Shown here one piece after another: positions 1-64,000 of a DNA stretch of 64,000 nt (within the stretch, counting starts at the first letter, position 1; each line of letters starts with the position of its first letter). Made by a program: the position numbers and the translations under genes. The notes under the pieces are model-generated. The model saw only the letters and a program-made list of their open reading frames with translations, was not told the DNA's origin and did not search any database. Origin of the DNA: Gemmatimonas sp. Its GTDB lineage: Bacteria; Gemmatimonadota; Gemmatimonadetes; Gemmatimonadales; Gemmatimonadaceae. Where the stretch lies: contig JANNVQ010000007.1 in assembly GCA_031414535.1 (NCBI GenBank), positions 23,317 through 87,316 on the forward strand. Direction: 5' to 3'.

Positions 1-1
1 T

Positions 2-1651
<1,650 letters not shown>

Positions 1652-1662
1652 GTACTACACAG

Positions 1663-2499
1663 ATGCCACATCGCGCTTCCTTTCCGAAGGACCGTCTTTT
1701 TCTGATCGCCGGTCCCTGCGTCATCGAGAATGACGAGCTGTTGTTTCGCATTGCGGACCATCTCGCCAAGCTTGCTCCCAAGGTGCCGGGCGGCATCATC
1801 TTCAAGGCGAGCTTCGACAAGGCTAACCGTTCCAATGCCGGCGCATTCCGCGGCCCCGGCATCGAGGAAGGCCTGCGCACGCTCGAGCGTGTGCGGGAGC
1901 GCTCGGGACTTCCGGTGCTCACCGACGTGCATCTCCCCGAGCATTGTGCGATGGCTGCGGGATCCGTTGATGTGTTGCAGATCCCGGCTTTCCTCTGCCG
2001 TCAAACCGACTTGCTCGAAGCCGCGGGCGCCACTGGGCTGGCCGTGAACGTAAAGAAGGGTCAGTGGATGCATCCAGAGGGCATGGCGGGCGCAGTGAAG
2101 AAGGTTCACGGCGCGGAGAATCGTGCCCGCGCAGACCGCGAGCGCAACTGCGACGTGGCGGTCACAGAGCGCGGCAGCTTCTTTGGCTATGGCGACCTCG
2201 TCGTGGATATGCGCGGCTTCTCACGGATGCGTGAGGCCTGCGGCGTCCCGGTGATTTTTGACGGCACGCATTCGGTGCAGCAGCCAGGCAAGGGACAGGG
2301 CGGTGCGAGCGGTGGACTGCGCGAACACATCCCCGCGCTTACCTACGCGGCCTGTGCCGCGGGCGCCGACGGTCTCTTCCTAGAGACGCATCCGGACCCC
2401 GACAACGCGCCAAGCGACGGACCGAACATGCTACCCCTCCACCAACTCGACCCCGTGGTGATGAAGGCCGTTGCGATGTGGGAACTGGCCCGAGGATGA
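1663..2499 (+). CDS. kdsA: KDO 8-phosphate synthase
   Basis: IAGPCVIE, FKASFDKANRS, QIPAFLCRQTDLL, DGTHSVQQPG, SDGPNM motifs. Confidence 0.97.
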   Translation: MPHRASFPKDRLFLIAGPCVIENDELLFRIADHLAKLAPKVPGGIIFKASFDKANRSNAGAFRGPGIEEGLRTLERVRERSGLPVLTDVHLPEHCAMAAGSVDVLQIPAFLCRQTDLLEAAGATGLAVNVKKGQWMHPEGMAGAVKKVHGAENRARADRERNCDVAVTERGSFFGYGDLVVDMRGFSRMREACGVPVIFDGTHSVQQPGKGQGGASGGLREHIPALTYAACAAGADGLFLETHPDPDNAPSDGPNMLPLHQLDPVVMKAVAMWELARG

Positions 2500-3089
2500 T
2501 TCTCAACCTCGTGAGTCCGCAGGGGCCCTCGGGCCCCCAACTGGACGCCGCAACGGCGGCCCGCATTCGGCTCGTCTGTTTTGACGTGGACGGGGTACTC
2601 ACCGACGGCGGCCTCTACCTCGGCGACGCGGCGGGCGCGCGTGTGGAACTCAAGCGGTACAACATCCAGGACGGACTGGGCATCAAGATGCTCCAGCAGG
2701 CTGGCCTCACCACTGCCATCATCACGGGGCGCGAATCGGAGAGCGTGGCCTTACGGGCCAAGGAACTGGAGATCGACGAACTCGTACAGGACAACCAAGC
2801 GCGAAAAGTGCCCGCGCTGCGAAAGATGCTCGAACGCTTGGGGCTCGATTGGTCGGAGGTGGCCTTCGTCGGAGACGACGTGCCCGACCTCGGCTGCATG
2901 CGTCTCGTTGGCCTGCCCGTGGCCGTAGGCAATGCCAGCGACGAGGCCAAGCACGCGGCCCGCATCGTGATGGACGCCGATGGCGGCCACGGAGCCGTCC
3001 GCGAGTTTTGCGAGTTGTTGCTTCGGGCCCGCGGCGACTGGGACGCCCAAGTCGAGAAGTTCGTGCTCAGCCGCGCGGAAGAGCGATGA
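2496..3089 (+). CDS. kdsC: KDO 8-phosphate phosphatase (HAD family)
   Basis: FDVDGVLTDG, IITGR, FVGDDVPD, GGHGAVRE; ATGA overlap with the kdsA stop. Confidence 0.95.
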   Translation: MILNLVSPQGPSGPQLDAATAARIRLVCFDVDGVLTDGGLYLGDAAGARVELKRYNIQDGLGIKMLQQAGLTTAIITGRESESVALRAKELEIDELVQDNQARKVPALRKMLERLGLDWSEVAFVGDDVPDLGCMRLVGLPVAVGNASDEAKHAARIVMDADGGHGAVREFCELLLRARGDWDAQVEKFVLSRAEER

Positions 3090-4054
3090 GCGAGACCGAT
3101 CGCATTATCGCGCGGGGCAGGCGCGTGCTCGAACTTGAGCGCGATGTCGTGAGCGAAGCAGCCGTGCGCCTCGACGCGTCCTTCGCCGACGCCGTGCAAC
3201 TCATCAAGCAGGCCAAAGGCCGCGTGATCGTCGCGGGCATCGGGAAGAGCGGACTGATTGCGCGAAAAATTGCCGCGACGATGACCTCCACCGGGACCCC
3301 AGCGTACTTCCTGCACCCCACCGAGAGCGTGCACGGTGACCTCGGCATCGTCACGCACGATGATGTGGGCCTCTTGCTCTCCAAGAGCGGCGAAACGACG
3401 GAGCTCTTGCCGCTGCTCGAGCAATTGACCCGACTCGGGGTGCCCTGTATCGCCATCACCGGCAACAAGGACTCGGCTCTCGCCCGCAATAGCCGCGTCT
3501 CGCTCGACGGCTACGTGCGCGAGGAGGCCTGCCCACACGATTTGGCGCCCACCACCAGCACCACCCTCGCCCTCGCGTTGGGCGATGCCTTGGCAGTGGC
3601 CTTGCTCGAAGAGAAGGGATTCAAGCGCGAGGATTTCGCGAAGTTCCATCCCGGCGGCTCGCTCGGCAAAAAGCTGTTGCTACGCGTGCGTGATGTGATG
3701 ATTGCCGAGCCGCTCCCCGTGTTGAGGCCCGACGCGCACCTGCGCGAGGCCATTGTCGTATTGGCCAAGCAGCGCGGCCTAGGCCTCTTGCTCGATGGCG
3801 CTGGCCGTATGGCCGGTGTGTTCACCACGGGGGATCTCACGCGCGCCATGCAACGCGAGGGTGACGTGATGAGCATCCGCGTTGCTGATGTCATGACGCG
3901 TGCACCGAAGACGGTCGGTGCTGACGAACTGGGTTCGGCTGCCGTGCACATCATGGAGCAGTGCGGCATCATTGCCTTGCCGGCCTTGGAGAAGGACGGT
4001 CGAGTGGCCGGCGTCGTTCACCTGCATGACTTGATGCGTGCCGGAGCTGCCTGA
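3086..4054 (+). CDS. kdsD: Arabinose-5-phosphate isomerase (KpsF/GutQ, SIS + CBS domains)
   Basis: GIGKSGLIARKIAAT, HGDLG, EACPHDLAPTTST, FHPGGSLG; start placed at the ATG overlapping the kdsC stop. Confidence 0.95.
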   Translation: MSETDRIIARGRRVLELERDVVSEAAVRLDASFADAVQLIKQAKGRVIVAGIGKSGLIARKIAATMTSTGTPAYFLHPTESVHGDLGIVTHDDVGLLLSKSGETTELLPLLEQLTRLGVPCIAITGNKDSALARNSRVSLDGYVREEACPHDLAPTTSTTLALALGDALAVALLEEKGFKREDFAKFHPGGSLGKKLLLRVRDVMIAEPLPVLRPDAHLREAIVVLAKQRGLGLLLDGAGRMAGVFTTGDLTRAMQREGDVMSIRVADVMTRAPKTVGADELGSAAVHIMEQCGIIALPALEKDGRVAGVVHLHDLMRAGAA

Positions 4055-4602
4055 TGAGACATCTCGTATTGTTGCTTGCCGCTGGAGTCATTGGGGCGGC
4101 CTGCTCCGATGTCACGAAGGAGCTGAATACGGTGGCCGATGGCTCGATGCTGGATTCCGCCGACCAGGTGGCCTTCAACTCCCGCACGGTGTTGACCGAC
4201 GCGGGACTCCTGCGCGCCGAGATCTTTGCGGACACGACGCTCTTCCTGAATCAGAACACGCGCATCTCCATGCGGGTCGTGCAGGGCGTGTTCTTCTCCG
4301 CTACCGGCTCACGCGATGCGACCGTCACGGCAAATCGCGCGCAATACGATACCCGGGCTTCCGTGCTCGAGGCCTATGGCAATGTGATCGTCACTTCGGT
4401 GGATGGTCGCGTGCTCAAGTCGCCCATGCTGAGGTTTGAGTCAAGCCAGAACCAGATCATGTCGGATTCCGCCTTCGTGATGACCGAACCCGACGGCAAG
4501 GAATTGCGTGGCGTGGGCTTCCGTGCCGATCCCAACCTCGATGTCGTCACCGTGCTCCGCTTGGACCGCGGCCGTGGTGGCGCGGTGCGTCTAAACCAGT
4601 GA
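4054..4602 (+). CDS. lptC: LPS export periplasmic protein LptC
   Basis: Sits between kdsD and lptA/lptB; beta-jellyroll-like sequence (LEAYGNVIVTS, LRGVGFRADPNL); N-terminal lipobox-like GAAC. Confidence 0.8.
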   Translation: MRHLVLLLAAGVIGAACSDVTKELNTVADGSMLDSADQVAFNSRTVLTDAGLLRAEIFADTTLFLNQNTRISMRVVQGVFFSATGSRDATVTANRAQYDTRASVLEAYGNVIVTSVDGRVLKSPMLRFESSQNQIMSDSAFVMTEPDGKELRGVGFRADPNLDVVTVLRLDRGRGGAVRLNQ

Positions 4603-5957
4603 TGCGCATCGGGCGCACCCTCGTGCTCGCCCTCACCGTCGCCGCAGCGGCGGCGGAGGCGGAGGCTCAGGATTCGCGCCCGTGCCTGATTGTCATCAGC
4701 GGCCTCGAAAGCGGTCCTCGCATAACACGCATGACCTCGGTGGTGACGGGGACGGGCGCGCGCAACACATTCATCGGCGGGGCCGTGGACGCCACCTGCG
4801 AAGGGCAGGGCAATCGTCTGCTGGCAGACAGCGCCGAGCATTTTACCGACCAGGGTCTGATGATCCTGTACCACAACGTGCGATACTCTGAGCCGCGGGT
4901 GAACATCACCTCCGACCGGATGACCTACTATACCAACGAAGAGCGCCTAGTCGCCGAGGGCAACGTGCGCGGGCGCACTTCCTCAGGCACGCGTTTCTCG
5001 GGCCCGCGCATGGAGTACTTTCGCGCCAAGCCCGGACTTCGTGCCGAAAACAGTTGGATTGCCACGGGACGTCCCACCGTGCGCCTGAGCCCCACTGAGG
5101 GCAATGCGAACGCCACGGCCACGGCCGATTCAACGGACCTCACCGCGAACGTGGTGCGCTCCCAGAACGACTCGTTGCTGTGGGCCAGCGGCGGAGTGAT
5201 ACTGGACCGGTTAGACATGCGCGCCACATCCGACTCGGCGACGGTTGATAACGGACGAGAGTATGTGCGACTACTGCGCGACCCGCGCATAGTGGGAAAG
5301 GGAGAGCGTCCGTTCACGCTGGAAGGTGTCATCATTGACGCTTGGTCTAGCGACCGTGAACTACAACGCGTGCTGGCCCTCGGTGAAGCCGAGGCCCTGA
5401 GCGACTCGATGACGCTCACCAGCGACACTATTGACCTGCGCTTCAGTGAACAGAAGATCAGCCGCATTTTCTCTTGGGGCACCCGCGCGAAGGCCGTATC
5501 GCCGCAGCAAACCATGGAAGCCGATTCGATGGACGTGCGGATGCCGGGGCAAAAGCTGGAGCGCGTGCACGCCATTGGACGAGCCGTGGCGCTCTCGCAG
5601 CCAGACACGAGCAAGTTCGCATCCACCGAGCGCGACTGGATCACCGGTGACACTCTGCGCGCGGCGTTCGAGACGCTGCCCGCGAGCCCAAGCGACTCAT
5701 CCGAGCGATCAGTGATGAAAGAAGTGCTGTCCATTGGAAACTCCCGCGCGTTCTATCAAGGAGCCTCTCCGGGCGGCGTCCGAGGCGCACCGACCTTGAG
5801 CTACAACCGAGGACATCAGATTACCGTGCTGTTTTCCGAAGGATCGATGAGTTCCGTGAAAATTCTCGACCAAGCCTCGGGGCTTTATCTCGAGCCCATG
5901 ACCCAAGACAGCGTTCGCACCCCCGCGCAGCAACCGAATCGCGGGAGGCGTCCGTGA
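4602..5957 (+). CDS. LptA/OstA-like periplasmic LPS transport protein (long, multi-jellyroll)
   Basis: Signal peptide; repeated OstA-type strands (LLADSA, AEGNVR, ITGDTL); located between lptC and lptB. Confidence 0.75.
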   Translation: MRIGRTLVLALTVAAAAAEAEAQDSRPCLIVISGLESGPRITRMTSVVTGTGARNTFIGGAVDATCEGQGNRLLADSAEHFTDQGLMILYHNVRYSEPRVNITSDRMTYYTNEERLVAEGNVRGRTSSGTRFSGPRMEYFRAKPGLRAENSWIATGRPTVRLSPTEGNANATATADSTDLTANVVRSQNDSLLWASGGVILDRLDMRATSDSATVDNGREYVRLLRDPRIVGKGERPFTLEGVIIDAWSSDRELQRVLALGEAEALSDSMTLTSDTIDLRFSEQKISRIFSWGTRAKAVSPQQTMEADSMDVRMPGQKLERVHAIGRAVALSQPDTSKFASTERDWITGDTLRAAFETLPASPSDSSERSVMKEVLSIGNSRAFYQGASPGGVRGAPTLSYNRGHQITVLFSEGSMSSVKILDQASGLYLEPMTQDSVRTPAQQPNRGRRP

Positions 5958-7120
5958 GTTTTACGGAGTTGGTTCGCCAGCTCACGGCCGGCGACCGTTC
6001 AGATGCCCTGTGTCTCTTGGCCTTGGCTCAGGCGGCGGACGACCAAGGCTCGGCCGCGTTCCATGACGTCATGGTTGCTTACCGCAACGACTACCTGCAC
6101 ACCCTCGAGATGGAGGGGCGCGACCTAGCCGCCGAGTCGGGCAGGTTGAGCTTGGACGAGGTGCGCCGCCATTTGGCGGCCGTGGTGCTTCCGCGCTTGG
6201 TGGCCACAGGGGCGATTGAGGCGCCTGGCGGAACCGAAGGGCGCATCACGCTCGCGGGAGATGCCTCGATTGCCTTTCGCAGCGACCGCGCGGCGTTTCA
6301 GGCATCGCTCCAGGAAACCGGCGAGCACGCCAGCGCCCACGTCCGAAAGGCGCCACCCGTCGTTGGCGGTTCGGTGCTCTCGTCGGCTGGCCTCGTGAAG
6401 ACCTACAAGAAGCGCAACGTGGTCAGCAATGTTTCGCTCGAGCTTCATCAGGGCGAAATTGTCGGCCTGCTTGGCCCCAATGGCGCGGGCAAAACCACAA
6501 CGTTTTATATGATGGCGGGTCTCATTCCGCCGGACCAAGGACAGATCCTCCTCGACGGCGTCGACATCACGCGCATGCCGATGTTCCAGCGGGCGCGTCG
6601 TGGCATTGGCTACCTCTCGCAGGAGCCCTCCATTTTTCGCAAGCTCTCGGTAGAGGAGAACATCCTCGCCATTTTGGAGACCTTGCCCATTCCGAGGCAG
6701 GAGCGCGAACAGCGCCTCGAGAACTTGTTGGACGAACTCAAGATTAAGCATTTGCGCCTGAGCAAGGCCTTTGCGCTCTCCGGCGGCGAGCGTCGGCGCC
6801 TCGAGATCACGCGCGCGCTGGTGACTCAGCCGAAGTTCATCATGCTCGACGAACCCTTCGCCGGCGTTGACCCCATTGCCGTCAACGACATTCAGGGCAT
6901 CGTCGCCTCGCTGCGTGAGCGCGGGATTGGCGTGCTCATCTCTGACCATAATGTCGAGCAGACCCTCGACATCGTGGACCGTGCATACATTATGTTCGAG
7001 GGGCAGGTGAAGGTCGCGGGTCCGGTGCGCGAACTCATCTTTGACGACACGGTGTCTACCGTGTACTTCGGCCCGACGCTCACGGCGCGTCTGCGCGCCC
7101 GCTTCACGGATGGCGTGTGA
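5954..7120 (+). CDS. lptB: LPS export ABC ATPase LptB with ~140-aa N-terminal extension
   Basis: GLLGPNGAGKTTTFYM, YLSQEPSIFRKLSVEEN, LSGGERRRLEI, LDEPFAGVDP; SD GGGAGG at 5943-5948 before the GTG. Confidence 0.93.
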   Translation: MSFTELVRQLTAGDRSDALCLLALAQAADDQGSAAFHDVMVAYRNDYLHTLEMEGRDLAAESGRLSLDEVRRHLAAVVLPRLVATGAIEAPGGTEGRITLAGDASIAFRSDRAAFQASLQETGEHASAHVRKAPPVVGGSVLSSAGLVKTYKKRNVVSNVSLELHQGEIVGLLGPNGAGKTTTFYMMAGLIPPDQGQILLDGVDITRMPMFQRARRGIGYLSQEPSIFRKLSVEENILAILETLPIPRQEREQRLENLLDELKIKHLRLSKAFALSGGERRRLEITRALVTQPKFIMLDEPFAGVDPIAVNDIQGIVASLRERGIGVLISDHNVEQTLDIVDRAYIMFEGQVKVAGPVRELIFDDTVSTVYFGPTLTARLRARFTDGV

Positions 7121-8607
7121 AAGGGAGCATGCAGCAGTCCGCTCGGCTCGGTCAGGAGATGCGGGCAAACCCGCGCCTGTATCAGGCGATGGACATGCTG
7201 TACATGCCCCTCCTCGATCTGCAGCAGCACCTCAAACAGGAACTACTGCAGAATCCCTTTCTCGAGATGATGGAAGAGGAAGACGATGAGATTGCCGAGA
7301 GCGCCAGCGTCGAACTCGAGCAGGAGAAGAGCGTAGATCACGAGGCGCCCGAGGAAGGCCTCCCGAAGGAAGAGCGCGAGGACGACTCGCGCTGGGAGGA
7401 GATTCTCCTCGATGGCATGGAGTCCGGCGGCATGCCGGAGCCTGCCGACGATCGAGAGCCCTACGAGCGGGTCACCGTCGAGTCGCGAGGCCTCGACGAC
7501 CATCTGCGCGACCAGATTGCGCTGCTCGACCTCTCCCAGCGTGACCGCCTCCTGGCCGAAGAGTTTATCGGCAACATCAACGAGGAGGGGTACCTCGCCG
7601 CTTCGCTCGAGGAGATCCTGCGTGGCATCAATGAGGTCATCGTGCGGGCGGCCGAGACCGAGGAAGACGAGCGCGAGATTCCGCTCTTCGACCACGGTGA
7701 TGCGCTGCGGATGTTGGCCGTGATGCAGGCGCTTGACCCCGCGGGCATCGCGGCGCGGGATTTAAAGGAATGTCTGATCCTTCAGTTGCCAGCGGCGGAC
7801 CTCACCGGCTCGCTCGCCGAGCGGATTGTCCATGAGGCGTTCCCAGAGCTCATCGGCCACAAGTGGGTGGACATCTCGCGCAAGCTGAGTTGCACACCCG
7901 GAGAAGCGCAGACGGCGGCGGACGCGTTGGCGCGACTGAATCCCAAGCCGGGGAGGGCCTTCAGCGACAGCGGCGGCAACTATATCGTGCCAGATCTCAT
8001 CGTGGACAACATTGACGGTGAATACCTGGTCTTCACCAACGATCACAATCTCCCGCGCCTCCGCCTCTCCAAGTCGTATCAGGACATCGCCCGCGACAAA
8101 AAGCGCTTCGACGCGGAGCACAAGGAGTTCATCACCAGCCGCCTGAGTGCTGCGCAGTGGCTCATTCAGGCCATCGAGCAGCGTCGTCAGACCATGCTCA
8201 AGGTCATGCACTTCATCGTGGACCGGCAGCGCGACTTTTTTGAGAAGGGCGTTCAGGGTTTGAAGCCGCTGACCCTGCGTGAAGTCGCCGACGGCATCGG
8301 GATGCACGAGTCCACCATCTCGCGCGTGACCAACGAGAAGTTCGCGCAGACACCGCGTGGGGTGCTGCCGCTCAAGTTCTTTTTCTCATCCGGCCTCAAG
8401 AGCACGGATGGCGAAGACGTCTCGGCGCGCGGCATCAAGGCGACGCTGCAGAAACTCGTCAGCGGCGAGGATCCACGGAATCCGCTCACCGACGACGCCA
8501 TCGTGAAGTTGCTGGGCAAAGATGGACTCAAGATTGCGCGCCGAACCGTTGCGAAGTATCGCGACGAACTCGGCATTCTCAAGGCCCAGATGCGCAAGCG
8601 CCTCTGA
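7117..8607 (+). CDS. rpoN: RNA polymerase sigma-54 factor
   Basis: NPFLE, HESTISRVT helix-turn-helix, RpoN box ARRTVAKYR. Confidence 0.98.
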   Translation: MKGSMQQSARLGQEMRANPRLYQAMDMLYMPLLDLQQHLKQELLQNPFLEMMEEEDDEIAESASVELEQEKSVDHEAPEEGLPKEEREDDSRWEEILLDGMESGGMPEPADDREPYERVTVESRGLDDHLRDQIALLDLSQRDRLLAEEFIGNINEEGYLAASLEEILRGINEVIVRAAETEEDEREIPLFDHGDALRMLAVMQALDPAGIAARDLKECLILQLPAADLTGSLAERIVHEAFPELIGHKWVDISRKLSCTPGEAQTAADALARLNPKPGRAFSDSGGNYIVPDLIVDNIDGEYLVFTNDHNLPRLRLSKSYQDIARDKKRFDAEHKEFITSRLSAAQWLIQAIEQRRQTMLKVMHFIVDRQRDFFEKGVQGLKPLTLREVADGIGMHESTISRVTNEKFAQTPRGVLPLKFFFSSGLKSTDGEDVSARGIKATLQKLVSGEDPRNPLTDDAIVKLLGKDGLKIARRTVAKYRDELGILKAQMRKRL

Positions 8608-8615
8608 TCTCCCAC

Positions 8616-9566
8616 ATGAACGCACTTACCGCTCTCCCGCAGGTCTCCGTGCTCGTGCCCGCCAAGGACGAGGCCGAGAATCTGCCGACCTTCCTTGAAC
8701 TCTGCGACGCGATGATCAAGACGGCCACCGTGCCGTACGAGGTCATCATCGTGGACGACGGCTCTACCGACGCGACGCCCCGACTGTTGGAGTCACTCAA
8801 GGCCAAGTATCCGTGGCTGCACACGGAACGGCATCGCGCGCAGCGGGGCATCGCAGACGCGCTGCGCACGGGATACCTCGCGGCCCGCAGCGACATTCTC
8901 GTGTTCTATCCTGCCGACCTCCAGTTCAAGCCCGAGGACATCCCGCGGCTCGTGCAGCCCATTCTCGATGGGCAGTCGGATATGGTCACAGGCTTCAAGC
9001 AGGGTCATTACGAGAAAGCTTTTGTGTCGCGCATCTACAACGGACTCTCGCGCTCGCTCTTTGACGTACCCGTGCGCGACCTCAACAATGTGAAGGCGTA
9101 TCGTCGCGAGATTATGGCCGACCAGCCAGTGCGCCCAGACTGGCATCGCTACATGATTGTGCTCGCCCACGCACAGGGCTACGCCGTGACCGAGACGCCC
9201 ATTCCGTTGTATCCGCGCACGGCGGGCAAGTCGAAGTTCGGCCTGAGTCGCATCCCCATCGGTGTGCTCGACATGCTCGCCGTGTGGTTCGAACTACGAT
9301 TCGGCCAGAAGCCGCTGCTCGCCTTCGGCATGCTTGGTGCGGCGCTCTTTGCTATTGGGGTGATCTCGGGCCTCGTGGCCTTGGGCATGCTCGTGTTTCA
9401 AGGCATCGGACTTCGTTGGATCTGGACGCTCATCCAGACCTGTCTCTTGCTGGGCTCCATCTTCTTCTCCACCGGTTTGCTCGGGGAGCAGGTGGCTGTC
9501 ACGCGCGCGGAGCAACGAGAGATTCGACGCCGTCTCGACGCCCTCCGCCCCGACGCGGAGCGATGA
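8616..9566 (+). CDS. GT2 glycosyltransferase (ArnC/GtrB-like, polyprenyl-phosphate acceptor) with C-terminal TM helices
   Basis: VSVLVPAKDE, VDDGSTD, ADLQ, RTAGKSKF, two hydrophobic C-terminal segments. Confidence 0.85.
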   Translation: MNALTALPQVSVLVPAKDEAENLPTFLELCDAMIKTATVPYEVIIVDDGSTDATPRLLESLKAKYPWLHTERHRAQRGIADALRTGYLAARSDILVFYPADLQFKPEDIPRLVQPILDGQSDMVTGFKQGHYEKAFVSRIYNGLSRSLFDVPVRDLNNVKAYRREIMADQPVRPDWHRYMIVLAHAQGYAVTETPIPLYPRTAGKSKFGLSRIPIGVLDMLAVWFELRFGQKPLLAFGMLGAALFAIGVISGLVALGMLVFQGIGLRWIWTLIQTCLLLGSIFFSTGLLGEQVAVTRAEQREIRRRLDALRPDAER

Positions 9567-10732
9567 CAGCACGTCGCGTCCTCTTCGTCACGCACGCCTA
9601 CCCGCGATACGCGACGGACGGCGCAGGATCGTTTCTGCATCGCCTGGCTCTCGGGCTGACGGCCGCGGGCTGCGAAGTCCGCGTGCTCGCTCCGAGCGGG
9701 CCGAAGCTTCCACCCGCTGAGAATCTCGAGGGCATTGAAATCCGGAGGTTTCGGTACGCGCCCTCGGGAATGGAATCGCTAGCCTATACGGGCACGATGG
9801 CCGAGCAGGTGCTGGGCTCCCTGAGTGGGAAGGGCGCACTCTTGGGCATGCTCACGGCGGGCACGATGGCCGTACGTCGTGCAATCAACGACTTCGAGCC
9901 GGACGTTCTCCACGCGCACTGGTGGTTCCCAGCTGGGCTCCTCGCGCTTGGCGCGGATAGTAGCGTCCCGCTTGTCACCACCCTGCACGGCTCTGACGTC
10001 CGGCTGGCGCGCAGGGTCAAGCTCGTGCATCCCTTGTTTCGAAAGGTGATGTCAAGGTCGCAACTGGTGACCGCCGTCTCGGGATGGTTGGCGGGCGAAG
10101 CGCGCGCCATGGCTCCCGAGTCCTCCATTCGCGTTGCGCCGATGCCGGTGGACACGACATCGTTTGTCGCGTTGCCGACCGAGCGCATTCCCGGCCGCTT
10201 TCTCTTTGTGGGTCGGCTGAACGAGCAGAAGGGTTTGCGTGGCCTGCTCGACGCGCTGGCTTGGTGCCCTCCCGACCTCACGCTGGACGTTGTGGGTGAG
10301 GGCGAGGACCGCGCGGCGCTGCGTGCGCATGCGCAATCGCTCGGGCTCACGACCCGCGTCAACTGGATGGGACAGCTGGAACGTGCTCCGCTCGCGGGGC
10401 TGTATCGGCGTTCGCAGGCCGTGGTGATGCCTTCCGTACACGAAGGACTTGGGCTCGTCGCCGTCGAGGCCCAACTCTCGCGCACGCCCGTGATTGCGTA
10501 TCGCTCGGGCGGATTGCCTGACGTGGTGGATCCGAAGTGGGGCGGTATGCTCGTGCCGGCCCTCGATACGCGCGCGCTGGCCGATGCGATGACGCGTGTA
10601 CATACATACGCAGCGGGTGTCGAGTCTTGGGGGGCTGCCGCGCGGGCCGTAATGTTGGATCGGTTTGCGCCCACGATTGTGGCAGCGGGCTACCAGGCGC
10701 TCTACCGCGAAGCCTTGGCGCAGCGTGACTGA
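9563..10732 (+). CDS. GT4 glycosyltransferase
   Basis: LHAHWWFPAG, TTLHGSDV, FVGRLNEQKG, EGLGLVAVEA (EX7E motif). Confidence 0.9.
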   Translation: MTARRVLFVTHAYPRYATDGAGSFLHRLALGLTAAGCEVRVLAPSGPKLPPAENLEGIEIRRFRYAPSGMESLAYTGTMAEQVLGSLSGKGALLGMLTAGTMAVRRAINDFEPDVLHAHWWFPAGLLALGADSSVPLVTTLHGSDVRLARRVKLVHPLFRKVMSRSQLVTAVSGWLAGEARAMAPESSIRVAPMPVDTTSFVALPTERIPGRFLFVGRLNEQKGLRGLLDALAWCPPDLTLDVVGEGEDRAALRAHAQSLGLTTRVNWMGQLERAPLAGLYRRSQAVVMPSVHEGLGLVAVEAQLSRTPVIAYRSGGLPDVVDPKWGGMLVPALDTRALADAMTRVHTYAAGVESWGAAARAVMLDRFAPTIVAAGYQALYREALAQRD

Positions 10733-12029
10733 CACGGACGCCGCAGCACTCGACTCGCGAAGCGCTACGGCCCGCCTCATGGGCTCGACGGCGCTTGGCC
10801 AATTGCTCGCGCTCGCCATCGCGCCTCTGCTCGGCCGTATCCTCGGGCCGGCGGCATTCGGGGCCTTTGCCGTGTATCTCGCCGTGCTTGGTTCGCTCGG
10901 CAATGCGGCCTCCTGGCGCCTCGGCCTCGCCGTGCCCGTACCATTGCGAGATGAGGACGGCACGGCGGTGGTGGCTGCGGGCATCCTGGCGACGCTGCTG
11001 TCAACCGTGCTCGTGACGCTCGCGGTCTGGTTACTTGGAGATCGCGCAGCAAACGAGTGGCTGGGAAACGCCGATGCGGCGCCGCTGCTCTGGCTCATTC
11101 CAGCATCGGTACTCGGCGTCGGCCTGACCGATGTGCTCTCGGGCTGGTGCCTGCGCTATCGTCGGTTTCCCGCGCTGGTCCAACAGCGCGTCGTGCGCGC
11201 GGTGGGCACGAGTGGGTGGCAATTAATTCATGCCTTGGTCGTGCGGGCGGGCGCGCTCCCACTTGTGTGGGGCGAGGTGATTGGACGCCTCGCGAGCGTC
11301 GCGGCGATGGGGGGAGCGATTTGGCGCGCCGAGCGAGGGAGAGTCGCGGGACTCGGCTGGCCACAGGTAAGACAGGCATTCCGAAATCAGCGGCAGTTCA
11401 TCACAGTCGCAACGCCCGCCAACCTGATCAATCAACTCGGCCAGTGGGTTCCGGTGTTTCTCCTCACCGCGTGGTGGGGCGTCGCGGCCGCCGGCCTGTA
11501 CGTGGTGGGACAGCGCGTGATTGGGGTACCCATCGGACTCATCGGTGACTCGGCTGGGCAGGTGTACATCGCCGACCTCGCCGCTGCCTCGCGCAGTGAA
11601 CCGGCGCGCATGAGAGTGTTGTTTCGCGACACTGCGCTCAAGCTCGGTAAACTCGCGGCTCTGGCAGCAACGGTCCTCATTCTGCTGGGGCCCCTCGCAT
11701 TCTCGCTGGGATTCGGCAGCGAATGGCGTGACGCCGGGACCATGGTGCGTTGGCAGGGGATTGCCCTCGCCGCTCAGTTGGTGGCCATCCCGATGGCCCA
11801 TACGCTGGTGGTGTTGAAGTTCCAGCAGCGCCAGCTCGTCTGGGATGTGCTCCGCCTGTTGGCCACGGTGGCGGGGTTTGGCATCGCCCGGAGTTGGGAA
11901 GCGGATGCCGTGACCGCGGTGGCCCTCCACGGCCTGATTACCGCCCTACTCTACGGTGGCCTCACTTGGGCCAGTTGGCGCGCTGTGCGCGAGCGCGCCA
12001 ATGCCGCAAAATCCAATGCCGCAAGCTAG
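10725..12029 (+). CDS. Wzx-like oligosaccharide flippase (MOP superfamily)
   Basis: Many TM segments; GQLLALAIAPLLGRILGPAAFG N-terminus; FGSEW motif. Confidence 0.8.
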   Translation: MTDTDAAALDSRSATARLMGSTALGQLLALAIAPLLGRILGPAAFGAFAVYLAVLGSLGNAASWRLGLAVPVPLRDEDGTAVVAAGILATLLSTVLVTLAVWLLGDRAANEWLGNADAAPLLWLIPASVLGVGLTDVLSGWCLRYRRFPALVQQRVVRAVGTSGWQLIHALVVRAGALPLVWGEVIGRLASVAAMGGAIWRAERGRVAGLGWPQVRQAFRNQRQFITVATPANLINQLGQWVPVFLLTAWWGVAAAGLYVVGQRVIGVPIGLIGDSAGQVYIADLAAASRSEPARMRVLFRDTALKLGKLAALAATVLILLGPLAFSLGFGSEWRDAGTMVRWQGIALAAQLVAIPMAHTLVVLKFQQRQLVWDVLRLLATVAGFGIARSWEADAVTAVALHGLITALLYGGLTWASWRAVRERANAAKSNAAS

Positions 12030-12052
12030 AGCCTGACTTACTTTTCTTATCT

Positions 12053-14410
12053 ATGACCGACACCACACGTCGCTCCAACATTTTGCCCGGCGTACTCTTT
12101 GCCCTCGCGTGGGCGGTACTGCTCGGCATTCTCTTCGCGCCGCTGTTCTCCGGCGGCGTGATCGTCAATCCAATGAGCGACGGCAAGGACGGCTACGTCA
12201 CCCGTCACTTCGCGGCCAAGATCATCGCGCAGTGGGGGGAAGTCCCTCGCTGGAACCCCTACATCTTTGGCGGCATGCCATTCCTTGGCGCCATGCACGG
12301 CGACCAAGTGTATCCCATTTCTGTGGCCTTGCGTGCAATGTTTGCACCGGCGCTGGGCATCGGGTTGGGCATGGTCTTTCACGCGTGGCTCGGCGCGGTT
12401 GGCTTGCTGGCCTTCCTGCGCAAGCAGCAGCTCAATTGGAGCTCGGCGATTGTGGGCGCGACGGCGTACGGCATTTCGGGGCCGCTGCTCTCGCTCTTCT
12501 TTCCGGGTCACGACGGCAAGATTTACGTACTTGGCCTCACGCCTTGGGCCTTGCTCTCTATTTATGAAGCGTGCCGTACGCGACGCCCCCTCTGGTTTGC
12601 GCTCTGGGGACTCATCGTTGGATTGATGCTGCTCTCGCCGCACTTTCAGATGACGTACTACTCGTCACTGCTGATGGGCGCGTTCCTCTTCTTCACGCTC
12701 TTCACCGAAACCGACAAGGCCGCGCGCATCCACGTGCTCGCGGCATTTGGCCTCGCCAGCGTGCTAGCCCTCGCGACAGCTGCGGCGCAGTTGATGCCCT
12801 TTGCGGAGTATCTGCCATTTAGCCCACGCTCCGCCGCGGGTTCGTCGTCCAGCGGTTGGGAGTACGGCACGAGTTGGGCCATGCCGGCCATTGAGTTGAT
12901 TGGTACCATGTGGGGCGGATTCAACGGATGGCTGCTCGAGACCTATTGGGGCACCAACTCCTTCAAGCTCCACTCCGACTACATCGGACTGCTCGTTGGC
13001 GTGCTCGCGCTCACGGCCTTGCTGCGTACGCCCGCAGGGCTAGAACGCAAGCGAGTGTGGTTCTGGATCGGTTGCGTAATCTTTGGCACGCTCTGGGTGC
13101 TCGGGGGGCAGACTCCGTTCTATCGCATCCCGTTCCACTTTTTCCCGATGATTAGCAAGACGCGGGCGCCCTCCATGATGTGGGGGCACGTGGCGCTGTG
13201 CTTCGGCGTACTCGCGGCACTTGGCTTCCATCAAGTGCAGGCGATGGCGCAGATGGAACGGGAACGCTGGGCCAAGCGCGTTGCGCTTGTGGTCGCCATC
13301 GGTGCCGTCGTGTTTCTCGCCTCGGCGGAAGGCATGATTACATCGCTCGCGCCGGCACAGCGGATTGAGGCGGCGTACGCTGCCGTGGATGGCGCACGCA
13401 TGGGCTTGATGCTCGGCGCGGCGGCCGTGGTGGGGTTCGCACTCGTCGCTTGGATGGCTCCACAATTCCTTGCCGTTGCGGCGGTTGTGCTACTGCTTGG
13501 CGACCTTGGAAGCCAGGTGCGTCGCTTCATCGTGATTGATGAGCGCGGGGCAGGGGTCTTCGCCGCTGACGAGGTGGTGCAGGCAATTGAGAAGGATGCT
13601 GCCGGCACCACGCAGCCGTGGCGCATCGTGCCGTTGGGGCGCGTCTATATGGATGACTATCTGATGGAGCACCGCGTGCGCTCCGCACTCGGCTACCACG
13701 GCAACGAACCGCACACCTACGACGAGACACTGGGCGGCAAGAACCAGTGGGGCAACCTCGCTGATCCGCAGGCTTGGCGTTTGCTTGGCGTTCGCTATCT
13801 CGTGCTCGATCAAGCCCCAACGCAGTTACCGCCAGGATTCGAAGTCGTCGGGCGCGATCTGACGACTTGGCTCGGCGAACGCGCGACAGTACTGCGCATT
13901 CCAAGCCCTGCGCCTTGGGCCGTCATCGCGCCGCTCGCCTTCAAGCTCGACGACGAAGTGCAGACCATTACGACGGCCATGAATCCGCAATTCGATCCGA
14001 CGCGCATCGTGCTGCTCGCTGGCGACGCGAGCTTTGGCTCGACCACTCCGCCGGAAGCCCTGCCTGCGCCCATTACGCCCGCGCCCACCATTGCCGTAGA
14101 GGAACGCCAGCCCGGCGTGTACGCATTGACCATCAGCGGTCTCGAGCAAGATGGGTTCCTCGTCGTCAGCGAGAACCATCTGCCCACCTGGACCGCGACG
14201 GTGGATGGGCAGCCCGCGCCAATTGCTCGAGCCAACGGCAGCTTCATCGCCGTGCCCGTGAAGGCCGGCGCGAAGGACGTCGTGCTCTCCGTTGAATCGC
14301 GAGGAGACAAGCGAGGCCTTCAGGTTTCGTTCGCTGGCCTCGGGGGACTCGTGCTCTTGGCACTCTCCGGCCTCTTCATGAAGTCGAGAAAGGAAGAGGC
14401 GTCCGCCTGA
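12053..14410 (+). CDS. YfhO-like multi-TM membrane protein (putative GT-C glycosyltransferase)
   Basis: PRWNPYIFGGMPF early loop, many TM helices, C-terminal LVVSENHLPTWTATVDGQPAPIARANG typical of the YfhO family. Confidence 0.8.
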   Translation: MTDTTRRSNILPGVLFALAWAVLLGILFAPLFSGGVIVNPMSDGKDGYVTRHFAAKIIAQWGEVPRWNPYIFGGMPFLGAMHGDQVYPISVALRAMFAPALGIGLGMVFHAWLGAVGLLAFLRKQQLNWSSAIVGATAYGISGPLLSLFFPGHDGKIYVLGLTPWALLSIYEACRTRRPLWFALWGLIVGLMLLSPHFQMTYYSSLLMGAFLFFTLFTETDKAARIHVLAAFGLASVLALATAAAQLMPFAEYLPFSPRSAAGSSSSGWEYGTSWAMPAIELIGTMWGGFNGWLLETYWGTNSFKLHSDYIGLLVGVLALTALLRTPAGLERKRVWFWIGCVIFGTLWVLGGQTPFYRIPFHFFPMISKTRAPSMMWGHVALCFGVLAALGFHQVQAMAQMERERWAKRVALVVAIGAVVFLASAEGMITSLAPAQRIEAAYAAVDGARMGLMLGAAAVVGFALVAWMAPQFLAVAAVVLLLGDLGSQVRRFIVIDERGAGVFAADEVVQAIEKDAAGTTQPWRIVPLGRVYMDDYLMEHRVRSALGYHGNEPHTYDETLGGKNQWGNLADPQAWRLLGVRYLVLDQAPTQLPPGFEVVGRDLTTWLGERATVLRIPSPAPWAVIAPLAFKLDDEVQTITTAMNPQFDPTRIVLLAGDASFGSTTPPEALPAPITPAPTIAVEERQPGVYALTISGLEQDGFLVVSENHLPTWTATVDGQPAPIARANGSFIAVPVKAGAKDVVLSVESRGDKRGLQVSFAGLGGLVLLALSGLFMKSRKEEASA

Positions 14411-15420
14411 TGGCTGACGTACGCGTGGTGCCCTACGAGCCACATCATCTGGAGCCCGTGCTCGAACTGATGCGGAAGTGGAGTCCAGATCATCCCGAGC
14501 TCGCCGAACGCTCGCTCGTGCAGTGGCAGCGCTGCGCGCGCTATGTGGCATTGGATGGTGATCAGGTGGTGGGACAAATTTGCCAAGTGGCGCACGAGTT
14601 CCGATACCGCGATTCGCGCGCAAGCGTCCCGCTGGGATGGGGCATCACGCTCGTGCTGGACATGTCGGACGATGCCACGCGCAAGGCGGCGGGTCGTCTC
14701 CTGCTCGCCACCTGCGAGAATGCACCCGGCCTCAAGTACGCAGCGGTGGGCGTGGTCCCCGCAATCGAGCCCGCCTACCTCCGGCGTGGGCATCGCCTCA
14801 CGCGAGAGTCATCCGCCTACTTCGCGCGATTCTTCAGGCCGGAGAAGGCACTCGCCTACTGGAACAAGCCCACGTGGCTGGCGCCAGCCGTGCAGGCAGG
14901 CAACCTGATTAACTGGCCCAAGAATGCCGGCGCACCAGGCAAGCTTGAGCGCATCACGCGCTTTGATGCCGCTTGGGACGCCACGTGGGATGCGTTGCTC
15001 AAGGCGCGTTATGAACTCGCCGGTACGCGCACCGCCGACTATCTCAACTACAAGCTTGCCCAGCCGCGCCGCGACTATCACGCCTACGTGCATCGCAGCG
15101 CCGAGGGAGCCGTCAATGGGTATGTAGTATTTCGCCGAGCGAAGCATCTGACGCGCGACTTGGACGTGGTGAAAATCTGTGATTTCGTCGGCGAGGGCGC
15201 CGTGCTCGACGCGCTCCTCAGCCAGGCCACAGAGTTCGCGCGCGAGGAGGAGGGTCGCGGCACGTATGGCATCGTCGGCCTGAGCTCACTGGTGGATACG
15301 CCGGCCTTGAAGCGCGCCGGCCTTTGGGTACAGCGGCCGTACCCGGTGGTTCTCGCGGGCGGCGTGGAAGGCGCTATCCGAGTCTCATTTTTTGACTCGG
15401 ACCTCGACGACCTGTGGTGA
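14410..15420 (+). CDS. Putative tandem GNAT-fold acyltransferase
   Basis: RYVALDGDQVVG...RKAAGRLL and a second domain RTADYLNYK...GYVVFR...KICDF, resembling GNATs of polysaccharide clusters. Confidence 0.55.
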   Translation: MADVRVVPYEPHHLEPVLELMRKWSPDHPELAERSLVQWQRCARYVALDGDQVVGQICQVAHEFRYRDSRASVPLGWGITLVLDMSDDATRKAAGRLLLATCENAPGLKYAAVGVVPAIEPAYLRRGHRLTRESSAYFARFFRPEKALAYWNKPTWLAPAVQAGNLINWPKNAGAPGKLERITRFDAAWDATWDALLKARYELAGTRTADYLNYKLAQPRRDYHAYVHRSAEGAVNGYVVFRRAKHLTRDLDVVKICDFVGEGAVLDALLSQATEFAREEEGRGTYGIVGLSSLVDTPALKRAGLWVQRPYPVVLAGGVEGAIRVSFFDSDLDDLW

Positions 15421-16472
15421 TGGAAGTCCCGATTGTCATCGGCTGCGACACCGACCCTGATCGCGAAGGGTTCGTGGGGCCGCTGCCCACCGACCGCTTG
15501 GTATGGAATGGCATGCTCGAGGGCATTCCAGCCCTCAAACGCGAAGTCGCGTATATAACTGACCATCACGGCCGCGCTCCTCGCTTCACGTGGCTCGTGC
15601 GCGCCGACGAGCAGGTGCAGCAGTTGCACGGCGGCTACGCCTGGTGCCTCGAGCAGCATGCCGACTTCTTCGCTGGCCTCGTCCGCAGCGGCGACGCCCT
15701 CGGCTGGCATCCGCACTTTTGGCGCCGAGATCCGAACACGCAGCGTTGGTACCAGGAAGTGGAAGACCGGGCATGGCAGGTACGGATGCTGCACGAGGCC
15801 CACCTCGCCTTGATGAAGGCCGGACTCACACCAGCCAGCGTGCGCATGGGCTGGACCTACCACAACTCGGAAACTTTCAACGCCCTCGACGCGCTCGGTG
15901 TGAAGTTGGAGTTCTCGCCCTTTCCTGGACTGCGTAGCTACCGCCACGCGCCCAAGACACGAGACGAGAATCAGTTTGATTGGTTCGACACGCCCACGCA
16001 GTCGTTCTTCGCGAGTCGTCGCGATCCACGGGTTCCCGCAAGGGTGGGGGAGCAGGCCTGCCGAATGCTGAGCTTGCCGTGCTGGGTCTCACAACATCCG
16101 TTTTGGGGATTCGCGGCCGGAGTGCAGATGGTACGGAAGTCCGGACTGAGCGGCCTCATCCTCGACGCGATGCGGCGGCCAAGTTACGTGATCAATCTCA
16201 CAGCCCGTCCGAACCTCTTCGCGCCGCTTGTGAGCCAGCTGAGAAAGTCGTTGAAGTCGCGAGACCGGGACCACAATCCACCCACGTTTGCGACATATTT
16301 CCATCCGGACGAACTGATTCCAAACCGCAGTTCGATGTATGCCCGGGCGCACGTCGGGGAGAATCTGCGGGCCCTGCTGGATTGTATCCGGGAGGCCGGC
16401 GCGAAGCCCATCTTTGCGACCGCCAATGAGTATGTAGACCAGTGGGGCGGCAGCACGCGCTCCACCTCTTAA
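15420..16472 (+). CDS. Putative polysaccharide deacetylase (CE4/NodB-like)
   Basis: IGCDTDPD, GWHPH, RMGW, YFHPDE motifs in NodB-like order. Confidence 0.6.
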   Translation: MEVPIVIGCDTDPDREGFVGPLPTDRLVWNGMLEGIPALKREVAYITDHHGRAPRFTWLVRADEQVQQLHGGYAWCLEQHADFFAGLVRSGDALGWHPHFWRRDPNTQRWYQEVEDRAWQVRMLHEAHLALMKAGLTPASVRMGWTYHNSETFNALDALGVKLEFSPFPGLRSYRHAPKTRDENQFDWFDTPTQSFFASRRDPRVPARVGEQACRMLSLPCWVSQHPFWGFAAGVQMVRKSGLSGLILDAMRRPSYVINLTARPNLFAPLVSQLRKSLKSRDRDHNPPTFATYFHPDELIPNRSSMYARAHVGENLRALLDCIREAGAKPIFATANEYVDQWGGSTRSTS

Positions 16473-16478
16473 CAGACG

Positions 16479-17210
16479 ATGAGCACTGCGAACCAACGGG
16501 GACTCGTGATTGTCCCGACCTATAATGAAAGCGAGAACATCCGGACGCTGCTGCGTGCGGTAGTCGATGCGGACGCCCGCCTCGATGTCCTCGTCGTGGA
16601 CGACAACTCGCCCGACAAAACCGGCGACATCGTGGAGAACATCCGCGAGACCGAGCCCCGCGTGCACATCCTTCGTCGTCCCGGCAAGATGGGACTCGGT
16701 ACCGCCTACCGGGACGGATTCCGTTGGGCGCTGGCACGCGACTACGAGCTGATCTTTGAAATGGATGCGGACTTTAGCCACAGTCCCTCGCACCTTTCGG
16801 AGTTCCTCGCCGCGGCGGAGAAGGCCGACTTCGTACTCGGCTCTCGCTACCTAGACGGGAAAGTCACCGTGGTGAACTGGCCCATCAGCCGCCTGTTGCT
16901 GAGCTACGGAGCCAACATCTACGCGCGCTTGGTGACGGGCCTCCAGCTTTGGGACGCCACTGGTGGATTCAAGTGTTTTCACCGACGCGTGCTGGAAGCG
17001 ATTGATTTGAATGATGTTCGCTCCAATGGATACGCCTTCCAGATCGAGATGTCATTCCGCGCTGTGCGAAAGGGCTTTAAGCCCATCGAGATCCCCATCG
17101 TGTTCACGGATCGCACGGAAGGCGAGAGCAAGATGTCGGGCCACATTGTGCGCGAAGCCATTTTCATGGTGTGGCGCTTGCGCTGGTGGGCGCTCACGGG
17201 ACGCGTATGA
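16479..17210 (+). CDS. Polyprenol monophosphomannose synthase (Ppm1/DPM1-like GT2)
   Basis: IVPTYNESENI, VDDNSPDKTG, GKMGLGTAY, EMDADFSH, GYAFQIEM, GESKMS. Confidence 0.92.
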   Translation: MSTANQRGLVIVPTYNESENIRTLLRAVVDADARLDVLVVDDNSPDKTGDIVENIRETEPRVHILRRPGKMGLGTAYRDGFRWALARDYELIFEMDADFSHSPSHLSEFLAAAEKADFVLGSRYLDGKVTVVNWPISRLLLSYGANIYARLVTGLQLWDATGGFKCFHRRVLEAIDLNDVRSNGYAFQIEMSFRAVRKGFKPIEIPIVFTDRTEGESKMSGHIVREAIFMVWRLRWWALTGRV

Positions 17211-18016
17211 AGTTTTGGAAGATGTCTGGATCGGGCAACGACTTCGTCTTTGTGGATGGCATCGGCCACCCGAAATCCGCATCCCTCGCTTCTGACCCCG
17301 ACTTCGTGCGTTCTGTCTGCGCCCCCCACACGGGAGTCGGAGCCGATGGGCTCGCGGTGTTCAGGCTCTCCGCGGAGTACGATTTCGAGCTCAGCTACTT
17401 TAACCGAGATGGCAGCGTCGGCGAGCTCTGTGGGAACGCCTCGCTTTGCGCCGTCCGCCTTGCCACGGATTTGGGAATCGCACGGCAGTCCGGCCTCAAG
17501 TTCCAGACCCCCGCGGGTGTAATTGCCGGGCGAATACGCGACGGACGGCCCGAGGTTGATCTACAACCGGTGCAGGGGCTTGTAACCGATTCAGGCATCC
17601 CGCAGCTGGCCAAAGAGTTCAAGCTGGGCTTTGCCAACACGGGAGTCCCGCACCTCGTTATCCGAACTGAGGACCTCGACGCCATCTCGTTGGCGACCCG
17701 GGGCCCCGAGCTTCGCTACCACCCCAGCCTCGAGGCTGGAGCCAATGTGAACTGGGTTGGCCGAAACCAAGTCGGGGCGTGGAGGATGCGGACCTACGAG
17801 CGCGGCGTGGAGGCCGAGACCTTGGCCTGCGGAACCGGAGCGGTGGCCTGCGCGGCAATGCTCCGGGCCTGGGGTGAGGCGGGAGACTCGACGGATTTGA
17901 TCACAAGGTCCGGCCAGATTCTGACCGTAAGCCTGAAGTCAGATGGGGCCGTGTTGCGACCGACCTTGGCGGGCGAGGGCCGCATCGTATTTGAGGGCGA
18001 GCTGCGGGACATCTAG
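17207..18016 (+). CDS. dapF: Diaminopimelate epimerase
   Basis: KMSGSGNDF, ELCGNASLC, NTGVPH, RTYERGVEAETLACGTG. Confidence 0.97.
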   Translation: MKFWKMSGSGNDFVFVDGIGHPKSASLASDPDFVRSVCAPHTGVGADGLAVFRLSAEYDFELSYFNRDGSVGELCGNASLCAVRLATDLGIARQSGLKFQTPAGVIAGRIRDGRPEVDLQPVQGLVTDSGIPQLAKEFKLGFANTGVPHLVIRTEDLDAISLATRGPELRYHPSLEAGANVNWVGRNQVGAWRMRTYERGVEAETLACGTGAVACAAMLRAWGEAGDSTDLITRSGQILTVSLKSDGAVLRPTLAGEGRIVFEGELRDI

Positions 18017-18051
18017 TCCTGCGTGGGAAACTCAGCGTTATCCCCATTAGA

Positions 18052-18079
18052 ACTATACATAATACATATTATAAGTAAT
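18052..18079 (-). other. dif-like XerC/XerD chromosome dimer resolution site
   Basis: Minus strand ATTACTTATAA-TATGTA-TTATGTATAGT: 11-6-11 layout with ATAA/TTAT inner symmetry and a TTATGT XerD-like arm; AT-rich intergenic island at the gene-strand switch. Confidence 0.8.
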
Positions 18080-18171
18080 TATTGGTGGCAGGATATCTGT
18101 GAGCTTACGGTTCAACTTGCAAGCCAGCAAGGCGCCACCAGCTTCCCTCCATCGGCATACAAGCGGCGTAC

Positions 18172-18211
18172 AAAAATGCGGGCCTGGCATCAGCCAGACC
18201 CGCATTCTCTT
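18172..18211. terminator. Probable bidirectional intrinsic terminator between convergent genes
   Basis: AAAA-ATGCGGGCCTGGC-ATCA-GCCAGACCCGCAT-TCTCTT: 13-bp stem with one mismatch (G-U on the minus strand), A-run on the left, pyrimidine run on the right. Confidence 0.75.
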
Positions 18212-18230
18212 AACAATATACCTGAGCTAA

Positions 18231-18860
18231 CTAGGCCTTAGCCTTTATTTCACCGAGTCTTAGTCGCGCCTCAGCAGCGAAGTCGGAATCCTCGCGAATG
18301 GAAATCTCTGTGTAGATCCGCTCAGCCGCCGCGGCCTCGCCGGCCGTCATGTACGAACGGGCTGCGTCCATGCGGTACGCATCCCGATCGGACGGCAACT
18401 GGCTCGCCGCAGCCGCCGCCTCGAAGTCCTTCGCCGCGCCGCTGTGGTCGCCCTTGAGACCCTTGCCTGTGGCCTGCAGTCCAAGCATGCCAGCACGCAT
18501 CGCCGCCGGCGCCTTCGCCACGGCAGCAGAAACCACGGCCAGCCCGGAGTCAGCCTGACCGGCCTCGTAATACCACTGGGTGGAAAGAAGCGCCGCCTGG
18601 CTGCCAGCCGAAGTACCCGCGTAGCGCGTCAGGAGCTTCTGGAGTTCGGCCTGAGCCGCCGGAATGCCGCCCGTTGAGTAGGCCGCCTCGGCAAGGGCAA
18701 AGGCCTCTTGGGCACGCTGCTCCTTAATCTCGCCGGAGCGCTTTGCCATCCAAAGGCCGCCGCCGGCAGCGGCCAACACTACTGCCCCAATCACGATGGG
18801 GCGCTGATACCGCTGAAGGGTCTCGGCCACGGAGGGCGAGTCAGAAAAGTCGTTCGTCAT
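18231..18860 (-). CDS. Single-TM TPR protein (YfgM-like)
   Basis: N-terminal TM segment (IVIGAVVLAAAGGGLW) followed by Ala-rich helical repeats (RYAGTSAG, EARLRLGEI). Confidence 0.7.
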   Translation of the reverse strand: MTNDFSDSPSVAETLQRYQRPIVIGAVVLAAAGGGLWMAKRSGEIKEQRAQEAFALAEAAYSTGGIPAAQAELQKLLTRYAGTSAGSQAALLSTQWYYEAGQADSGLAVVSAAVAKAPAAMRAGMLGLQATGKGLKGDHSGAAKDFEAAAAASQLPSDRDAYRMDAARSYMTAGEAAAAERIYTEISIREDSDFAAEARLRLGEIKAKA

Positions 18861-18940
18861 TGCCTGAGAGATAAAGGTAAAGCCCGAGGAGGCAGTGGCC
18901 CCTCGACATCTAGTGAAAACTAATCGGCCGACTGCCAGAG

Positions 18941-19014
18941 TGCCCCCGGGCAGATTCGAACTGCCGACCTGCGGTTTAGGAAACCGTCGCTCTATCCACC
19001 TGAGCTACGGGGGC
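18941..19014 (-). tRNA. tRNA-Arg(CCT), CCA end not encoded
   Basis: GCCCCCGTAGCTCAGGTGGATAGAGCGACGGTTTCCTAAACCGCAGGTCGGCAGTTCGAATCTGCCCGGGGGCA; anticodon loop TT-CCT-AA, T-loop GTTCGAAT. Confidence 0.96.
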
Positions 19015-19169
19015 AAGCCACAACAAGATAACGCGGCAAAGCGCGAACGCTTAGCCATTCCGTTGTGGTGCGGTCGTGCCCTGCTCCGCTGCACCCCGTC
19101 AAGACGACGCGCGAACCGTGCTCGGCCCGCTTTGCGAGCCAATCGAGCGTGGTTGCTGAGCGGGGAGAC

Positions 19170-20474
19170 TTAGGGATTCCGTGGTTGAGCGGTTCGGCCT
19201 GTACCGCTCGACCCCGCCGAGCGAGTGCCGCCGGACGAGGATTCACCGCTCGAGGATGACTGCGAGGAACCACTGCTCGCCCTCACGGTGCTCGGGCCGC
19301 TGCTATTGCGAGGCTGCCCCGAACCACCCGTTGATGAGGAGTTCGTTCCGCTGGTGTATCCCTGACCCTTGGTCACGGTACCAGGCTCACGCCGAGGCTG
19401 TGTTGTCACCACTACGGAGCCCGGTACGCCGGTGAACTGCCCATTGCCGTACCAGTTCCCGCCCCCGTACGGCCCGAAGGCCCAACGCGAATAGAATCCT
19501 CCGCCCACGCAATCGGGGAACCACCCGTAATACGATAATCCCAGCCCTGGATACATCGACCACAGCGGGAAGCTCCCACGCCAATTCAGCGCGCCGAACT
19601 GAAACTGGTCGCAGAAGGCGTCCATCCTGAGATCACTACCCAACCACGCCTGCTGCCGCGGGGTATTCCATGTGTTTGCCCCACCCCCACCCGCCCGCTC
19701 AACGCGCGGCGCAAACTGCGCGGGATTTGCTAGTGCCACGCTCAAATCAATGATGCGAGTGGGGGCGTTCGCCGCGACCAGGCGACTGAGCTCACGACGT
19801 GTTACACGGAAGTTCGAGTTGCCAGTACCCGTTTCGGCCATCCACGCCTCTACTACCAGCGGGTCGGCAAATTGTAGCGCGTCCTCGATCGCAACTAAGT
19901 CCACTGCACGCGCAGCGCCCACACGCGCGCCGGCGGCAAGCACCGCGAGGCTCTTCAACCGCTCCTGCATCGCAGGCGGAAGGTCCATCCACGGCAGCAG
20001 CTCAAAGCGATGCGTGGTCACGTTGTGTTGCTCACCCACTCGCACAGCCATCACCTGCAAGAACTGTCGCTCCGGTGTGATGGAGAGTACGCCCGACGTG
20101 ACCTGCTCCTGCCGCGCCGCGCAGTTGGCGATTCCGCGCATGTACACGCGCGCGCCATCCAGCGAGAATGCCGAAGACTCCCAACCCTGACAGCCCTCGG
20201 CTTCAATGTCGCGGCGCTCGCCATCCGCACGCAGCGTGACCGTCTGCACGACATTCCCAGCAACCAGACTCAACTGCTCAATCTCAAGCGACGACCCTGC
20301 AACGGGCAGCACGCAGGTCATGGCGAGGCTGCGGGCGCCCTCCGCTGGGGCCCAGCATCCAAAGAATGCGGCCCATGGATGTGCGGAACTCGCCGTCTGC
20401 TGGGCTTGGGCAGGCGAAACCGCCAGAAGCGTGAGCCCAGCAGCCGTTCCGATGAACGCTCGAAGGATTCGCAT
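19170..20474 (-). CDS. Secreted hypothetical protein with aromatic/Gly-rich segment and Ser/Gly-rich tail
   Basis: Signal peptide ending PAQA|QQ; several Cys; Y/W/G-rich stretch; low-complexity C-terminus; co-oriented with the upstream beta-barrel gene. Confidence 0.65.
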   Translation of the reverse strand: MRILRAFIGTAAGLTLLAVSPAQAQQTASSAHPWAAFFGCWAPAEGARSLAMTCVLPVAGSSLEIEQLSLVAGNVVQTVTLRADGERRDIEAEGCQGWESSAFSLDGARVYMRGIANCAARQEQVTSGVLSITPERQFLQVMAVRVGEQHNVTTHRFELLPWMDLPPAMQERLKSLAVLAAGARVGAARAVDLVAIEDALQFADPLVVEAWMAETGTGNSNFRVTRRELSRLVAANAPTRIIDLSVALANPAQFAPRVERAGGGGANTWNTPRQQAWLGSDLRMDAFCDQFQFGALNWRGSFPLWSMYPGLGLSYYGWFPDCVGGGFYSRWAFGPYGGGNWYGNGQFTGVPGSVVVTTQPRREPGTVTKGQGYTSGTNSSSTGGSGQPRNSSGPSTVRASSGSSQSSSSGESSSGGTRSAGSSGTGRTAQPRNP

Positions 20475-20484
20475 GACGTCCTCT

Positions 20485-21219
20485 CTAAAGCCGTAAAGTG
20501 AATCCGACGGAGGTCGATACGCCCGATAGATCGAGCTTCTCGAATCCCTGGAACGACGGGCGGCCGTCAGCCGATGCGTGGATGTACTTCAACTCTGTCG
20601 TGATGGCGATGCTCGGTATCAAGGTCCACACCACGCCCGTACTGCCAAGCACGAAGCCGGCCTTACCCGAAGCCTCGTAGTTATCTCGAAAAATTTCGAG
20701 CGTCTGGGAATCCACAAACTCGCCGTTTTGCGTGAAGCGGTACGACATCCGCCCAGCGCCGAGTCCAACATAAGGCACTACGCTGTTCGGAATCCAAGCA
20801 TAGGTACCGATCTTCGTGCCGCGCGGGCGCAGCGCGTAGCGGACGGTCGCGCTCAAAGGCCGACGAATGAAGCGCGTGCGCTGATTGATTGGTTGTCCGT
20901 TTTCGTCCAACCAATCGCGAAGCTCTGACTGCGTGCGACCATCCGTAACGCCGTAGCTGAGCACGAGATCAGTCCTCGCATTGAGCCGGAAAGCCAAGTC
21001 CACGTTCTGGTCGAATGAGGCGATGTCGCGGCGTGACATCGCGAGCTCATCGAAGGCAAAGGCCCACAGGTCACCGCGTGAGGTCGCGAGCCCAACCCCG
21101 CCGGATAGCGTTAGCGTGGCGGGCGGCTCGCGAAAGAGGTATCCGCGTTCGCGTTCGCTCTGCGCAGCGACTGCCGTAGGTAGTACGGCGAGCAAAAGTG
21201 CCAATACAAACCGGCGCAT
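20485..21219 (-). CDS. Outer-membrane beta-barrel protein (small, OmpA/OmpW-like)
   Basis: Signal peptide, alternating beta-strands, VVPYVGLGAG, C-terminal strand STSVGFTLRL; SD GGAGG before the ATG at 21219. Confidence 0.75.
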   Translation of the reverse strand: MRRFVLALLLAVLPTAVAAQSERERGYLFREPPATLTLSGGVGLATSRGDLWAFAFDELAMSRRDIASFDQNVDLAFRLNARTDLVLSYGVTDGRTQSELRDWLDENGQPINQRTRFIRRPLSATVRYALRPRGTKIGTYAWIPNSVVPYVGLGAGRMSYRFTQNGEFVDSQTLEIFRDNYEASGKAGFVLGSTGVVWTLIPSIAITTELKYIHASADGRPSFQGFEKLDLSGVSTSVGFTLRL

Positions 21220-21246
21220 CTTCCCTCCAAAATGTCCGCAATACAA

Positions 21247-21272
21247 AATCTACCACTTTGTCGCGGCAAAGT
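21247..21272 (-). promoter_or_regulatory. Extended -10 promoter with adjacent 18-bp palindrome
   Basis: Minus strand ACTTTGCCGCGACAAAGT (16/18 symmetric) running into TG-G-TAGATT. Confidence 0.45.
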
Positions 21273-21307
21273 TCCCCGAGAACTGGGGCGTTTGGCCCGG
21301 GCCGTAC

Positions 21308-21835
21308 CTAGAACGAAACTAGCGTCTCCACCAGCACCCCGTGGAGGGTCTTCCGCCAAGGCAGGAACGAAAGGTCAATGACCACCCCAATGCCGGCCAC
21401 CCCAGCGCCGAGCCGATTCGCCAAGCGCCGGGTCGCGGCAGCCGTACCACCCGTGGCGAGCACGTCGTCCACGATGAGCACGAGCGAAGTGGCATCAATG
21501 GCGTCGGTGTGGATTTCCACGGCGTCCTCACCGTACTCCAATGCGTAACGCTCGGTAAGATGGGCGCTCGGCAGCTTGCCAGGCTTCCGCACGGGCACGA
21601 GCGCTGCGCCCAAATGTTGCGCGACCGGCGCGCCAAACAGGAAGCCGCGACTCTCGATGGCCAGGACGTGCGTGATGGACTTTCCCTTCCAAGGCGCGGC
21701 CATAGCGGCCGTAACGTCGGCGAACAGGGCCGGGTCCTGCAGCAGCGGCGTGATGTCCTTGAACACGATGCCCGGTTTGGGAAAGTCCGGCACATCGCGA
21801 ATGGTCGCCTTCAGGCGATCGGCGAGACTAAGCAT
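21308..21835 (-). CDS. apt: Adenine phosphoribosyltransferase
   Basis: DVPDFPKPGIVFKDITPLL, ESRGF, RKPGKLP, YALEYG, VDDVLATGGT. Start could be 21844. Confidence 0.97.
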   Translation of the reverse strand: MLSLADRLKATIRDVPDFPKPGIVFKDITPLLQDPALFADVTAAMAAPWKGKSITHVLAIESRGFLFGAPVAQHLGAALVPVRKPGKLPSAHLTERYALEYGEDAVEIHTDAIDATSLVLIVDDVLATGGTAAATRRLANRLGAGVAGIGVVIDLSFLPWRKTLHGVLVETLVSF

Positions 21836-22484
21836 CGAAGCCATGTTGACCAATGAGAGGAACGAAGCGCATTACATCGAGGGTGCTGCGCGTGAATCCC
21901 TCGGGCGTGCGGCGCACTCGGATGAGCTTCTGGGTATCGCGGTCGCCAACGGGAATCAACAATTGCCCGCCTTCGCTCAGCTGGTCAAGCAATGGCTGTG
22001 GTATGTCAGGTGAGGCCGCGCCCACGAGGATTGCATCGTAGGGTCCGTATTCAGCCCAGCCCATCGTGCCGTCGCCCACGCGCTGAATTACGTGGTCAAT
22101 GCCACAACGCCGCAACGACTCGCGGGCCTGCTCTGCCAGCGGCGCGATCCGCTCAATACTGAACACGTGCTGCGCGAGCTTGGTAATGAGCGCCGTCTGG
22201 AAACCCGAGCCAGTACCAATCTCGAGCACCCGCTCCTGACCCCTGAGCTCTAACAGTTCCAAGTACTTCGCGTGCACCCACGGCTGGGAGATTGTCTGCC
22301 CTTGCCCAATGGGTAGTGGCGAATCCTCGTAGGCGCGATGCCGCAAGCCCGTCGGAACGAACTCGTGCCGCGGCACGTCATCGAAGGCCTTCAAGACGCT
22401 AAGGCTTCGAATCCCCTTTCGCTGCAGTTCCTCAATCAAGCGACGGCGTGCGCCGCCGAACTGCGGCGTCAGAGCGGACGCCAC
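21828..22484 (-). CDS. pcm: Protein-L-isoaspartate O-methyltransferase
   Basis: GQTISQP, VLEIGTGSGFQ, GPYDAILV, RFVPLIG. Confidence 0.96.
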   Translation of the reverse strand: MASALTPQFGGARRRLIEELQRKGIRSLSVLKAFDDVPRHEFVPTGLRHRAYEDSPLPIGQGQTISQPWVHAKYLELLELRGQERVLEIGTGSGFQTALITKLAQHVFSIERIAPLAEQARESLRRCGIDHVIQRVGDGTMGWAEYGPYDAILVGAASPDIPQPLLDQLSEGGQLLIPVGDRDTQKLIRVRRTPEGFTRSTLDVMRFVPLIGQHGFDA

Positions 22485-23230
22485 CAGCGCTCCGCGTCGT
22501 CGAGGCGGTCCTTGGCCGTCAGATCCAGATGCAGGGGCGTGACGGAGATATAGCCATCCTTCACCGCACGGAAGTCGGAATCGTCAGAGCCACTCCACGC
22601 GACCGAGCCACCGCCAATCCAGAAAATTTCGCGCCCCCACGGGTCCTTCATTGGCGTCAGCGAATCGCTGAAAACACGCCGGCCGAGGCGCGTGAGCCGT
22701 ACACCCTTCACCTCCGCGGCCGGCACCGCCGGGATGTTCACATTCAGCAACGTATCGGCCGGGAAGGCCGGCAGCGATGTGAGATGCGCGAAGAGCTTGG
22801 TGAGGTTGTCCACGTGATCGGCGAGCAGCGTGTCGTCGGCGCGCAGCACGCGCCCAGCAAACGACACCGCGATGCTCGGTACGCCCAGCGCCAGGCCTTC
22901 CATGGCAGCGGCCACCGTACCTGAGTAGAGCACATCCTCGCCCATATTCGGGCCGTGATTGATGCCGCTCAGCACGAAGTCTGGGCGCTCGGGGAGCAGG
23001 GCCTCGATGGCGAGCATCACACAGTCCGTAGGCGTGCCGTCCACTTGCCAGCGCTGCGGACCCAACTGGATGGGCCGTAGCGGATGATGCAACGTCAGTG
23101 AGTGGCTGGTGGCGCTCTGCTCGCGGTCCGGCGCAACCACCCAGACGTCACCCAGTGGGCGAGCGGCGCGCTCGAGGCACTCCAGCCCTCGCGCGAGAAT
23201 TCCATCATCATTGCTCAGCAGCAGCCGCAT
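22469..23230 (-). CDS. surE: 5'/3'-nucleotidase SurE
   Basis: LSNDDGI, DGTPTDCV, SGINHGPNMGEDVLYSGTVAAA, ISVTPL. Confidence 0.97.
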   Translation of the reverse strand: MRLLLSNDDGILARGLECLERAARPLGDVWVVAPDREQSATSHSLTLHHPLRPIQLGPQRWQVDGTPTDCVMLAIEALLPERPDFVLSGINHGPNMGEDVLYSGTVAAAMEGLALGVPSIAVSFAGRVLRADDTLLADHVDNLTKLFAHLTSLPAFPADTLLNVNIPAVPAAEVKGVRLTRLGRRVFSDSLTPMKDPWGREIFWIGGGSVAWSGSDDSDFRAVKDGYISVTPLHLDLTAKDRLDDAERWWRPL

Positions 23231-23589
23231 CAGTCGTTCCGCTCCAAAATGGCGAGGATTCCCAGTAGATCCTTCTCCAGCATCTGCACCGTCTCCGTAT
23301 CCAAGCCATGCCGAGCGGCGGGCTTGACGCCGCCACTTTTGCGGTGCTCATCCACCTTCTGTTTGGCGCCTTCGATGGTGTACTTCTCGGTGTACAGTAA
23401 ATGCTTCACCAGCATGACCAGTTCGACTTCGCGCCGCGTGTAGACGCGGTTGCCCGAACGGTTCTTGGCCGGTGACAGAAACCGGAACTGGCTTTCCCAA
23501 TAGCGCAGGACATGTGGCTTGAGGTCCGAGAGCTCACACACGTCCCCGATGGAGAAGAACTCGCGGATAGGTTCCGCCCCAGACGCCAT
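23230..23589 (-). CDS. MerR-family HTH regulator
   Basis: FSIGDVCEL...HVLRYWESQF..L.P.KNRSGNRVY...YTIEGAK. Confidence 0.9.
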   Translation of the reverse strand: MASGAEPIREFFSIGDVCELSDLKPHVLRYWESQFRFLSPAKNRSGNRVYTRREVELVMLVKHLLYTEKYTIEGAKQKVDEHRKSGGVKPAARHGLDTETVQMLEKDLLGILAILERND

Positions 23590-24581
23590 CAGTCCTGCTC
23601 TCCCTTCAGATCGCGGGTCATCAACTCCACCAGCGCCCAGCGTGCCGGTTGACGCTCAAAGAGGACGCGATGCACCGCGTTCACAATCGGCATCTCCACA
23701 CCGTGTTTCTCGGCGAGGCGCTTCGCGGTCTCCGTGGTGGTCACACCCTCGGCAACGGTCTCGCGGCCCTGGAGGATCTCGTTCAGCGCTGCTCCGCGAC
23801 CGATCTCCAGTCCGACGGCGCGATTGCGCGACAGGGAGCCGGTGCACGTAAGCACGAGGTCGCCCATTCCGGCGAGTCCGGCAAAGGTCCGCGGATCCGC
23901 ACCCAGCTTCACGCCCAGACGCGTCATCTCAGCGAGGCCGCGCGTGATGAGTGCAGCGCGGGCATTGAAGCCCAGTTGCAATCCGTCGGCAATGCCGGTG
24001 GCCACGGCCATCACGTTCTTGATGGCCCCGCCGAGTTCTACGCCAATGACGTCACTCTGTGTGTAGACGCGAAACGCCGAGGTGGAAAGTGCCTGCTGCG
24101 TGAGACGCGCGGCATCTTCGTCGGCGGACGCGGCCACGATGGCGGTCGGCAGGTGATTGGCTACCTCCAACGCGAAGCTCGGGCCGCTGAGCGCGACGAT
24201 GGGATGACCCTGAATCTCACCGCCCACCACATCGGTCATCAGCTCGAGCTTGTCGCGATCAATGCCCTTGGTGGCGACGACGAGTGGCACGCCGGCCGGC
24301 ACGAATCGCGCGCAACTCGCGGCAACCTGCCGGAGCACGTGTGAGGGCGCCACAAAGATGACGAGCTCCACGCCCTCGAGCACATGCTCCTCGACGCTCG
24401 AGGCACGCAAGTCGGGATGCAGCGAGACACCGGCGAGGAAGCGTCGGTTCTCATTCGCCGCGTTGATGCTCTCCACCACATCGGCCTCGTAGGCCCAGAG
24501 CATCACCTCGTGGTCGTTCTCAGAGAGCAGGTTGGCGAGCGCGGTGCCCCAAGCGCCCGCGCCAATCACGGCAATTTTCAC
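23589..24581 (-). CDS. gpsA: NAD(P)H-dependent glycerol-3-phosphate dehydrogenase
   Basis: GAGAWGTALA, LSGPSFA, GGAIKNV, GLAGMGDLVLTC, SRN. Confidence 0.97.
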   Translation of the reverse strand: MKIAVIGAGAWGTALANLLSENDHEVMLWAYEADVVESINAANENRRFLAGVSLHPDLRASSVEEHVLEGVELVIFVAPSHVLRQVAASCARFVPAGVPLVVATKGIDRDKLELMTDVVGGEIQGHPIVALSGPSFALEVANHLPTAIVAASADEDAARLTQQALSTSAFRVYTQSDVIGVELGGAIKNVMAVATGIADGLQLGFNARAALITRGLAEMTRLGVKLGADPRTFAGLAGMGDLVLTCTGSLSRNRAVGLEIGRGAALNEILQGRETVAEGVTTTETAKRLAEKHGVEMPIVNAVHRVLFERQPARWALVELMTRDLKGEQD

Positions 24582-25237
24582 GCGACCTCCTTCGTCTTTC
24601 CGAATGTCTTAGGCTCCGTACCCGCACGAAGCCGCGCAATGTTCTTTGTGTGCAGTCCAATCACCGCGCCCATAACCAAGGCCGCGGTCAGGACAAGCGG
24701 GAGGTTGTCAATGTCGATGACGAGCACCGAGATGAAGAGCGTGACGGCAGCAGCAAGACTGGCCAAAGAAACGTATCCGCTCCCGGCCGCCACCACGATA
24801 AATGCAATGAGAGCAACGCCGAGGGCGACCGGTTGAAGCCCGAGAAACACGCCAGCTGCCGTCGCGACGCCCTTTCCGCCACCCTTCCACAGCAGGAAGA
24901 TGGGCTTCAAATGTCCGAGAATTGCGGCAATGCCGCAACCGATAGCCCAGAGGGTGAGATCGCGCGTTTCGAATCCCCACACGCCGGCAATGCGCGGCGG
25001 AAGCAGCAGCACCGGCAGGTAGCCTTTTGCCGCATCAATCAGCAGCACGATGATGGCAGGCACGGGGCCCAAGTTCCGGTACACGTTGGTGGCCCCAAGG
25101 TTGCCGGACCCTATGGTGCGCAGATCAATGCCCTTCAGGAGGCGACCGGCGATGTACGCCGTGGGAATGGAGCCACACAAATACGCTGCGAACAGCGCGA
25201 GACTCCAATGCATCCCTCCGCCTCCCCACTCACTCAT
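24578..25237 (-). CDS. plsY: Acyl-phosphate:glycerol-3-phosphate acyltransferase
   Basis: YLCGSIP, GSGNLGATN, GGKGVATAAG, HTKNIARL..GTE. Confidence 0.96.
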   Translation of the reverse strand: MSEWGGGGMHWSLALFAAYLCGSIPTAYIAGRLLKGIDLRTIGSGNLGATNVYRNLGPVPAIIVLLIDAAKGYLPVLLLPPRIAGVWGFETRDLTLWAIGCGIAAILGHLKPIFLLWKGGGKGVATAAGVFLGLQPVALGVALIAFIVVAAGSGYVSLASLAAAVTLFISVLVIDIDNLPLVLTAALVMGAVIGLHTKNIARLRAGTEPKTFGKTKEVA

Positions 25238-26549
25238 TGCGACCACCCTTCTGGCGCATCATGATGTTGAGGGGGTTTCCAAGGAAGCCGTACTTCTCGC
25301 GGAAGCCATTGTGCAGGTAGCGCACATAGTGCTCCTGCACGAGATCCGGATGATTGCCCAACACCACGATGCCCGGCGGTGCGGTGGCCACCTGCGTGGC
25401 AAAGTTGAGCTTCACCTCGTGACCGGCCGCCTGCGGCGGCTGACGACGCGCCAAGAGCTCCTGCAGCGTGTCGTTGACGTCAGAGGTGGGAATGCGCTTG
25501 GATCGCTCAGCCTCAACCTGGAGCAGCAAGTCGAGTACCTTCGTCACGCGCTGGCCCGTCAGCGCAGACGTGAATAGGAACGGAATCCATTTCAGGTAAG
25601 GCGCCTTCTCGGCGCATTCCTTCTCAAACTTGGCGGCCGTCTTGTCGTCCTTCTCCTTCAAGTCCCACTTGTTGACGACGATGATCATCCCGCGCCCGGC
25701 TTCCCACGCCAGCGTCGCAATCTTGAGGTCCTGATTGTGCAGGCCCTCAACGGCGTCAATCATCAGGATGCAAATGTCGGAGCGCTCGATGGCGCGCCGC
25801 GTGCGCAGCGACGAATAGAACTCAATGCCGTCGTCAATCTTGCTCTGACGCCGTAGGCCTGCGGTGTCCACGAAGATGAACGGGCGCTGATGATACGTGA
25901 ACGGCGTGTCAATGGAATCGCGCGTGGTGCCTGGTGTGTCGCTCACCACCAAACGCTCTTCGCCCAGCAAGCGGTTGATGTACGAGCTCTTGCCCACATT
26001 CGGGCGACCGATGACAGCCACGCGGAGCACTTCGGGGCCAGGTTCATCCTCATTCGCGGGCAAGCGCTCGACGATGGTGTCGAGCAGGTCGCCGGAGTTC
26101 TTGCCGTTGGTGGCAGACACAGGCATCACATCGCCTGCGCCGAGATTGAAGAATTCGAAATAGTCCGTGCTCTTTGGGTCGTCCACCTTGTTCGCGACGA
26201 CAAGCCACGGCTTCCGCGATCCGCGCAACATGTCCAGAATGCGCGAGTCGCTGGGATGCAGACCGGCCTTCGCATCCACCATGAACAGCATCAGGTCGGC
26301 TTCGGCAATGGCCTCGCGCACCTGATGCTTGATCGCCACGTCCATCGGGAGCACGGAGTCTTCAATGAGACCGCCCGTGTCTACCAGCCAGAAGGAACGT
26401 CCCTGCCACTCGCAGCGTGAGAAGTGACGGTCACGCGTGGTGCCCGCTTCCTCGCTCACGATGGCGGCGTTGTCGCCGATGAGTCGATTAAACAGCGCGG
26501 ACTTGCCCACGTTCGGGCGTCCGACGAGTGCCACGACTGGGATGCTCAT
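25230..26549 (-). CDS. der: Ribosome biogenesis GTPase Der
   Basis: Two G domains (GRPNVGKS twice; DTGG/DTAG; NKVD/NKWD) and a KH-like C-terminus. Confidence 0.98.
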   Translation of the reverse strand: MSIPVVALVGRPNVGKSALFNRLIGDNAAIVSEEAGTTRDRHFSRCEWQGRSFWLVDTGGLIEDSVLPMDVAIKHQVREAIAEADLMLFMVDAKAGLHPSDSRILDMLRGSRKPWLVVANKVDDPKSTDYFEFFNLGAGDVMPVSATNGKNSGDLLDTIVERLPANEDEPGPEVLRVAVIGRPNVGKSSYINRLLGEERLVVSDTPGTTRDSIDTPFTYHQRPFIFVDTAGLRRQSKIDDGIEFYSSLRTRRAIERSDICILMIDAVEGLHNQDLKIATLAWEAGRGMIIVVNKWDLKEKDDKTAAKFEKECAEKAPYLKWIPFLFTSALTGQRVTKVLDLLLQVEAERSKRIPTSDVNDTLQELLARRQPPQAAGHEVKLNFATQVATAPPGIVVLGNHPDLVQEHYVRYLHNGFREKYGFLGNPLNIMMRQKGGRNE

Positions 26550-27850
26550 CGGGCGCCTCCCGCTGCCACGCCGGCGGAAGAACCTTCATGCTCCAACACG
26601 TCAATGAAATCGTACGAGGGATACACGGGCATCGGGAGGGACTCGCGGACGGCGATGAAGGACTCGTCGTCCAGAAAGATGCCGTCCTGATTGATGGTCT
26701 CGGCGGGAATCAGCGCGAGATCGAGGTCGGTACGGTCGGTGAGCGCGCGACGAATGTCGGCTCCCACGAGGAGGCCAGCAGTTGTCACGGTAGGACCGAA
26801 AAGAGAATTCGTCGTTGCAATCATTTCAAACTCGGCGCCCGTCTGGGCGCGCAACTGCTCGAGCAGCGGTGGCATCAGCGTATGCATCGCGGTGCCCGTC
26901 ACAATCCCGATCTTCCGACCATCAAGGCGCGGCAAGCGCTTCACGCCATCGCGCACGCGGTCTCGAAGAGACGTCACGGCACCCACGCCGTTCTCAATCT
27001 GCGAGAAGTCTCCATAGTGAGCGGCCAGCGGCAGTTCGCGCTCCGCCAACAGATAGAGCTCGTCCGACCCATATACCCACACTTCGCCGCGCTCCTTCTG
27101 CGCCTTCGCCGACCAGCGCTCGGCCGTCTCGAGAATTGCCCGGGCATTCTCGCGATCCATGGACTTGCCGGTGTAGATGTGCGAAAACTGCGTCAGGCCC
27201 ACCGGCACGAGAGCCACGCTCAGACAGTTTTCGCCGAAGTTGTAGAGGTCACGCAGCGAGGCTTCGAGCACCTCGCCGTCGTTGAGCCCCGGCACCACGA
27301 CCATCTGGCCGTGGAACTGGATGCCACCGTCGGTGAGCAAGGTGAGCTGCTCAAGGATGTTGGGCACGCGCGGATTGTTGAGCAGCACCTTGCGGGCTTC
27401 CCACGGCGTGGCGTGCACCGAGACGTAGAGCGGCGAGAGCCTGTACTCGAGGATGCGCGCGATGTCGCGCTCCTTCAAGTTCGAGAGCGTCGCAAAGTTG
27501 CCGTAGGCGAACGAGAGGCGGTAGTCGTCGTCGCGAATGTACAGGCCCTTTCGCAGGCCCTTCGGCAATCCCTCGATGAAGCAGAACTCGCAGCGATTGG
27601 CGCAGCGCCGCACGTTCGGTGGCTCGAGTTCAAGCCCCATCGGCTCCCCGCCCTCGCGCTCGATCTCGAACACGACGTGCTCGCCGTCCGTCAGCTTCGC
27701 CTCAAGCTCAAAGGCGTCATCTGCCGTCAAAAACTCCCAATCGAGGAAGTCTTCCAAGGCGCGCCCGTCCACGCTCAGCAGTTCCGTACCGGGGGTGATC
27801 CCCAGCTCGGCGGCAATGCTATCGGGGTGGACCTTACTGACGCGGACCAT
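26546..27850 (-). CDS. PDZ + radical-SAM-like DUF512 protein
   Basis: N-terminal PDZ-like SIAAELGI; CANRCEFC (CxxxCxxC); DDDYRLSF.YGNF; QIENGVG. Confidence 0.9.
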   Translation of the reverse strand: MVRVSKVHPDSIAAELGITPGTELLSVDGRALEDFLDWEFLTADDAFELEAKLTDGEHVVFEIEREGGEPMGLELEPPNVRRCANRCEFCFIEGLPKGLRKGLYIRDDDYRLSFAYGNFATLSNLKERDIARILEYRLSPLYVSVHATPWEARKVLLNNPRVPNILEQLTLLTDGGIQFHGQMVVVPGLNDGEVLEASLRDLYNFGENCLSVALVPVGLTQFSHIYTGKSMDRENARAILETAERWSAKAQKERGEVWVYGSDELYLLAERELPLAAHYGDFSQIENGVGAVTSLRDRVRDGVKRLPRLDGRKIGIVTGTAMHTLMPPLLEQLRAQTGAEFEMIATTNSLFGPTVTTAGLLVGADIRRALTDRTDLDLALIPAETINQDGIFLDDESFIAVRESLPMPVYPSYDFIDVLEHEGSSAGVAAGGAR

Positions 27851-27887
27851 CAGAAAACTCGAGGGCTACTGGGCGACTGACTGAGAC

Positions 27888-27911
27888 AAAAAAAGCCGCG
27901 CGATGCGGCTT
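27888..27911 (-). terminator. Intrinsic terminator-like hairpin with U7 tract
   Basis: Minus strand AAGCCGC-ATCGC-GCGGC-TTTTTTT. Confidence 0.75.
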
Positions 27912-27915
27912 AGAA

Positions 27916-27944
27916 AATGTATGAGCCTAGCACACGGAAGTCAA
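27916..27944 (-). promoter_or_regulatory. Sigma70-type promoter for the DUF512-der operon
   Basis: Minus strand TTGACT-N17-TACATT. Confidence 0.65.
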
Positions 27945-27967
27945 TGTGGCTTCGGCACTTGCGCGAC

Positions 27968-29500
27968 CTAGTCCCAGTCCGCGCCGCGCGCCCTCCAGCT
28001 CTCGGGAATGGATACCCTCGGACCCCTCGCGACATAGATGCGAAGGTCACGCTCCTCGGGTACGCCGCGAGGGTCGCCAATCGAATCAACCTGCACCACC
28101 TCGCGGAACAGTTGAACCAATCCCGGGAGTGCGTCGGGGCCCTCAATGAGAATCGCAATCTCGCCCGTCCGCCCGTAGAGCCCCCAAGCGTGAAAGTCCC
28201 CAGACGTGGAGATGGGATACGGATAGCCGAGGCGCGGCGCGTAGCGGGCAATCGCCCCTGCTTCACCGTAGTTGCTCGCAGAAATCACCGTCACGGCTTG
28301 ATCTGCTGGGCTCAGCGACTTGTAAACGCGCGAGACGGCCTCTGCCTGGGCACGCCAGCCGAGCATATCGGCATAGTCCTGTGGGAGCTCCAGCCGCTCA
28401 CCCCAGTTGGTCTTTGTACCTACCCCGAGCCACGCGGCATAGCCGGCCATCTGAGCAGGCGGTAGCACGGGGATCCCGAGCGGTAGCAGTACCAGTCCAC
28501 CAACGGCGATTAGCGCCGCGAGTGCGCGCTGCATGTTCACCCCAAGAGTGGCTACGACAATCGCCCCAAGCGCGATGAGCGCCGGATACGCAGGCGCCAC
28601 GTAGTACTCTTTCCCGCCCTGCCAGAGGACGAGACCGAGAAGCACCAAGGCGAAGCCCGCGGCAACACGAGCTGGGCCCGCAAGCGCCTGCGCGTTGCGG
28701 CCGCTCGCCGACCACACACCAGCCGCGGCGACGACCACACCGCTGCCCAGCATCAACACTTGGCCCGTGAGCGTCCCAACCAAACTTGTCTCCTCGAACT
28801 GACCCTCTTTAAGCGCAGCCAGCGACTTCAAGAACGGCCAGTCAAAGTGGATCTGCCCGAAAAGCGTTGGGAGCCCGAGTGCGAGCGCCATCCCGAGCGC
28901 CAACCAGGGCCAGCGAGTGCGCAGCTGCCGACGCAGTTCCGGATGCGCAATCACGACGACTGCGGCCGCGACTCCGTACAAGAGCACCGAAAACTTCGTG
29001 AGAAACCCGAGCCCGAATCCCAGACCCGCGAGCATCCACCACTCCGGGCGCCGCTCGTACACCGCGAGCATCAATGCGCCGACAGCGATGGTCGCCCACA
29101 GTTGATCGAAGATCACGGGCTGGAACAGCGCCGAGGGCCGCAGGAACACCGGCGCCGCAACCAGTGCCATCCAGGCCCACGCCATCGCGCGACGGCCACC
29201 GCCGAGTCGTTGGAGCAGCCAGAGCACGAAGAGTGTGAGCGCCGCGCCGCCTGCCGCCGCTGGTACGCGCGCAGACCATACGGAGTCTCCGAAGATCGCA
29301 GTACTCAGCGCCGCGACTGCGGGCACCAGCGGCGGGAACTGCATGCGAAGCGCGAGATGATCGCCCATCGCGAAGTACAACAGTTCATCGCGATGGTATT
29401 CCCAACTGGGGTCAATCAGCACCAGCGGTAGCACGAATCGCAGCGCGACCAGCAGGACGATGAAGGTCCAACGCCGGCGTCGAACGCGCGCATCTTGCAT
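27968..29500 (-). CDS. ArnT/PMT-like GT-C glycosyltransferase
   Basis: YHRDELLY first-loop motif, PPL, LTKFS, many TM helices, YVAPAYP, NYGEAGA. Confidence 0.85.
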   Translation of the reverse strand: MQDARVRRRRWTFIVLLVALRFVLPLVLIDPSWEYHRDELLYFAMGDHLALRMQFPPLVPAVAALSTAIFGDSVWSARVPAAAGGAALTLFVLWLLQRLGGGRRAMAWAWMALVAAPVFLRPSALFQPVIFDQLWATIAVGALMLAVYERRPEWWMLAGLGFGLGFLTKFSVLLYGVAAAVVVIAHPELRRQLRTRWPWLALGMALALGLPTLFGQIHFDWPFLKSLAALKEGQFEETSLVGTLTGQVLMLGSGVVVAAAGVWSASGRNAQALAGPARVAAGFALVLLGLVLWQGGKEYYVAPAYPALIALGAIVVATLGVNMQRALAALIAVGGLVLLPLGIPVLPPAQMAGYAAWLGVGTKTNWGERLELPQDYADMLGWRAQAEAVSRVYKSLSPADQAVTVISASNYGEAGAIARYAPRLGYPYPISTSGDFHAWGLYGRTGEIAILIEGPDALPGLVQLFREVVQVDSIGDPRGVPEERDLRIYVARGPRVSIPESWRARGADWD

Positions 29501-29503
29501 CGC

Positions 29504-30685
29504 TTAGCGGAGCGCGGCTTTCGCCAAGTCGGCAATCTCTCGCAGAGGCCGCTTGAGCTGTTCGGCAACGCGTTGCACATCATCTGCCTCGGGCTTGGCG
29601 CGTCGCGTGCCGTCGGGGAGCGTCACCACCTTGAGAGCGATGTCGTGGCCTTCCACGCGCACGGTCACCATTTCCCGGACCAACACCTGGCGAAACGCCA
29701 TGTAGCTACGCACGCCGATGCTGGTCGAGTCCTGCAACAAGCGCTCAGCGATCGCATCCGCGTCGTTGGGTCCCGTGATTGCCTCAATCCGGGTGCCCGG
29801 CCGCCCCTTTTTCATCAGAGTCGGGATGAGCACCACGTCGAGTGCCCCCGCTTCACGCAGGGACTGCGCGACCGCCGCGAGTTCCTCGCCCGTGGCATCG
29901 TCCACATCCGCCGTCACCACAAAGACCATCTCGTGCTCCGAGTGGCCAGCGTCGGTCAACTCCGGCTCCGAGGAACCCAAGATGATTCGCAGGGCGTTCG
30001 CCCGATTCGGAAAATCCTTCGTGCCCGCCCCGAAACCACTGCGGGTCGGTGTGTACTCCGACGGCGGCGTCCCCTCGCTCAGCACGCGCACGAGTGCGGC
30101 ACCTGTTGGCGTGACAAGTTCACCCGAACCTTCGGGCCCAGGACTGACCCTCAGCCCTTCCAGTAGCCTGAGTGTCGCCGCAGTGGGCACCGCCATGCGC
30201 CCATGCTGCGTCTCCACGAAGCCATCGCCGAGCGGGATCGTGCCGCAGTACACCTTCTCGACGCCCAGCGTCTCAAGGCCCCAGATGGTCCCGACGATGT
30301 CGAGGATGGCATCCACACTGCCGACCTCATGGAGATGCACGCGCTCCACCGTCGTCCCGTGAATCGCGGCTTCGCACTCGGTGATGAGCGTGAAGCAGCG
30401 AATCGCCTTCTCCTTGACACTCGCCGGGGCGGATGTGGCCTCGACGATGGCCTTGAGGTGTTTCAGGTGCCGCCCGTGGGGCTGCGGTGGGATACTGAAG
30501 TCCACCTTCTTGCAGGCAATCTGACCGCGACTGACACTGGTGATGTGCACGCCAACGTCCGCGATTCCCAGCGCCGCAGGCAGCTCGTTGACGAATGTCT
30601 CAGGGAGTCCGAGGTCCAACAGGGCGCCGAGGCACATGTCCCCGGCGATGCCAGACATGGGGTCCAGAATAGCGATGCGCGTCAT
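29504..30685 (-). CDS. larC: Nickel pincer cofactor nickel insertase LarC
   Basis: SGIAGDMCLGALLD, HLHEVGSVDAILDI, GELVTPTGAA, MKKGRPG, KPEADD. Confidence 0.93.
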   Translation of the reverse strand: MTRIAILDPMSGIAGDMCLGALLDLGLPETFVNELPAALGIADVGVHITSVSRGQIACKKVDFSIPPQPHGRHLKHLKAIVEATSAPASVKEKAIRCFTLITECEAAIHGTTVERVHLHEVGSVDAILDIVGTIWGLETLGVEKVYCGTIPLGDGFVETQHGRMAVPTAATLRLLEGLRVSPGPEGSGELVTPTGAALVRVLSEGTPPSEYTPTRSGFGAGTKDFPNRANALRIILGSSEPELTDAGHSEHEMVFVVTADVDDATGEELAAVAQSLREAGALDVVLIPTLMKKGRPGTRIEAITGPNDADAIAERLLQDSTSIGVRSYMAFRQVLVREMVTVRVEGHDIALKVVTLPDGTRRAKPEADDVQRVAEQLKRPLREIADLAKAALR

Positions 30686-30709
30686 GCGGGAAATCTAACG
30701 CGCACTCAT

Positions 30710-31123
30710 ATGGACTCGCCGCCGCTCGCCGACCATCTTCCTGCTGTGAGCGCAACTCCCTATGAACTCATCGGCGGCGACGCGGCGGTACGTAGCCTAG
30801 TCGATCGCTTTTACGACCTCATGGACAGCGCTCCAGAGGCCAAGGAAGTCCGCGAGCTACACGCGGCGAGCCTCAAGGTTTCCCGTGACAAACTGTACAT
30901 GTATCTCACCGGTTGGCTCGGCGGACCTCAGTTGTACACGGACCGCTACGGCCATCCCATGCTGCGGGCTCGGCACATGCCATTTGCCATTGCGGAGCGC
31001 GAACGTGACCAGTGGCTGTGGTGCATGGAGACGGCAGTGGCCGAGCACGCCATGCCCGAGGAGGTCAAGGGGTTTTTGCGCAGCAAGCTGCGCCCCCTTG
31101 CCGATCACATGCGAAACCGATGA
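30710..31123 (+). CDS. Group II truncated hemoglobin
   Basis: YELIGG...LVDRFY, WLGGPQLY, GHPMLRARHMPF, ERDQWL.CM, ADHMRN. Confidence 0.93.
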   Translation: MDSPPLADHLPAVSATPYELIGGDAAVRSLVDRFYDLMDSAPEAKEVRELHAASLKVSRDKLYMYLTGWLGGPQLYTDRYGHPMLRARHMPFAIAERERDQWLWCMETAVAEHAMPEEVKGFLRSKLRPLADHMRNR

Positions 31124-32556
31124 CGTGCCGCGTTCTCTTCTCGCTCAGCCTCTTGCTGGTGGCGGGAGGGCGCGCAGCCTCCGCTCAGCGTCTTGAGGGA
31201 CTCATCCGCGCGCCAAACGGCGCCGCCGCCGCCGGCGTGGTGCTCACCGCAAAGGACAACAGCGGGGCGCGCATCGGGCAGACAGTCACGCGAGACGATG
31301 GACGATACCTGCTCTTTCTTGAGTACGCTGGCACGGCGCGCATCGAAGCCAAGCGCGTCGGCTTCTCGCGTGAGACGCTCGGCGAGCGAACTGTGGAGTC
31401 CACAGGCGTCACGAGCTTCGACGCACAACTCGCCAGCCGTCGCGTCGACTTGCCCGATGAACTGCCTCGCGGCGCCGCCACCTGCGACCGCAACCAGCGC
31501 AATAAGCGAGTGGCCGACGCGCTCTACGATGAGATTGTCACGGCCGTGACGGCGGCTCGGTTTCGCATCGGTCGCTCTGACGTGCAAGGCCGCTGGGTGA
31601 TGTCGCAGTACCGCATCGCGAAGCGCAGCGACGACACGTTGCGGGCCGCCCTGCGACGCGCGAGCGGCTCCCTACCCCAGCTCTTCCCTCCGGTCAGCAC
31701 GGAGCGACTCGAGGAGGTCGGCTTCTTCGCCACCGTGGGTGGCGATCGCAGCTTCTACGCGCCTGACCTCGAGATTATCGCGACACCGTGGTTCGTCGAG
31801 ACACACTGCGTGCGCGTGCGGCGCATTGACGAGGACTCGCTCGTGTTGTCGTTCGAGCCTCTGCGTCAGCGCAAAGGCATGGTGGACGTCGCCGGCGAGT
31901 TCACGCTCGCGTGGCCGTCGCTCGCACTGCTGCACATGAACTTCAGGTACGTGGATTTGCCGGAGACAGAGCGAGAGTCAGGCTCGGGGGGCCGGCTACG
32001 GTTTGCTCGGACGCCGAGTGGCGGTTGGCTCGTCACCGATTGGAGCCAGCGCACGCCATTTCTCAATTACTTCACTGGCGAGGGCAACACGACACTCGTC
32101 CGTTCGCAGATGACTCGCGTAGATGTCGTCGCGCACTTCCTGACCGGTGGACGCATGCTCGCGGTGTCGGACAGCGGTGGCACACGTTTTCAGCGCGATC
32201 CACATGGTGCACGGGTGGCTGGTACAGCCTTCGCACCGCTCTGCCCCGAACGCACCACGATTCAACCCACGGCCGCCGCCCGCGGACGCTTCATGAAAGA
32301 TTCCACGAACCTGCCTCTGGCCGGCACCGTGATTCGCGCCTCATGGACCACGCCCGTCATCGTGAATCGCACCGAACTGCAAGAACGCGAAGAAGTCCGC
32401 GAAACCACGACGGACGAGAATGGTGCCTGGGCGCTGTGCGACATTCCCCTCGAGCGCGACGTCATCATTCGCTGGGAAGCCGGTGATGCCGAGCGGCGCA
32501 TCCCACTGCGCGTGGCACAGCCGTTCAGCGTGACGGAAGTCCGTCAGCCACGCTGA
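31120..32556 (+). CDS. Secreted protein with carboxypeptidase-regulatory-like beta-sandwich domains
   Basis: Signal peptide; N-terminal TRDDGRY..IEAKRVGF and C-terminal TTDENGAWALCDIP motifs. Confidence 0.65.
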   Translation: MTCRVLFSLSLLLVAGGRAASAQRLEGLIRAPNGAAAAGVVLTAKDNSGARIGQTVTRDDGRYLLFLEYAGTARIEAKRVGFSRETLGERTVESTGVTSFDAQLASRRVDLPDELPRGAATCDRNQRNKRVADALYDEIVTAVTAARFRIGRSDVQGRWVMSQYRIAKRSDDTLRAALRRASGSLPQLFPPVSTERLEEVGFFATVGGDRSFYAPDLEIIATPWFVETHCVRVRRIDEDSLVLSFEPLRQRKGMVDVAGEFTLAWPSLALLHMNFRYVDLPETERESGSGGRLRFARTPSGGWLVTDWSQRTPFLNYFTGEGNTTLVRSQMTRVDVVAHFLTGGRMLAVSDSGGTRFQRDPHGARVAGTAFAPLCPERTTIQPTAAARGRFMKDSTNLPLAGTVIRASWTTPVIVNRTELQEREEVRETTTDENGAWALCDIPLERDVIIRWEAGDAERRIPLRVAQPFSVTEVRQPR

Positions 32557-32565
32557 ACGCACCGT

Positions 32566-33708
32566 CTACCAGCGATAGCTGGCGCCTGAGCCCGTGTTGA
32601 AAACGACAACCTCGGCATCGGCACGCAGCCGTCCTGCGGCCACTAACTGACGCGCGGCTTCGAGCGCGGCCCCACCTTCCGGTGCCGCATCAATGCCGCT
32701 CTTACTCGCCAAAAGGAACGTGCCGCTGCGAATGCGCGCTTCGCTCACCGCTTCCGCCTCGCCGGCGCTCTCGCGCAAGGTTCGTAACGTGAGCCGGTCA
32801 CCCAAAGGACCCGGAACGCGCAAGCCACTGGCGTGCGTAGTAGGATCTGGCCATGGAGTGGCCTTCTCCTCTCCGGCTTGGAATGCCTTCACGAGGGGCG
32901 CACATCCATCCGCCTGCGCAATGATCATGCGCGGACGCGCCGTGTCGGCCGGAAGCCATCCCCAAGCGATCATCTCGTTGATGGCCTTCCAAATGCCAAT
33001 CGTCCCTTCTCCGCCACCAGTAGGATAGACGATGGCATCGGGCAACCTCCAACCCAGCTGCTCAGCCATCTCGTAGCCCATGGTCTTCATCCCCTCCACG
33101 CGGTACGGCTCGCGCACGGTGGCGACATTGAAGTACCCGCTCTGAGTGGCGAATGCGATCGTCGCCTTGCCGCAATCACCAATGTGCCCGGGAAGCAGCA
33201 CGAGATCAGCGCCGAGCGCGCGAATGGATCCCAGAATGGGCGGCGGCGTCGTCTCCGGAGCAAAGATGCGGCAAGGCATCCCGGCGGCGGCGGCGTAGGC
33301 GGCGAGTGCGATGCCGGCATTGCCCGCCGTCGGCACGCACACGCCAGGCAAGTTGAGCGCCTTGGCGCGCGTAACGGCCATCATCAACCCGCGCGCCTTG
33401 AAGCTTGCGGTGGGATTCAGTCCCTCATCCTTCACCCAAAGCCGTCGCACGCCAATCTCCGTGGCAAGATGCGGCAGTTCAATTAACGGCGTCATGCCCT
33501 CGCCGAGTGTGATTGCGCGCTCGCCTGCCTGCAATGGCAATGCGGCGCCGTACCGCCACAGACTCGCCTCTGCCGTGACCGCAGCACGCGGCACGGCATT
33601 GGGATACTGCACCAGCAACGGCTGACCACAGGACGGGCAGAGCGACGCGAGACGCGCGCCGTCAGGCTGGGTGTAGGAGCAAACGGAGCAGCTGAGGGAC
33701 CAAGTCAT
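32566..33708 (-). CDS. thrC: Threonine synthase (PLP fold II)
   Basis: TLGEGMTPL, KDEGLNPTASFKARG, PTAGNAG, EGMKTMGYE, VVFNTG. Confidence 0.88.
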   Translation of the reverse strand: MTWSLSCSVCSYTQPDGARLASLCPSCGQPLLVQYPNAVPRAAVTAEASLWRYGAALPLQAGERAITLGEGMTPLIELPHLATEIGVRRLWVKDEGLNPTASFKARGLMMAVTRAKALNLPGVCVPTAGNAGIALAAYAAAAGMPCRIFAPETTPPPILGSIRALGADLVLLPGHIGDCGKATIAFATQSGYFNVATVREPYRVEGMKTMGYEMAEQLGWRLPDAIVYPTGGGEGTIGIWKAINEMIAWGWLPADTARPRMIIAQADGCAPLVKAFQAGEEKATPWPDPTTHASGLRVPGPLGDRLTLRTLRESAGEAEAVSEARIRSGTFLLASKSGIDAAPEGGAALEAARQLVAAGRLRADAEVVVFNTGSGASYRW

Positions 33709-33717
33709 TGAGATGGG

Positions 33718-33738
33718 GACGGATGACGGATGACGGAT
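33718..33738. repeat. Heptamer tandem repeat (GACGGAT)x3 in the uvrC-thrC spacer
   Basis: Three exact copies read directly. Confidence 0.85.
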
Positions 33739-33758
33739 GCAAAACGCGTACGGTGTTG

Positions 33759-35708
33759 CTACTGGATTGGGTCTTGAGACGTTGGTTCTTGCGATCTTGG
33801 TTCTTGAGACCCTGATTCTTCCGACTGTGAGTCTTTTGAATCGGGGTCGCCCGCAGCTTCGCTGGCCGCTGCCACCGTTGGCGCCAACGGCACGCCTAGT
33901 CCCTCGAGCAACTTGCGAGCACTGGCGTCGCTGAAGCCTTCGAGCGCGGCCACCTGCTCAAGGCTCGCCTCCTTCACGCCCTGCAAGGAGCCAAAGGCCT
34001 GCAACAATGCGCGCCGCTTCACGGGGCCGACGCCGGGCAGCTTGAGAAGTTCGCTCGTCACCGTGCGCATCGTACGCCGCTTGCGGTTGTACGTCACGGC
34101 GCTGCGATGCGCCTCATCGCGAATCTGTTGCAAGAGGCGCAAGGCCGCTGAGCGCCGCGGGAGCCGCAGCGACTCACGCTTTCCCCGCGAAAAAATCTCC
34201 TCTTCGCGCTTCGCCAGCCCAATGAGCGGTAGCGCGCCGAGGCCCAACGCCTGAAGCGCTTCATCGGCCGCACTGAGCTGCCCCTTGCCGCCGTCCACCA
34301 CCACGAGGTCCGGCAAAGGGCGCTTCTCGTCGAGGCGGCGGCGGAAGTAGCGCCCTACGACTTCGCGCATGGACTGAAAGTCGTCCGGTCCCAACGCTTC
34401 GTCCACGGTCTTCACCTTCATCGTGCGGTATTCGGCGCGGCGCGGACGCCCGTTCTCAAACCACACGATGCCGCCCACGCTATCCTTGCCCTGCGACGTG
34501 GAGTTGTCGAAGCAGATGATGGAGCGCGGCAGCTTCTCTAGTCCCAAGGCCTGGCCCAGCTCGTAGACGGGATCGGCCGCACGCTCGTCCGTTTCCTGCT
34601 CGGCAAGCTTGAACTCTTCGAGCAGGTGCCTCGCGTTCTGCTCCGCGAGGTCGAGAAGATCGCGCTTAGGACCGCGCTGCGGGATCAAGAGCTTGGCTTC
34701 GCCCTTCAAGGCCTCTTCGAAGAGCGGTCGATCCTCGAAGTCAAACGGAATCAGCAGCTCGCGCGCCCGAGCCGGCGCCTTGAGATAGGCGCTCACTAAG
34801 TATGTGGAGAGCACATCACCATCGGGCTCGCCTTCTACGCCTTCCAGAAAGCGATGTTCGCGCGCCACCAACTTTCCGGTACGAATACGCAGCAGCGTGG
34901 CCGCCGCGTCATCGCCGTCCCGGGCGTAGCCAATCACGTCGCGGTCTCCGCCTTCCACCTCGGCCACCACGCTCGGCTCTTCCATTCGCTGCAACTTCGC
35001 GATGGCATCGCGCAACTCGGCAGCGCGTTCGAACTCCATCGCCTCGGCGGCGGCATCCATCAGGCTGCGTACGCGCTTCACCACATCGTCGGTCTTGCCG
35101 TCGAGGAAGGTCAGCACCTCGTCAATCATGGCCGCGTACTCACGCTGCGACTGTGCGAAGATGCAGGGGGCCTTGCAGCGGCCGATGTGGTAGTCGAGAC
35201 AGGCGCGCTCGGGCATCTCGGACGGCATATCGTAGCGGCAGGATCGCACAGTGAAGATGCGCTTTACCACATCGAGCGCGCGGCGCATGGCGGTGACGTC
35301 TGTATACGGTCCGAAGTACCGCGCCCCATCGCTCTGCAGTCGGCGCGTCACGAACACCCGCGGATACGGCTCTTGGACCGTGACCTTGATGTACGGATAG
35401 GTCTTGTCGTCCCGTAACATCACGTTGTACTTGGGACGATGCTCCTTGATGAGGTTGTTCTCAAGGATGAGCGCGCTGGCCTCGTCGGGTACGACGATGG
35501 TCTCGACATCGGCAATCTGCTCGACGAGACGCCGCGTCTTGGGATTATCCCAATGCTCGGACGCGAAGTAGCTACGCACACGGGGCCGCAGACGCTTGGC
35601 CTTGCCCACATATAACACCGTGCCGTCTGCCGCTCTCCAGAGGTAGACGCCCGGCGTTTCGGGCAAATGCGCAAGCTTCTGCGCAACCCGTTCAGGCGCT
35701 TCGGGCAC
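33759..35708 (-). CDS. uvrC: Excinuclease ABC subunit C
   Basis: GIY-YIG region (PGVYLW..YVGKAK.LR), UVR domain, DGGKGQL, RDEAHR, HhH GVGPVK. Confidence 0.98.
   Translation of the reverse strand: MPEAPERVAQKLAHLPETPGVYLWRAADGTVLYVGKAKRLRPRVRSYFASEHWDNPKTRRLVEQIADVETIVVPDEASALILENNLIKEHRPKYNVMLRDDKTYPYIKVTVQEPYPRVFVTRRLQSDGARYFGPYTDVTAMRRALDVVKRIFTVRSCRYDMPSEMPERACLDYHIGRCKAPCIFAQSQREYAAMIDEVLTFLDGKTDDVVKRVRSLMDAAAEAMEFERAAELRDAIAKLQRMEEPSVVAEVEGGDRDVIGYARDGDDAAATLLRIRTGKLVAREHRFLEGVEGEPDGDVLSTYLVSAYLKAPARARELLIPFDFEDRPLFEEALKGEAKLLIPQRGPKRDLLDLAEQNARHLLEEFKLAEQETDERAADPVYELGQALGLEKLPRSIICFDNSTSQGKDSVGGIVWFENGRPRRAEYRTMKVKTVDEALGPDDFQSMREVVGRYFRRRLDEKRPLPDLVVVDGGKGQLSAADEALQALGLGALPLIGLAKREEEIFSRGKRESLRLPRRSAALRLLQQIRDEAHRSAVTYNRKRRTMRTVTSELLKLPGVGPVKRRALLQAFGSLQGVKEASLEQVAALEGFSDASARKLLEGLGVPLAPTVAAASEAAGDPDSKDSQSEESGSQEPRSQEPTSQDPIQ
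33767..33811 (-). repeat. Degenerate 15-bp tandem repeat encoding the UvrC tail (SQEPR/SQEPT/SQDPI)
   Basis: TTGGGTCTTGAGACG / TTGGTTCTTGCGATC / TTGGTTCTTGAGACC on the + strand. Confidence 0.75.
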
Positions 35709-37230
35709 GATTCACTCCGAGTAGCCCCGTGAACACCAGGTACGCCACGCCAAAGCTCGCGAGCACTAGGCTGCCCTCCAGCATGGGCCGAAGCTCACTG
35801 ACCTGACGCGCGACGGCGATCCCCACCAGCGCCGCGAGAATCGCGCTGAGCCAGATCTTGGGCATCAATGACGTGGGCAAATCAATGCGACCCACCAAGG
35901 CCTCAACGTGCCGCCGCAGCAGCCGGTACTCGAGCCACGCCGCAAGACCCGACGCCGCGGTGAGAATTCCCACGCCCAACTGCGTGGGCAGACCCACGCG
36001 CGCGGGAATCTGCGTCGCCAATGCCATACCAAGCACGCCGGCTAGCGATACACGCACTACAGCGAAGCGAAACGGTGTGTGCGTGTCCCCAAGAGCAAAG
36101 GACGCCGAGGAGAACAAGCGCCCCTGTGTGCTGGCAAGGAGACCGACGCCGGAGCCAGCCAGGGCCGCCCACACCCAGATCGCGTCTTCACGGCCAAATG
36201 CCCCGCCCTCGTAAAGCACCGATGCCATCATGCGACCAAACACCACCAAGCCTACCGCGGAGGGAATCACGAAGTACGCAATTCGCTGCAGGCCGCGTGC
36301 GAGCCGAGTGGAGAGCGCAGCCGCAACCTCCTCCCGGCTTCCCGTGGCGGCCGACATCGCCGGGAGCTCACTCGCCGCAACCGACATGCCAAACAGCGAG
36401 ACGGGCAGCATCGAGATGGCCTGCGCGTAGGTCAGCGTGGCGAGCGCGCCCGCACCGAGAAATGACGCGATGAGCGTATCCACATATCCGCTCACCTGCA
36501 CCACGCCGCGCGTCGCCACGCTCGGGGCGAAGTTGCGAAGCACCGTACGCACCTGCCCTGCTGCCGGTCCGGCGCTGAGCCGCAGTCCCCCTTCCACGCG
36601 CAACACCGTCGGGACCTGCACCACGAGTTGCAGCGCTGCGCCCGCGACACTGGCAAAGGCCACAGTGACCGCAAGCTGCGCCTGCGTGCTGTCAGCGCTC
36701 GTGCCCGCGTACAGCAGGGCCGCGATGATCGCCGCGTTCCATAGCACCGGCGACGCATACGAGAGAAAGAATCGGCGATGCGCGTTCAGAACACCGAGGC
36801 ACCAGGCCGAGACCACGAGGAGCCCGAGCCCCGGGAAAATAATGCGGACCAGCAGGACGGTGAGTTCGCGCGACTCAACATCAAGGCCCGGGGCGATAAC
36901 TTGCACGAGCCACGAAGCGGCAAGGATGCCCAGCAACACCAGCACAGACACCAGCGCCGTCAAGAGTGCGAGCACAGCGCCCGCGACGCGCCCCGCTTCC
37001 TCGCGCTTCCCCTCCGCGAGCAGCTTGGCGTACACAGGGATGAACGACGCCGAGAGCGCGCCCTCACCGAACAGGTTCTGCAGCAGGTTGGGAATGCGGA
37101 ACGCTGCGGCGAGCGCATCAGCCACTACGCCGTTGCCGAGGTAGTGCGCAGTGACCCGTTGCCGGACGAGCCCAAACACACGGCTCAGCAGGATCCCAGC
37201 GGCGACGAGGCGCGCCCCGCCGATCTTCAT
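35692..37230 (-). CDS. murJ: Lipid II flippase MurJ
   Basis: SRVFGLVRQ, AFRIPNLLQNLFGEGALSASFIP, LPVSLFG, ALGDTHTP. Confidence 0.96.
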   Translation of the reverse strand: MKIGGARLVAAGILLSRVFGLVRQRVTAHYLGNGVVADALAAAFRIPNLLQNLFGEGALSASFIPVYAKLLAEGKREEAGRVAGAVLALLTALVSVLVLLGILAASWLVQVIAPGLDVESRELTVLLVRIIFPGLGLLVVSAWCLGVLNAHRRFFLSYASPVLWNAAIIAALLYAGTSADSTQAQLAVTVAFASVAGAALQLVVQVPTVLRVEGGLRLSAGPAAGQVRTVLRNFAPSVATRGVVQVSGYVDTLIASFLGAGALATLTYAQAISMLPVSLFGMSVAASELPAMSAATGSREEVAAALSTRLARGLQRIAYFVIPSAVGLVVFGRMMASVLYEGGAFGREDAIWVWAALAGSGVGLLASTQGRLFSSASFALGDTHTPFRFAVVRVSLAGVLGMALATQIPARVGLPTQLGVGILTAASGLAAWLEYRLLRRHVEALVGRIDLPTSLMPKIWLSAILAALVGIAVARQVSELRPMLEGSLVLASFGVAYLVFTGLLGVNRARSA

Positions 37231-38777
37231 CACCCGCCGACCAGCGACCCGGCGTGCATCGCCGCGCCCGCCTTCAACTGCGCGAGCAAAAGTTCTCCGT
37301 GGCGCGCCAACATCGGAACCGGATTCAGACGCCGCTCCTGACGTTGATTATCGGGCATCAAGGCCGCGCGCACGGTGGCAAGATCTTGGACCGCTTCCAC
37401 CGACCGGCCCCGCGCCGCGGCGCGCAGACGACGTTCCAAACGATCTACACGATGCAACATCTGGTGACGTGCGCCTTCAATCACGCGATCCGGCACCAAG
37501 TGGTCCAACTGCGACGACACCGCGCTGAGGGAATCGAGCCGATCCGCGAGATCCTTGCGCAAACCCTCGAGCGCATCGCGCACCGCGGCCGGCATCGCGC
37601 GATCACCAATTCGACGTTCGGCGTCATGCGGCGTCTTGAGATCATCCAACACCATGCCCAAGCGGCCAAGACGACGATCCGTACCTGGCTCCACCACCGT
37701 TGCGGACCAACGTGGGACCGCGAGCGGTGCGGCGATGCCGAGCGCTTCGGATACAGCGCTCACCTGCGAGAAATAGGCGATCTCGCCCGGCCCCGCGACG
37801 TAGGCCACTGTAGGCAGGATACGTCGCTCCACCACCGGACGAAGCAGCACGTTGGCCGACAGGATGGAGTCCGCCCGATGCGCCACCTCATCCGCCTGCG
37901 CAATCGGAATCCGCTCCTTCACGCCAGCCAGCGAACGGAAGACCAACGAAAGCTTCGGCACTCGCGCCACCTGGGCGCGGAACCCTGCACGCTCTATCGC
38001 TACCATGCGCAGCGCCAGCGCCTCGTCCACACTGGCGGCGCGGCGTAGCGCTTCCACCAGCGTGGGCCGCGCGGCCGCGCGCGTGGCAGGATGCCAGGCA
38101 TCGAGCACGGCAATGCCGTGCGGTTGTAGCAACTGGCGCAGGAATCGAACGTACGCGCCGCCCACCGTCGCATCCGGGTTGTACGCAGCCTTGAGTGCAT
38201 CGAGAATCGCCCCGTGCGGCGCTGAGCCTGCCGCGGCCACTAACTCTTCGAACTGCTCACCTGTGTCGCCAAGCGGCATTTCGGCCATGACCACGCCTTC
38301 ATTGCCGCGGCGCGAAATGCTCAAACGCCGCACCTGGCCTTCACCAGCTACGGCTGTCCACGAGGCCTCGGCGAAGTCCGCGTCGTCGGTCGCAGCCCAA
38401 AATACCGGTGCGCAGGGAATTCCCGTGTCGCGCTCAATACGATCGGCGAGGGCCAACGCCGACAGCGCCTTGAGGAGCGTGTACAGCGGACCGCCAAACA
38501 GTCCCGGCTGTTGGCCCGTCGTGATGACGATGCCGTTTTGGTCGGCGACACGCTCTAGGCGCTCCGCCGCCGGGCCCGCGGCATCAAACGCGGGCCGCAG
38601 GCCGGCCAGCCAACGCGAGCCGCCAAACTCCTGCTGGACCCGCTCCGCGCGCGCCTTCCACGCGGCGGCACCAGAAGGGCGCGGCGGGAACCAATCCGCC
38701 GGCACTTGGCCGTCCTGTGCGGCGCGCGAGAGTGGCGAGCCACCTAAGGTCTCCGTGACCAGACGTGGTGCGCTCAT
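37230..38777 (-). CDS. bshC: Bacillithiol biosynthesis protein BshC
   Basis: TTGQQPGLFGGPLYTLLKA, PVFWAATDDADFAE, SANVLLRP, YVAGPGEIAYF, QER. Alternative start 38807. Confidence 0.92.
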   Translation of the reverse strand: MSAPRLVTETLGGSPLSRAAQDGQVPADWFPPRPSGAAAWKARAERVQQEFGGSRWLAGLRPAFDAAGPAAERLERVADQNGIVITTGQQPGLFGGPLYTLLKALSALALADRIERDTGIPCAPVFWAATDDADFAEASWTAVAGEGQVRRLSISRRGNEGVVMAEMPLGDTGEQFEELVAAAGSAPHGAILDALKAAYNPDATVGGAYVRFLRQLLQPHGIAVLDAWHPATRAAARPTLVEALRRAASVDEALALRMVAIERAGFRAQVARVPKLSLVFRSLAGVKERIPIAQADEVAHRADSILSANVLLRPVVERRILPTVAYVAGPGEIAYFSQVSAVSEALGIAAPLAVPRWSATVVEPGTDRRLGRLGMVLDDLKTPHDAERRIGDRAMPAAVRDALEGLRKDLADRLDSLSAVSSQLDHLVPDRVIEGARHQMLHRVDRLERRLRAAARGRSVEAVQDLATVRAALMPDNQRQERRLNPVPMLARHGELLLAQLKAGAAMHAGSLVGG

Positions 38778-38840
38778 CGCGCGTCCCCTGGCGTCGGGCT
38801 CCAACATCGCAGGCTCTCGGCTCGCTGCATTGACGTTTCG

Positions 38841-39308
38841 TTACTTGTGGTAGGGTTCACCGCGCACGATGCTACCCGCGCGATAGATCTGTTCCATCAA
38901 TACCAACCGCGCCAATTCGTGCGGGAGGGTCCATGGCGCCAAACTCAGCTTGCGGTGCTCACGCTGCCGCAGCGATGCCGCGATGCCGTGCGCTCCGCCA
39001 ATCACAATTGCCAAGTCCTGCGCACGCTCTCGATATCCCTGCAACAACGCGGCGAACGACTCCGACGTGTACGACTTGCCGTCCGCTGGATCACAAAGCA
39101 GCAGCACCGCACCCGACGGAAGCTTGCTCAGGATTCGCTCTGCCTCCTTCTCCATCACCTGAGCCGGGGCAAGCGAACGTCCCGACTCCTCCTTCACCTC
39201 GACGATCTCGAGCGGCCAATAGTGCACGGCACGCTCCTCATACTGACGAATGGCCGCCGCGAGCGCCGCGTCACGCGGCTTCCCGACGGCGGCCACTACA
39301 ATCTTCAT
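38841..39308 (-). CDS. rlmH: 23S rRNA pseudouridine-1915 N3-methyltransferase
   Basis: IGGAHG, TLPHELARLVLMEQIYRA, GEPYHK. Confidence 0.96.
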   Translation of the reverse strand: MKIVVAAVGKPRDAALAAAIRQYEERAVHYWPLEIVEVKEESGRSLAPAQVMEKEAERILSKLPSGAVLLLCDPADGKSYTSESFAALLQGYRERAQDLAIVIGGAHGIAASLRQREHRKLSLAPWTLPHELARLVLMEQIYRAGSIVRGEPYHK

Positions 39309-39350
39309 CGCCGCCCCGGACGCGCCTTAGCGCGCCCAGCGGCGCGCGCG

Positions 39351-40655
39351 TCACGCATAGATGCCACGCAAGCGGTGCACGGTCGCCACGCGGCTGATGG
39401 CCACCATGTACGCCGCCGTGCGCATGTTCACCTTGTGCTGTTGCGACAGCTTCAGCACATCGCGGAAGCTGTTGATCATGATCGTCTGGAGACGCTCATT
39501 GACCGTCTTCTCGTCCCAATAGTAGCCGCCGCGGTTTTGCACCCACTCGAAGTAGCTGACGGTCACACCGCCCGCATTGGCGAGGATGTCGGGAATCACG
39601 AAGATGCCCTTCTCATCGAGGATTGTATCGGCGGTCGCCGTCGTTGGACCGTTGGCGCCTTCGCAGATAATCTTGGCCTTGATGTTCTTGGCGTTCTTGG
39701 ATGTGATCACGTTCTCCATGGCCGCCGGAATGAGCACATCAACTTCCAGCTCGAGCAACTGCTCGTTGGTGATGGCTTCGCCCTTTCCGTAGCCGTCGAG
39801 TGTCTTGTGCTTCTTCACGTGGGCAATCGCGTCATCAATATCAATGCCCTTCGGGTTGTGCCATCCACCCGTACGGTCCGAAACTGCCACCACCTTGCAG
39901 CCCACCTGCTGCATGAGCTGAGCGCCAATCGAGCCCACGTTACCGAAGCCCTGCACGGCCACCGTGGCGCCCTTCACGTCCATCTTCAGGTGCTCGAGGG
40001 CCTGCGTCGCCGTGAACATGACGCCGCGGCCCGTGGCCTCGCGTCGGCCCAGCGATCCACCCATCTCCACCGGCTTACCCGTGGTCACGGCGTTCACCGT
40101 GTGGCCCACATGCATCGAGTACGTGTCCATCAACCACGCCATCACGCGCTCGTTGGTGTTCACGTCTGGCGCTGGCACGTCGGAGTCTGGGCCGAGCGTC
40201 GAGATGATGCCCGAGGTGTAGCGACGCGTGACGCGCTCTAGTTCACCCACCGACATCTTGAGCGGATCGCAAATCACGCCGCCCTTCGCACCGCCGAAGG
40301 GAATGTTCACCACAGCGCACTTCCAGGTCATCCACGCTGCAAGTGCCTTCACTTCGTCGAGCGAAACGTTCATGTCGAAGCGGATGCCGCCCTTGGCGGG
40401 ACCGCGAGAGGTGTTGTGCATCACGCGGATGCCCGTGAACACCTCAACCTCTCCGTTGTCCATCAGGACGGGAATGGACACCGTAATTTCTCGCTCGGCG
40501 CTGCGTAGGACTTTGTACAGTCCGGGCTCAAGATCCAACAGCTCGGCCGCGCGATCGAAGCGCGACATCATCGCCTCGAAGGGGTTCTCCTCGTTCAGGA
40601 AACGATCTTTGTCCGGGCGGACAATTGGGGTCGTGGGAAGGCGTAGATCAGCCAT
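39351..40655 (-). CDS. gdhA: Glu/Leu/Phe/Val dehydrogenase (glutamate dehydrogenase)
   Basis: [55 protein letters not shown]. Confidence 0.95.
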
Positions 40656-40707
40656 AGTAATTTTGGGGGGTGCAACACCGGCGGGGGCCGGCACTAGGGG
40701 TCTAACA

Positions 40708-41721
40708 TCAGGGCTGTGAACCGGGGACCAACCGGCGAAGCGCATCACGAATCAGCGCCCCTCCGCGCTCGACCTCGACAGCCTGGGAAAGATACCACAG
40801 CGGAGCGGCCTCGCGAGGCCACAGCGAGGCCAGCTTCACCGCGTCCTTGAGCGTGCAAACCACGCGGTCAACCGTGGCCGCCCGGGCCGCCAAACGGGCC
40901 CCGTCCTCAGCCGAAAAAGGGTAATGGTCCGCAAAGGCTGCCGAGCTCACCTCCGCACCCAGGGCCGCAAGCTGGCGTTCAAATGCCGTCGCATTCCCAA
41001 TCGCCGAGATGGCCAGCACGCGACGGCCCGTGAGCTCGGAGAGCCCCTGGGCCGGCCCAGCGGACGAGTGCACCGGCACAAGCTCGGCCGGCTGCAAGGC
41101 GGCAATCGCCACCGGGGGCGCCCCGGCAAATCCCGTCCAGGAGGCCGCCACAGCCTCAGCCTCGGCCGCCGTGGCGGACTTCCGGGTCACGATGACGGCC
41201 GTCGCGCGGCGCAATGCGCCAGGCCCTTCGCGCAGCGGTCCGGCCGGCAACACGCGCAGTGAAGTGCCCTGCTCCGCTGCAATCAACACGAAATCCACAT
41301 CGCGCCGTGCACGACGGTGCTGAAATGCGTCGTCGAGCACCACGACGGTCGCGCCGCGCGCCTTGGCCTCCAGAGTGCCGGCAACGCGGTTGGCATTGCT
41401 GATAACGGGCACGGTGGGATTAAGTCGCGCGTGCACCAGCGGCTCATCGGCGCCGTAGCCGCGCATCACGATCGCCGGCTTTGCACCGAGGGCAAGGAGT
41501 TCCCTCGCCACCCACGCGGAGATCGGCGTCTTGCCCGTTCCACCAACGCTCAGATTTCCCACGCTCACCGACGGCAGGGCCAGCGGGTACGAGCGGAGAA
41601 TACCGAATTCAAACATCGCATTGCGCACCGCGACACCAGCGCCAAACATCCACGACAGCGGAGCGAGCGCCCACGCCGCTACGCCATTGCGCGCCCAGAT
41701 GCGCTCCACCACCCTGCTCAC
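40708..41721 (-). CDS. lpxK: Tetraacyldisaccharide 4'-kinase
   Basis: [39 protein letters not shown]. Confidence 0.96.
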
Positions 41722-42440
41722 GTGCTGGACTCAGCCGGAATGTCCTTTGCGGCGTCGCGGCCCATGTCCACTGCTTCGACCGGACCCAAGCGGCGCGTCA
41801 GTTCGGCCAGCGATTCCTCGGAGGTGTCCGGCGGCACCCACGCGTCGCTGTAGACGGCGCGCACGCGGGCGAATGGCTTGGGCAAGCAAAACCGATCCCA
41901 GCTTTTGAAGCGCCATGCATTCGAGACTTCAAAGTGCATCGTCACAATGGCGACGCCGCTGCGCACCGCCGCCACCAAGGTGCCGGGCTTGGGGACGCCG
42001 CGCGGTCCGCGTGGGCCATCCGGCGTGATGGCAAAGTGCCGTCCATCCCTCAGATGCTCCACCATTTGCACGAGCGCCGCACGCCCGCCCTTTGAGCTGG
42101 AGCCACGCACGAAGTTGTATCCCCAGCCCATCATCATCCGCGCAATCAGGTCCGCATCGCCGTGCGTACTCGCCATTGCCGAGAAATCGCGGTAACGGTT
42201 GGCCATCACCGCCACGAAGAGCTGTCCGTGCCACACCGCCAGCAGGAAGGGTTTGTTCTCGGCGCGAAGGCGATTGAAATCCCCGGTGTTGTGTTCGCTA
42301 AAACGCCATGACACCGCCAGCGTTTGCGCAAAGATTCGCCCTACCGGCACGGCGAGATGCCGCTTCCACCATGCCTGTGGGCGCTTCTTCTCCGCTTTTT
42401 CCGGCGCCGGCAGCGGACTAGCGATCTGCGGCTCAATCAT
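41718..42440 (-). CDS. DUF374 / LpxJ-like acyltransferase
   Basis: WHGQL, STHGDA, VRGSSSKGG, ITPDGPRGP, SWDRF.LPKPF; lies between lpxB and lpxK. Confidence 0.85.
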   Translation of the reverse strand: MIEPQIASPLPAPEKAEKKRPQAWWKRHLAVPVGRIFAQTLAVSWRFSEHNTGDFNRLRAENKPFLLAVWHGQLFVAVMANRYRDFSAMASTHGDADLIARMMMGWGYNFVRGSSSKGGRAALVQMVEHLRDGRHFAITPDGPRGPRGVPKPGTLVAAVRSGVAIVTMHFEVSNAWRFKSWDRFCLPKPFARVRAVYSDAWVPPDTSEESLAELTRRLGPVEAVDMGRDAAKDIPAESST

Positions 42441-43543
42441 TTCAGCATCTCCGCGGCCATCTCGGCCACCCGTAACGATGCGCCCGGCTCACCGAGGCGG
42501 GCGCGCACGTCCGCGAGCCCCGCCAGCATACGTGCACGAGCAGCGCCAGTGCGATCGAACAAGGGCTCCAGCGCATTCGCCACCGGCACGGGCTGAAACG
42601 CGTCCTGCACGAACTCCGGAGCCACGCTACGGCCCGCCACGATGTTGAGCAGGCCGATGTGGTCAATCTTCACCAAGCGTCGTGCGATGGCATACGAGAT
42701 GGGGCTCGTGCGGTAGACAATGGCGCAGGGCGTGCCCGCCACCGCCGCCTCGAGCGTCGTTGTGCCACTTTTGCACAGCGCCACGTCTGCCGCACGCAAA
42801 ACGTCGAAACTCGCCGAGCGCACGAGTGGCACCGGCACTTCATCGTCTCGTAGCGCGATGGTCGGCGCTACGCTCAACACCACTTGCAGTCCCGGACGCC
42901 GACGCTTGAGTTCGTCCGCGACCGCCAAGAAGTCGGCCATGTGCCGCCGAATCTCCTCAGCACGGCTGCCGGGAAACAGCGCGAGCATCTCTCCGTCAAC
43001 GGGCAAACCAAGACGGACCCGCGCTTCGGCCTTGGTCGGCAGCGACTGCGCACGATCCAACAGGGGATGTCCCACAAACGTCGCATCGACGCCGGCTCCG
43101 CGCAGTAACTGTTCCTCGAACGGCAAGATTACCGCAGCCTTGGTGATAATCTTTGCCATGGTCTTCAGTCGCCCCGCGCGCCAGGCCCACACCTGCGGCG
43201 TGATGTAATAAAGCACGGGAATGCGGCGCGCCGCCGCCGCCGCCGCGACCCGCATATTGAAGCCCGGATAATCAATGCACACGAGCAGTCCCACGCGCCC
43301 TGAATCGAAGCGAGCCGTCAGGCGCTTCAGCAAGCGGTAGTGCGAAGGAATGTGCTTGAGCACCTCGACGAAGCCGACCACGCCCTCGTGCTCCTCAAGC
43401 ATCTCCACGCCAGCGTTGCGCATGCGCACGCCACCGGTGCCCGTGAGGGGCACGCCGGGACGCAGAGCCGTCAACCGTTCCGCGAGAATGGCCCCGTGCA
43501 AATCGCCCGAGGCCTCCCCCGCGAGAATCAGGATCTCACGCAC
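42437..43543 (-). CDS. lpxB: Lipid A disaccharide synthase
   Basis: AGEASGDLHG, IDYPGFN, PQVWAWR, FVGHPL, PGSRAEE, SGTTTLE. Confidence 0.97.
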   Translation of the reverse strand: MREILILAGEASGDLHGAILAERLTALRPGVPLTGTGGVRMRNAGVEMLEEHEGVVGFVEVLKHIPSHYRLLKRLTARFDSGRVGLLVCIDYPGFNMRVAAAAAARRIPVLYYITPQVWAWRAGRLKTMAKIITKAAVILPFEEQLLRGAGVDATFVGHPLLDRAQSLPTKAEARVRLGLPVDGEMLALFPGSRAEEIRRHMADFLAVADELKRRRPGLQVVLSVAPTIALRDDEVPVPLVRSASFDVLRAADVALCKSGTTTLEAAVAGTPCAIVYRTSPISYAIARRLVKIDHIGLLNIVAGRSVAPEFVQDAFQPVPVANALEPLFDRTGAARARMLAGLADVRARLGEPGASLRVAEMAAEMLK

Positions 43544-44540
43544 CGCGCCCCGGCAGGTAGCCGCGTAGCGCGGGCAAGGCCCGCTCAATGTCGCCGATGA
43601 TGCGCAAGGCCACGGCTAATGCATCGCGACCCGCACGCCCTGTAACCGCCACCGGTGCTTCGCCCTTTAGCGCGGCAATGAAGCTCTCAAGCTCCAGACG
43701 CAACGGCTCGCCTTCTGGCGCGTCAATCGGGACGCGCTCCACGAATGCTTCCATCGGCTGCGCCTGCTTCGCCAAAGCCACGAGATCGACGTCTCGACGC
43801 ATCCGGTACATCTCACCCGTGCCTGAGGCAAGGTCGAGCGAGAGATAACCGTTCTTCTGGAAGATGCGCAGCTTGCGCATGCGTTCCTTAGACACACGGC
43901 TCGCCGTAATCGTCGCGACGGCACCGGTCTCGAAGGTGATGCGCGCATTCGCAATATCAATGCTCGGCGTCAGCACGGGCAGGCCCGCTGCCGACACGTC
44001 GCGCACCGCGGCCCCAGTGAGCGTCAACACGAGGTCGATGTCGTGAATCATCAAGTCCAACACCACGGCCACGTCAGACCCGCGCGGATTAAACGGAGCC
44101 AGTCGGTCGCTGTCAATGAACAATGGCGTGTCCACGTGCGGCAGCGCCGCCCGAATTGCCCGATTGAATCGCTCGATGTGCCCAATCTGAATGAAGCGGC
44201 CATTCTTCTCCGCAATCGCGAGCAGCTCGTCGGCTTCGTCCAGCGTCACCGTGATTGGCTTCTCGATCAGGATGTGCTTGCCCGCCTCAAGCGCCTGCTT
44301 GGCCACCGCATGGTGAAATGACGTAGGCACCACGATGCTCACCGCGTCAACATCCGCCAACAAAGCTTCGACGCTCGGATACGCCTGAATGCTCAGCTCG
44401 CGCGAAACGACGGCCGCACGGTCCGCACTGGACTCGAAGAATCCCTTGAAGGCAATGCCAGGCAGATCGCGCAGAATTCGCGCGTGGTGATAGCCAAGAC
44501 TTCCCGTCCCGATGACGCCAAGGCGCAAGGGCTGGCTCAC
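43536..44540 (-). CDS. Gfo/Idh/MocA oxidoreductase, GnnA-like
   Basis: GTGSLGYHHAR, IEKP, GHIERFN, VVLDLMIHDID, TASRVS; positioned between lpxA and lpxB. Confidence 0.85.
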   Translation of the reverse strand: MSQPLRLGVIGTGSLGYHHARILRDLPGIAFKGFFESSADRAAVVSRELSIQAYPSVEALLADVDAVSIVVPTSFHHAVAKQALEAGKHILIEKPITVTLDEADELLAIAEKNGRFIQIGHIERFNRAIRAALPHVDTPLFIDSDRLAPFNPRGSDVAVVLDLMIHDIDLVLTLTGAAVRDVSAAGLPVLTPSIDIANARITFETGAVATITASRVSKERMRKLRIFQKNGYLSLDLASGTGEMYRMRRDVDLVALAKQAQPMEAFVERVPIDAPEGEPLRLELESFIAALKGEAPVAVTGRAGRDALAVALRIIGDIERALPALRGYLPGRGA

Positions 44541-45310
44541 GTCACGACTCCGCGCCCGCTGGCTTCCACGAACGCCACAAAAGCCTTCACTTCGTCATAC
44601 TGCGTGAGCTCAACGGCCTTCTCAAGCGCCTGCGTGATGTTCATGTCCGAGCGGAAAAATAGGCGATACGCCTTCTTGAGCTCGCTCACGACTTCATCCT
44701 TGAAGCCGCTGCGCTGCAGACCGACGGAGTTGAGGCCGTAGAGCTGCACCGGATTGCCCACGGCCTTCACAAACGGCGGGATATCCTTCGAGATACGCGA
44801 GGCGCCGCCGATGAAGGCGTAGCGCCCAATCTTCGCGAACTGATGCACGGCGCAGAGCCCCGAGATGATGGCCCGCTCGTCCACCTTCACGTGACCCGCG
44901 AGCTGCGTGCCGTTGGAAATAATCACGCCGTCGCCTACGTGGCAGTCGTGCGCCAGATGCACGTACGACATGAGGAAGCAGTTCTTCCCGACCGTGGTCT
45001 TGAACGACTCGCTGGTGCCCCGGTTGATGGTGAGATACTCACGCAGCGTGGTACCCTCACCAATCTCCACCGTCGTGACCTCGCCCTTGAACTTGAGATC
45101 CTGCGGCCGGCCGCCGAGTACCGTACCAATGCCGACGGTCACCTTGGGACCGAGGATCACGTGCTCCTCGAGCGTGGCGCGCATCTGAACCACGCTGCCG
45201 TCGCCAACGACGCAGTGCGGGCCGACATACGCCCAGGGGCCAATCTCGACATCGTTGCCAATCTGGGCCTTCGCGTCGACGATGGCCGTGGGATGAATCT
45301 TCGCGCTCAT
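44537..45310 (-). CDS. lpxA: Acyl-ACP:UDP-GlcNAc acyltransferase
   Basis: [42 protein letters not shown]. Confidence 0.97.
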
Positions 45311-46596
45311 CGGTCGCGCACCATCGCGGCCATCTCCGCCTCGCACACCACCTGGCCGTCCACCTTGGCCACGCCGGCGATGCGACAGACCTTGCCGCGC
45401 AGTTGAATGATGTCCACTTCGAATCGGAGTTGGTCACCGGGCTTCACCGGCTTCCGGAACTTGATGTTATCGATGCTCATAAAGTAGACGACCTTGCTCT
45501 CCGGATCGTCCACCGTTCCCATGAGCAGCACGCCACCGGCTTGCGCCATGGCCTCAACGATCAGTACGCCGGGCATAATCGGATGCCCGGGGAAATGTCC
45601 CTGGAAAAACGGCTCGTTGATCGTGACGTTCTTGATCGCCACGACACGCTTCATCGCCTCCATCTCCACAATCCGGTCCACCAAAAGGAACGGATACCGA
45701 TGGGGGAGGATTTTCATGATCTCTTCGATGCCCAGCACGCCTGTCTCCGATTGAGCGGGCTGTGACGGCTTCACCGCATGCGCAAGCATTTCGCGCAGCA
45801 ACGTCACGGTCCCGCGGTGACTCGGCTTCGTCGCCGAGATCCTGGCCTGCACCCGCTGCCCCGCCAAGGCGAGGTCACCCACGACATCCATCGCCTTGTG
45901 GCGCACGAACTCGTCGGGCCAGCGCAAGGTCGTCCCCACCACACCGTGGTCATCCAGCACGATTGTGTTCTCGGTGGACGCGCCCTGAATCAAGCCCTTT
46001 GCCCTGAGCCCTTCCACCCACGACAGCATCCCGAAAGTACGCGCCGGCGCCAGCTCCTGCGCGAATGATGTCACGCTCACCCGCCACTTGCCCTGCTGCG
46101 TCCCAATCATAGGATGCGGGAAGTCAATCTTCACTTCAATCTCGAGCCCATCGCAGGGATGCGCCACGTACACGGACTCCCCATCCACGACCCGCACGGG
46201 CTCGGCTAGGCACAGAACGGCCGGCACGCCTTCCTGCTCGCGAATGCCAGCGTCCGCAAGCGCCGCACGGAAGGGCTCGGCCGAGCCGTCCATAATGGGC
46301 GGTTCCGCACTGTCCATCTCGATAATGAGATCATCGATGAGCATGCCGGCCACCGCCGCGAGCACGTGCTCCACGGTGTGGAGCGCCGCCTCACCCTCGC
46401 CGAGCTGCGTGCGTCGCTCAGCGGCGACTGCCACGGACACGTGCGCCGGGGTCTCCGGCAGTCCCGCAAGATCAATGCGGCGGAAGCGAATGCCTGTGTT
46501 GGGCGCCGCGGGTCGGAATCGAAGAGTGCAGGTGCGACCCAAGTGCAGGCCGATGCCGCTCAACTCCACATCGCGAGCGATACTCCGGCGGCTCAC
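45307..46596 (-). CDS. lpxC: Bifunctional LpxC/FabZ fusion
   Basis: [28 protein letters not shown]; then [32 protein letters not shown] (FabZ). Confidence 0.96.
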
Positions 46597-47639
46597 TTCG
46601 ACTCCTCGTCCTTCTTCAGCAGTCGTTCAACGCGTTTCATGAACTCCGGCAGCTTCGCGATGGCCGCGTAGCCCTTCAACGTTTCCCGGTGCGACCGCGC
46701 GGGGAATCCGCCCCAGACCTCGCCGCTCGGCACGTCCGTCAGCGCACCTGTTCTCGCGGTCAGTGTGACGCGATCACCGATAGTCACGTGGCCTGACACA
46801 CCCGTTTGCCCGGCCATCACCACGCCGTCCCCGATATGCGCGCTTCCCGCAATCCCAACCTGCGCCGTGATCAGGCACAGGCGCCCAATCCGCACGTTGT
46901 GCGCGATGTGCACGAGATTATCGAGCTTGGTACCGGCTCCAATGATGGTCTCATCGATGCTGCCGCGATCAATTCCGCAGTTCGCGCCAATCTCCACATC
47001 GTCACCGATGATGCAGGCACCCACGTGCTGCAACTTGTGGTGAGCGCCGTTTTGAAACACGTACCCGAATCCGTCGCTACCAACCCGCGTGCCGCTGTGG
47101 ATGGAGACGCGGTTCCCGAGCCTCACGCCCGAGTAGAGGGTGACGTGCGGGAACAGACGCACATCCGTCCCCATCTCCACTCCATCGCCGATTACGCAGT
47201 GCGAGCCAATCCAAGCGCCGCGACCAATGCGCACATTGGCGCCCACGACGACGAACGGCTCAAGGCACACGTCCGCGTCCACCCGCGCCGTAGGGTCCAC
47301 GACCGCCGTCGGGTGTACACCAACGAAGGGACGTACCGGTTGGCGATAGAGGTGAGGCAACAGCGCGAGGATGGCCTCGTGCGGCTTGGCCACCACCACA
47401 CGATTCGCGCAGAGGCCCGGCGAGTCCTGAAGCTCGGGCGATATCAGAATGGCCCCGGCCTTCGACTCCACGAGCGACGTGGCGTATTTAGCCGACGCGA
47501 GGAACGAAATGTCGCCGCTTCCCGCGCGGTCGAGGGGGGCGATGCGCGAGACACGGACCTCTGCGTCTCCCCGCACCGTCCCCCCCACTGTGCTCGCGAT
47601 ATCCGCGAGCCGCAGGCTGGTTCCGGACGATTCGCTCAT
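46593..47639 (-). CDS. lpxD: UDP-3-O-acylglucosamine N-acyltransferase
   Basis: Hexapeptide repeats, [30 protein letters not shown]. Confidence 0.97.
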
Positions 47640-47669
47640 CGCCTGGTGGGAAGGCGACTCGCCGCGCTG

Positions 47670-48320
47670 TTACGGGCGCCGAACGCCGGACGGCTGGGCC
47701 ACGGGGCCCTGCTGTGCCGGTCGTTGCGCTGCCGGTGCCGCTGCTCCCGGCGTCTGTGCTGGCGGACGTGGCGTGGCCGGTGCCGTGCCCGGACGAGCGC
47801 CCGCCGTTGCCCGAATGCGCGTCAGGACCCGATCCGAGATGTCGAGATTGCGATCGAACGACACGACCTGGCTGCCTTCGCGCGAGAGGTCAAGGATCAT
47901 CGTAAAATTCTCCGCTGCGCGGATGTCGTCGAGTGCGGTGCGAATCAAATCGAACATCGGCTGCATCGCAGCGGCCTGTGCTTCCTGGCTCTCCTGCTCC
48001 AGAACCTGAAGCGTGTCGCGGTACCGGGCATCGTAGGCCTGCATCTGCTGGAAGCGCGTGAGCTTATCGGCCTGCGCCAACGAGGCGGAGTCGCGCTCGA
48101 AGGAGGCCAGCATACCGTTCAGCGAGTCTACCATCACCTGCTGACGCGCCGCGAGCACCTCGAGCGCCGCGCGGATCTGCGCTTCAGCGGCGGGGCGCTG
48201 CGGCATCTCCTGAAGGACGCGCGCGGAATTGACGAAGGCCACCTTCTGGGCAGCCAGCGGCGAGGCGACGCCAAGCGTGAGGATTGCGGCAAAAAGGACA
48301 CCGCGAGTACGAGCGAACAT
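47670..48320 (-). CDS. skp: Skp/OmpH periplasmic chaperone with Pro/Ala-rich tail
   Basis: Signal peptide, QKVAFVNSARVL, coiled coil, MILD...DISDRVL; between bamA and lpxD. Confidence 0.88.
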   Translation of the reverse strand: MFARTRGVLFAAILTLGVASPLAAQKVAFVNSARVLQEMPQRPAAEAQIRAALEVLAARQQVMVDSLNGMLASFERDSASLAQADKLTRFQQMQAYDARYRDTLQVLEQESQEAQAAAMQPMFDLIRTALDDIRAAENFTMILDLSREGSQVVSFDRNLDISDRVLTRIRATAGARPGTAPATPRPPAQTPGAAAPAAQRPAQQGPVAQPSGVRRP

Positions 48321-48334
48321 GCGTAACTCCAAAG

Positions 48335-50740
48335 TTAGAAGAACTGACCGAGGCGGAAGTGCAGCTGCCACTGCGGATCGGGATTACCTAGGGCGTCGAG
48401 TCGGTCGAAGCCATAGGCGAGGTCAAGGCCCAGCGGACCAAGCGGACTCACCGTGGACGCGCTGAAGCCGGCGCCACGGAAAAGTCGCGTGGGGTCAAAA
48501 TCGCGCGGGCGATCCCAGATATTACCCGCGTCGTAGAACATTGCCAGATACAGCGAAGAATTAAACCGGAGACCGATCTCTGCCGTGGACGTGAAGAAGG
48601 CGCTACCGAACGACTCGCGTTGCGCGTTGAAGGTGCCCGCCGCAGTCGTGAATCCATTTGGCGTGATGGAGAATTCAGGGTAGCCGCGCAGGGGCTCACC
48701 GAACTGCACACCGCCCAGCGAGAACTGCTGAGACCAGAAGAAGTCACGCGTGTTGCCGAAGGTGGCGCCGGCACGGGCCGAGAGACCCATCGTCAGACGC
48801 AGCGGATTCGACCCCGGGGCCTTGCCGCCAATCCGGGCCAGCAACGTGTAGTTCTTGAGTTCCGTCGTGTAGCGCTGGAAGTCGGCCTGACCGCCCAGAG
48901 GGCCACCGTTGAACTGCGCGCTGAACGTCTGCAGGCGACCGTCGGTCGCGAAGGGCATATCCACGCGAGTGTCGCGCGTGACGTCGAAGCCCAAGGTGCT
49001 ACGGACGCAGCCCTGACAGCCGTCGGACGCCTGCTGCCCGAGCAGACCGCCCGACCCAAAGCGCACCGACTCCAAACCATACGACGTGAATACCCGCGTG
49101 AAGCGCGAACGCGGGAAGGGGAAGCCCACGCGCACGTTGGCACCGATGCGCGTCGTCTGGCCAAAGTCCGCAATGCGATACCGCGCCTGCGAGTGATACG
49201 CCGACAGTTGCCCGGACACCTGCGTGCCCTTGATGCCAGGATCCGTGTACGAGGCGTTGAAGTCATTGATAAAGCGCCCGTACTGCCACTGAATCGAGCC
49301 GCGCTTACAACGCCCAAACAAGTTGGGCTGGTCAAGGCCGATAAAACCGCCGATGCCCGTGCCCTGCCCTGCCGACGCGCCGAAGTTCACGTTGCCCGTG
49401 CGCTTCTCCTTCACCGTGAAAATGATGTCGATGTCGCCTTGGTCATTGGCTGGCCGCGTGTCCGGGAACGCCAGCGGCGTCTCGAAGAACCCAAGGTTGC
49501 TGATGCCCTGCCAGCTGCGAATCAAGCGATCCTGATTGAAGACGTCACCGGGAATGATGAAGAGCTGGTCCCGGATGCAGTTCTCGATCGTGAAATCGTT
49601 GCCGATGATATCCACACGATTGATGATCGCCGGCGAACCTTCGCGAATGTCCCAACGCACGCGCACGAGCGCCGAGTCGCCGGGCTCACGCTCCACGACA
49701 GGATTGATCTGCGCGTAGATGTAACCGTCGTTGTTATAAAGGGTGCGCACCTGTTGCGTCGCCTCTTCCCAACGCGTGCGGTCAAACACGTCCGTCGCTG
49801 GCGGGCGCCGCTTAATGAGCGCCCGCGCCCGCTCGGCCAAGGTGGGCGCCCGATCAATGAACGGGTAGTACGACGAGAGCTGCTCCGCCGTAAAATGCCG
49901 ATTGCCCACCACCTCGAGGCCCGTCACGTGATACTGCGGCCCCTCGCGGATGGTCAGTTCTACCAGCGCCTTGCCACGCGACGGATCAATGATGAGCGTG
50001 TCGCGCTCAAGTTGAAAATCCACAAAGCCACGTTGCGCGAAGTAGGTCGGAATCTTCTCGCCGAGGTCGGCGGAATAGAGGTCCTCGTCGAACTCTCCGC
50101 GCTGGAACCACCAGAAGCCCTCAGGCCTGGTTTCCATCGCGCTCACGACTTCGCCTGCCGGTAGCTGCTGGCTCCCCAAGACGCGAAGGCCCGACACCGC
50201 CAAGCGACGCCCTTCGTTCACACGGAAGGTGATGCCTACGCGATCCCCCAACGACGTCGTCTCGGGGCGGATGCGCGCCAAGTAGTAACCGCGAGCCTTG
50301 TAGAGGGAGTCGATGCGCCTCATGGAGACCGCAATCTGCGCCGGGTCAACCGGGCGCCCAATCAACAGGGTCACGCGATCTTCAACACTGCGAGCCGGAA
50401 TCGCTGACGGGCCAAGCACGGACACCTGCCCCACGATGGGCCGCTCCGTCACCGAGATGACAATCACCGAACCGGTGGCGCCGGCGGGCAGGCCACACTC
50501 GACGTTGACCGACTCGAAGTCACCCGTGGCGTACAGATCGCGCAACGCACGTTGAATGGCGACAAAGTTCAGCGAGTCGCCGGCCACGATGCCGCTGCCC
50601 GCGATAATGGTCGCCCGACCGACACGCTCGTTGCCTCGGACCACGACGGAATCGGGTCTGAGACAGCGGCCAGCCTGGTCCTGTGCAAGCACTGGCGTTG
50701 CTGCCGTCAAGGCAAGCAATGCCAAGAAGATACGATACAT
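48335..50740 (-). CDS. bamA: Outer-membrane protein assembly factor BamA
   Basis: POTRA repeats (VRGNERV, LYATGDF, GYIYA), NLFG, LRGY, SPLGPLGLDLAYG, C-terminal F. Confidence 0.96.
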   Translation of the reverse strand: MYRIFLALLALTAATPVLAQDQAGRCLRPDSVVVRGNERVGRATIIAGSGIVAGDSLNFVAIQRALRDLYATGDFESVNVECGLPAGATGSVIVISVTERPIVGQVSVLGPSAIPARSVEDRVTLLIGRPVDPAQIAVSMRRIDSLYKARGYYLARIRPETTSLGDRVGITFRVNEGRRLAVSGLRVLGSQQLPAGEVVSAMETRPEGFWWFQRGEFDEDLYSADLGEKIPTYFAQRGFVDFQLERDTLIIDPSRGKALVELTIREGPQYHVTGLEVVGNRHFTAEQLSSYYPFIDRAPTLAERARALIKRRPPATDVFDRTRWEEATQQVRTLYNNDGYIYAQINPVVEREPGDSALVRVRWDIREGSPAIINRVDIIGNDFTIENCIRDQLFIIPGDVFNQDRLIRSWQGISNLGFFETPLAFPDTRPANDQGDIDIIFTVKEKRTGNVNFGASAGQGTGIGGFIGLDQPNLFGRCKRGSIQWQYGRFINDFNASYTDPGIKGTQVSGQLSAYHSQARYRIADFGQTTRIGANVRVGFPFPRSRFTRVFTSYGLESVRFGSGGLLGQQASDGCQGCVRSTLGFDVTRDTRVDMPFATDGRLQTFSAQFNGGPLGGQADFQRYTTELKNYTLLARIGGKAPGSNPLRLTMGLSARAGATFGNTRDFFWSQQFSLGGVQFGEPLRGYPEFSITPNGFTTAAGTFNAQRESFGSAFFTSTAEIGLRFNSSLYLAMFYDAGNIWDRPRDFDPTRLFRGAGFSASTVSPLGPLGLDLAYGFDRLDALGNPDPQWQLHFRLGQFF

Positions 50741-50759
50741 AAGGGGAATATACACGGGA

Positions 50760-50792
50760 CGGGACCGGACATGTTCCAAGGGTCCGGTCCCG
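50760..50792. other. 11-bp inverted repeat (hairpin) between clpC and bamA
   Basis: CGGGACCGGAC-N11-GTCCGGTCCCG; no clear U-tract. Confidence 0.6.
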
Positions 50793-50814
50793 CGGGTGGT
50801 CCTGCTGGAATCCT

Positions 50815-53304
50815 TCAGACCTTCGGGGTCGCGGCGTACGTCCGGAACTGCAGCTTCGCCCCGTCCTCCGCGACGTCTACTTCAATCTCGTCGCCGCGGG
50901 TGAAATCGGCGAGCAGAATCCGCTCCGACAGCGGGTCCTCGATATACCGCTGAATGGCCCGCTTGAGCGGCCGAGCGCCATAGCTCTGGTCGTAGCCGTT
51001 CTTCACCAAGAAGTCCGTGGCCGCATCCGTGAGCTTGAGCGTGAGCTCTTCCTCGCTGAGGCGCTTCTGCACTTCCTTCAACAAGATTGACACAATCTGC
51101 GCAATGTGCTCGCGCGAAAGCGGGTGGAACACGATGACATCGTCGAGGCGGTTGAGGAACTCCGGGTTGAACGCGTGCTGGAGTTCTTCCTTCACCTTGT
51201 CCGCCATTCGGTCAAAGTTCTGACCAACCTCCATGGCGCTGAACCCGAGCGTGCGGTTCTTCATGATGTCCTTGGCGCCAACGTTCGACGTCATGATCAC
51301 GACCGTGTTCTTGAAGTCAATCATGCGGCCGTAGTTGTCCGTGAGGTGACCCTCGTCGAGCACCTGCAGCAGGATGTTGAAGACGTCAGGATGCGCCTTC
51401 TCGATTTCGTCGAGCAGGATCACCGAGTACGGCTTGCGGCGCACGGCCTTGGTGAGCGTGCCCGAATCCTCATAGCCCACGTAGCCCGGCGGGGCACCGA
51501 TGAGCCGCGACACGGAGAACTTCTCCATGTACTCGCTCATGTCCACGCGAATCAGCGCCGAGGTGTCGGCAAAGAGGAACTTGGCCAACGAGCGGGCCAA
51601 CTCCGTCTTGCCCACACCAGTCGGGCCGCAAAAGATGAACGAGCCAATCGGACGACGCGGATCCTTCAGGCCCGCGCGGCTCCGGCGGATGGAACGCGCA
51701 ATCGCCTTGATCGCCTCTTCCTGCGCGACCACCGACTCGTGCAGTTCCTCTTCCATGCGAAGCAGGCGCGTCGTTTCCGCCTCCTGCAAACGCGTCACCG
51801 GGATGCCCGTCCAGCGGCCCACGATGAACGCAATCTCTTCCTCGCCAAGCACCGGGCGGAGCGACTGGCGCTTCTGCTCCCATTCTTCTTGGCGCGCACG
51901 GATGTCGGCCTGCAGTTGGCGTTCCGTATCGCGAAGCGCCGCGGCTCGCTCAAAGTTCTGGTCGCGCACGGCGGCATCCTTGTCGCCGTTCACTTCCTCG
52001 AGCTTCGTCTTCAAGTCAGCCACTTCCGGCGGCGGGACCTGCGCAGCCAAGCGCGCACGTGCACCGGCCTCGTCAATCACGTCAATCGCCTTGTCCGGCA
52101 GGAAGCGATCCGTGATGTAGCGCTCCGACAGCTTGGCCGCGATGACCAGCGTCTCGTCGGGAATCGTCACGCGGTGGTGGTCCTCGTACTTCGTACGCAG
52201 GCCCTTCAAAATCTCCACCGTCTCGTCAATCGAAGGCGGATCCACCACGACCGTCTGGAACCGACGCTCGAGGGCTCCGTCCTTCTCGATGTACTTGCGA
52301 TACTCGTTGAGCGTGGACGCACCGACGCATTGCAGCTCGCCGCGTGCGAGCGCCGGCTTGAGCATGTTGCTCGCGTCAATCGCGCCTTCGGCCGCACCGG
52401 CACCGACGAGTGTGTGCAACTCGTCAATGAACAGGATGATCTGCTTGTTCTGCGCGATCTCGTTCATCACGGCCTTCAAACGCTCTTCGAACTGACCGCG
52501 GTACTTGGTCCCGGCAATCACGGCCGCCATGTCCAGCGACAGCACGCGATGGTCGCGAAGCGAGTCCGGGCACTCGTTGTTGGAGATGAGCTGCGCGAGG
52601 CCTTCGACGATGGCCGTCTTGCCCACCCCAGGCTCACCGATGAGCACCGGATTGTTCTTCTTGCGGCGTGAAAGCACTTCCATCACGCGCTCAATTTCCT
52701 TGGCGCGCCCAATCGTTGGATCAAGCTGGCCTTCGGCGGCAAGCGTCGTCAGATCGCGGCAGAAGTGATCCAGTGCCGGCGTCTTCGACTTCTTCTCGCC
52801 CTTCGCGCTCGCCGGCGTGACGGGGGTGCCAGGCGTGCCCGGCGTCCCACCCTGCGGCATTTCCGTTCCCAGCAGACGCAGCGTCTCGGCGCGCGCCGCC
52901 TCGAGGTTCACACCCGCGTCGGTCAGCACCTGGGCCGCGATGCCCTTTTCCTCGCGCAGCAGGCCGAGCAGGAGATGCTCCGTGCCGACGTAGGAATGGT
53001 TGAGCTCACGGGCTTCGCCCATGGCGAGCTCGAGCACTTTCTTCGCGCGCGACGTGTACGGAAGGTCGGGACCGGTGGTCTGGGCAGCTTTGCCCTTCTT
53101 CACCGTCTCCTCAATCTTCTGCTGGACCTCTTCGAGGTCCACGCTGAGGTTTTGGAGTACGGCGGCGGCAACGCCCTCGCCCTCGCGGATGAGCCCGAGC
53201 AAGATGTGCTCAGTCCCCACGTACTCGTGATGGAGGCGCGCCGCTTCCTCGCGGGCCATCGCCAGGACCTTTCGTACTCGTTCCGTGAAGTTGTAGCCGT
53301 TCAT
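50815..53304 (-). CDS. clpC: ATP-dependent Clp protease ATPase ClpC
   Basis: Two Clp-N repeats ([16 protein letters not shown]), [12 protein letters not shown]-domain, GPTGVGKT, ClpP-docking LGF loop. Confidence 0.97.
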
Positions 53305-53335
53305 CCGTTAGCCTCGACGCGGTTTTCCCTGAGGG

Positions 53336-54421
53336 TCAATCAGGGAGGCGTGCTTCATGGGCAAGTATCTGACGCACGTATCGAGCCCGCGCCAGGTTCG
53401 CCTCGCCGTCGGTAAGCATCCGGCCCGCAGTGTGCGAGAGATGCGCCGACTGGCTAAAAATCAGGAGCTTGTTGAGCGTGTAAACACTGAGCCCAGACAC
53501 CAGGTTCATCCCAGCGGCGAGCCGCAACCCACTCAGCAGATTCATTGCTTCCTCCGCCGGCAGGTTCCGCGCATGCCGCAGGATCCCGTACGCGCGCCAA
53601 AGCTTGTCTTCGATAATATAACCCGCGTCTCGCGAGAGAACCCCACGCGCCTCCTCCTCCCGCTCGATCACGCGACGCACTACCCGCACCAGCTGGTCGG
53701 CGAGGTCTTCCTCGCTTCGTCCAAGTGTCGTCTGGTTCGAAATCTGGAAGAGGTTTCCGAGCACATCACTTCCCTCGCCATACAGCCCACGGTACGTGAG
53801 ACCCATGTGCTGCAGGCCCTGCAACACCTTCCCAATCTCCTGCGTCAGCACCAACCCCGGTAAATGAATCAGTACGGACGCCCGCAAGCCGGTTCCCGTG
53901 TTCGTCGGGCACGCCGTCAGGAATCCGAACTCCGAGTGCGCCGCGTAAGGCAGCGCCGCCCCCAGTTCCATGTCCATCACCTCGGCTTGCCGCAGCGCCC
54001 CGAGTACGTCGAACCCAGACCTAAAGACTTGGACCCGCAGATGGTCCTCTTCGTTTACCATGACCCCCGCATCGCCGGTCACGAGCACCCCGGCGGCAGC
54101 GGGCGCTTCGTTGTTCCGGTCGAGGCCCACTAATTCGCGGCTCACCAGATGCCGCTCGTGCAGCACCTGTCGCTCAAGGCGGCTACACTCGTCCACCCGC
54201 ACAAATGCCGCATTGCGCAGGCTCGGCAGGCGTGCGGCCGTCGCCTTGACTTGGTGCAAGACGCGAAGGCGCTCCCCTTCCCGGGCCCGCGTGGGGAAGG
54301 CAAACCCCGCCAAGTTGCGTGCCAAGCGAATCCGCGACGAGAGTACGATACCCGCGTGTTCTCCATTGCCGATGAGCCACTGCAGGCCGCCGTCCGGCAG
54401 CAGCGAGAGATCGAGAGTCAT
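53336..54421 (-). CDS. mcsB: Protein arginine kinase McsB
   Basis: SSRIRLARN, MVNEEDHLR, LTACPTNTGTGLRASV, RGLYGEGS, QISNQTTLG. Confidence 0.95.
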   Translation of the reverse strand: MTLDLSLLPDGGLQWLIGNGEHAGIVLSSRIRLARNLAGFAFPTRAREGERLRVLHQVKATAARLPSLRNAAFVRVDECSRLERQVLHERHLVSRELVGLDRNNEAPAAAGVLVTGDAGVMVNEEDHLRVQVFRSGFDVLGALRQAEVMDMELGAALPYAAHSEFGFLTACPTNTGTGLRASVLIHLPGLVLTQEIGKVLQGLQHMGLTYRGLYGEGSDVLGNLFQISNQTTLGRSEEDLADQLVRVVRRVIEREEEARGVLSRDAGYIIEDKLWRAYGILRHARNLPAEEAMNLLSGLRLAAGMNLVSGLSVYTLNKLLIFSQSAHLSHTAGRMLTDGEANLARARYVRQILAHEARLPD

Positions 54422-54906
54422 TCCAACCCCCGAATCTGGTCGCGCAACGCAGCGGCCTCTTCAAAGGCCTCTCCTTCGATGGCCCGCGACAGGCGCGTGC
54501 GCAACGCTTCGAGAGTGGCCTCTCTCGCGACGACGTCAGGATCGTTCGCTTCGTGCCGCCAGCCCTCGTGCCGCGTGCTACCGTGCACGCGCCGCAATAA
54601 TTCGCGCAGGCTTTGCTCAAACGCGCCATAGCACTGCGCACAGCCCAGACGACCGCTCGCCCGAAAGTCACGTAGCGAGGTGCCGCAGTAGGAGCAGCGC
54701 GCCGCATCACCAGGCATCTGCGCGGCCTGCTGCTGCACGGCCTGCAAGAAGTCGCCGAGCGGATGCTTGGGCGCCGTGGACACGGTCGTCTCGATGCCAC
54801 GCGCCGCCGCGCACTGTTCGCACAGATGGACCTGCGACACCACGGCCTCGACAATCTGCGTCAGGTGCACCACGGCGTCGCGCTCGCGGCAGGTATCACA
54901 CACCAT
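54418..54906 (-). CDS. mcsA: McsA activator (four CxxC motifs + UVR domain)
   Basis: CDTC, CEQC, CSYC, GRLGCAQCY, FEEAAALRDQI. Confidence 0.94.
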   Translation of the reverse strand: MVCDTCRERDAVVHLTQIVEAVVSQVHLCEQCAAARGIETTVSTAPKHPLGDFLQAVQQQAAQMPGDAARCSYCGTSLRDFRASGRLGCAQCYGAFEQSLRELLRRVHGSTRHEGWRHEANDPDVVAREATLEALRTRLSRAIEGEAFEEAAALRDQIRGLE

Positions 54907-55607
54907 CAGACGCCACCGGCCGAGGGCGGCGCGGGAAACAGCCGCCCATCCTCCAGGTGCAGCACCCGCTGCGCTCGCTCCGCAAGCGAACGGTTGTGCG
55001 TCACCACCACGATGCCGAGTCCGGCGTCGGCCGTCAGCGAGGCGAAGAGTTCGTGCAAACGCTCGGCGTTCTGGTGATCCAAGTTGCCCGAGGGTTCATC
55101 GGCCAAGAGCACCGGCGGATGCAAGGCTAAGGCACGCGCCACGGCCGCACGCTGCTGCTCGCCGCCAGAGAGTTCCGATGGGCGATGATGCAGACGCGAA
55201 CCCAAACCCACGCGCTCCAAGAGTTCCGAAGCCCGCGCACGGGCCTCGGCATCTGGCCGCTCTGCAATTCGCATTGGCATCATCACATTCTCCAACGCCG
55301 AGAACTCCTTGAGGAGATGGTGGAACTGAAAGACGAATCCCACTCGCTGGTTGCGAAGTTCCGCCAACGCCTCGTCGCTCGCCCCGGACGTCGTCGTGCC
55401 ACCAAGCTTCACAATGCCAACATCTGGACGCTCCAAGGCCCCGAGCACATGCAGAAAGGTGCTCTTGCCCGATCCGCTCGCGCCCACCACCGCCACCATC
55501 TCGCCGGCCTCGACCGTAAGGTCCACGCCATCGAGCACCTTGATGGTGCTGCCATCGCCACCACGATAGCCCTTGATGACGCCCGTGGCTTCAAGAACGG
55601 GTGTCAT
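54906..55607 (-). CDS. lolD: Lipoprotein-releasing ABC ATPase LolD
   Basis: GASGSGKST, GFVFQFHHLL.EFSALENV, LSGGEQQR, ADEPSGNLD. Confidence 0.9.
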   Translation of the reverse strand: MTPVLEATGVIKGYRGGDGSTIKVLDGVDLTVEAGEMVAVVGASGSGKSTFLHVLGALERPDVGIVKLGGTTTSGASDEALAELRNQRVGFVFQFHHLLKEFSALENVMMPMRIAERPDAEARARASELLERVGLGSRLHHRPSELSGGEQQRAAVARALALHPPVLLADEPSGNLDHQNAERLHELFASLTADAGLGIVVVTHNRSLAERAQRVLHLEDGRLFPAPPSAGGV

Positions 55608-56893
55608 TCGGAGCGGATGGCCTCGATCGGGTACAGGTTGGCCGCTTGACGCGCCGGATGTAACGTGGCCAGAACCGCGACGCCGACGCTCAGCAACACA
55701 ATGAGGCTCACGTCAAACCACTCCAAACGGACCGGGAGGTGGTCGATGAAGTACACCGAGGGATCGAGCGCGATGAGCTTCCAACGCTCCAGCGCGAAAC
55801 CAGTACCGAGCCCCAGCAAGAGTCCCATGCCAGTGCCCACCGCGCCGATGAAGCCCCCCTGCAGCAAGAAGATTCGGCGGATAGACTCGGCGCGCATACC
55901 CATCGCCTTGAGAATCCCAATCTCGCGCGTTTTGTCGCGCACCACCATCGTGAGCGTGCTCACGATGTTGAACGCCGCCACCATGATGATGAGCGCCAAA
56001 ATGACACTCATCCCCAGCTTCTCGAGCTTGAGCGCGCGAAACAGCGAACTGTTCTGCTGCTGCCAATCCTCGGCGCGGTACGGATAGCCCAGTGTGTCCA
56101 CCAGCTGCGAGGCCACATTCGGCGCGACCCAACGATCGGTGGTCTTCACTTCAAGACCTGTGACCGCCGAGTCCAAACCCGCCAAGCGCTGCGCGTACTC
56201 GAGCGGCACGTAGGCGTGGTTGTTGTCGTACTCGTACATCATCGTTTCGAAGGTACCGGTGACTTCAAACACCTGCACGCGGGGCAACGAGCCCAAGCTC
56301 ATGGCGCCCAACGGGCCCATCGAGAGGGCACCGGCAGCTTGGCTCGCCGTCGCGGCGCCGACGGTGAGGATCGTGATCCGCATCCCCGGGTAGGCCCCAA
56401 GCCGATCAGCGAGCAAGCGCCCGAGCACCACACCGTTGTTCAGGCCTTCGGTGGTCTTGAACTGGAATGCGCCAGGTGCCGCATGGTCACGAATCGTCGT
56501 CACCTGCGCGCTACCCGAGTCGCCGGCAATGACGCCCGCGACTGTTACCGCCTCGTGATGCCCACGTCCGGCGGTGGCCAATCCCTGCGTAATCACAAAC
56601 GGTGCGACATCCACCACGTCCGGCATGAGCTTCACCTGCTCCATCGCCTGCTGCCAGCGCTCCATGCGCAGCGCCTCACCGTAGGTGAGCACGCGAATGT
56701 CCGGACTCCCCACGAGAATCTTTTCGCGTAAATCCGTCTGCAGTCCATTCATGACACCCATGATCACGATGAGCGCACTGACGCCAACGGCCACGCCCGC
56801 CACGGCAATCACCGAAATGAATGACAGCAGACGCGACCCGCGACGACTGCGCAGGTAGCGCCAGGCAATGGAGAGCTCGAGACGGCGGGCCAT
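55604..56893 (-). CDS. Lipoprotein-releasing permease (LolC/E family, single copy)
   Basis: IAWRYLRSRR, GVMNG, WQQQN, VAAFNIVSTL, EIGILKAMG, YFIDHLP. Confidence 0.92.
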   Translation of the reverse strand: MARRLELSIAWRYLRSRRGSRLLSFISVIAVAGVAVGVSALIVIMGVMNGLQTDLREKILVGSPDIRVLTYGEALRMERWQQAMEQVKLMPDVVDVAPFVITQGLATAGRGHHEAVTVAGVIAGDSGSAQVTTIRDHAAPGAFQFKTTEGLNNGVVLGRLLADRLGAYPGMRITILTVGAATASQAAGALSMGPLGAMSLGSLPRVQVFEVTGTFETMMYEYDNNHAYVPLEYAQRLAGLDSAVTGLEVKTTDRWVAPNVASQLVDTLGYPYRAEDWQQQNSSLFRALKLEKLGMSVILALIIMVAAFNIVSTLTMVVRDKTREIGILKAMGMRAESIRRIFLLQGGFIGAVGTGMGLLLGLGTGFALERWKLIALDPSVYFIDHLPVRLEWFDVSLIVLLSVGVAVLATLHPARQAANLYPIEAIRSE

Positions 56894-58413
56894 CACTCGG
56901 GCCGCATCAATGGGAACAGAATCACGTCGCGAATATGCGGCGTGTCCGTGAGGTACATGAACAGACGATCAAGCCCGATACCCACGCCACCCATGGGCGG
57001 CATGCCGTATTCCATCGCGCGCAGGTAATCCTCATCCACGCCGCTGGCCTCTTCGTCGCCGGCAGCCTTCAAGCGAGCCTGCGCCTCAAAGCGCCGACGC
57101 TGATCGAGCGGATCGTTGAGTTCGGAGAACGCATTCGCTAACTCTTTGCCCTTGGCAAACAGTTCGAAGCGCTCGGTGAGTCCCGGCTTGGTGCGATGCG
57201 GCTTCGCCAACGGCGAGAGCTCCACGGGATAGTCGAGCACGAAGGTCGGCGTATCGATCTTGCTCTCCACATGGAATTGAAAGAGCTCATCCATGAGCTT
57301 CGGTCGCGAGAGCTTCGGGATGTCGTGCACGCCAGCCTTCTCGGCGGCCGTCGCGAGTTCCGCATCGCTCATCTGCATCGCATCGGCGACGCCGAGCGCC
57401 TTCGACAGAGCCGGCACCCACTCAATGCGCGGAAACGGCAGCACGAAGGTCGGCACCGGGCCCGTCTCCTCACCGTCAATACGCGTGCGCGGCGCGTCGC
57501 CAAGGGTCTCACGCACGGCGGTAGCCGCACGGACAAGCAACTGTTCCACGCGGCCCATCATCACCGTGTAGTCGGCGTAAGCCTCGTAGAACTCCAGCAT
57601 TGTGAATTCCGGATTGTGCGTCCGGTCAATGCCCTCGTTGCGGAAGTCATGGCCAATCTCATAGACGCGGTCAAAACCGCCCACCACGAGCCGCTTGAGG
57701 TAAAGCTCGTCGGCAATGCGCAGGTAGAGCGGCATATCCAACGCGTTGTGATGCGTGTTGAACGGCCGCGCGGAGGCGCCGCCGTACAAGGGCTGCAGCA
57801 CCGGTGTCTCGACCTCGAGGTACTTCAGATCGTCGAGCGCGCGACGAATGGCCGTTGTCATGCGTGAGCGCGCCGCGAAGTGACGCCGAACCTCCGGGTG
57901 CACGGCCAGATCCGCATAGCGCTGACGCGACCGCTGCTCGCCGTCGGCGAACCCGGAATAGCGCACGGTCTTACCATCCACCTGCTCTTCCTTGCCAAAC
58001 GGCAGCGGCCGCAGCGACTTGGCGAGCATGCTCGCCTGGGTCACATGTACCGTGACTTCGCCAGTACGAGTGCGGAAGAGGTAGCCCTCAACGCCAACGA
58101 TGTCGCCGAGGTCAAAGAGTTCAACCGTCGCGAAGGCCTCGGCCAACACGTCCTTCTTGAAGTAGAGCTGGATGCGCCCCGTATCATCGGCCACGTGCGC
58201 GAAGATGGTCTTGCCGTGCCCGCGTAGCGCCACGAGGCGCCCCGCCACCCGCACCGTTGGCCCCTGCTCCGCGTCGCCTACCAGCAAGGGCAAGGCTTCG
58301 CCGCAACCGTGCGAACGGTCGAATGAGTACGCGAACGGGGCAACGCCGAGCTGCTCGAGCTGCTCAAGCTTCTCGCGGCGGGCCCGCAGTACGTGGTTGA
58401 GTTCTTCGCTCAT
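56893..58413 (-). CDS. lysS: Lysine--tRNA ligase (class II)
   Basis: OB fold, [42 protein letters not shown]. Confidence 0.98.
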
Positions 58414-58420
58414 CGTCGGC

Positions 58421-59534
<1,114 letters not shown>

Positions 59535-59548
59535 TCGGAGTGCCTGGG

Positions 59549-59594
59549 AAAGAAATAGCGCGAGCCGTGTGCAGCGTGGCGCACACGGCTCGCG
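59549..59594 (-). terminator. 14-bp perfect hairpin followed by CTATTTCTTT upstream of prfB
   Basis: CGCGAGCCGTGTGC-N8-GCACACGGCTCGCG (59559-59594), then an interrupted U-rich run on the minus strand. Confidence 0.5.
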
Positions 59595-59651
59595 ACGACT
59601 CCTCTAAACATAGTTGGCGCAGCGGCGGCATCGTAGCCCTCGCGCTGCGCC

Positions 59652-59700
59652 AACCGAAGGTCATGGAACCGAAGGTCCGCGAACCGAAGGTCCGCGAACC
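59652..59700. repeat. Intergenic 15-bp tandem repeat, ~3.3 copies
   Basis: AACCGAAGGTCATGG / AACCGAAGGTCCGCG / AACCGAAGGTCCGCG / AACC. Confidence 0.9.
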
Positions 59701-59707
59701 AGTTGTC

Positions 59708-61105
59708 CTAGAACATCTTCTGGCCACCGGCCAGCAAGTCGTTCAACGCCTCTTGAAAATGCTGCGTGGAATCCGCGAACTCCTTGCCAATCTGGTCCAC
59801 GTACTCCTCGTAGCTCTTCTTGATTTCTTCCTTGAACAGCGCCTTCAGTGTTCCATCCCGGAGGCCCTGCTCTCGCTTGTCCGGCAAGTACGCGATCATG
59901 TCGGAGACCAACGCGCGTGCCAATCGACGCGCCTTCAGATTCGGGTCGTTCGACAGGAAAGGATTCACCGGCTTGCGTGTCGGGGACCCCGGCGCCGGGG
60001 TCCCCGCCGCCGACGTCGCCGCCGCAGACTTCATGGGCTGGGAAACGCGCGGCGAAGACAGCGGGGACGCAGTCGCTGGCGACAGCGGAGTCAGCGGCCG
60101 CAAGGGCGTGAGCGGTGTCCCCTGCGAGGAGGGCCGAGCCAATGGAGCAGACGGCTTCGCCATCGGCGGTGCCTGAGGCGGCGCCGGCGGGGGCATCATC
60201 GGAGGAGCCACTACCGGAGGAGCCATCACCGGAGGAGCCACTACCGGAGGAGCCATCACCGGAGGAGCCACCATAGGACGCGGCTGTGCCGGCGGCTTTG
60301 GCGGCGCTGGAGCGGCGGCACCCGGCACCGGAGGGGTCATGAGCGGCGGACGCGCCTGCGTAGTACGCGGCGGCACCCCAGGTACCAGCGGACGAGGCGC
60401 TACCGGCGGAATCGCGGCGCCAGGAATCGGGGGCGTCAGCTTTGCGACGGACGAGCGCTGCGGGGGCTCGGGGCGCGGCAGAACGGGTGCTGGCGTGGCC
60501 GAAGCTGCAGGAGTCGCAGCCGTAGGCGCACTGGGCGCGGCTGCCGCTGCAGGCCTTGCAGGCGGCAGCGCAGGCGCCATCGCAGGCCGCGGGGCTGCAG
60601 GTGTCGGGAAACTGGGACCCCGCGGTGCGGCCGGAGCGGCGGGTGGCGTTGCAGCTGGAGGCATCAGAGGAGCGGCGACCGCTGGCGGCATGCGCACCGG
60701 AGAAGGCGCGGGCGCCCTTTCCACTTGTGGTGTAGGCGGAGTGACAGGCCGCGCGACGATCGGTGTCGGCGCAGCCACTGGGGCCAAGGGGGCCAGTGGG
60801 GCAGAAACCGTTGCCTGTGGCGCCGCCGGCTCCCTCGGAGACTCAAAAGCCTCCGGTGCGGCCTCGGCCTCGGACTCGAGTACCGCTCGGTCCGAGTTCG
60901 AAGACCATCCCGAGGTGGCGGCCGCTGGCACCGCGCTGCCTGCGGCTGCCATCGCCGCGACTCCGCCGCCTGCCGCTGCACCCACCGGGGCGCCGATACG
61001 GATGACCGCCCCGCAGACGGAGCAGCGCGCACGCACGCCTGCCGCCGGCACTTTGGACGGGTCCACCCGAAACACCGACTGGCACTCTCCGCACGTCACG
61101 TTCAC
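59708..61105 (-). CDS. MJ0042-type zinc-ribbon protein with long Pro/Ala linker and helical (RomX-like) C-terminal domain
   Basis: MNVTCGECQSVFRVD...RARCSVCG; ~340-aa low-complexity linker; C-terminal KARRLARALVSD...FQEALNDLL. Confidence 0.85.
   Translation of the reverse strand: MNVTCGECQSVFRVDPSKVPAAGVRARCSVCGAVIRIGAPVGAAAGGGVAAMAAAGSAVPAAATSGWSSNSDRAVLESEAEAAPEAFESPREPAAPQATVSAPLAPLAPVAAPTPIVARPVTPPTPQVERAPAPSPVRMPPAVAAPLMPPAATPPAAPAAPRGPSFPTPAAPRPAMAPALPPARPAAAAAPSAPTAATPAASATPAPVLPRPEPPQRSSVAKLTPPIPGAAIPPVAPRPLVPGVPPRTTQARPPLMTPPVPGAAAPAPPKPPAQPRPMVAPPVMAPPVVAPPVMAPPVVAPPMMPPPAPPQAPPMAKPSAPLARPSSQGTPLTPLRPLTPLSPATASPLSSPRVSQPMKSAAATSAAGTPAPGSPTRKPVNPFLSNDPNLKARRLARALVSDMIAYLPDKREQGLRDGTLKALFKEEIKKSYEEYVDQIGKEFADSTQHFQEALNDLLAGGQKMF
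60201..60270 (-). repeat. In-frame 15-bp tandem repeat encoding (V/M)APP(V/M) x5
   Basis: GGAGGAGCCACTACC and GGAGGAGCCATCACC alternate on the + strand. Confidence 0.9.
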
Positions 61106-62094
61106 TGCGTGTCCCCCACGTTGGCCGATCGCTGATTGCCCGCCGGCGTTTCGCCCGCCGGACCGTCACCACGACGATCCACCGAGAACACCGAGCCGAA
61201 CCTGGTCTTCGCGTAGCTCTTCATTTCCGTCGCCAATTCACTCACCTGCCCAGCGTGCGTGAAGATGCGACGCTCATTGGTCACCACACCAATCGAAAGC
61301 GTCATCATCGGAACCTTATGCAGCTGCCCGCGCCTATCCTTTCCAAAATAATAACCCGCGCGCCGATCCTGTTCGGAGTACTGATATGGAATCAGCGTAT
61401 CAAACACTTCCACAATCGTCCCGCACGCCGCGTTCACGTGCTCCACGGGAATGATGGAGATGAAGTCGTCGCCACCGATGTGCCCCACGAAGCCGACCTC
61501 GCCGCAGGTACCCTTCACAATGTCGTGCAGGATGCGCGATAGGATGCGGATGACGCGATCGCCGTCGTAGTAGCTGTAGCGATCGTTGTATTCTTTGAAG
61601 TGATCGAGGTCGGCATAACACACGGCGAAGGCGGAGCCAGCCTCAATGCGCCGTGTCATCTCCAGTTCAATCTCAATCGTTCCGGGCAAGCGCGTGGACG
61701 GATGCACGAATGTGTCACGGTCACTGCGACGCAGCATCGCATCCAATCGCAGGGTGGCCTCGTGATGACCAATGCCCTCGCGAATCACTTCGTCGGCACC
61801 GGCGTCAAACGCTGCGGCAAACGACGCGTCGTCCTCGCGGGTGGCCAAAAGCACCGGCACGATGCCCGTGAACGAATCTTGCTTCAGACGTCGGCACATC
61901 TTGATGGCGGCGACGGGATGCTGGCGCGCGTCAACGAGCACCAGTCGCGGGCGACCGCGAAGTGCCACCTGCATCACCTCATCCGGATCCGAAAATCCGC
62001 GTGTAGGGACGCTACGACTGTCCAGCCACGCCCGAATTGAATCGGGAAGCGGCTGGCCATCGGGAGTGAAGACTAGGGCAGCGCCTTGAGACAC
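61102..62094 (-). CDS. Receiver-like + GGDEF diguanylate cyclase
   Basis: REC-like N-terminus (PRLVLVD, VPVLL, AGADEVI); STRLPG, DLDHFKEYNDRY...GD, GHIGGDDF, TLSIGV. Confidence 0.9.
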   Translation of the reverse strand: MSQGAALVFTPDGQPLPDSIRAWLDSRSVPTRGFSDPDEVMQVALRGRPRLVLVDARQHPVAAIKMCRRLKQDSFTGIVPVLLATREDDASFAAAFDAGADEVIREGIGHHEATLRLDAMLRRSDRDTFVHPSTRLPGTIEIELEMTRRIEAGSAFAVCYADLDHFKEYNDRYSYYDGDRVIRILSRILHDIVKGTCGEVGFVGHIGGDDFISIIPVEHVNAACGTIVEVFDTLIPYQYSEQDRRAGYYFGKDRRGQLHKVPMMTLSIGVVTNERRIFTHAGQVSELATEMKSYAKTRFGSVFSVDRRGDGPAGETPAGNQRSANVGDTQ

Positions 62095-62120
62095 GCGGTC
62101 AGTTTGGGGGTGGACTCGGA

Positions 62121-62149
62121 AACGTAGACCGACTGGCCAGTGGTGTCAA
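62121..62149 (-). promoter_or_regulatory. Sigma70-type promoter upstream of the GGDEF gene
   Basis: Minus strand TTGACA-N17-TACGTT. Confidence 0.7.
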
Positions 62150-62193
62150 ATCACGTTCTGACAAGCATTTGCGCCAATTCCGGCGGTGAAGAA

Positions 62194-62388
62194 TCACGCC
62201 GGTCCGAGCGCCGTGGATGTCAGGGCACGTTCGACGAGCAGTACGGGGATTCCCTGCTCCACCGGATAGGCCAGGCCACAGGACGCGCAGCGCAACACGG
62301 GGGCTTGATTTGTGCCGGCATCGTCCAAGGCCCCGCGGCACCGGGGACAGGCCAATAGGACGCGAATCTCCGAGGGGATTCCCGTCAT
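62194..62388 (-). CDS. Trm112/YcaR-family small protein
   Basis: LLACPRCRGAL...LRCASCGLAYPVEQGIPVLLVERA. Confidence 0.9.
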   Translation of the reverse strand: MTGIPSEIRVLLACPRCRGALDDAGTNQAPVLRCASCGLAYPVEQGIPVLLVERALTSTALGPA

Positions 62389-63269
62389 CGCGATGACTCT
62401 TCTGGCATTCTGTATCCTAAACGAGCCAGTGCATGCACGTCCTTTCTCCAGTTCTTGAGTTCCTTCACCCGCAAGTCCAAAAAGACGCGACGACCCACCA
62501 AGGGTTCGATCCGAGCGCGCGCCGCCTGTCCGATGGACTTGATACGACTGCCGCCGGCCCCGACCACAATACCCTTTTGACTCTCGCGTTCAACGTAAAG
62601 GAACGCCCGAATGTATACGGGATCCTCGTCTTCCCGAAATTCCTCGATGCCGACGGCAATACCGTAGGGCACCTCATCGTCGAGTTGCTCGAGGACTGTT
62701 TCGCGAAGAAACTCACCCACGAAGAAGCGCATCTGCTGGGTTGACACATCGTCTGCGTCATACAGAAACGGATGCTCGGGAAGGCGTCCCCGCACCTCAG
62801 CGAGCAATTCATCCACACCGAGCCCCGTGGAGGCGGACACCCAACGTCCCTCGGGCGCGAGTGCCGTCAGCTCCTCCCGTCGCGCGACACTCACTTCGTC
62901 CAGCTTGTTGAACACCAAGATTACCGGCGCCTTGGGAGCTCGCGGAAGCTGAGCCAACTCAACGAGGTCTTCGGGCTTATCGCGGATGGCGTCCACGAGG
63001 TAGAGAATCACGTCCGCATCCTCGATGGCCTGGTGCGCACTATGCAGCATCGCTCGATGCAGCGCGTAGCGTGGTTCGAGGAGTCCCGGCGTATCGAGAA
63101 AGATGATCTGAGTCGTGTCGTCGCTCAGAATGCCCACGACACGTTCGCGCGTGGACTGTGGCTTGGGGCTGACGATGGCGAGTCGTTCGCCCACGAGTTT
63201 GTTGAGCAGCGTGCTTTTGCCGGCATTGGGTCGGCCGACGAGCGTGACGAATCCTGCCTGAGTGGTCAT
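62385..63269 (-). CDS. era: GTPase Era
   Basis: GRPNAGKSTLLN, KPQSTR, DTPG, NKLD, EVPY, SQKGIVVG.GG KH motif. Confidence 0.97.
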   Translation of the reverse strand: MTTQAGFVTLVGRPNAGKSTLLNKLVGERLAIVSPKPQSTRERVVGILSDDTTQIIFLDTPGLLEPRYALHRAMLHSAHQAIEDADVILYLVDAIRDKPEDLVELAQLPRAPKAPVILVFNKLDEVSVARREELTALAPEGRWVSASTGLGVDELLAEVRGRLPEHPFLYDADDVSTQQMRFFVGEFLRETVLEQLDDEVPYGIAVGIEEFREDEDPVYIRAFLYVERESQKGIVVGAGGSRIKSIGQAARARIEPLVGRRVFLDLRVKELKNWRKDVHALARLGYRMPEESSR

Positions 63270-63308
63270 CAAGAGAACGACGAGCGAGTGGAGAGAAAAC
63301 AACGGGTA

Positions 63309-63350
63309 GAAAACACGAAGGCCCCAGCCGAGTAAACGACTGGGGCCTTC
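63309..63350 (-). terminator. rRNA operon terminator hairpin
   Basis: GAAGGCCCCAG-N12-CTGGGGCCTTC followed by GTGTTTTC on the minus strand, immediately after 5S. Confidence 0.75.
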
Positions 63351-63358
63351 AATGAGGT

Positions 63359-63474
63359 GCCGGCGACGGCCTACTCTCCCGCGACCTCTCGGTCGGAGTA
63401 CCATCGGCGCTGTAGGGCTTAACGATCGTGTTCGGGATGGGAACGAGTGTGGCCCCTACGCTCTAGTCGCCAGC
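63359..63474 (-). rRNA. rrf: 5S rRNA
   Basis: Minus strand GCTGGCGAC...CCCATCCCGAAC...GTTAAG...CGCCGATGGTAC...GGGAGAGTAGG...GTCGCCGGC with paired termini. Confidence 0.96.
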
Positions 63475-63597
63475 GAAGTGGAGACAACGGAGGTGATGGT
63501 AGTGTTCGTGTATTGGCGAATCGCATGATTGTTAGATCGTGCGAAGCTCTGCGGTTGTATTCCTTCCCCAGTACTCTCTTGCGAGAAATATGGGGAG

Positions 63598-64000
<403 letters not shown>

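Follow-up and report, generated by a model that had tools for sequence, protein, structure and literature searches.

Characterized RomX, GltJ and GGDEF-domain systems

In Myxococcus xanthus, three helix 1 residues of RomX (R11, R14, and D19) are required for MglA binding or exchange activity. Whether RomX is an exchange factor or an effector is disputed between papers: a 2024 preprint (listed as Nat Commun 2026) describes RomX(R) as an effector that binds MglA-GTP only, and a structure preprint (bioRxiv 10.1101/2024.02.20.581209) allows an effector role. The structure preprint also noted zinc finger-REC-RomX fusions and drew a link from these to GltJ and MglB. The Bdellovibrio protein CdgA, a degenerate receptor, has RomR and a TPR protein as its binding partners and does not bind MglA (PMC3983030). 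Among proteins with a GGDDF motif, GSU1937 is active and of the Hypr type, PA3258 is inactive, and no cyclase activity was seen for TmoK (MXAN4445). Within the Gemmatimonadota, a 2022 table (S1 Table, PMC9481161) assigns MglA, MglB, and RomX (GAU_1577) to Gemmatimonas aurantiaca and leaves RomR blank; for GAU_1577, that table gives a locus tag only, without architecture, operon, or function.

An earlier note on the DNA studied here, made from the sequence alone, gave the work on RomX, GltJ, and Bdellovibrio correctly in outline and proposed a possible MglAB polarity hub outside the myxobacteria. The presence of RomX, MglA, and MglB in Gemmatimonas had already appeared in the 2022 table, and the label "GEF-like" given to the RomX part has been overtaken by the description of RomX as an MglA-GTP effector. 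GAU_1577 is probably the ortholog of the 465-aa protein described below, which belongs to a family that is single-copy in nearly all positive genomes and has a named Gemmatimonas member (P0274). No description of the architecture or operon in Gemmatimonadota was found in the literature, and Supplementary Table S2 (Foldseek matches) of the structure preprint may list Gemmatimonadota proteins. What is new here is the REC-less zinc ribbon-RomX architecture, the operon, and the pattern of loss; the family assignment is not.

A conserved two-gene unit within a housekeeping block

The locus lies in a 64-kb window, by which we mean the whole stretch of DNA that was analyzed. Both open reading frames were found on the minus strand with a 4-bp overlap, as the earlier note had them, and the features are as follows.

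62121-62149, minus: predicted sigma-70-like promoter TTGACA-N17-TACGTT of the two-gene unit (sequence and orthologous loci)
61102-62094, minus: REC-GGDDF gene, GTG start, 330 aa
61102-61105, minus: GTGA stop/start overlap of 4 bp, predicted translational coupling
59708-61105, minus: zinc ribbon-linker-RomX gene, GTG start, 465 aa
60986-61105, minus: MJ0042-type zinc ribbon of the ZitP/GltJ class, aa 1-40 (PF13717, TIGR02098, PDB 2NB9 and 7ZOK)
59981-60985, minus: Pro/Ala-rich disordered linker, aa 41-375, 335 aa (composition, AlphaFold2 model)
59708-59980, minus: RomX-family three-helix domain, aa 376-465, with conserved terminal Phe (sequence and structure match)
59559-59594, minus: intrinsic-terminator-like hairpin before prfB, 15 pairs and a T run

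The promoter sequence proposed earlier is present at 62149-62121, the only occurrence of TTGACA-N16-18-TAnnnT in the window (0.33 expected per window from mononucleotide shuffles). The site did not appear in the list of a consensus promoter scan because its -10 element matches the consensus at only 3 of 6 positions. Upstream of the orthologous gene, a TTGAC-N-TAnnnT motif was found in 12 of 16 loci, compared with 174 of 8,000 random 190-nt windows from the same loci. The two genes overlap or nearly abut at all 15 orthologous junctions examined (gap of -4 to +43 nt), with a true overlap in 8 of them, and both co-transcription and translational coupling are predicted for the pair. The hairpin downstream is of a kind that is also common in shuffled sequence (mean of 3.2 terminator-like sites). 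In the g57 loci, which are without the cyclase-like gene, a TTG-rich stretch 5' of the zinc-ribbon gene looks more like a ribosome site and start codon than like the promoter.

The REC-GGDDF gene is directly upstream in 99 of the 107 genomes that hold both genes, the other eight being split by contig ends; the earlier note had asked for the conservation of this pair to be checked. The surrounding block (era ... prfB-lysS-lolE) is conserved as well as the pair itself, and each gene can persist alone at the site (the RomX gene in G087 and g57, the GGDDF gene in G101). Seventeen longer relatives were listed as possible natural fusions of the two genes, and none of the eight that were read was genuine, which is weak evidence of absence. 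One apparent fusion joined REC-GGDDF and zinc ribbon in frame and then lost the reading frame, and four others resembled frameshifted assemblies. The GGDDF gene probably shares a regulatory program with the RomX-type gene, and any physical or catalytic tie between their products would be a further step.

The C-terminal domain belongs to the RomX family

The zinc ribbon, the Pro/Ala linker, and the helical domain with its quoted motif are all found in the 465-aa sequence, and the suspected likeness to RomX was confirmed at the levels of sequence and structure. A PDB sequence search matched RomX (8ZNA) with an E value of 6.9e-8, with 31% identity to M. xanthus RomX over 75 aa. The AlphaFold2 model, in which the helical domain (aa 388-458) has pLDDT > 90, superimposed on 8ZNA with a Z score of 11.4 and an rmsd of 2.0 over 77 aligned residues, the next helical match having a Z score of 3.5, and RomX ranked first (E 2.2e-3) in a Foldseek search with the whole 465-aa model. 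When the genome was searched with M. xanthus RomX, the 465-aa gene was the sole match (E 5.9e-9). Pfam and NCBIfam hold no model for the RomX domain. A search of representative sequences returned 988 clusters at E 0.001, of which the best 150 were close relatives only, and the ESM Atlas returned only unnamed clusters (two from Gemmatimonadota, and an Acidobacteriota lead at 0.87).

The residues that face MglA are kept: R394, R397, and D402 correspond to RomX R11, R14, and D19 and are invariant across 134 aligned relatives. In contrast, the Leu-Arg pair of helix 3 that faces RomR in RomX has become Ala-Gly in 150 of 186 relatives, and the terminal Trp of RomX is absent, with a Phe instead in 180 of 186 relatives, five residues earlier on a shorter tail. 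This Phe-ending tail stays conserved in six genomes without the GGDDF gene. A predicted complex of MglA (with GTP and Mg) and the RomX domain scored 0.74, against 0.77 for an unrelated-protein control, and was given no weight for or against binding. In a tree of RomX domains (87 columns, with unsettled bootstrap values and no fixed root), the stand-alone RomX clade (95/85) excludes all 20 Gemmatimonadota rows. As these form a separate clade on a long branch, no orthology to the studied RomX is claimed here. The tree is compatible both with descent from fused regulators and with independent fusion.

The zinc ribbon is followed by a long disordered linker

The zinc ribbon (aa 1-36) matched PF13717 (E 3.4e-12) and TIGR02098 (E 3.7e-9) and, as had been suspected, is of the GltJ/ZitP type (E 0.0023 against GltJ 7ZOK and 0.0013 against ZitP 2NB9). 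Position 35, a Trp required for PopZ binding in ZitP, is Ile here and in GltJ/AgmX, as in 151 of 186 relatives. The MglB of the genome retains the C-terminal helix to which the zinc ribbon of GltJ binds. Calling the ribbon "GAP-binding", as the earlier note did, is nevertheless an extrapolation, since the ribbon is retained in seven genomes without detected mglB. The linker (residues 41-375) is 29% Pro and 25% Ala and was modeled by AlphaFold2 with low confidence (block mean pLDDT of 39-63), and its length varies from 80 to 387 aa across relatives. No membrane helix was seen in the 465-aa protein by inspection of its sequence and model.

The upstream protein is a candidate cyclase with a degenerate receiver

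The 330-aa protein had been proposed as a REC-GGDEF cyclase. Both domains were recovered, REC with PF00072 at E 7e-4 (below cut-off, approximately aa 1-125) and GGDEF with PF00990 at E 2.8e-9, whereas the motif proved to be GGDDF rather than GG(D/E)EF and the receiver to be degenerate. GGDDF was found in all 16 linked orthologs, and the RxxD I-site is absent from the 330-aa protein. Because one GGDDF enzyme is active in the literature, this motif is no proof of inactivity. The catalytic D162, K167, N170, and D179 (metal Asp, Lys, Asn, and guanine-binding Asp) are conserved in 16 of 16 linked orthologs. The base-specificity position is Asp in the same 16, compared with Ser (Hypr, cGAMP type) in the Geomonas match (38% identity); the predicted product is therefore c-di-GMP and not cGAMP. 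The best M. xanthus match (32%) is a hybrid kinase that agrees with TmoK in size and position and is probably TmoK, and the same GGDEF subfamily occurs elsewhere in many architectures.

In the receivers of the 16 linked orthologs, the Asp is present in 15, the Lys and the first acid in none, and the acidic pair is missing; in contrast, the receivers of five out of five unlinked relatives, whose genomes have neither RomX nor MglA, are canonical. The N-terminal domain thus appears to be a pseudo-receiver in the linked orthologs, and the 330-aa protein is best treated as a candidate, cyclase-like protein rather than an established c-di-GMP source.

MglA, MglB, and RomR in the genome and phylum

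The earlier note had called for a genome search for mglA, mglB, and romR. The genome holds a Myxococcus-type group-1 mglBA with a recR-linked mglA (L007, 5548-6225 and 6237-6722), its MglA and MglB being 74% and 44% identical to their M. xanthus counterparts. A RomR was not found in the genome, where the best REC matches reached only 30-38%, nor was RomR-C found in any of 61 genomes of the phylum by a search that succeeded in three of four control genomes from other phyla. The recR-linked MglA (C54) retains R53, Q82, and the modeled RomX-facing acids E108, E111, and E115. A second mglA lies in a che cluster of the genome together with three roadblock-type genes, and this second MglA carries R/Q/E at the RomX-facing positions, lacking two of the three modeled acids.

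Across 151 genomes, which are related by descent so that the counts are not independent events, the RomX-type domain was found in 115 and MglA in 119, with both in 114, neither in 31, and only one in 6; in family f7, domain and MglA occur in the same 6 of 16 genomes. The domain gave a single match in 114 of 115 positive genomes, and the cross-phylum profile matched none of 36 negatives and all 4 positive controls. In G087 and five g57 genomes, the domain is accompanied by a single MglA match, which is recR-linked in all six. Among ten genomes with MglA and no mglB match, the GGDDF ortholog is missing in nine. Several genomes depart from the common pattern: in G085, the gene is truncated and lacks the RomX domain, the MglA beside it is degenerate, and neither mglB nor the GGDDF gene was found; G101 has the GGDDF gene, with neither the RomX gene nor mglA found; in G103, which has the domain, only a diverged second-type MglA was found; and in G071 and G131, mglA is present but diverged and the RomX gene is missing from an intact locus. 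No flagellin was found in the source genome. Of 50 genomes, 46 have pilT, whether or not they carry the module (it was not found in the module-bearing G057), so that pilT is too widespread to identify the output of the module.

A probable RomR-independent MglA-GTP adaptor and its alternatives

We consider it likely, with a probability of roughly 0.6, that the 465-aa protein, which represents the RomX family in the Gemmatimonadota, serves as a RomR-independent MglA-GTP adaptor with its tethered zinc ribbon as anchor. The fold, the family, the intact MglA-facing and lost RomR-facing residues, the failure to find a RomR, and the co-retention with recR-linked mglA are observed. Helix 1 of the C-terminal domain would bind MglA-GTP as an effector or stabilizer and not as a classical exchange factor, and of the two MglA proteins its partner may be the recR-linked one, not the one encoded in the chemosensory cluster. 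Held by a long and flexible linker, the zinc ribbon would take over the anchoring role of RomR in Myxococcus, possibly by binding an acidic amphipathic helix, for which the C-terminal helix of MglB is the first candidate, and the output may be control over where type IV pili or a different polar machine operate. Several observations run against this reading: the domains fall outside the stand-alone RomX clade, only a second-type MglA was found in G103, G071 and G131 have mglA without the RomX gene, the ribbon persists in seven genomes without detected mglB, ribbons of this class have other partners such as PopZ, and the GltJ paper states that outside Myxococcales there is no correlation of ZnR-GYF proteins with mglAB.

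The cyclase-like gene may simply be a neighbor whose position in a conserved housekeeping block is kept by inertia. This possibility, doubtful but appreciable, concerns only the pairing and does not conflict with the RomX part of the adaptor reading. The equal conservation of era, prfB, lysS, and lolE around the pair, the finding of either gene alone at the site, and the many other architectures of the GGDEF subfamily all favor it, and the joint losses of mglB and cyclase may reflect general loss of signaling genes; however, it leaves the dedicated conserved promoter, the close junctions, the terminator-like site behind, and a receiver degeneration that tracks linkage to be accounted for. The adjacency of the genes, their shared promoter and overlap, and the receiver degeneration, with the intact catalytic residues, the one active GGDDF enzyme, and the lack of the GGDDF ortholog in nine of ten genomes with MglA but no mglB match, speak for a full hub, in which the pseudo-receiver would dock on the RomX domain at helix 3 and the terminal Phe in the manner of RomR-REC, the zinc ribbon would recruit MglB, and the MglA cycle would place or switch c-di-GMP synthesis. 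A receiver in cis with RomX-family domains in 11 of 12 proteins scanned in other phyla points the same way. We nevertheless regard this hub as unlikely: the Leu-Arg pair has become Ala-Gly and the tail is shorter, the tail is conserved where the GGDDF gene is missing, the pseudo-receiver enzyme of G101 occurs without RomX or MglA, no genuine fusion was seen among the eight longer relatives read, and PA3258 and the probable TmoK are inactive. Somewhat more doubtful is an MglA polarity switch rewired in the Gemmatimonadota to do without RomR, with MglA-GTP and the GAP MglB at opposite ends of one soluble chain with a self-inhibiting tether, a dead receiver in RomR's seat, and a Ras-like GTPase that positions or gates a c-di-GMP synthase.

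The 465-aa protein could also be a REC-less descendant of chemosensory zinc ribbon-REC-RomX regulators, serving the che cluster with its second MglA or a non-MglA partner and not a polarity switch. In other phyla, a zinc ribbon and a RomX-like domain share one chain in 17 of 80 flanked loci, with CheW or MCP upstream in 6 of 8 and HEAT repeats downstream in 7 of 9 of the neighborhoods scanned. Together with the separate placement of the domain in the tree, the che cluster with a second mglA in the genome, and the pairing in G103, this gives such a descent some footing. Against it, G087 and the five g57 genomes pair the domain with recR-linked MglA alone, the second MglA is without two of the three modeled acids, and the RomX gene never adjoins che genes in approximately 20 phylum loci read. 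This is the least probable of the alternatives.

As a naturally occurring RomX free of RomR, from a soil phylum of which some members are in culture, the protein bears on what RomX does without RomR and on the role of MglAB in the many RomR-less bacteria. For the cyclase, mglB, the RomX domain, and mglA alike, natural deletions are available among the sampled genomes. If the cyclase were physically coupled, it would link a bacterial Ras-like GTPase directly to second-messenger synthesis.

Comparison with known systems

The 330-aa protein shares its motif with GSU1937, TmoK, and PA3258 and differs from them in the Asp rather than Ser at the specificity site and in the N-terminal pseudo-receiver; its GG is intact, unlike that of the M. 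xanthus match. As in the MglA-RomR-TPR-CdgA hub of Bdellovibrio, an MglA module goes together with a GGDEF-domain protein, and the g57 lineage resembles Bdellovibrio in having MglA but no MglB; in Bdellovibrio, RomR is present and RomX is not listed, the reverse of the case here. GltJ (AgmX) and ZitP have a zinc ribbon of the same class followed by a disordered linker; however, both are membrane proteins, whereas the 465-aa protein has neither a membrane segment nor a GYF domain, and its predicted MglA-binding element is a folded RomX domain. A0A2N6E6P0 from Desulfuromonas, a zinc finger-REC-RomX regulator, likewise carries an N-terminal zinc ribbon and a C-terminal RomX-like domain on one chain, although such regulators also include a receiver in the chain and are encoded in cheW/MCP-HEAT-cheR operons, neither of which holds for the 465-aa protein. 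Compared with M. xanthus RomX (MXAN_3350, 8ZNA), the protein is distinguished by its fusion to a zinc ribbon through a 335-aa linker and by the missing RomR and RomR interface residues, and it shares with RomX the three-helix fold, the residues R11, R14, and D19, and a group-1 mglBA alongside.

The two-gene unit and its surroundings

The 465-aa adaptor and the REC-GGDDF protein encoded directly upstream (hereafter cyclase, a name only) lie in the following setting:

Gene order, minus strand: era, Trm112-like gene, promoter, REC-GGDEF gene, zinc ribbon-RomX gene, terminator-like hairpin, prfB, lysS, lolE
About 63360-64000, minus strand: resembles, by eye, 5S rRNA and the end of 23S rRNA
62197-62376, minus strand: Trm112-like zinc-finger gene (PF03966), overlapping the end of era
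61102-62094, minus strand: REC-GGDDF gene
59708-61105, minus strand: adaptor gene
59459-59473, minus strand: the classic +1 frameshift site of prfB, GGAGG then CTT TGA C

The names prfB, lysS, and lolE come from reading of the translations. Homologues with names assign the genome to Gemmatimonadota. Sequence, domain search, and model bore out the earlier note's description of two open reading frames with a GTGA overlap, a zinc ribbon, a Pro/Ala linker, and a helical end domain. Its promoter is the sole motif of its kind in the window, and 12 of 16 orthologous loci have the motif ahead of the gene; the consensus promoter scan did not pass it.

The RomX-family end domain and its probable partners

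The resemblance of the end domain to Myxococcus xanthus RomX, which the earlier note had pointed out, was recovered by sequence (PDB 8ZNA, E 6.9e-8) and by model comparison with the same entry (Z 11.4, rmsd 2.0, 77 residues). According to the available part of bioRxiv 10.1101/2024.02.20.581209, RomX needs R11, R14, and D19 to bind MglA or promote nucleotide exchange, and uses a Leu-Arg pair and its last Trp to bind the RomR receiver. The equivalents of R11, R14, and D19 are invariant across 134 aligned relatives. Of 186 full-length relatives (those with both domains recognizable, out of 256 fetched proteins), 150 have Ala-Gly in place of the Leu-Arg pair and 180 end in Phe, five residues earlier than RomX's last Trp, so the MglA face has been kept and the RomR face altered. 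Judged from sequence and model, the adaptor is a RomX domain family member, predicted to work like RomX and not as part of a RomR/RomX complex.

This genome encodes both MglA and MglB: on contig C54, dnaX, ybaB, and recR are followed by a group-1 mglB-mglA pair. This MglA shares 74% identity with that of M. xanthus and retains R53, Q82, and all three of the glutamates that the model puts at the RomX interface; MglB retains its C-terminal helix. A romR search over this and 60 other phylum genomes gave no match to the RomR C-terminal domain in any of the 61, and the same query matched three of four genomes from other phyla. The chemosensory cluster on contig C8 contains another mglA, whose product has just one of the three modelled interface acids, and the order's genomes mostly show two MglA matches. 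The genome has five pilT-family genes above the cut-off and nine GGDEF matches; flagellin was not found in it.

Several side observations concern these genes. Besides the second mglA, the C8 cluster (L008, G000:C8:54000-68000) contains genes read as cheA/cheC/cheR/cheD/cheB-like, three genes of roadblock type, and genes for TPR proteins, for two DUF4388 proteins, and for one protein carrying a pair of DnaA-type ATPase domains. The recR-linked MglA (locus L007, 5548-6225) carries roughly 30 extra residues inserted close to the C-terminus, lacking in M. xanthus MglA and in other aligned families of the class. At locus L009 (5689-6440, G000:C53), an orphan roadblock gene precedes a single-domain receiver gene; possibly the former product is MglC-like and the latter another REC partner for the RomX domain.

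Distribution across the phylum

Among 151 phylum genomes at least 90% complete, kin among which are not independent, 115 had the RomX domain, 119 MglA, 110 MglB, and 116 a REC-GGDDF orthologue. The domain and MglA occurred together in 114 and were both missing from 31; a cross-phylum domain profile found four of four controls and nothing in 36 negative genomes. The single domain-only genome (G103) has a diverged MglA of the second type. The five MglA-only genomes comprise two with contig breaks at the adaptor locus (G040 and G026), one with a degenerate MglA whose adaptor gene ends just before the RomX domain (G085; a 152-aa remnant with zinc ribbon and linker, L217 3155-3613), and two whose locus is intact but lacks the adaptor gene, and which have a diverged mglA and no match to mglB (G071 and G131).

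The gene pair itself is conserved, the cyclase gene lying directly upstream of the adaptor in 99 of 107 genomes with both and the pair being split at contig ends in the other eight; the cyclase is a conserved, probably co-expressed neighbor. Separated cases exist: G087 and five genomes of genus g57 retain adaptor and mglA with cyclase and mglB both absent, in G101 the cyclase occupies this site but adaptor and mglA are both missing, six genomes from two distant families carry it elsewhere (five of these were aligned and show a canonical receiver), and G112 has cyclase and adaptor and no mglB match. The adaptor thus tracks MglA more tightly than it tracks the cyclase. A direct physical link between the adaptor and the cyclase seems improbable; that the cyclase is a mere neighbor, which is compatible with a RomR-independent adaptor, is somewhat less doubtful, though still unlikely. 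Cyclase loss often accompanies mglB loss, as in 9 of the 10 genomes that have MglA and no match to mglB; the cause may be a functional tie or general loss of signaling genes.

The upstream REC-GGDDF protein

The acidic pair and the Lys of the receiver are gone in 16 linked orthologues, so phosphorylation is probably not the receiver's switch. Their GGDEF domains all retain the metal-binding Asp, Lys, Asn, and guanine-binding Asp; the GGDDF is preceded by His, and there is no RxxD site. In M. xanthus the best match is to the C-terminal end of a large hybrid kinase, more degenerate than the window's protein, which from its fitting size and position we infer to be TmoK. TmoK is described as having no cyclase activity, no c-di-GMP binding, and a subtle pilus-motility defect (PMC4686200, available part). 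With the catalytic residues kept and GGDDF relatives mixed (GSU1937 weakly active, PA3258 inactive in the accessible part of PMC8835794, probable TmoK inactive), the protein is a putative cyclase.

The zinc ribbon and the proposed mechanism

Among solved structures, the zinc ribbons of ZitP and GltJ are the closest relatives. The adaptor shares with AgmX/GltJ an Ile at position 35, whereas ZitP has a Trp there that it is reported to need for PopZ (PMC5182065, in part). The GltJ zinc ribbon is reported to bind its own linker or the MglB C-terminal helix, with GAP efficiency up fourfold (PMC11135422, in part), and by analogy MglB is a reasonable first candidate for the ligand in the adaptor. The ribbon is retained, though more diverged, in seven genomes without an mglB match, so another ligand would be necessary at least there. 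A short acidic-aromatic motif, picked after inspection, lies 9-23 residues past the ribbon in 111 of 186 relatives (P0001-P0256) and in 27 of 87 in a more diverse set, against about 4 in other linker windows; reminiscent of the MglB C-terminal helix, it could be a self-inhibiting ligand, and it is absent from that position in the window's own protein.

Fold, residues, partners, and co-retention are observed. Our main reading, at a probability of roughly 60%, is a RomR-independent MglA-GTP adaptor: we infer that its RomX domain would bind MglA-GTP and that zinc ribbon and tether would stand in for RomR's anchoring role, each binding event, like the output of the adaptor-MglA system, being putative.

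Relation to known systems

A motif scan of species genomes, its motif chosen to favor non-Gemmatimonadota forms, gave at least 120 loci, of which 109 were read. Among the matches listed, stand-alone RomX (86-91 aa, Trp-ended) occurs in Myxococcota, Desulfuromonadia, Nitrospirota, and Deferribacterota, and zinc ribbon-REC-linker-RomX proteins make up 17 of 80 flanked loci, with REC present in 11 of 12 scanned and the genes mostly in cheW/MCP-HEAT operons. A tree was built from 88 domains, excluding one row with a frameshift, duplicates, and 40 loci with short flanks; it groups stand-alone RomX in a single clade (95/85) and the 20 Gemmatimonadota rows in a separate, long-branched one (100/100). 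Placement of the REC-containing regulators between a cheW or MCP gene and a HEAT-repeat gene was seen in Desulfuromonadia, Myxococcota, and Nitrospirota (loci L050, L066, L075, L076, L088, L100, L101, L122, and others), and Geomonas carries stand-alone RomX as well as this form. A chemosensory link to MglA via a second RomX paralogue is seemingly unstudied in the literature examined.

MglA, MglB, and RomX (GAU_1577), and no RomR or RomY, are listed for Gemmatimonas aurantiaca (S1 Table, PMC9481161). The available parts of further sources note group-1 MglA in Gemmatimonadetes (PMC4316618), a narrower range for RomR (PMC3441718), zinc finger-REC-RomX-fold proteins tied to GltJ and MglB (bioRxiv 10.1101/2024.02.20.581209), and RomRX as an effector, not a GEF (bioRxiv 10.1101/2024.10.31.621274). 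Our literature searches returned no description of the REC-less architecture or of an operon with the GGDDF gene.

In genus g57 (L031-L034, L201), MglA lacks the arginine finger (R53), an unrelated ORF of ~105 aa with a hydrophobic N-terminus stands in place of mglB, and the RomX gene is retained but encodes a very short linker. This MglA without MglB is a likeness to Bdellovibrio, whose degenerate CdgA is reported, in the available part of PMC3983030, to bind RomR and a TPR protein, not MglA.
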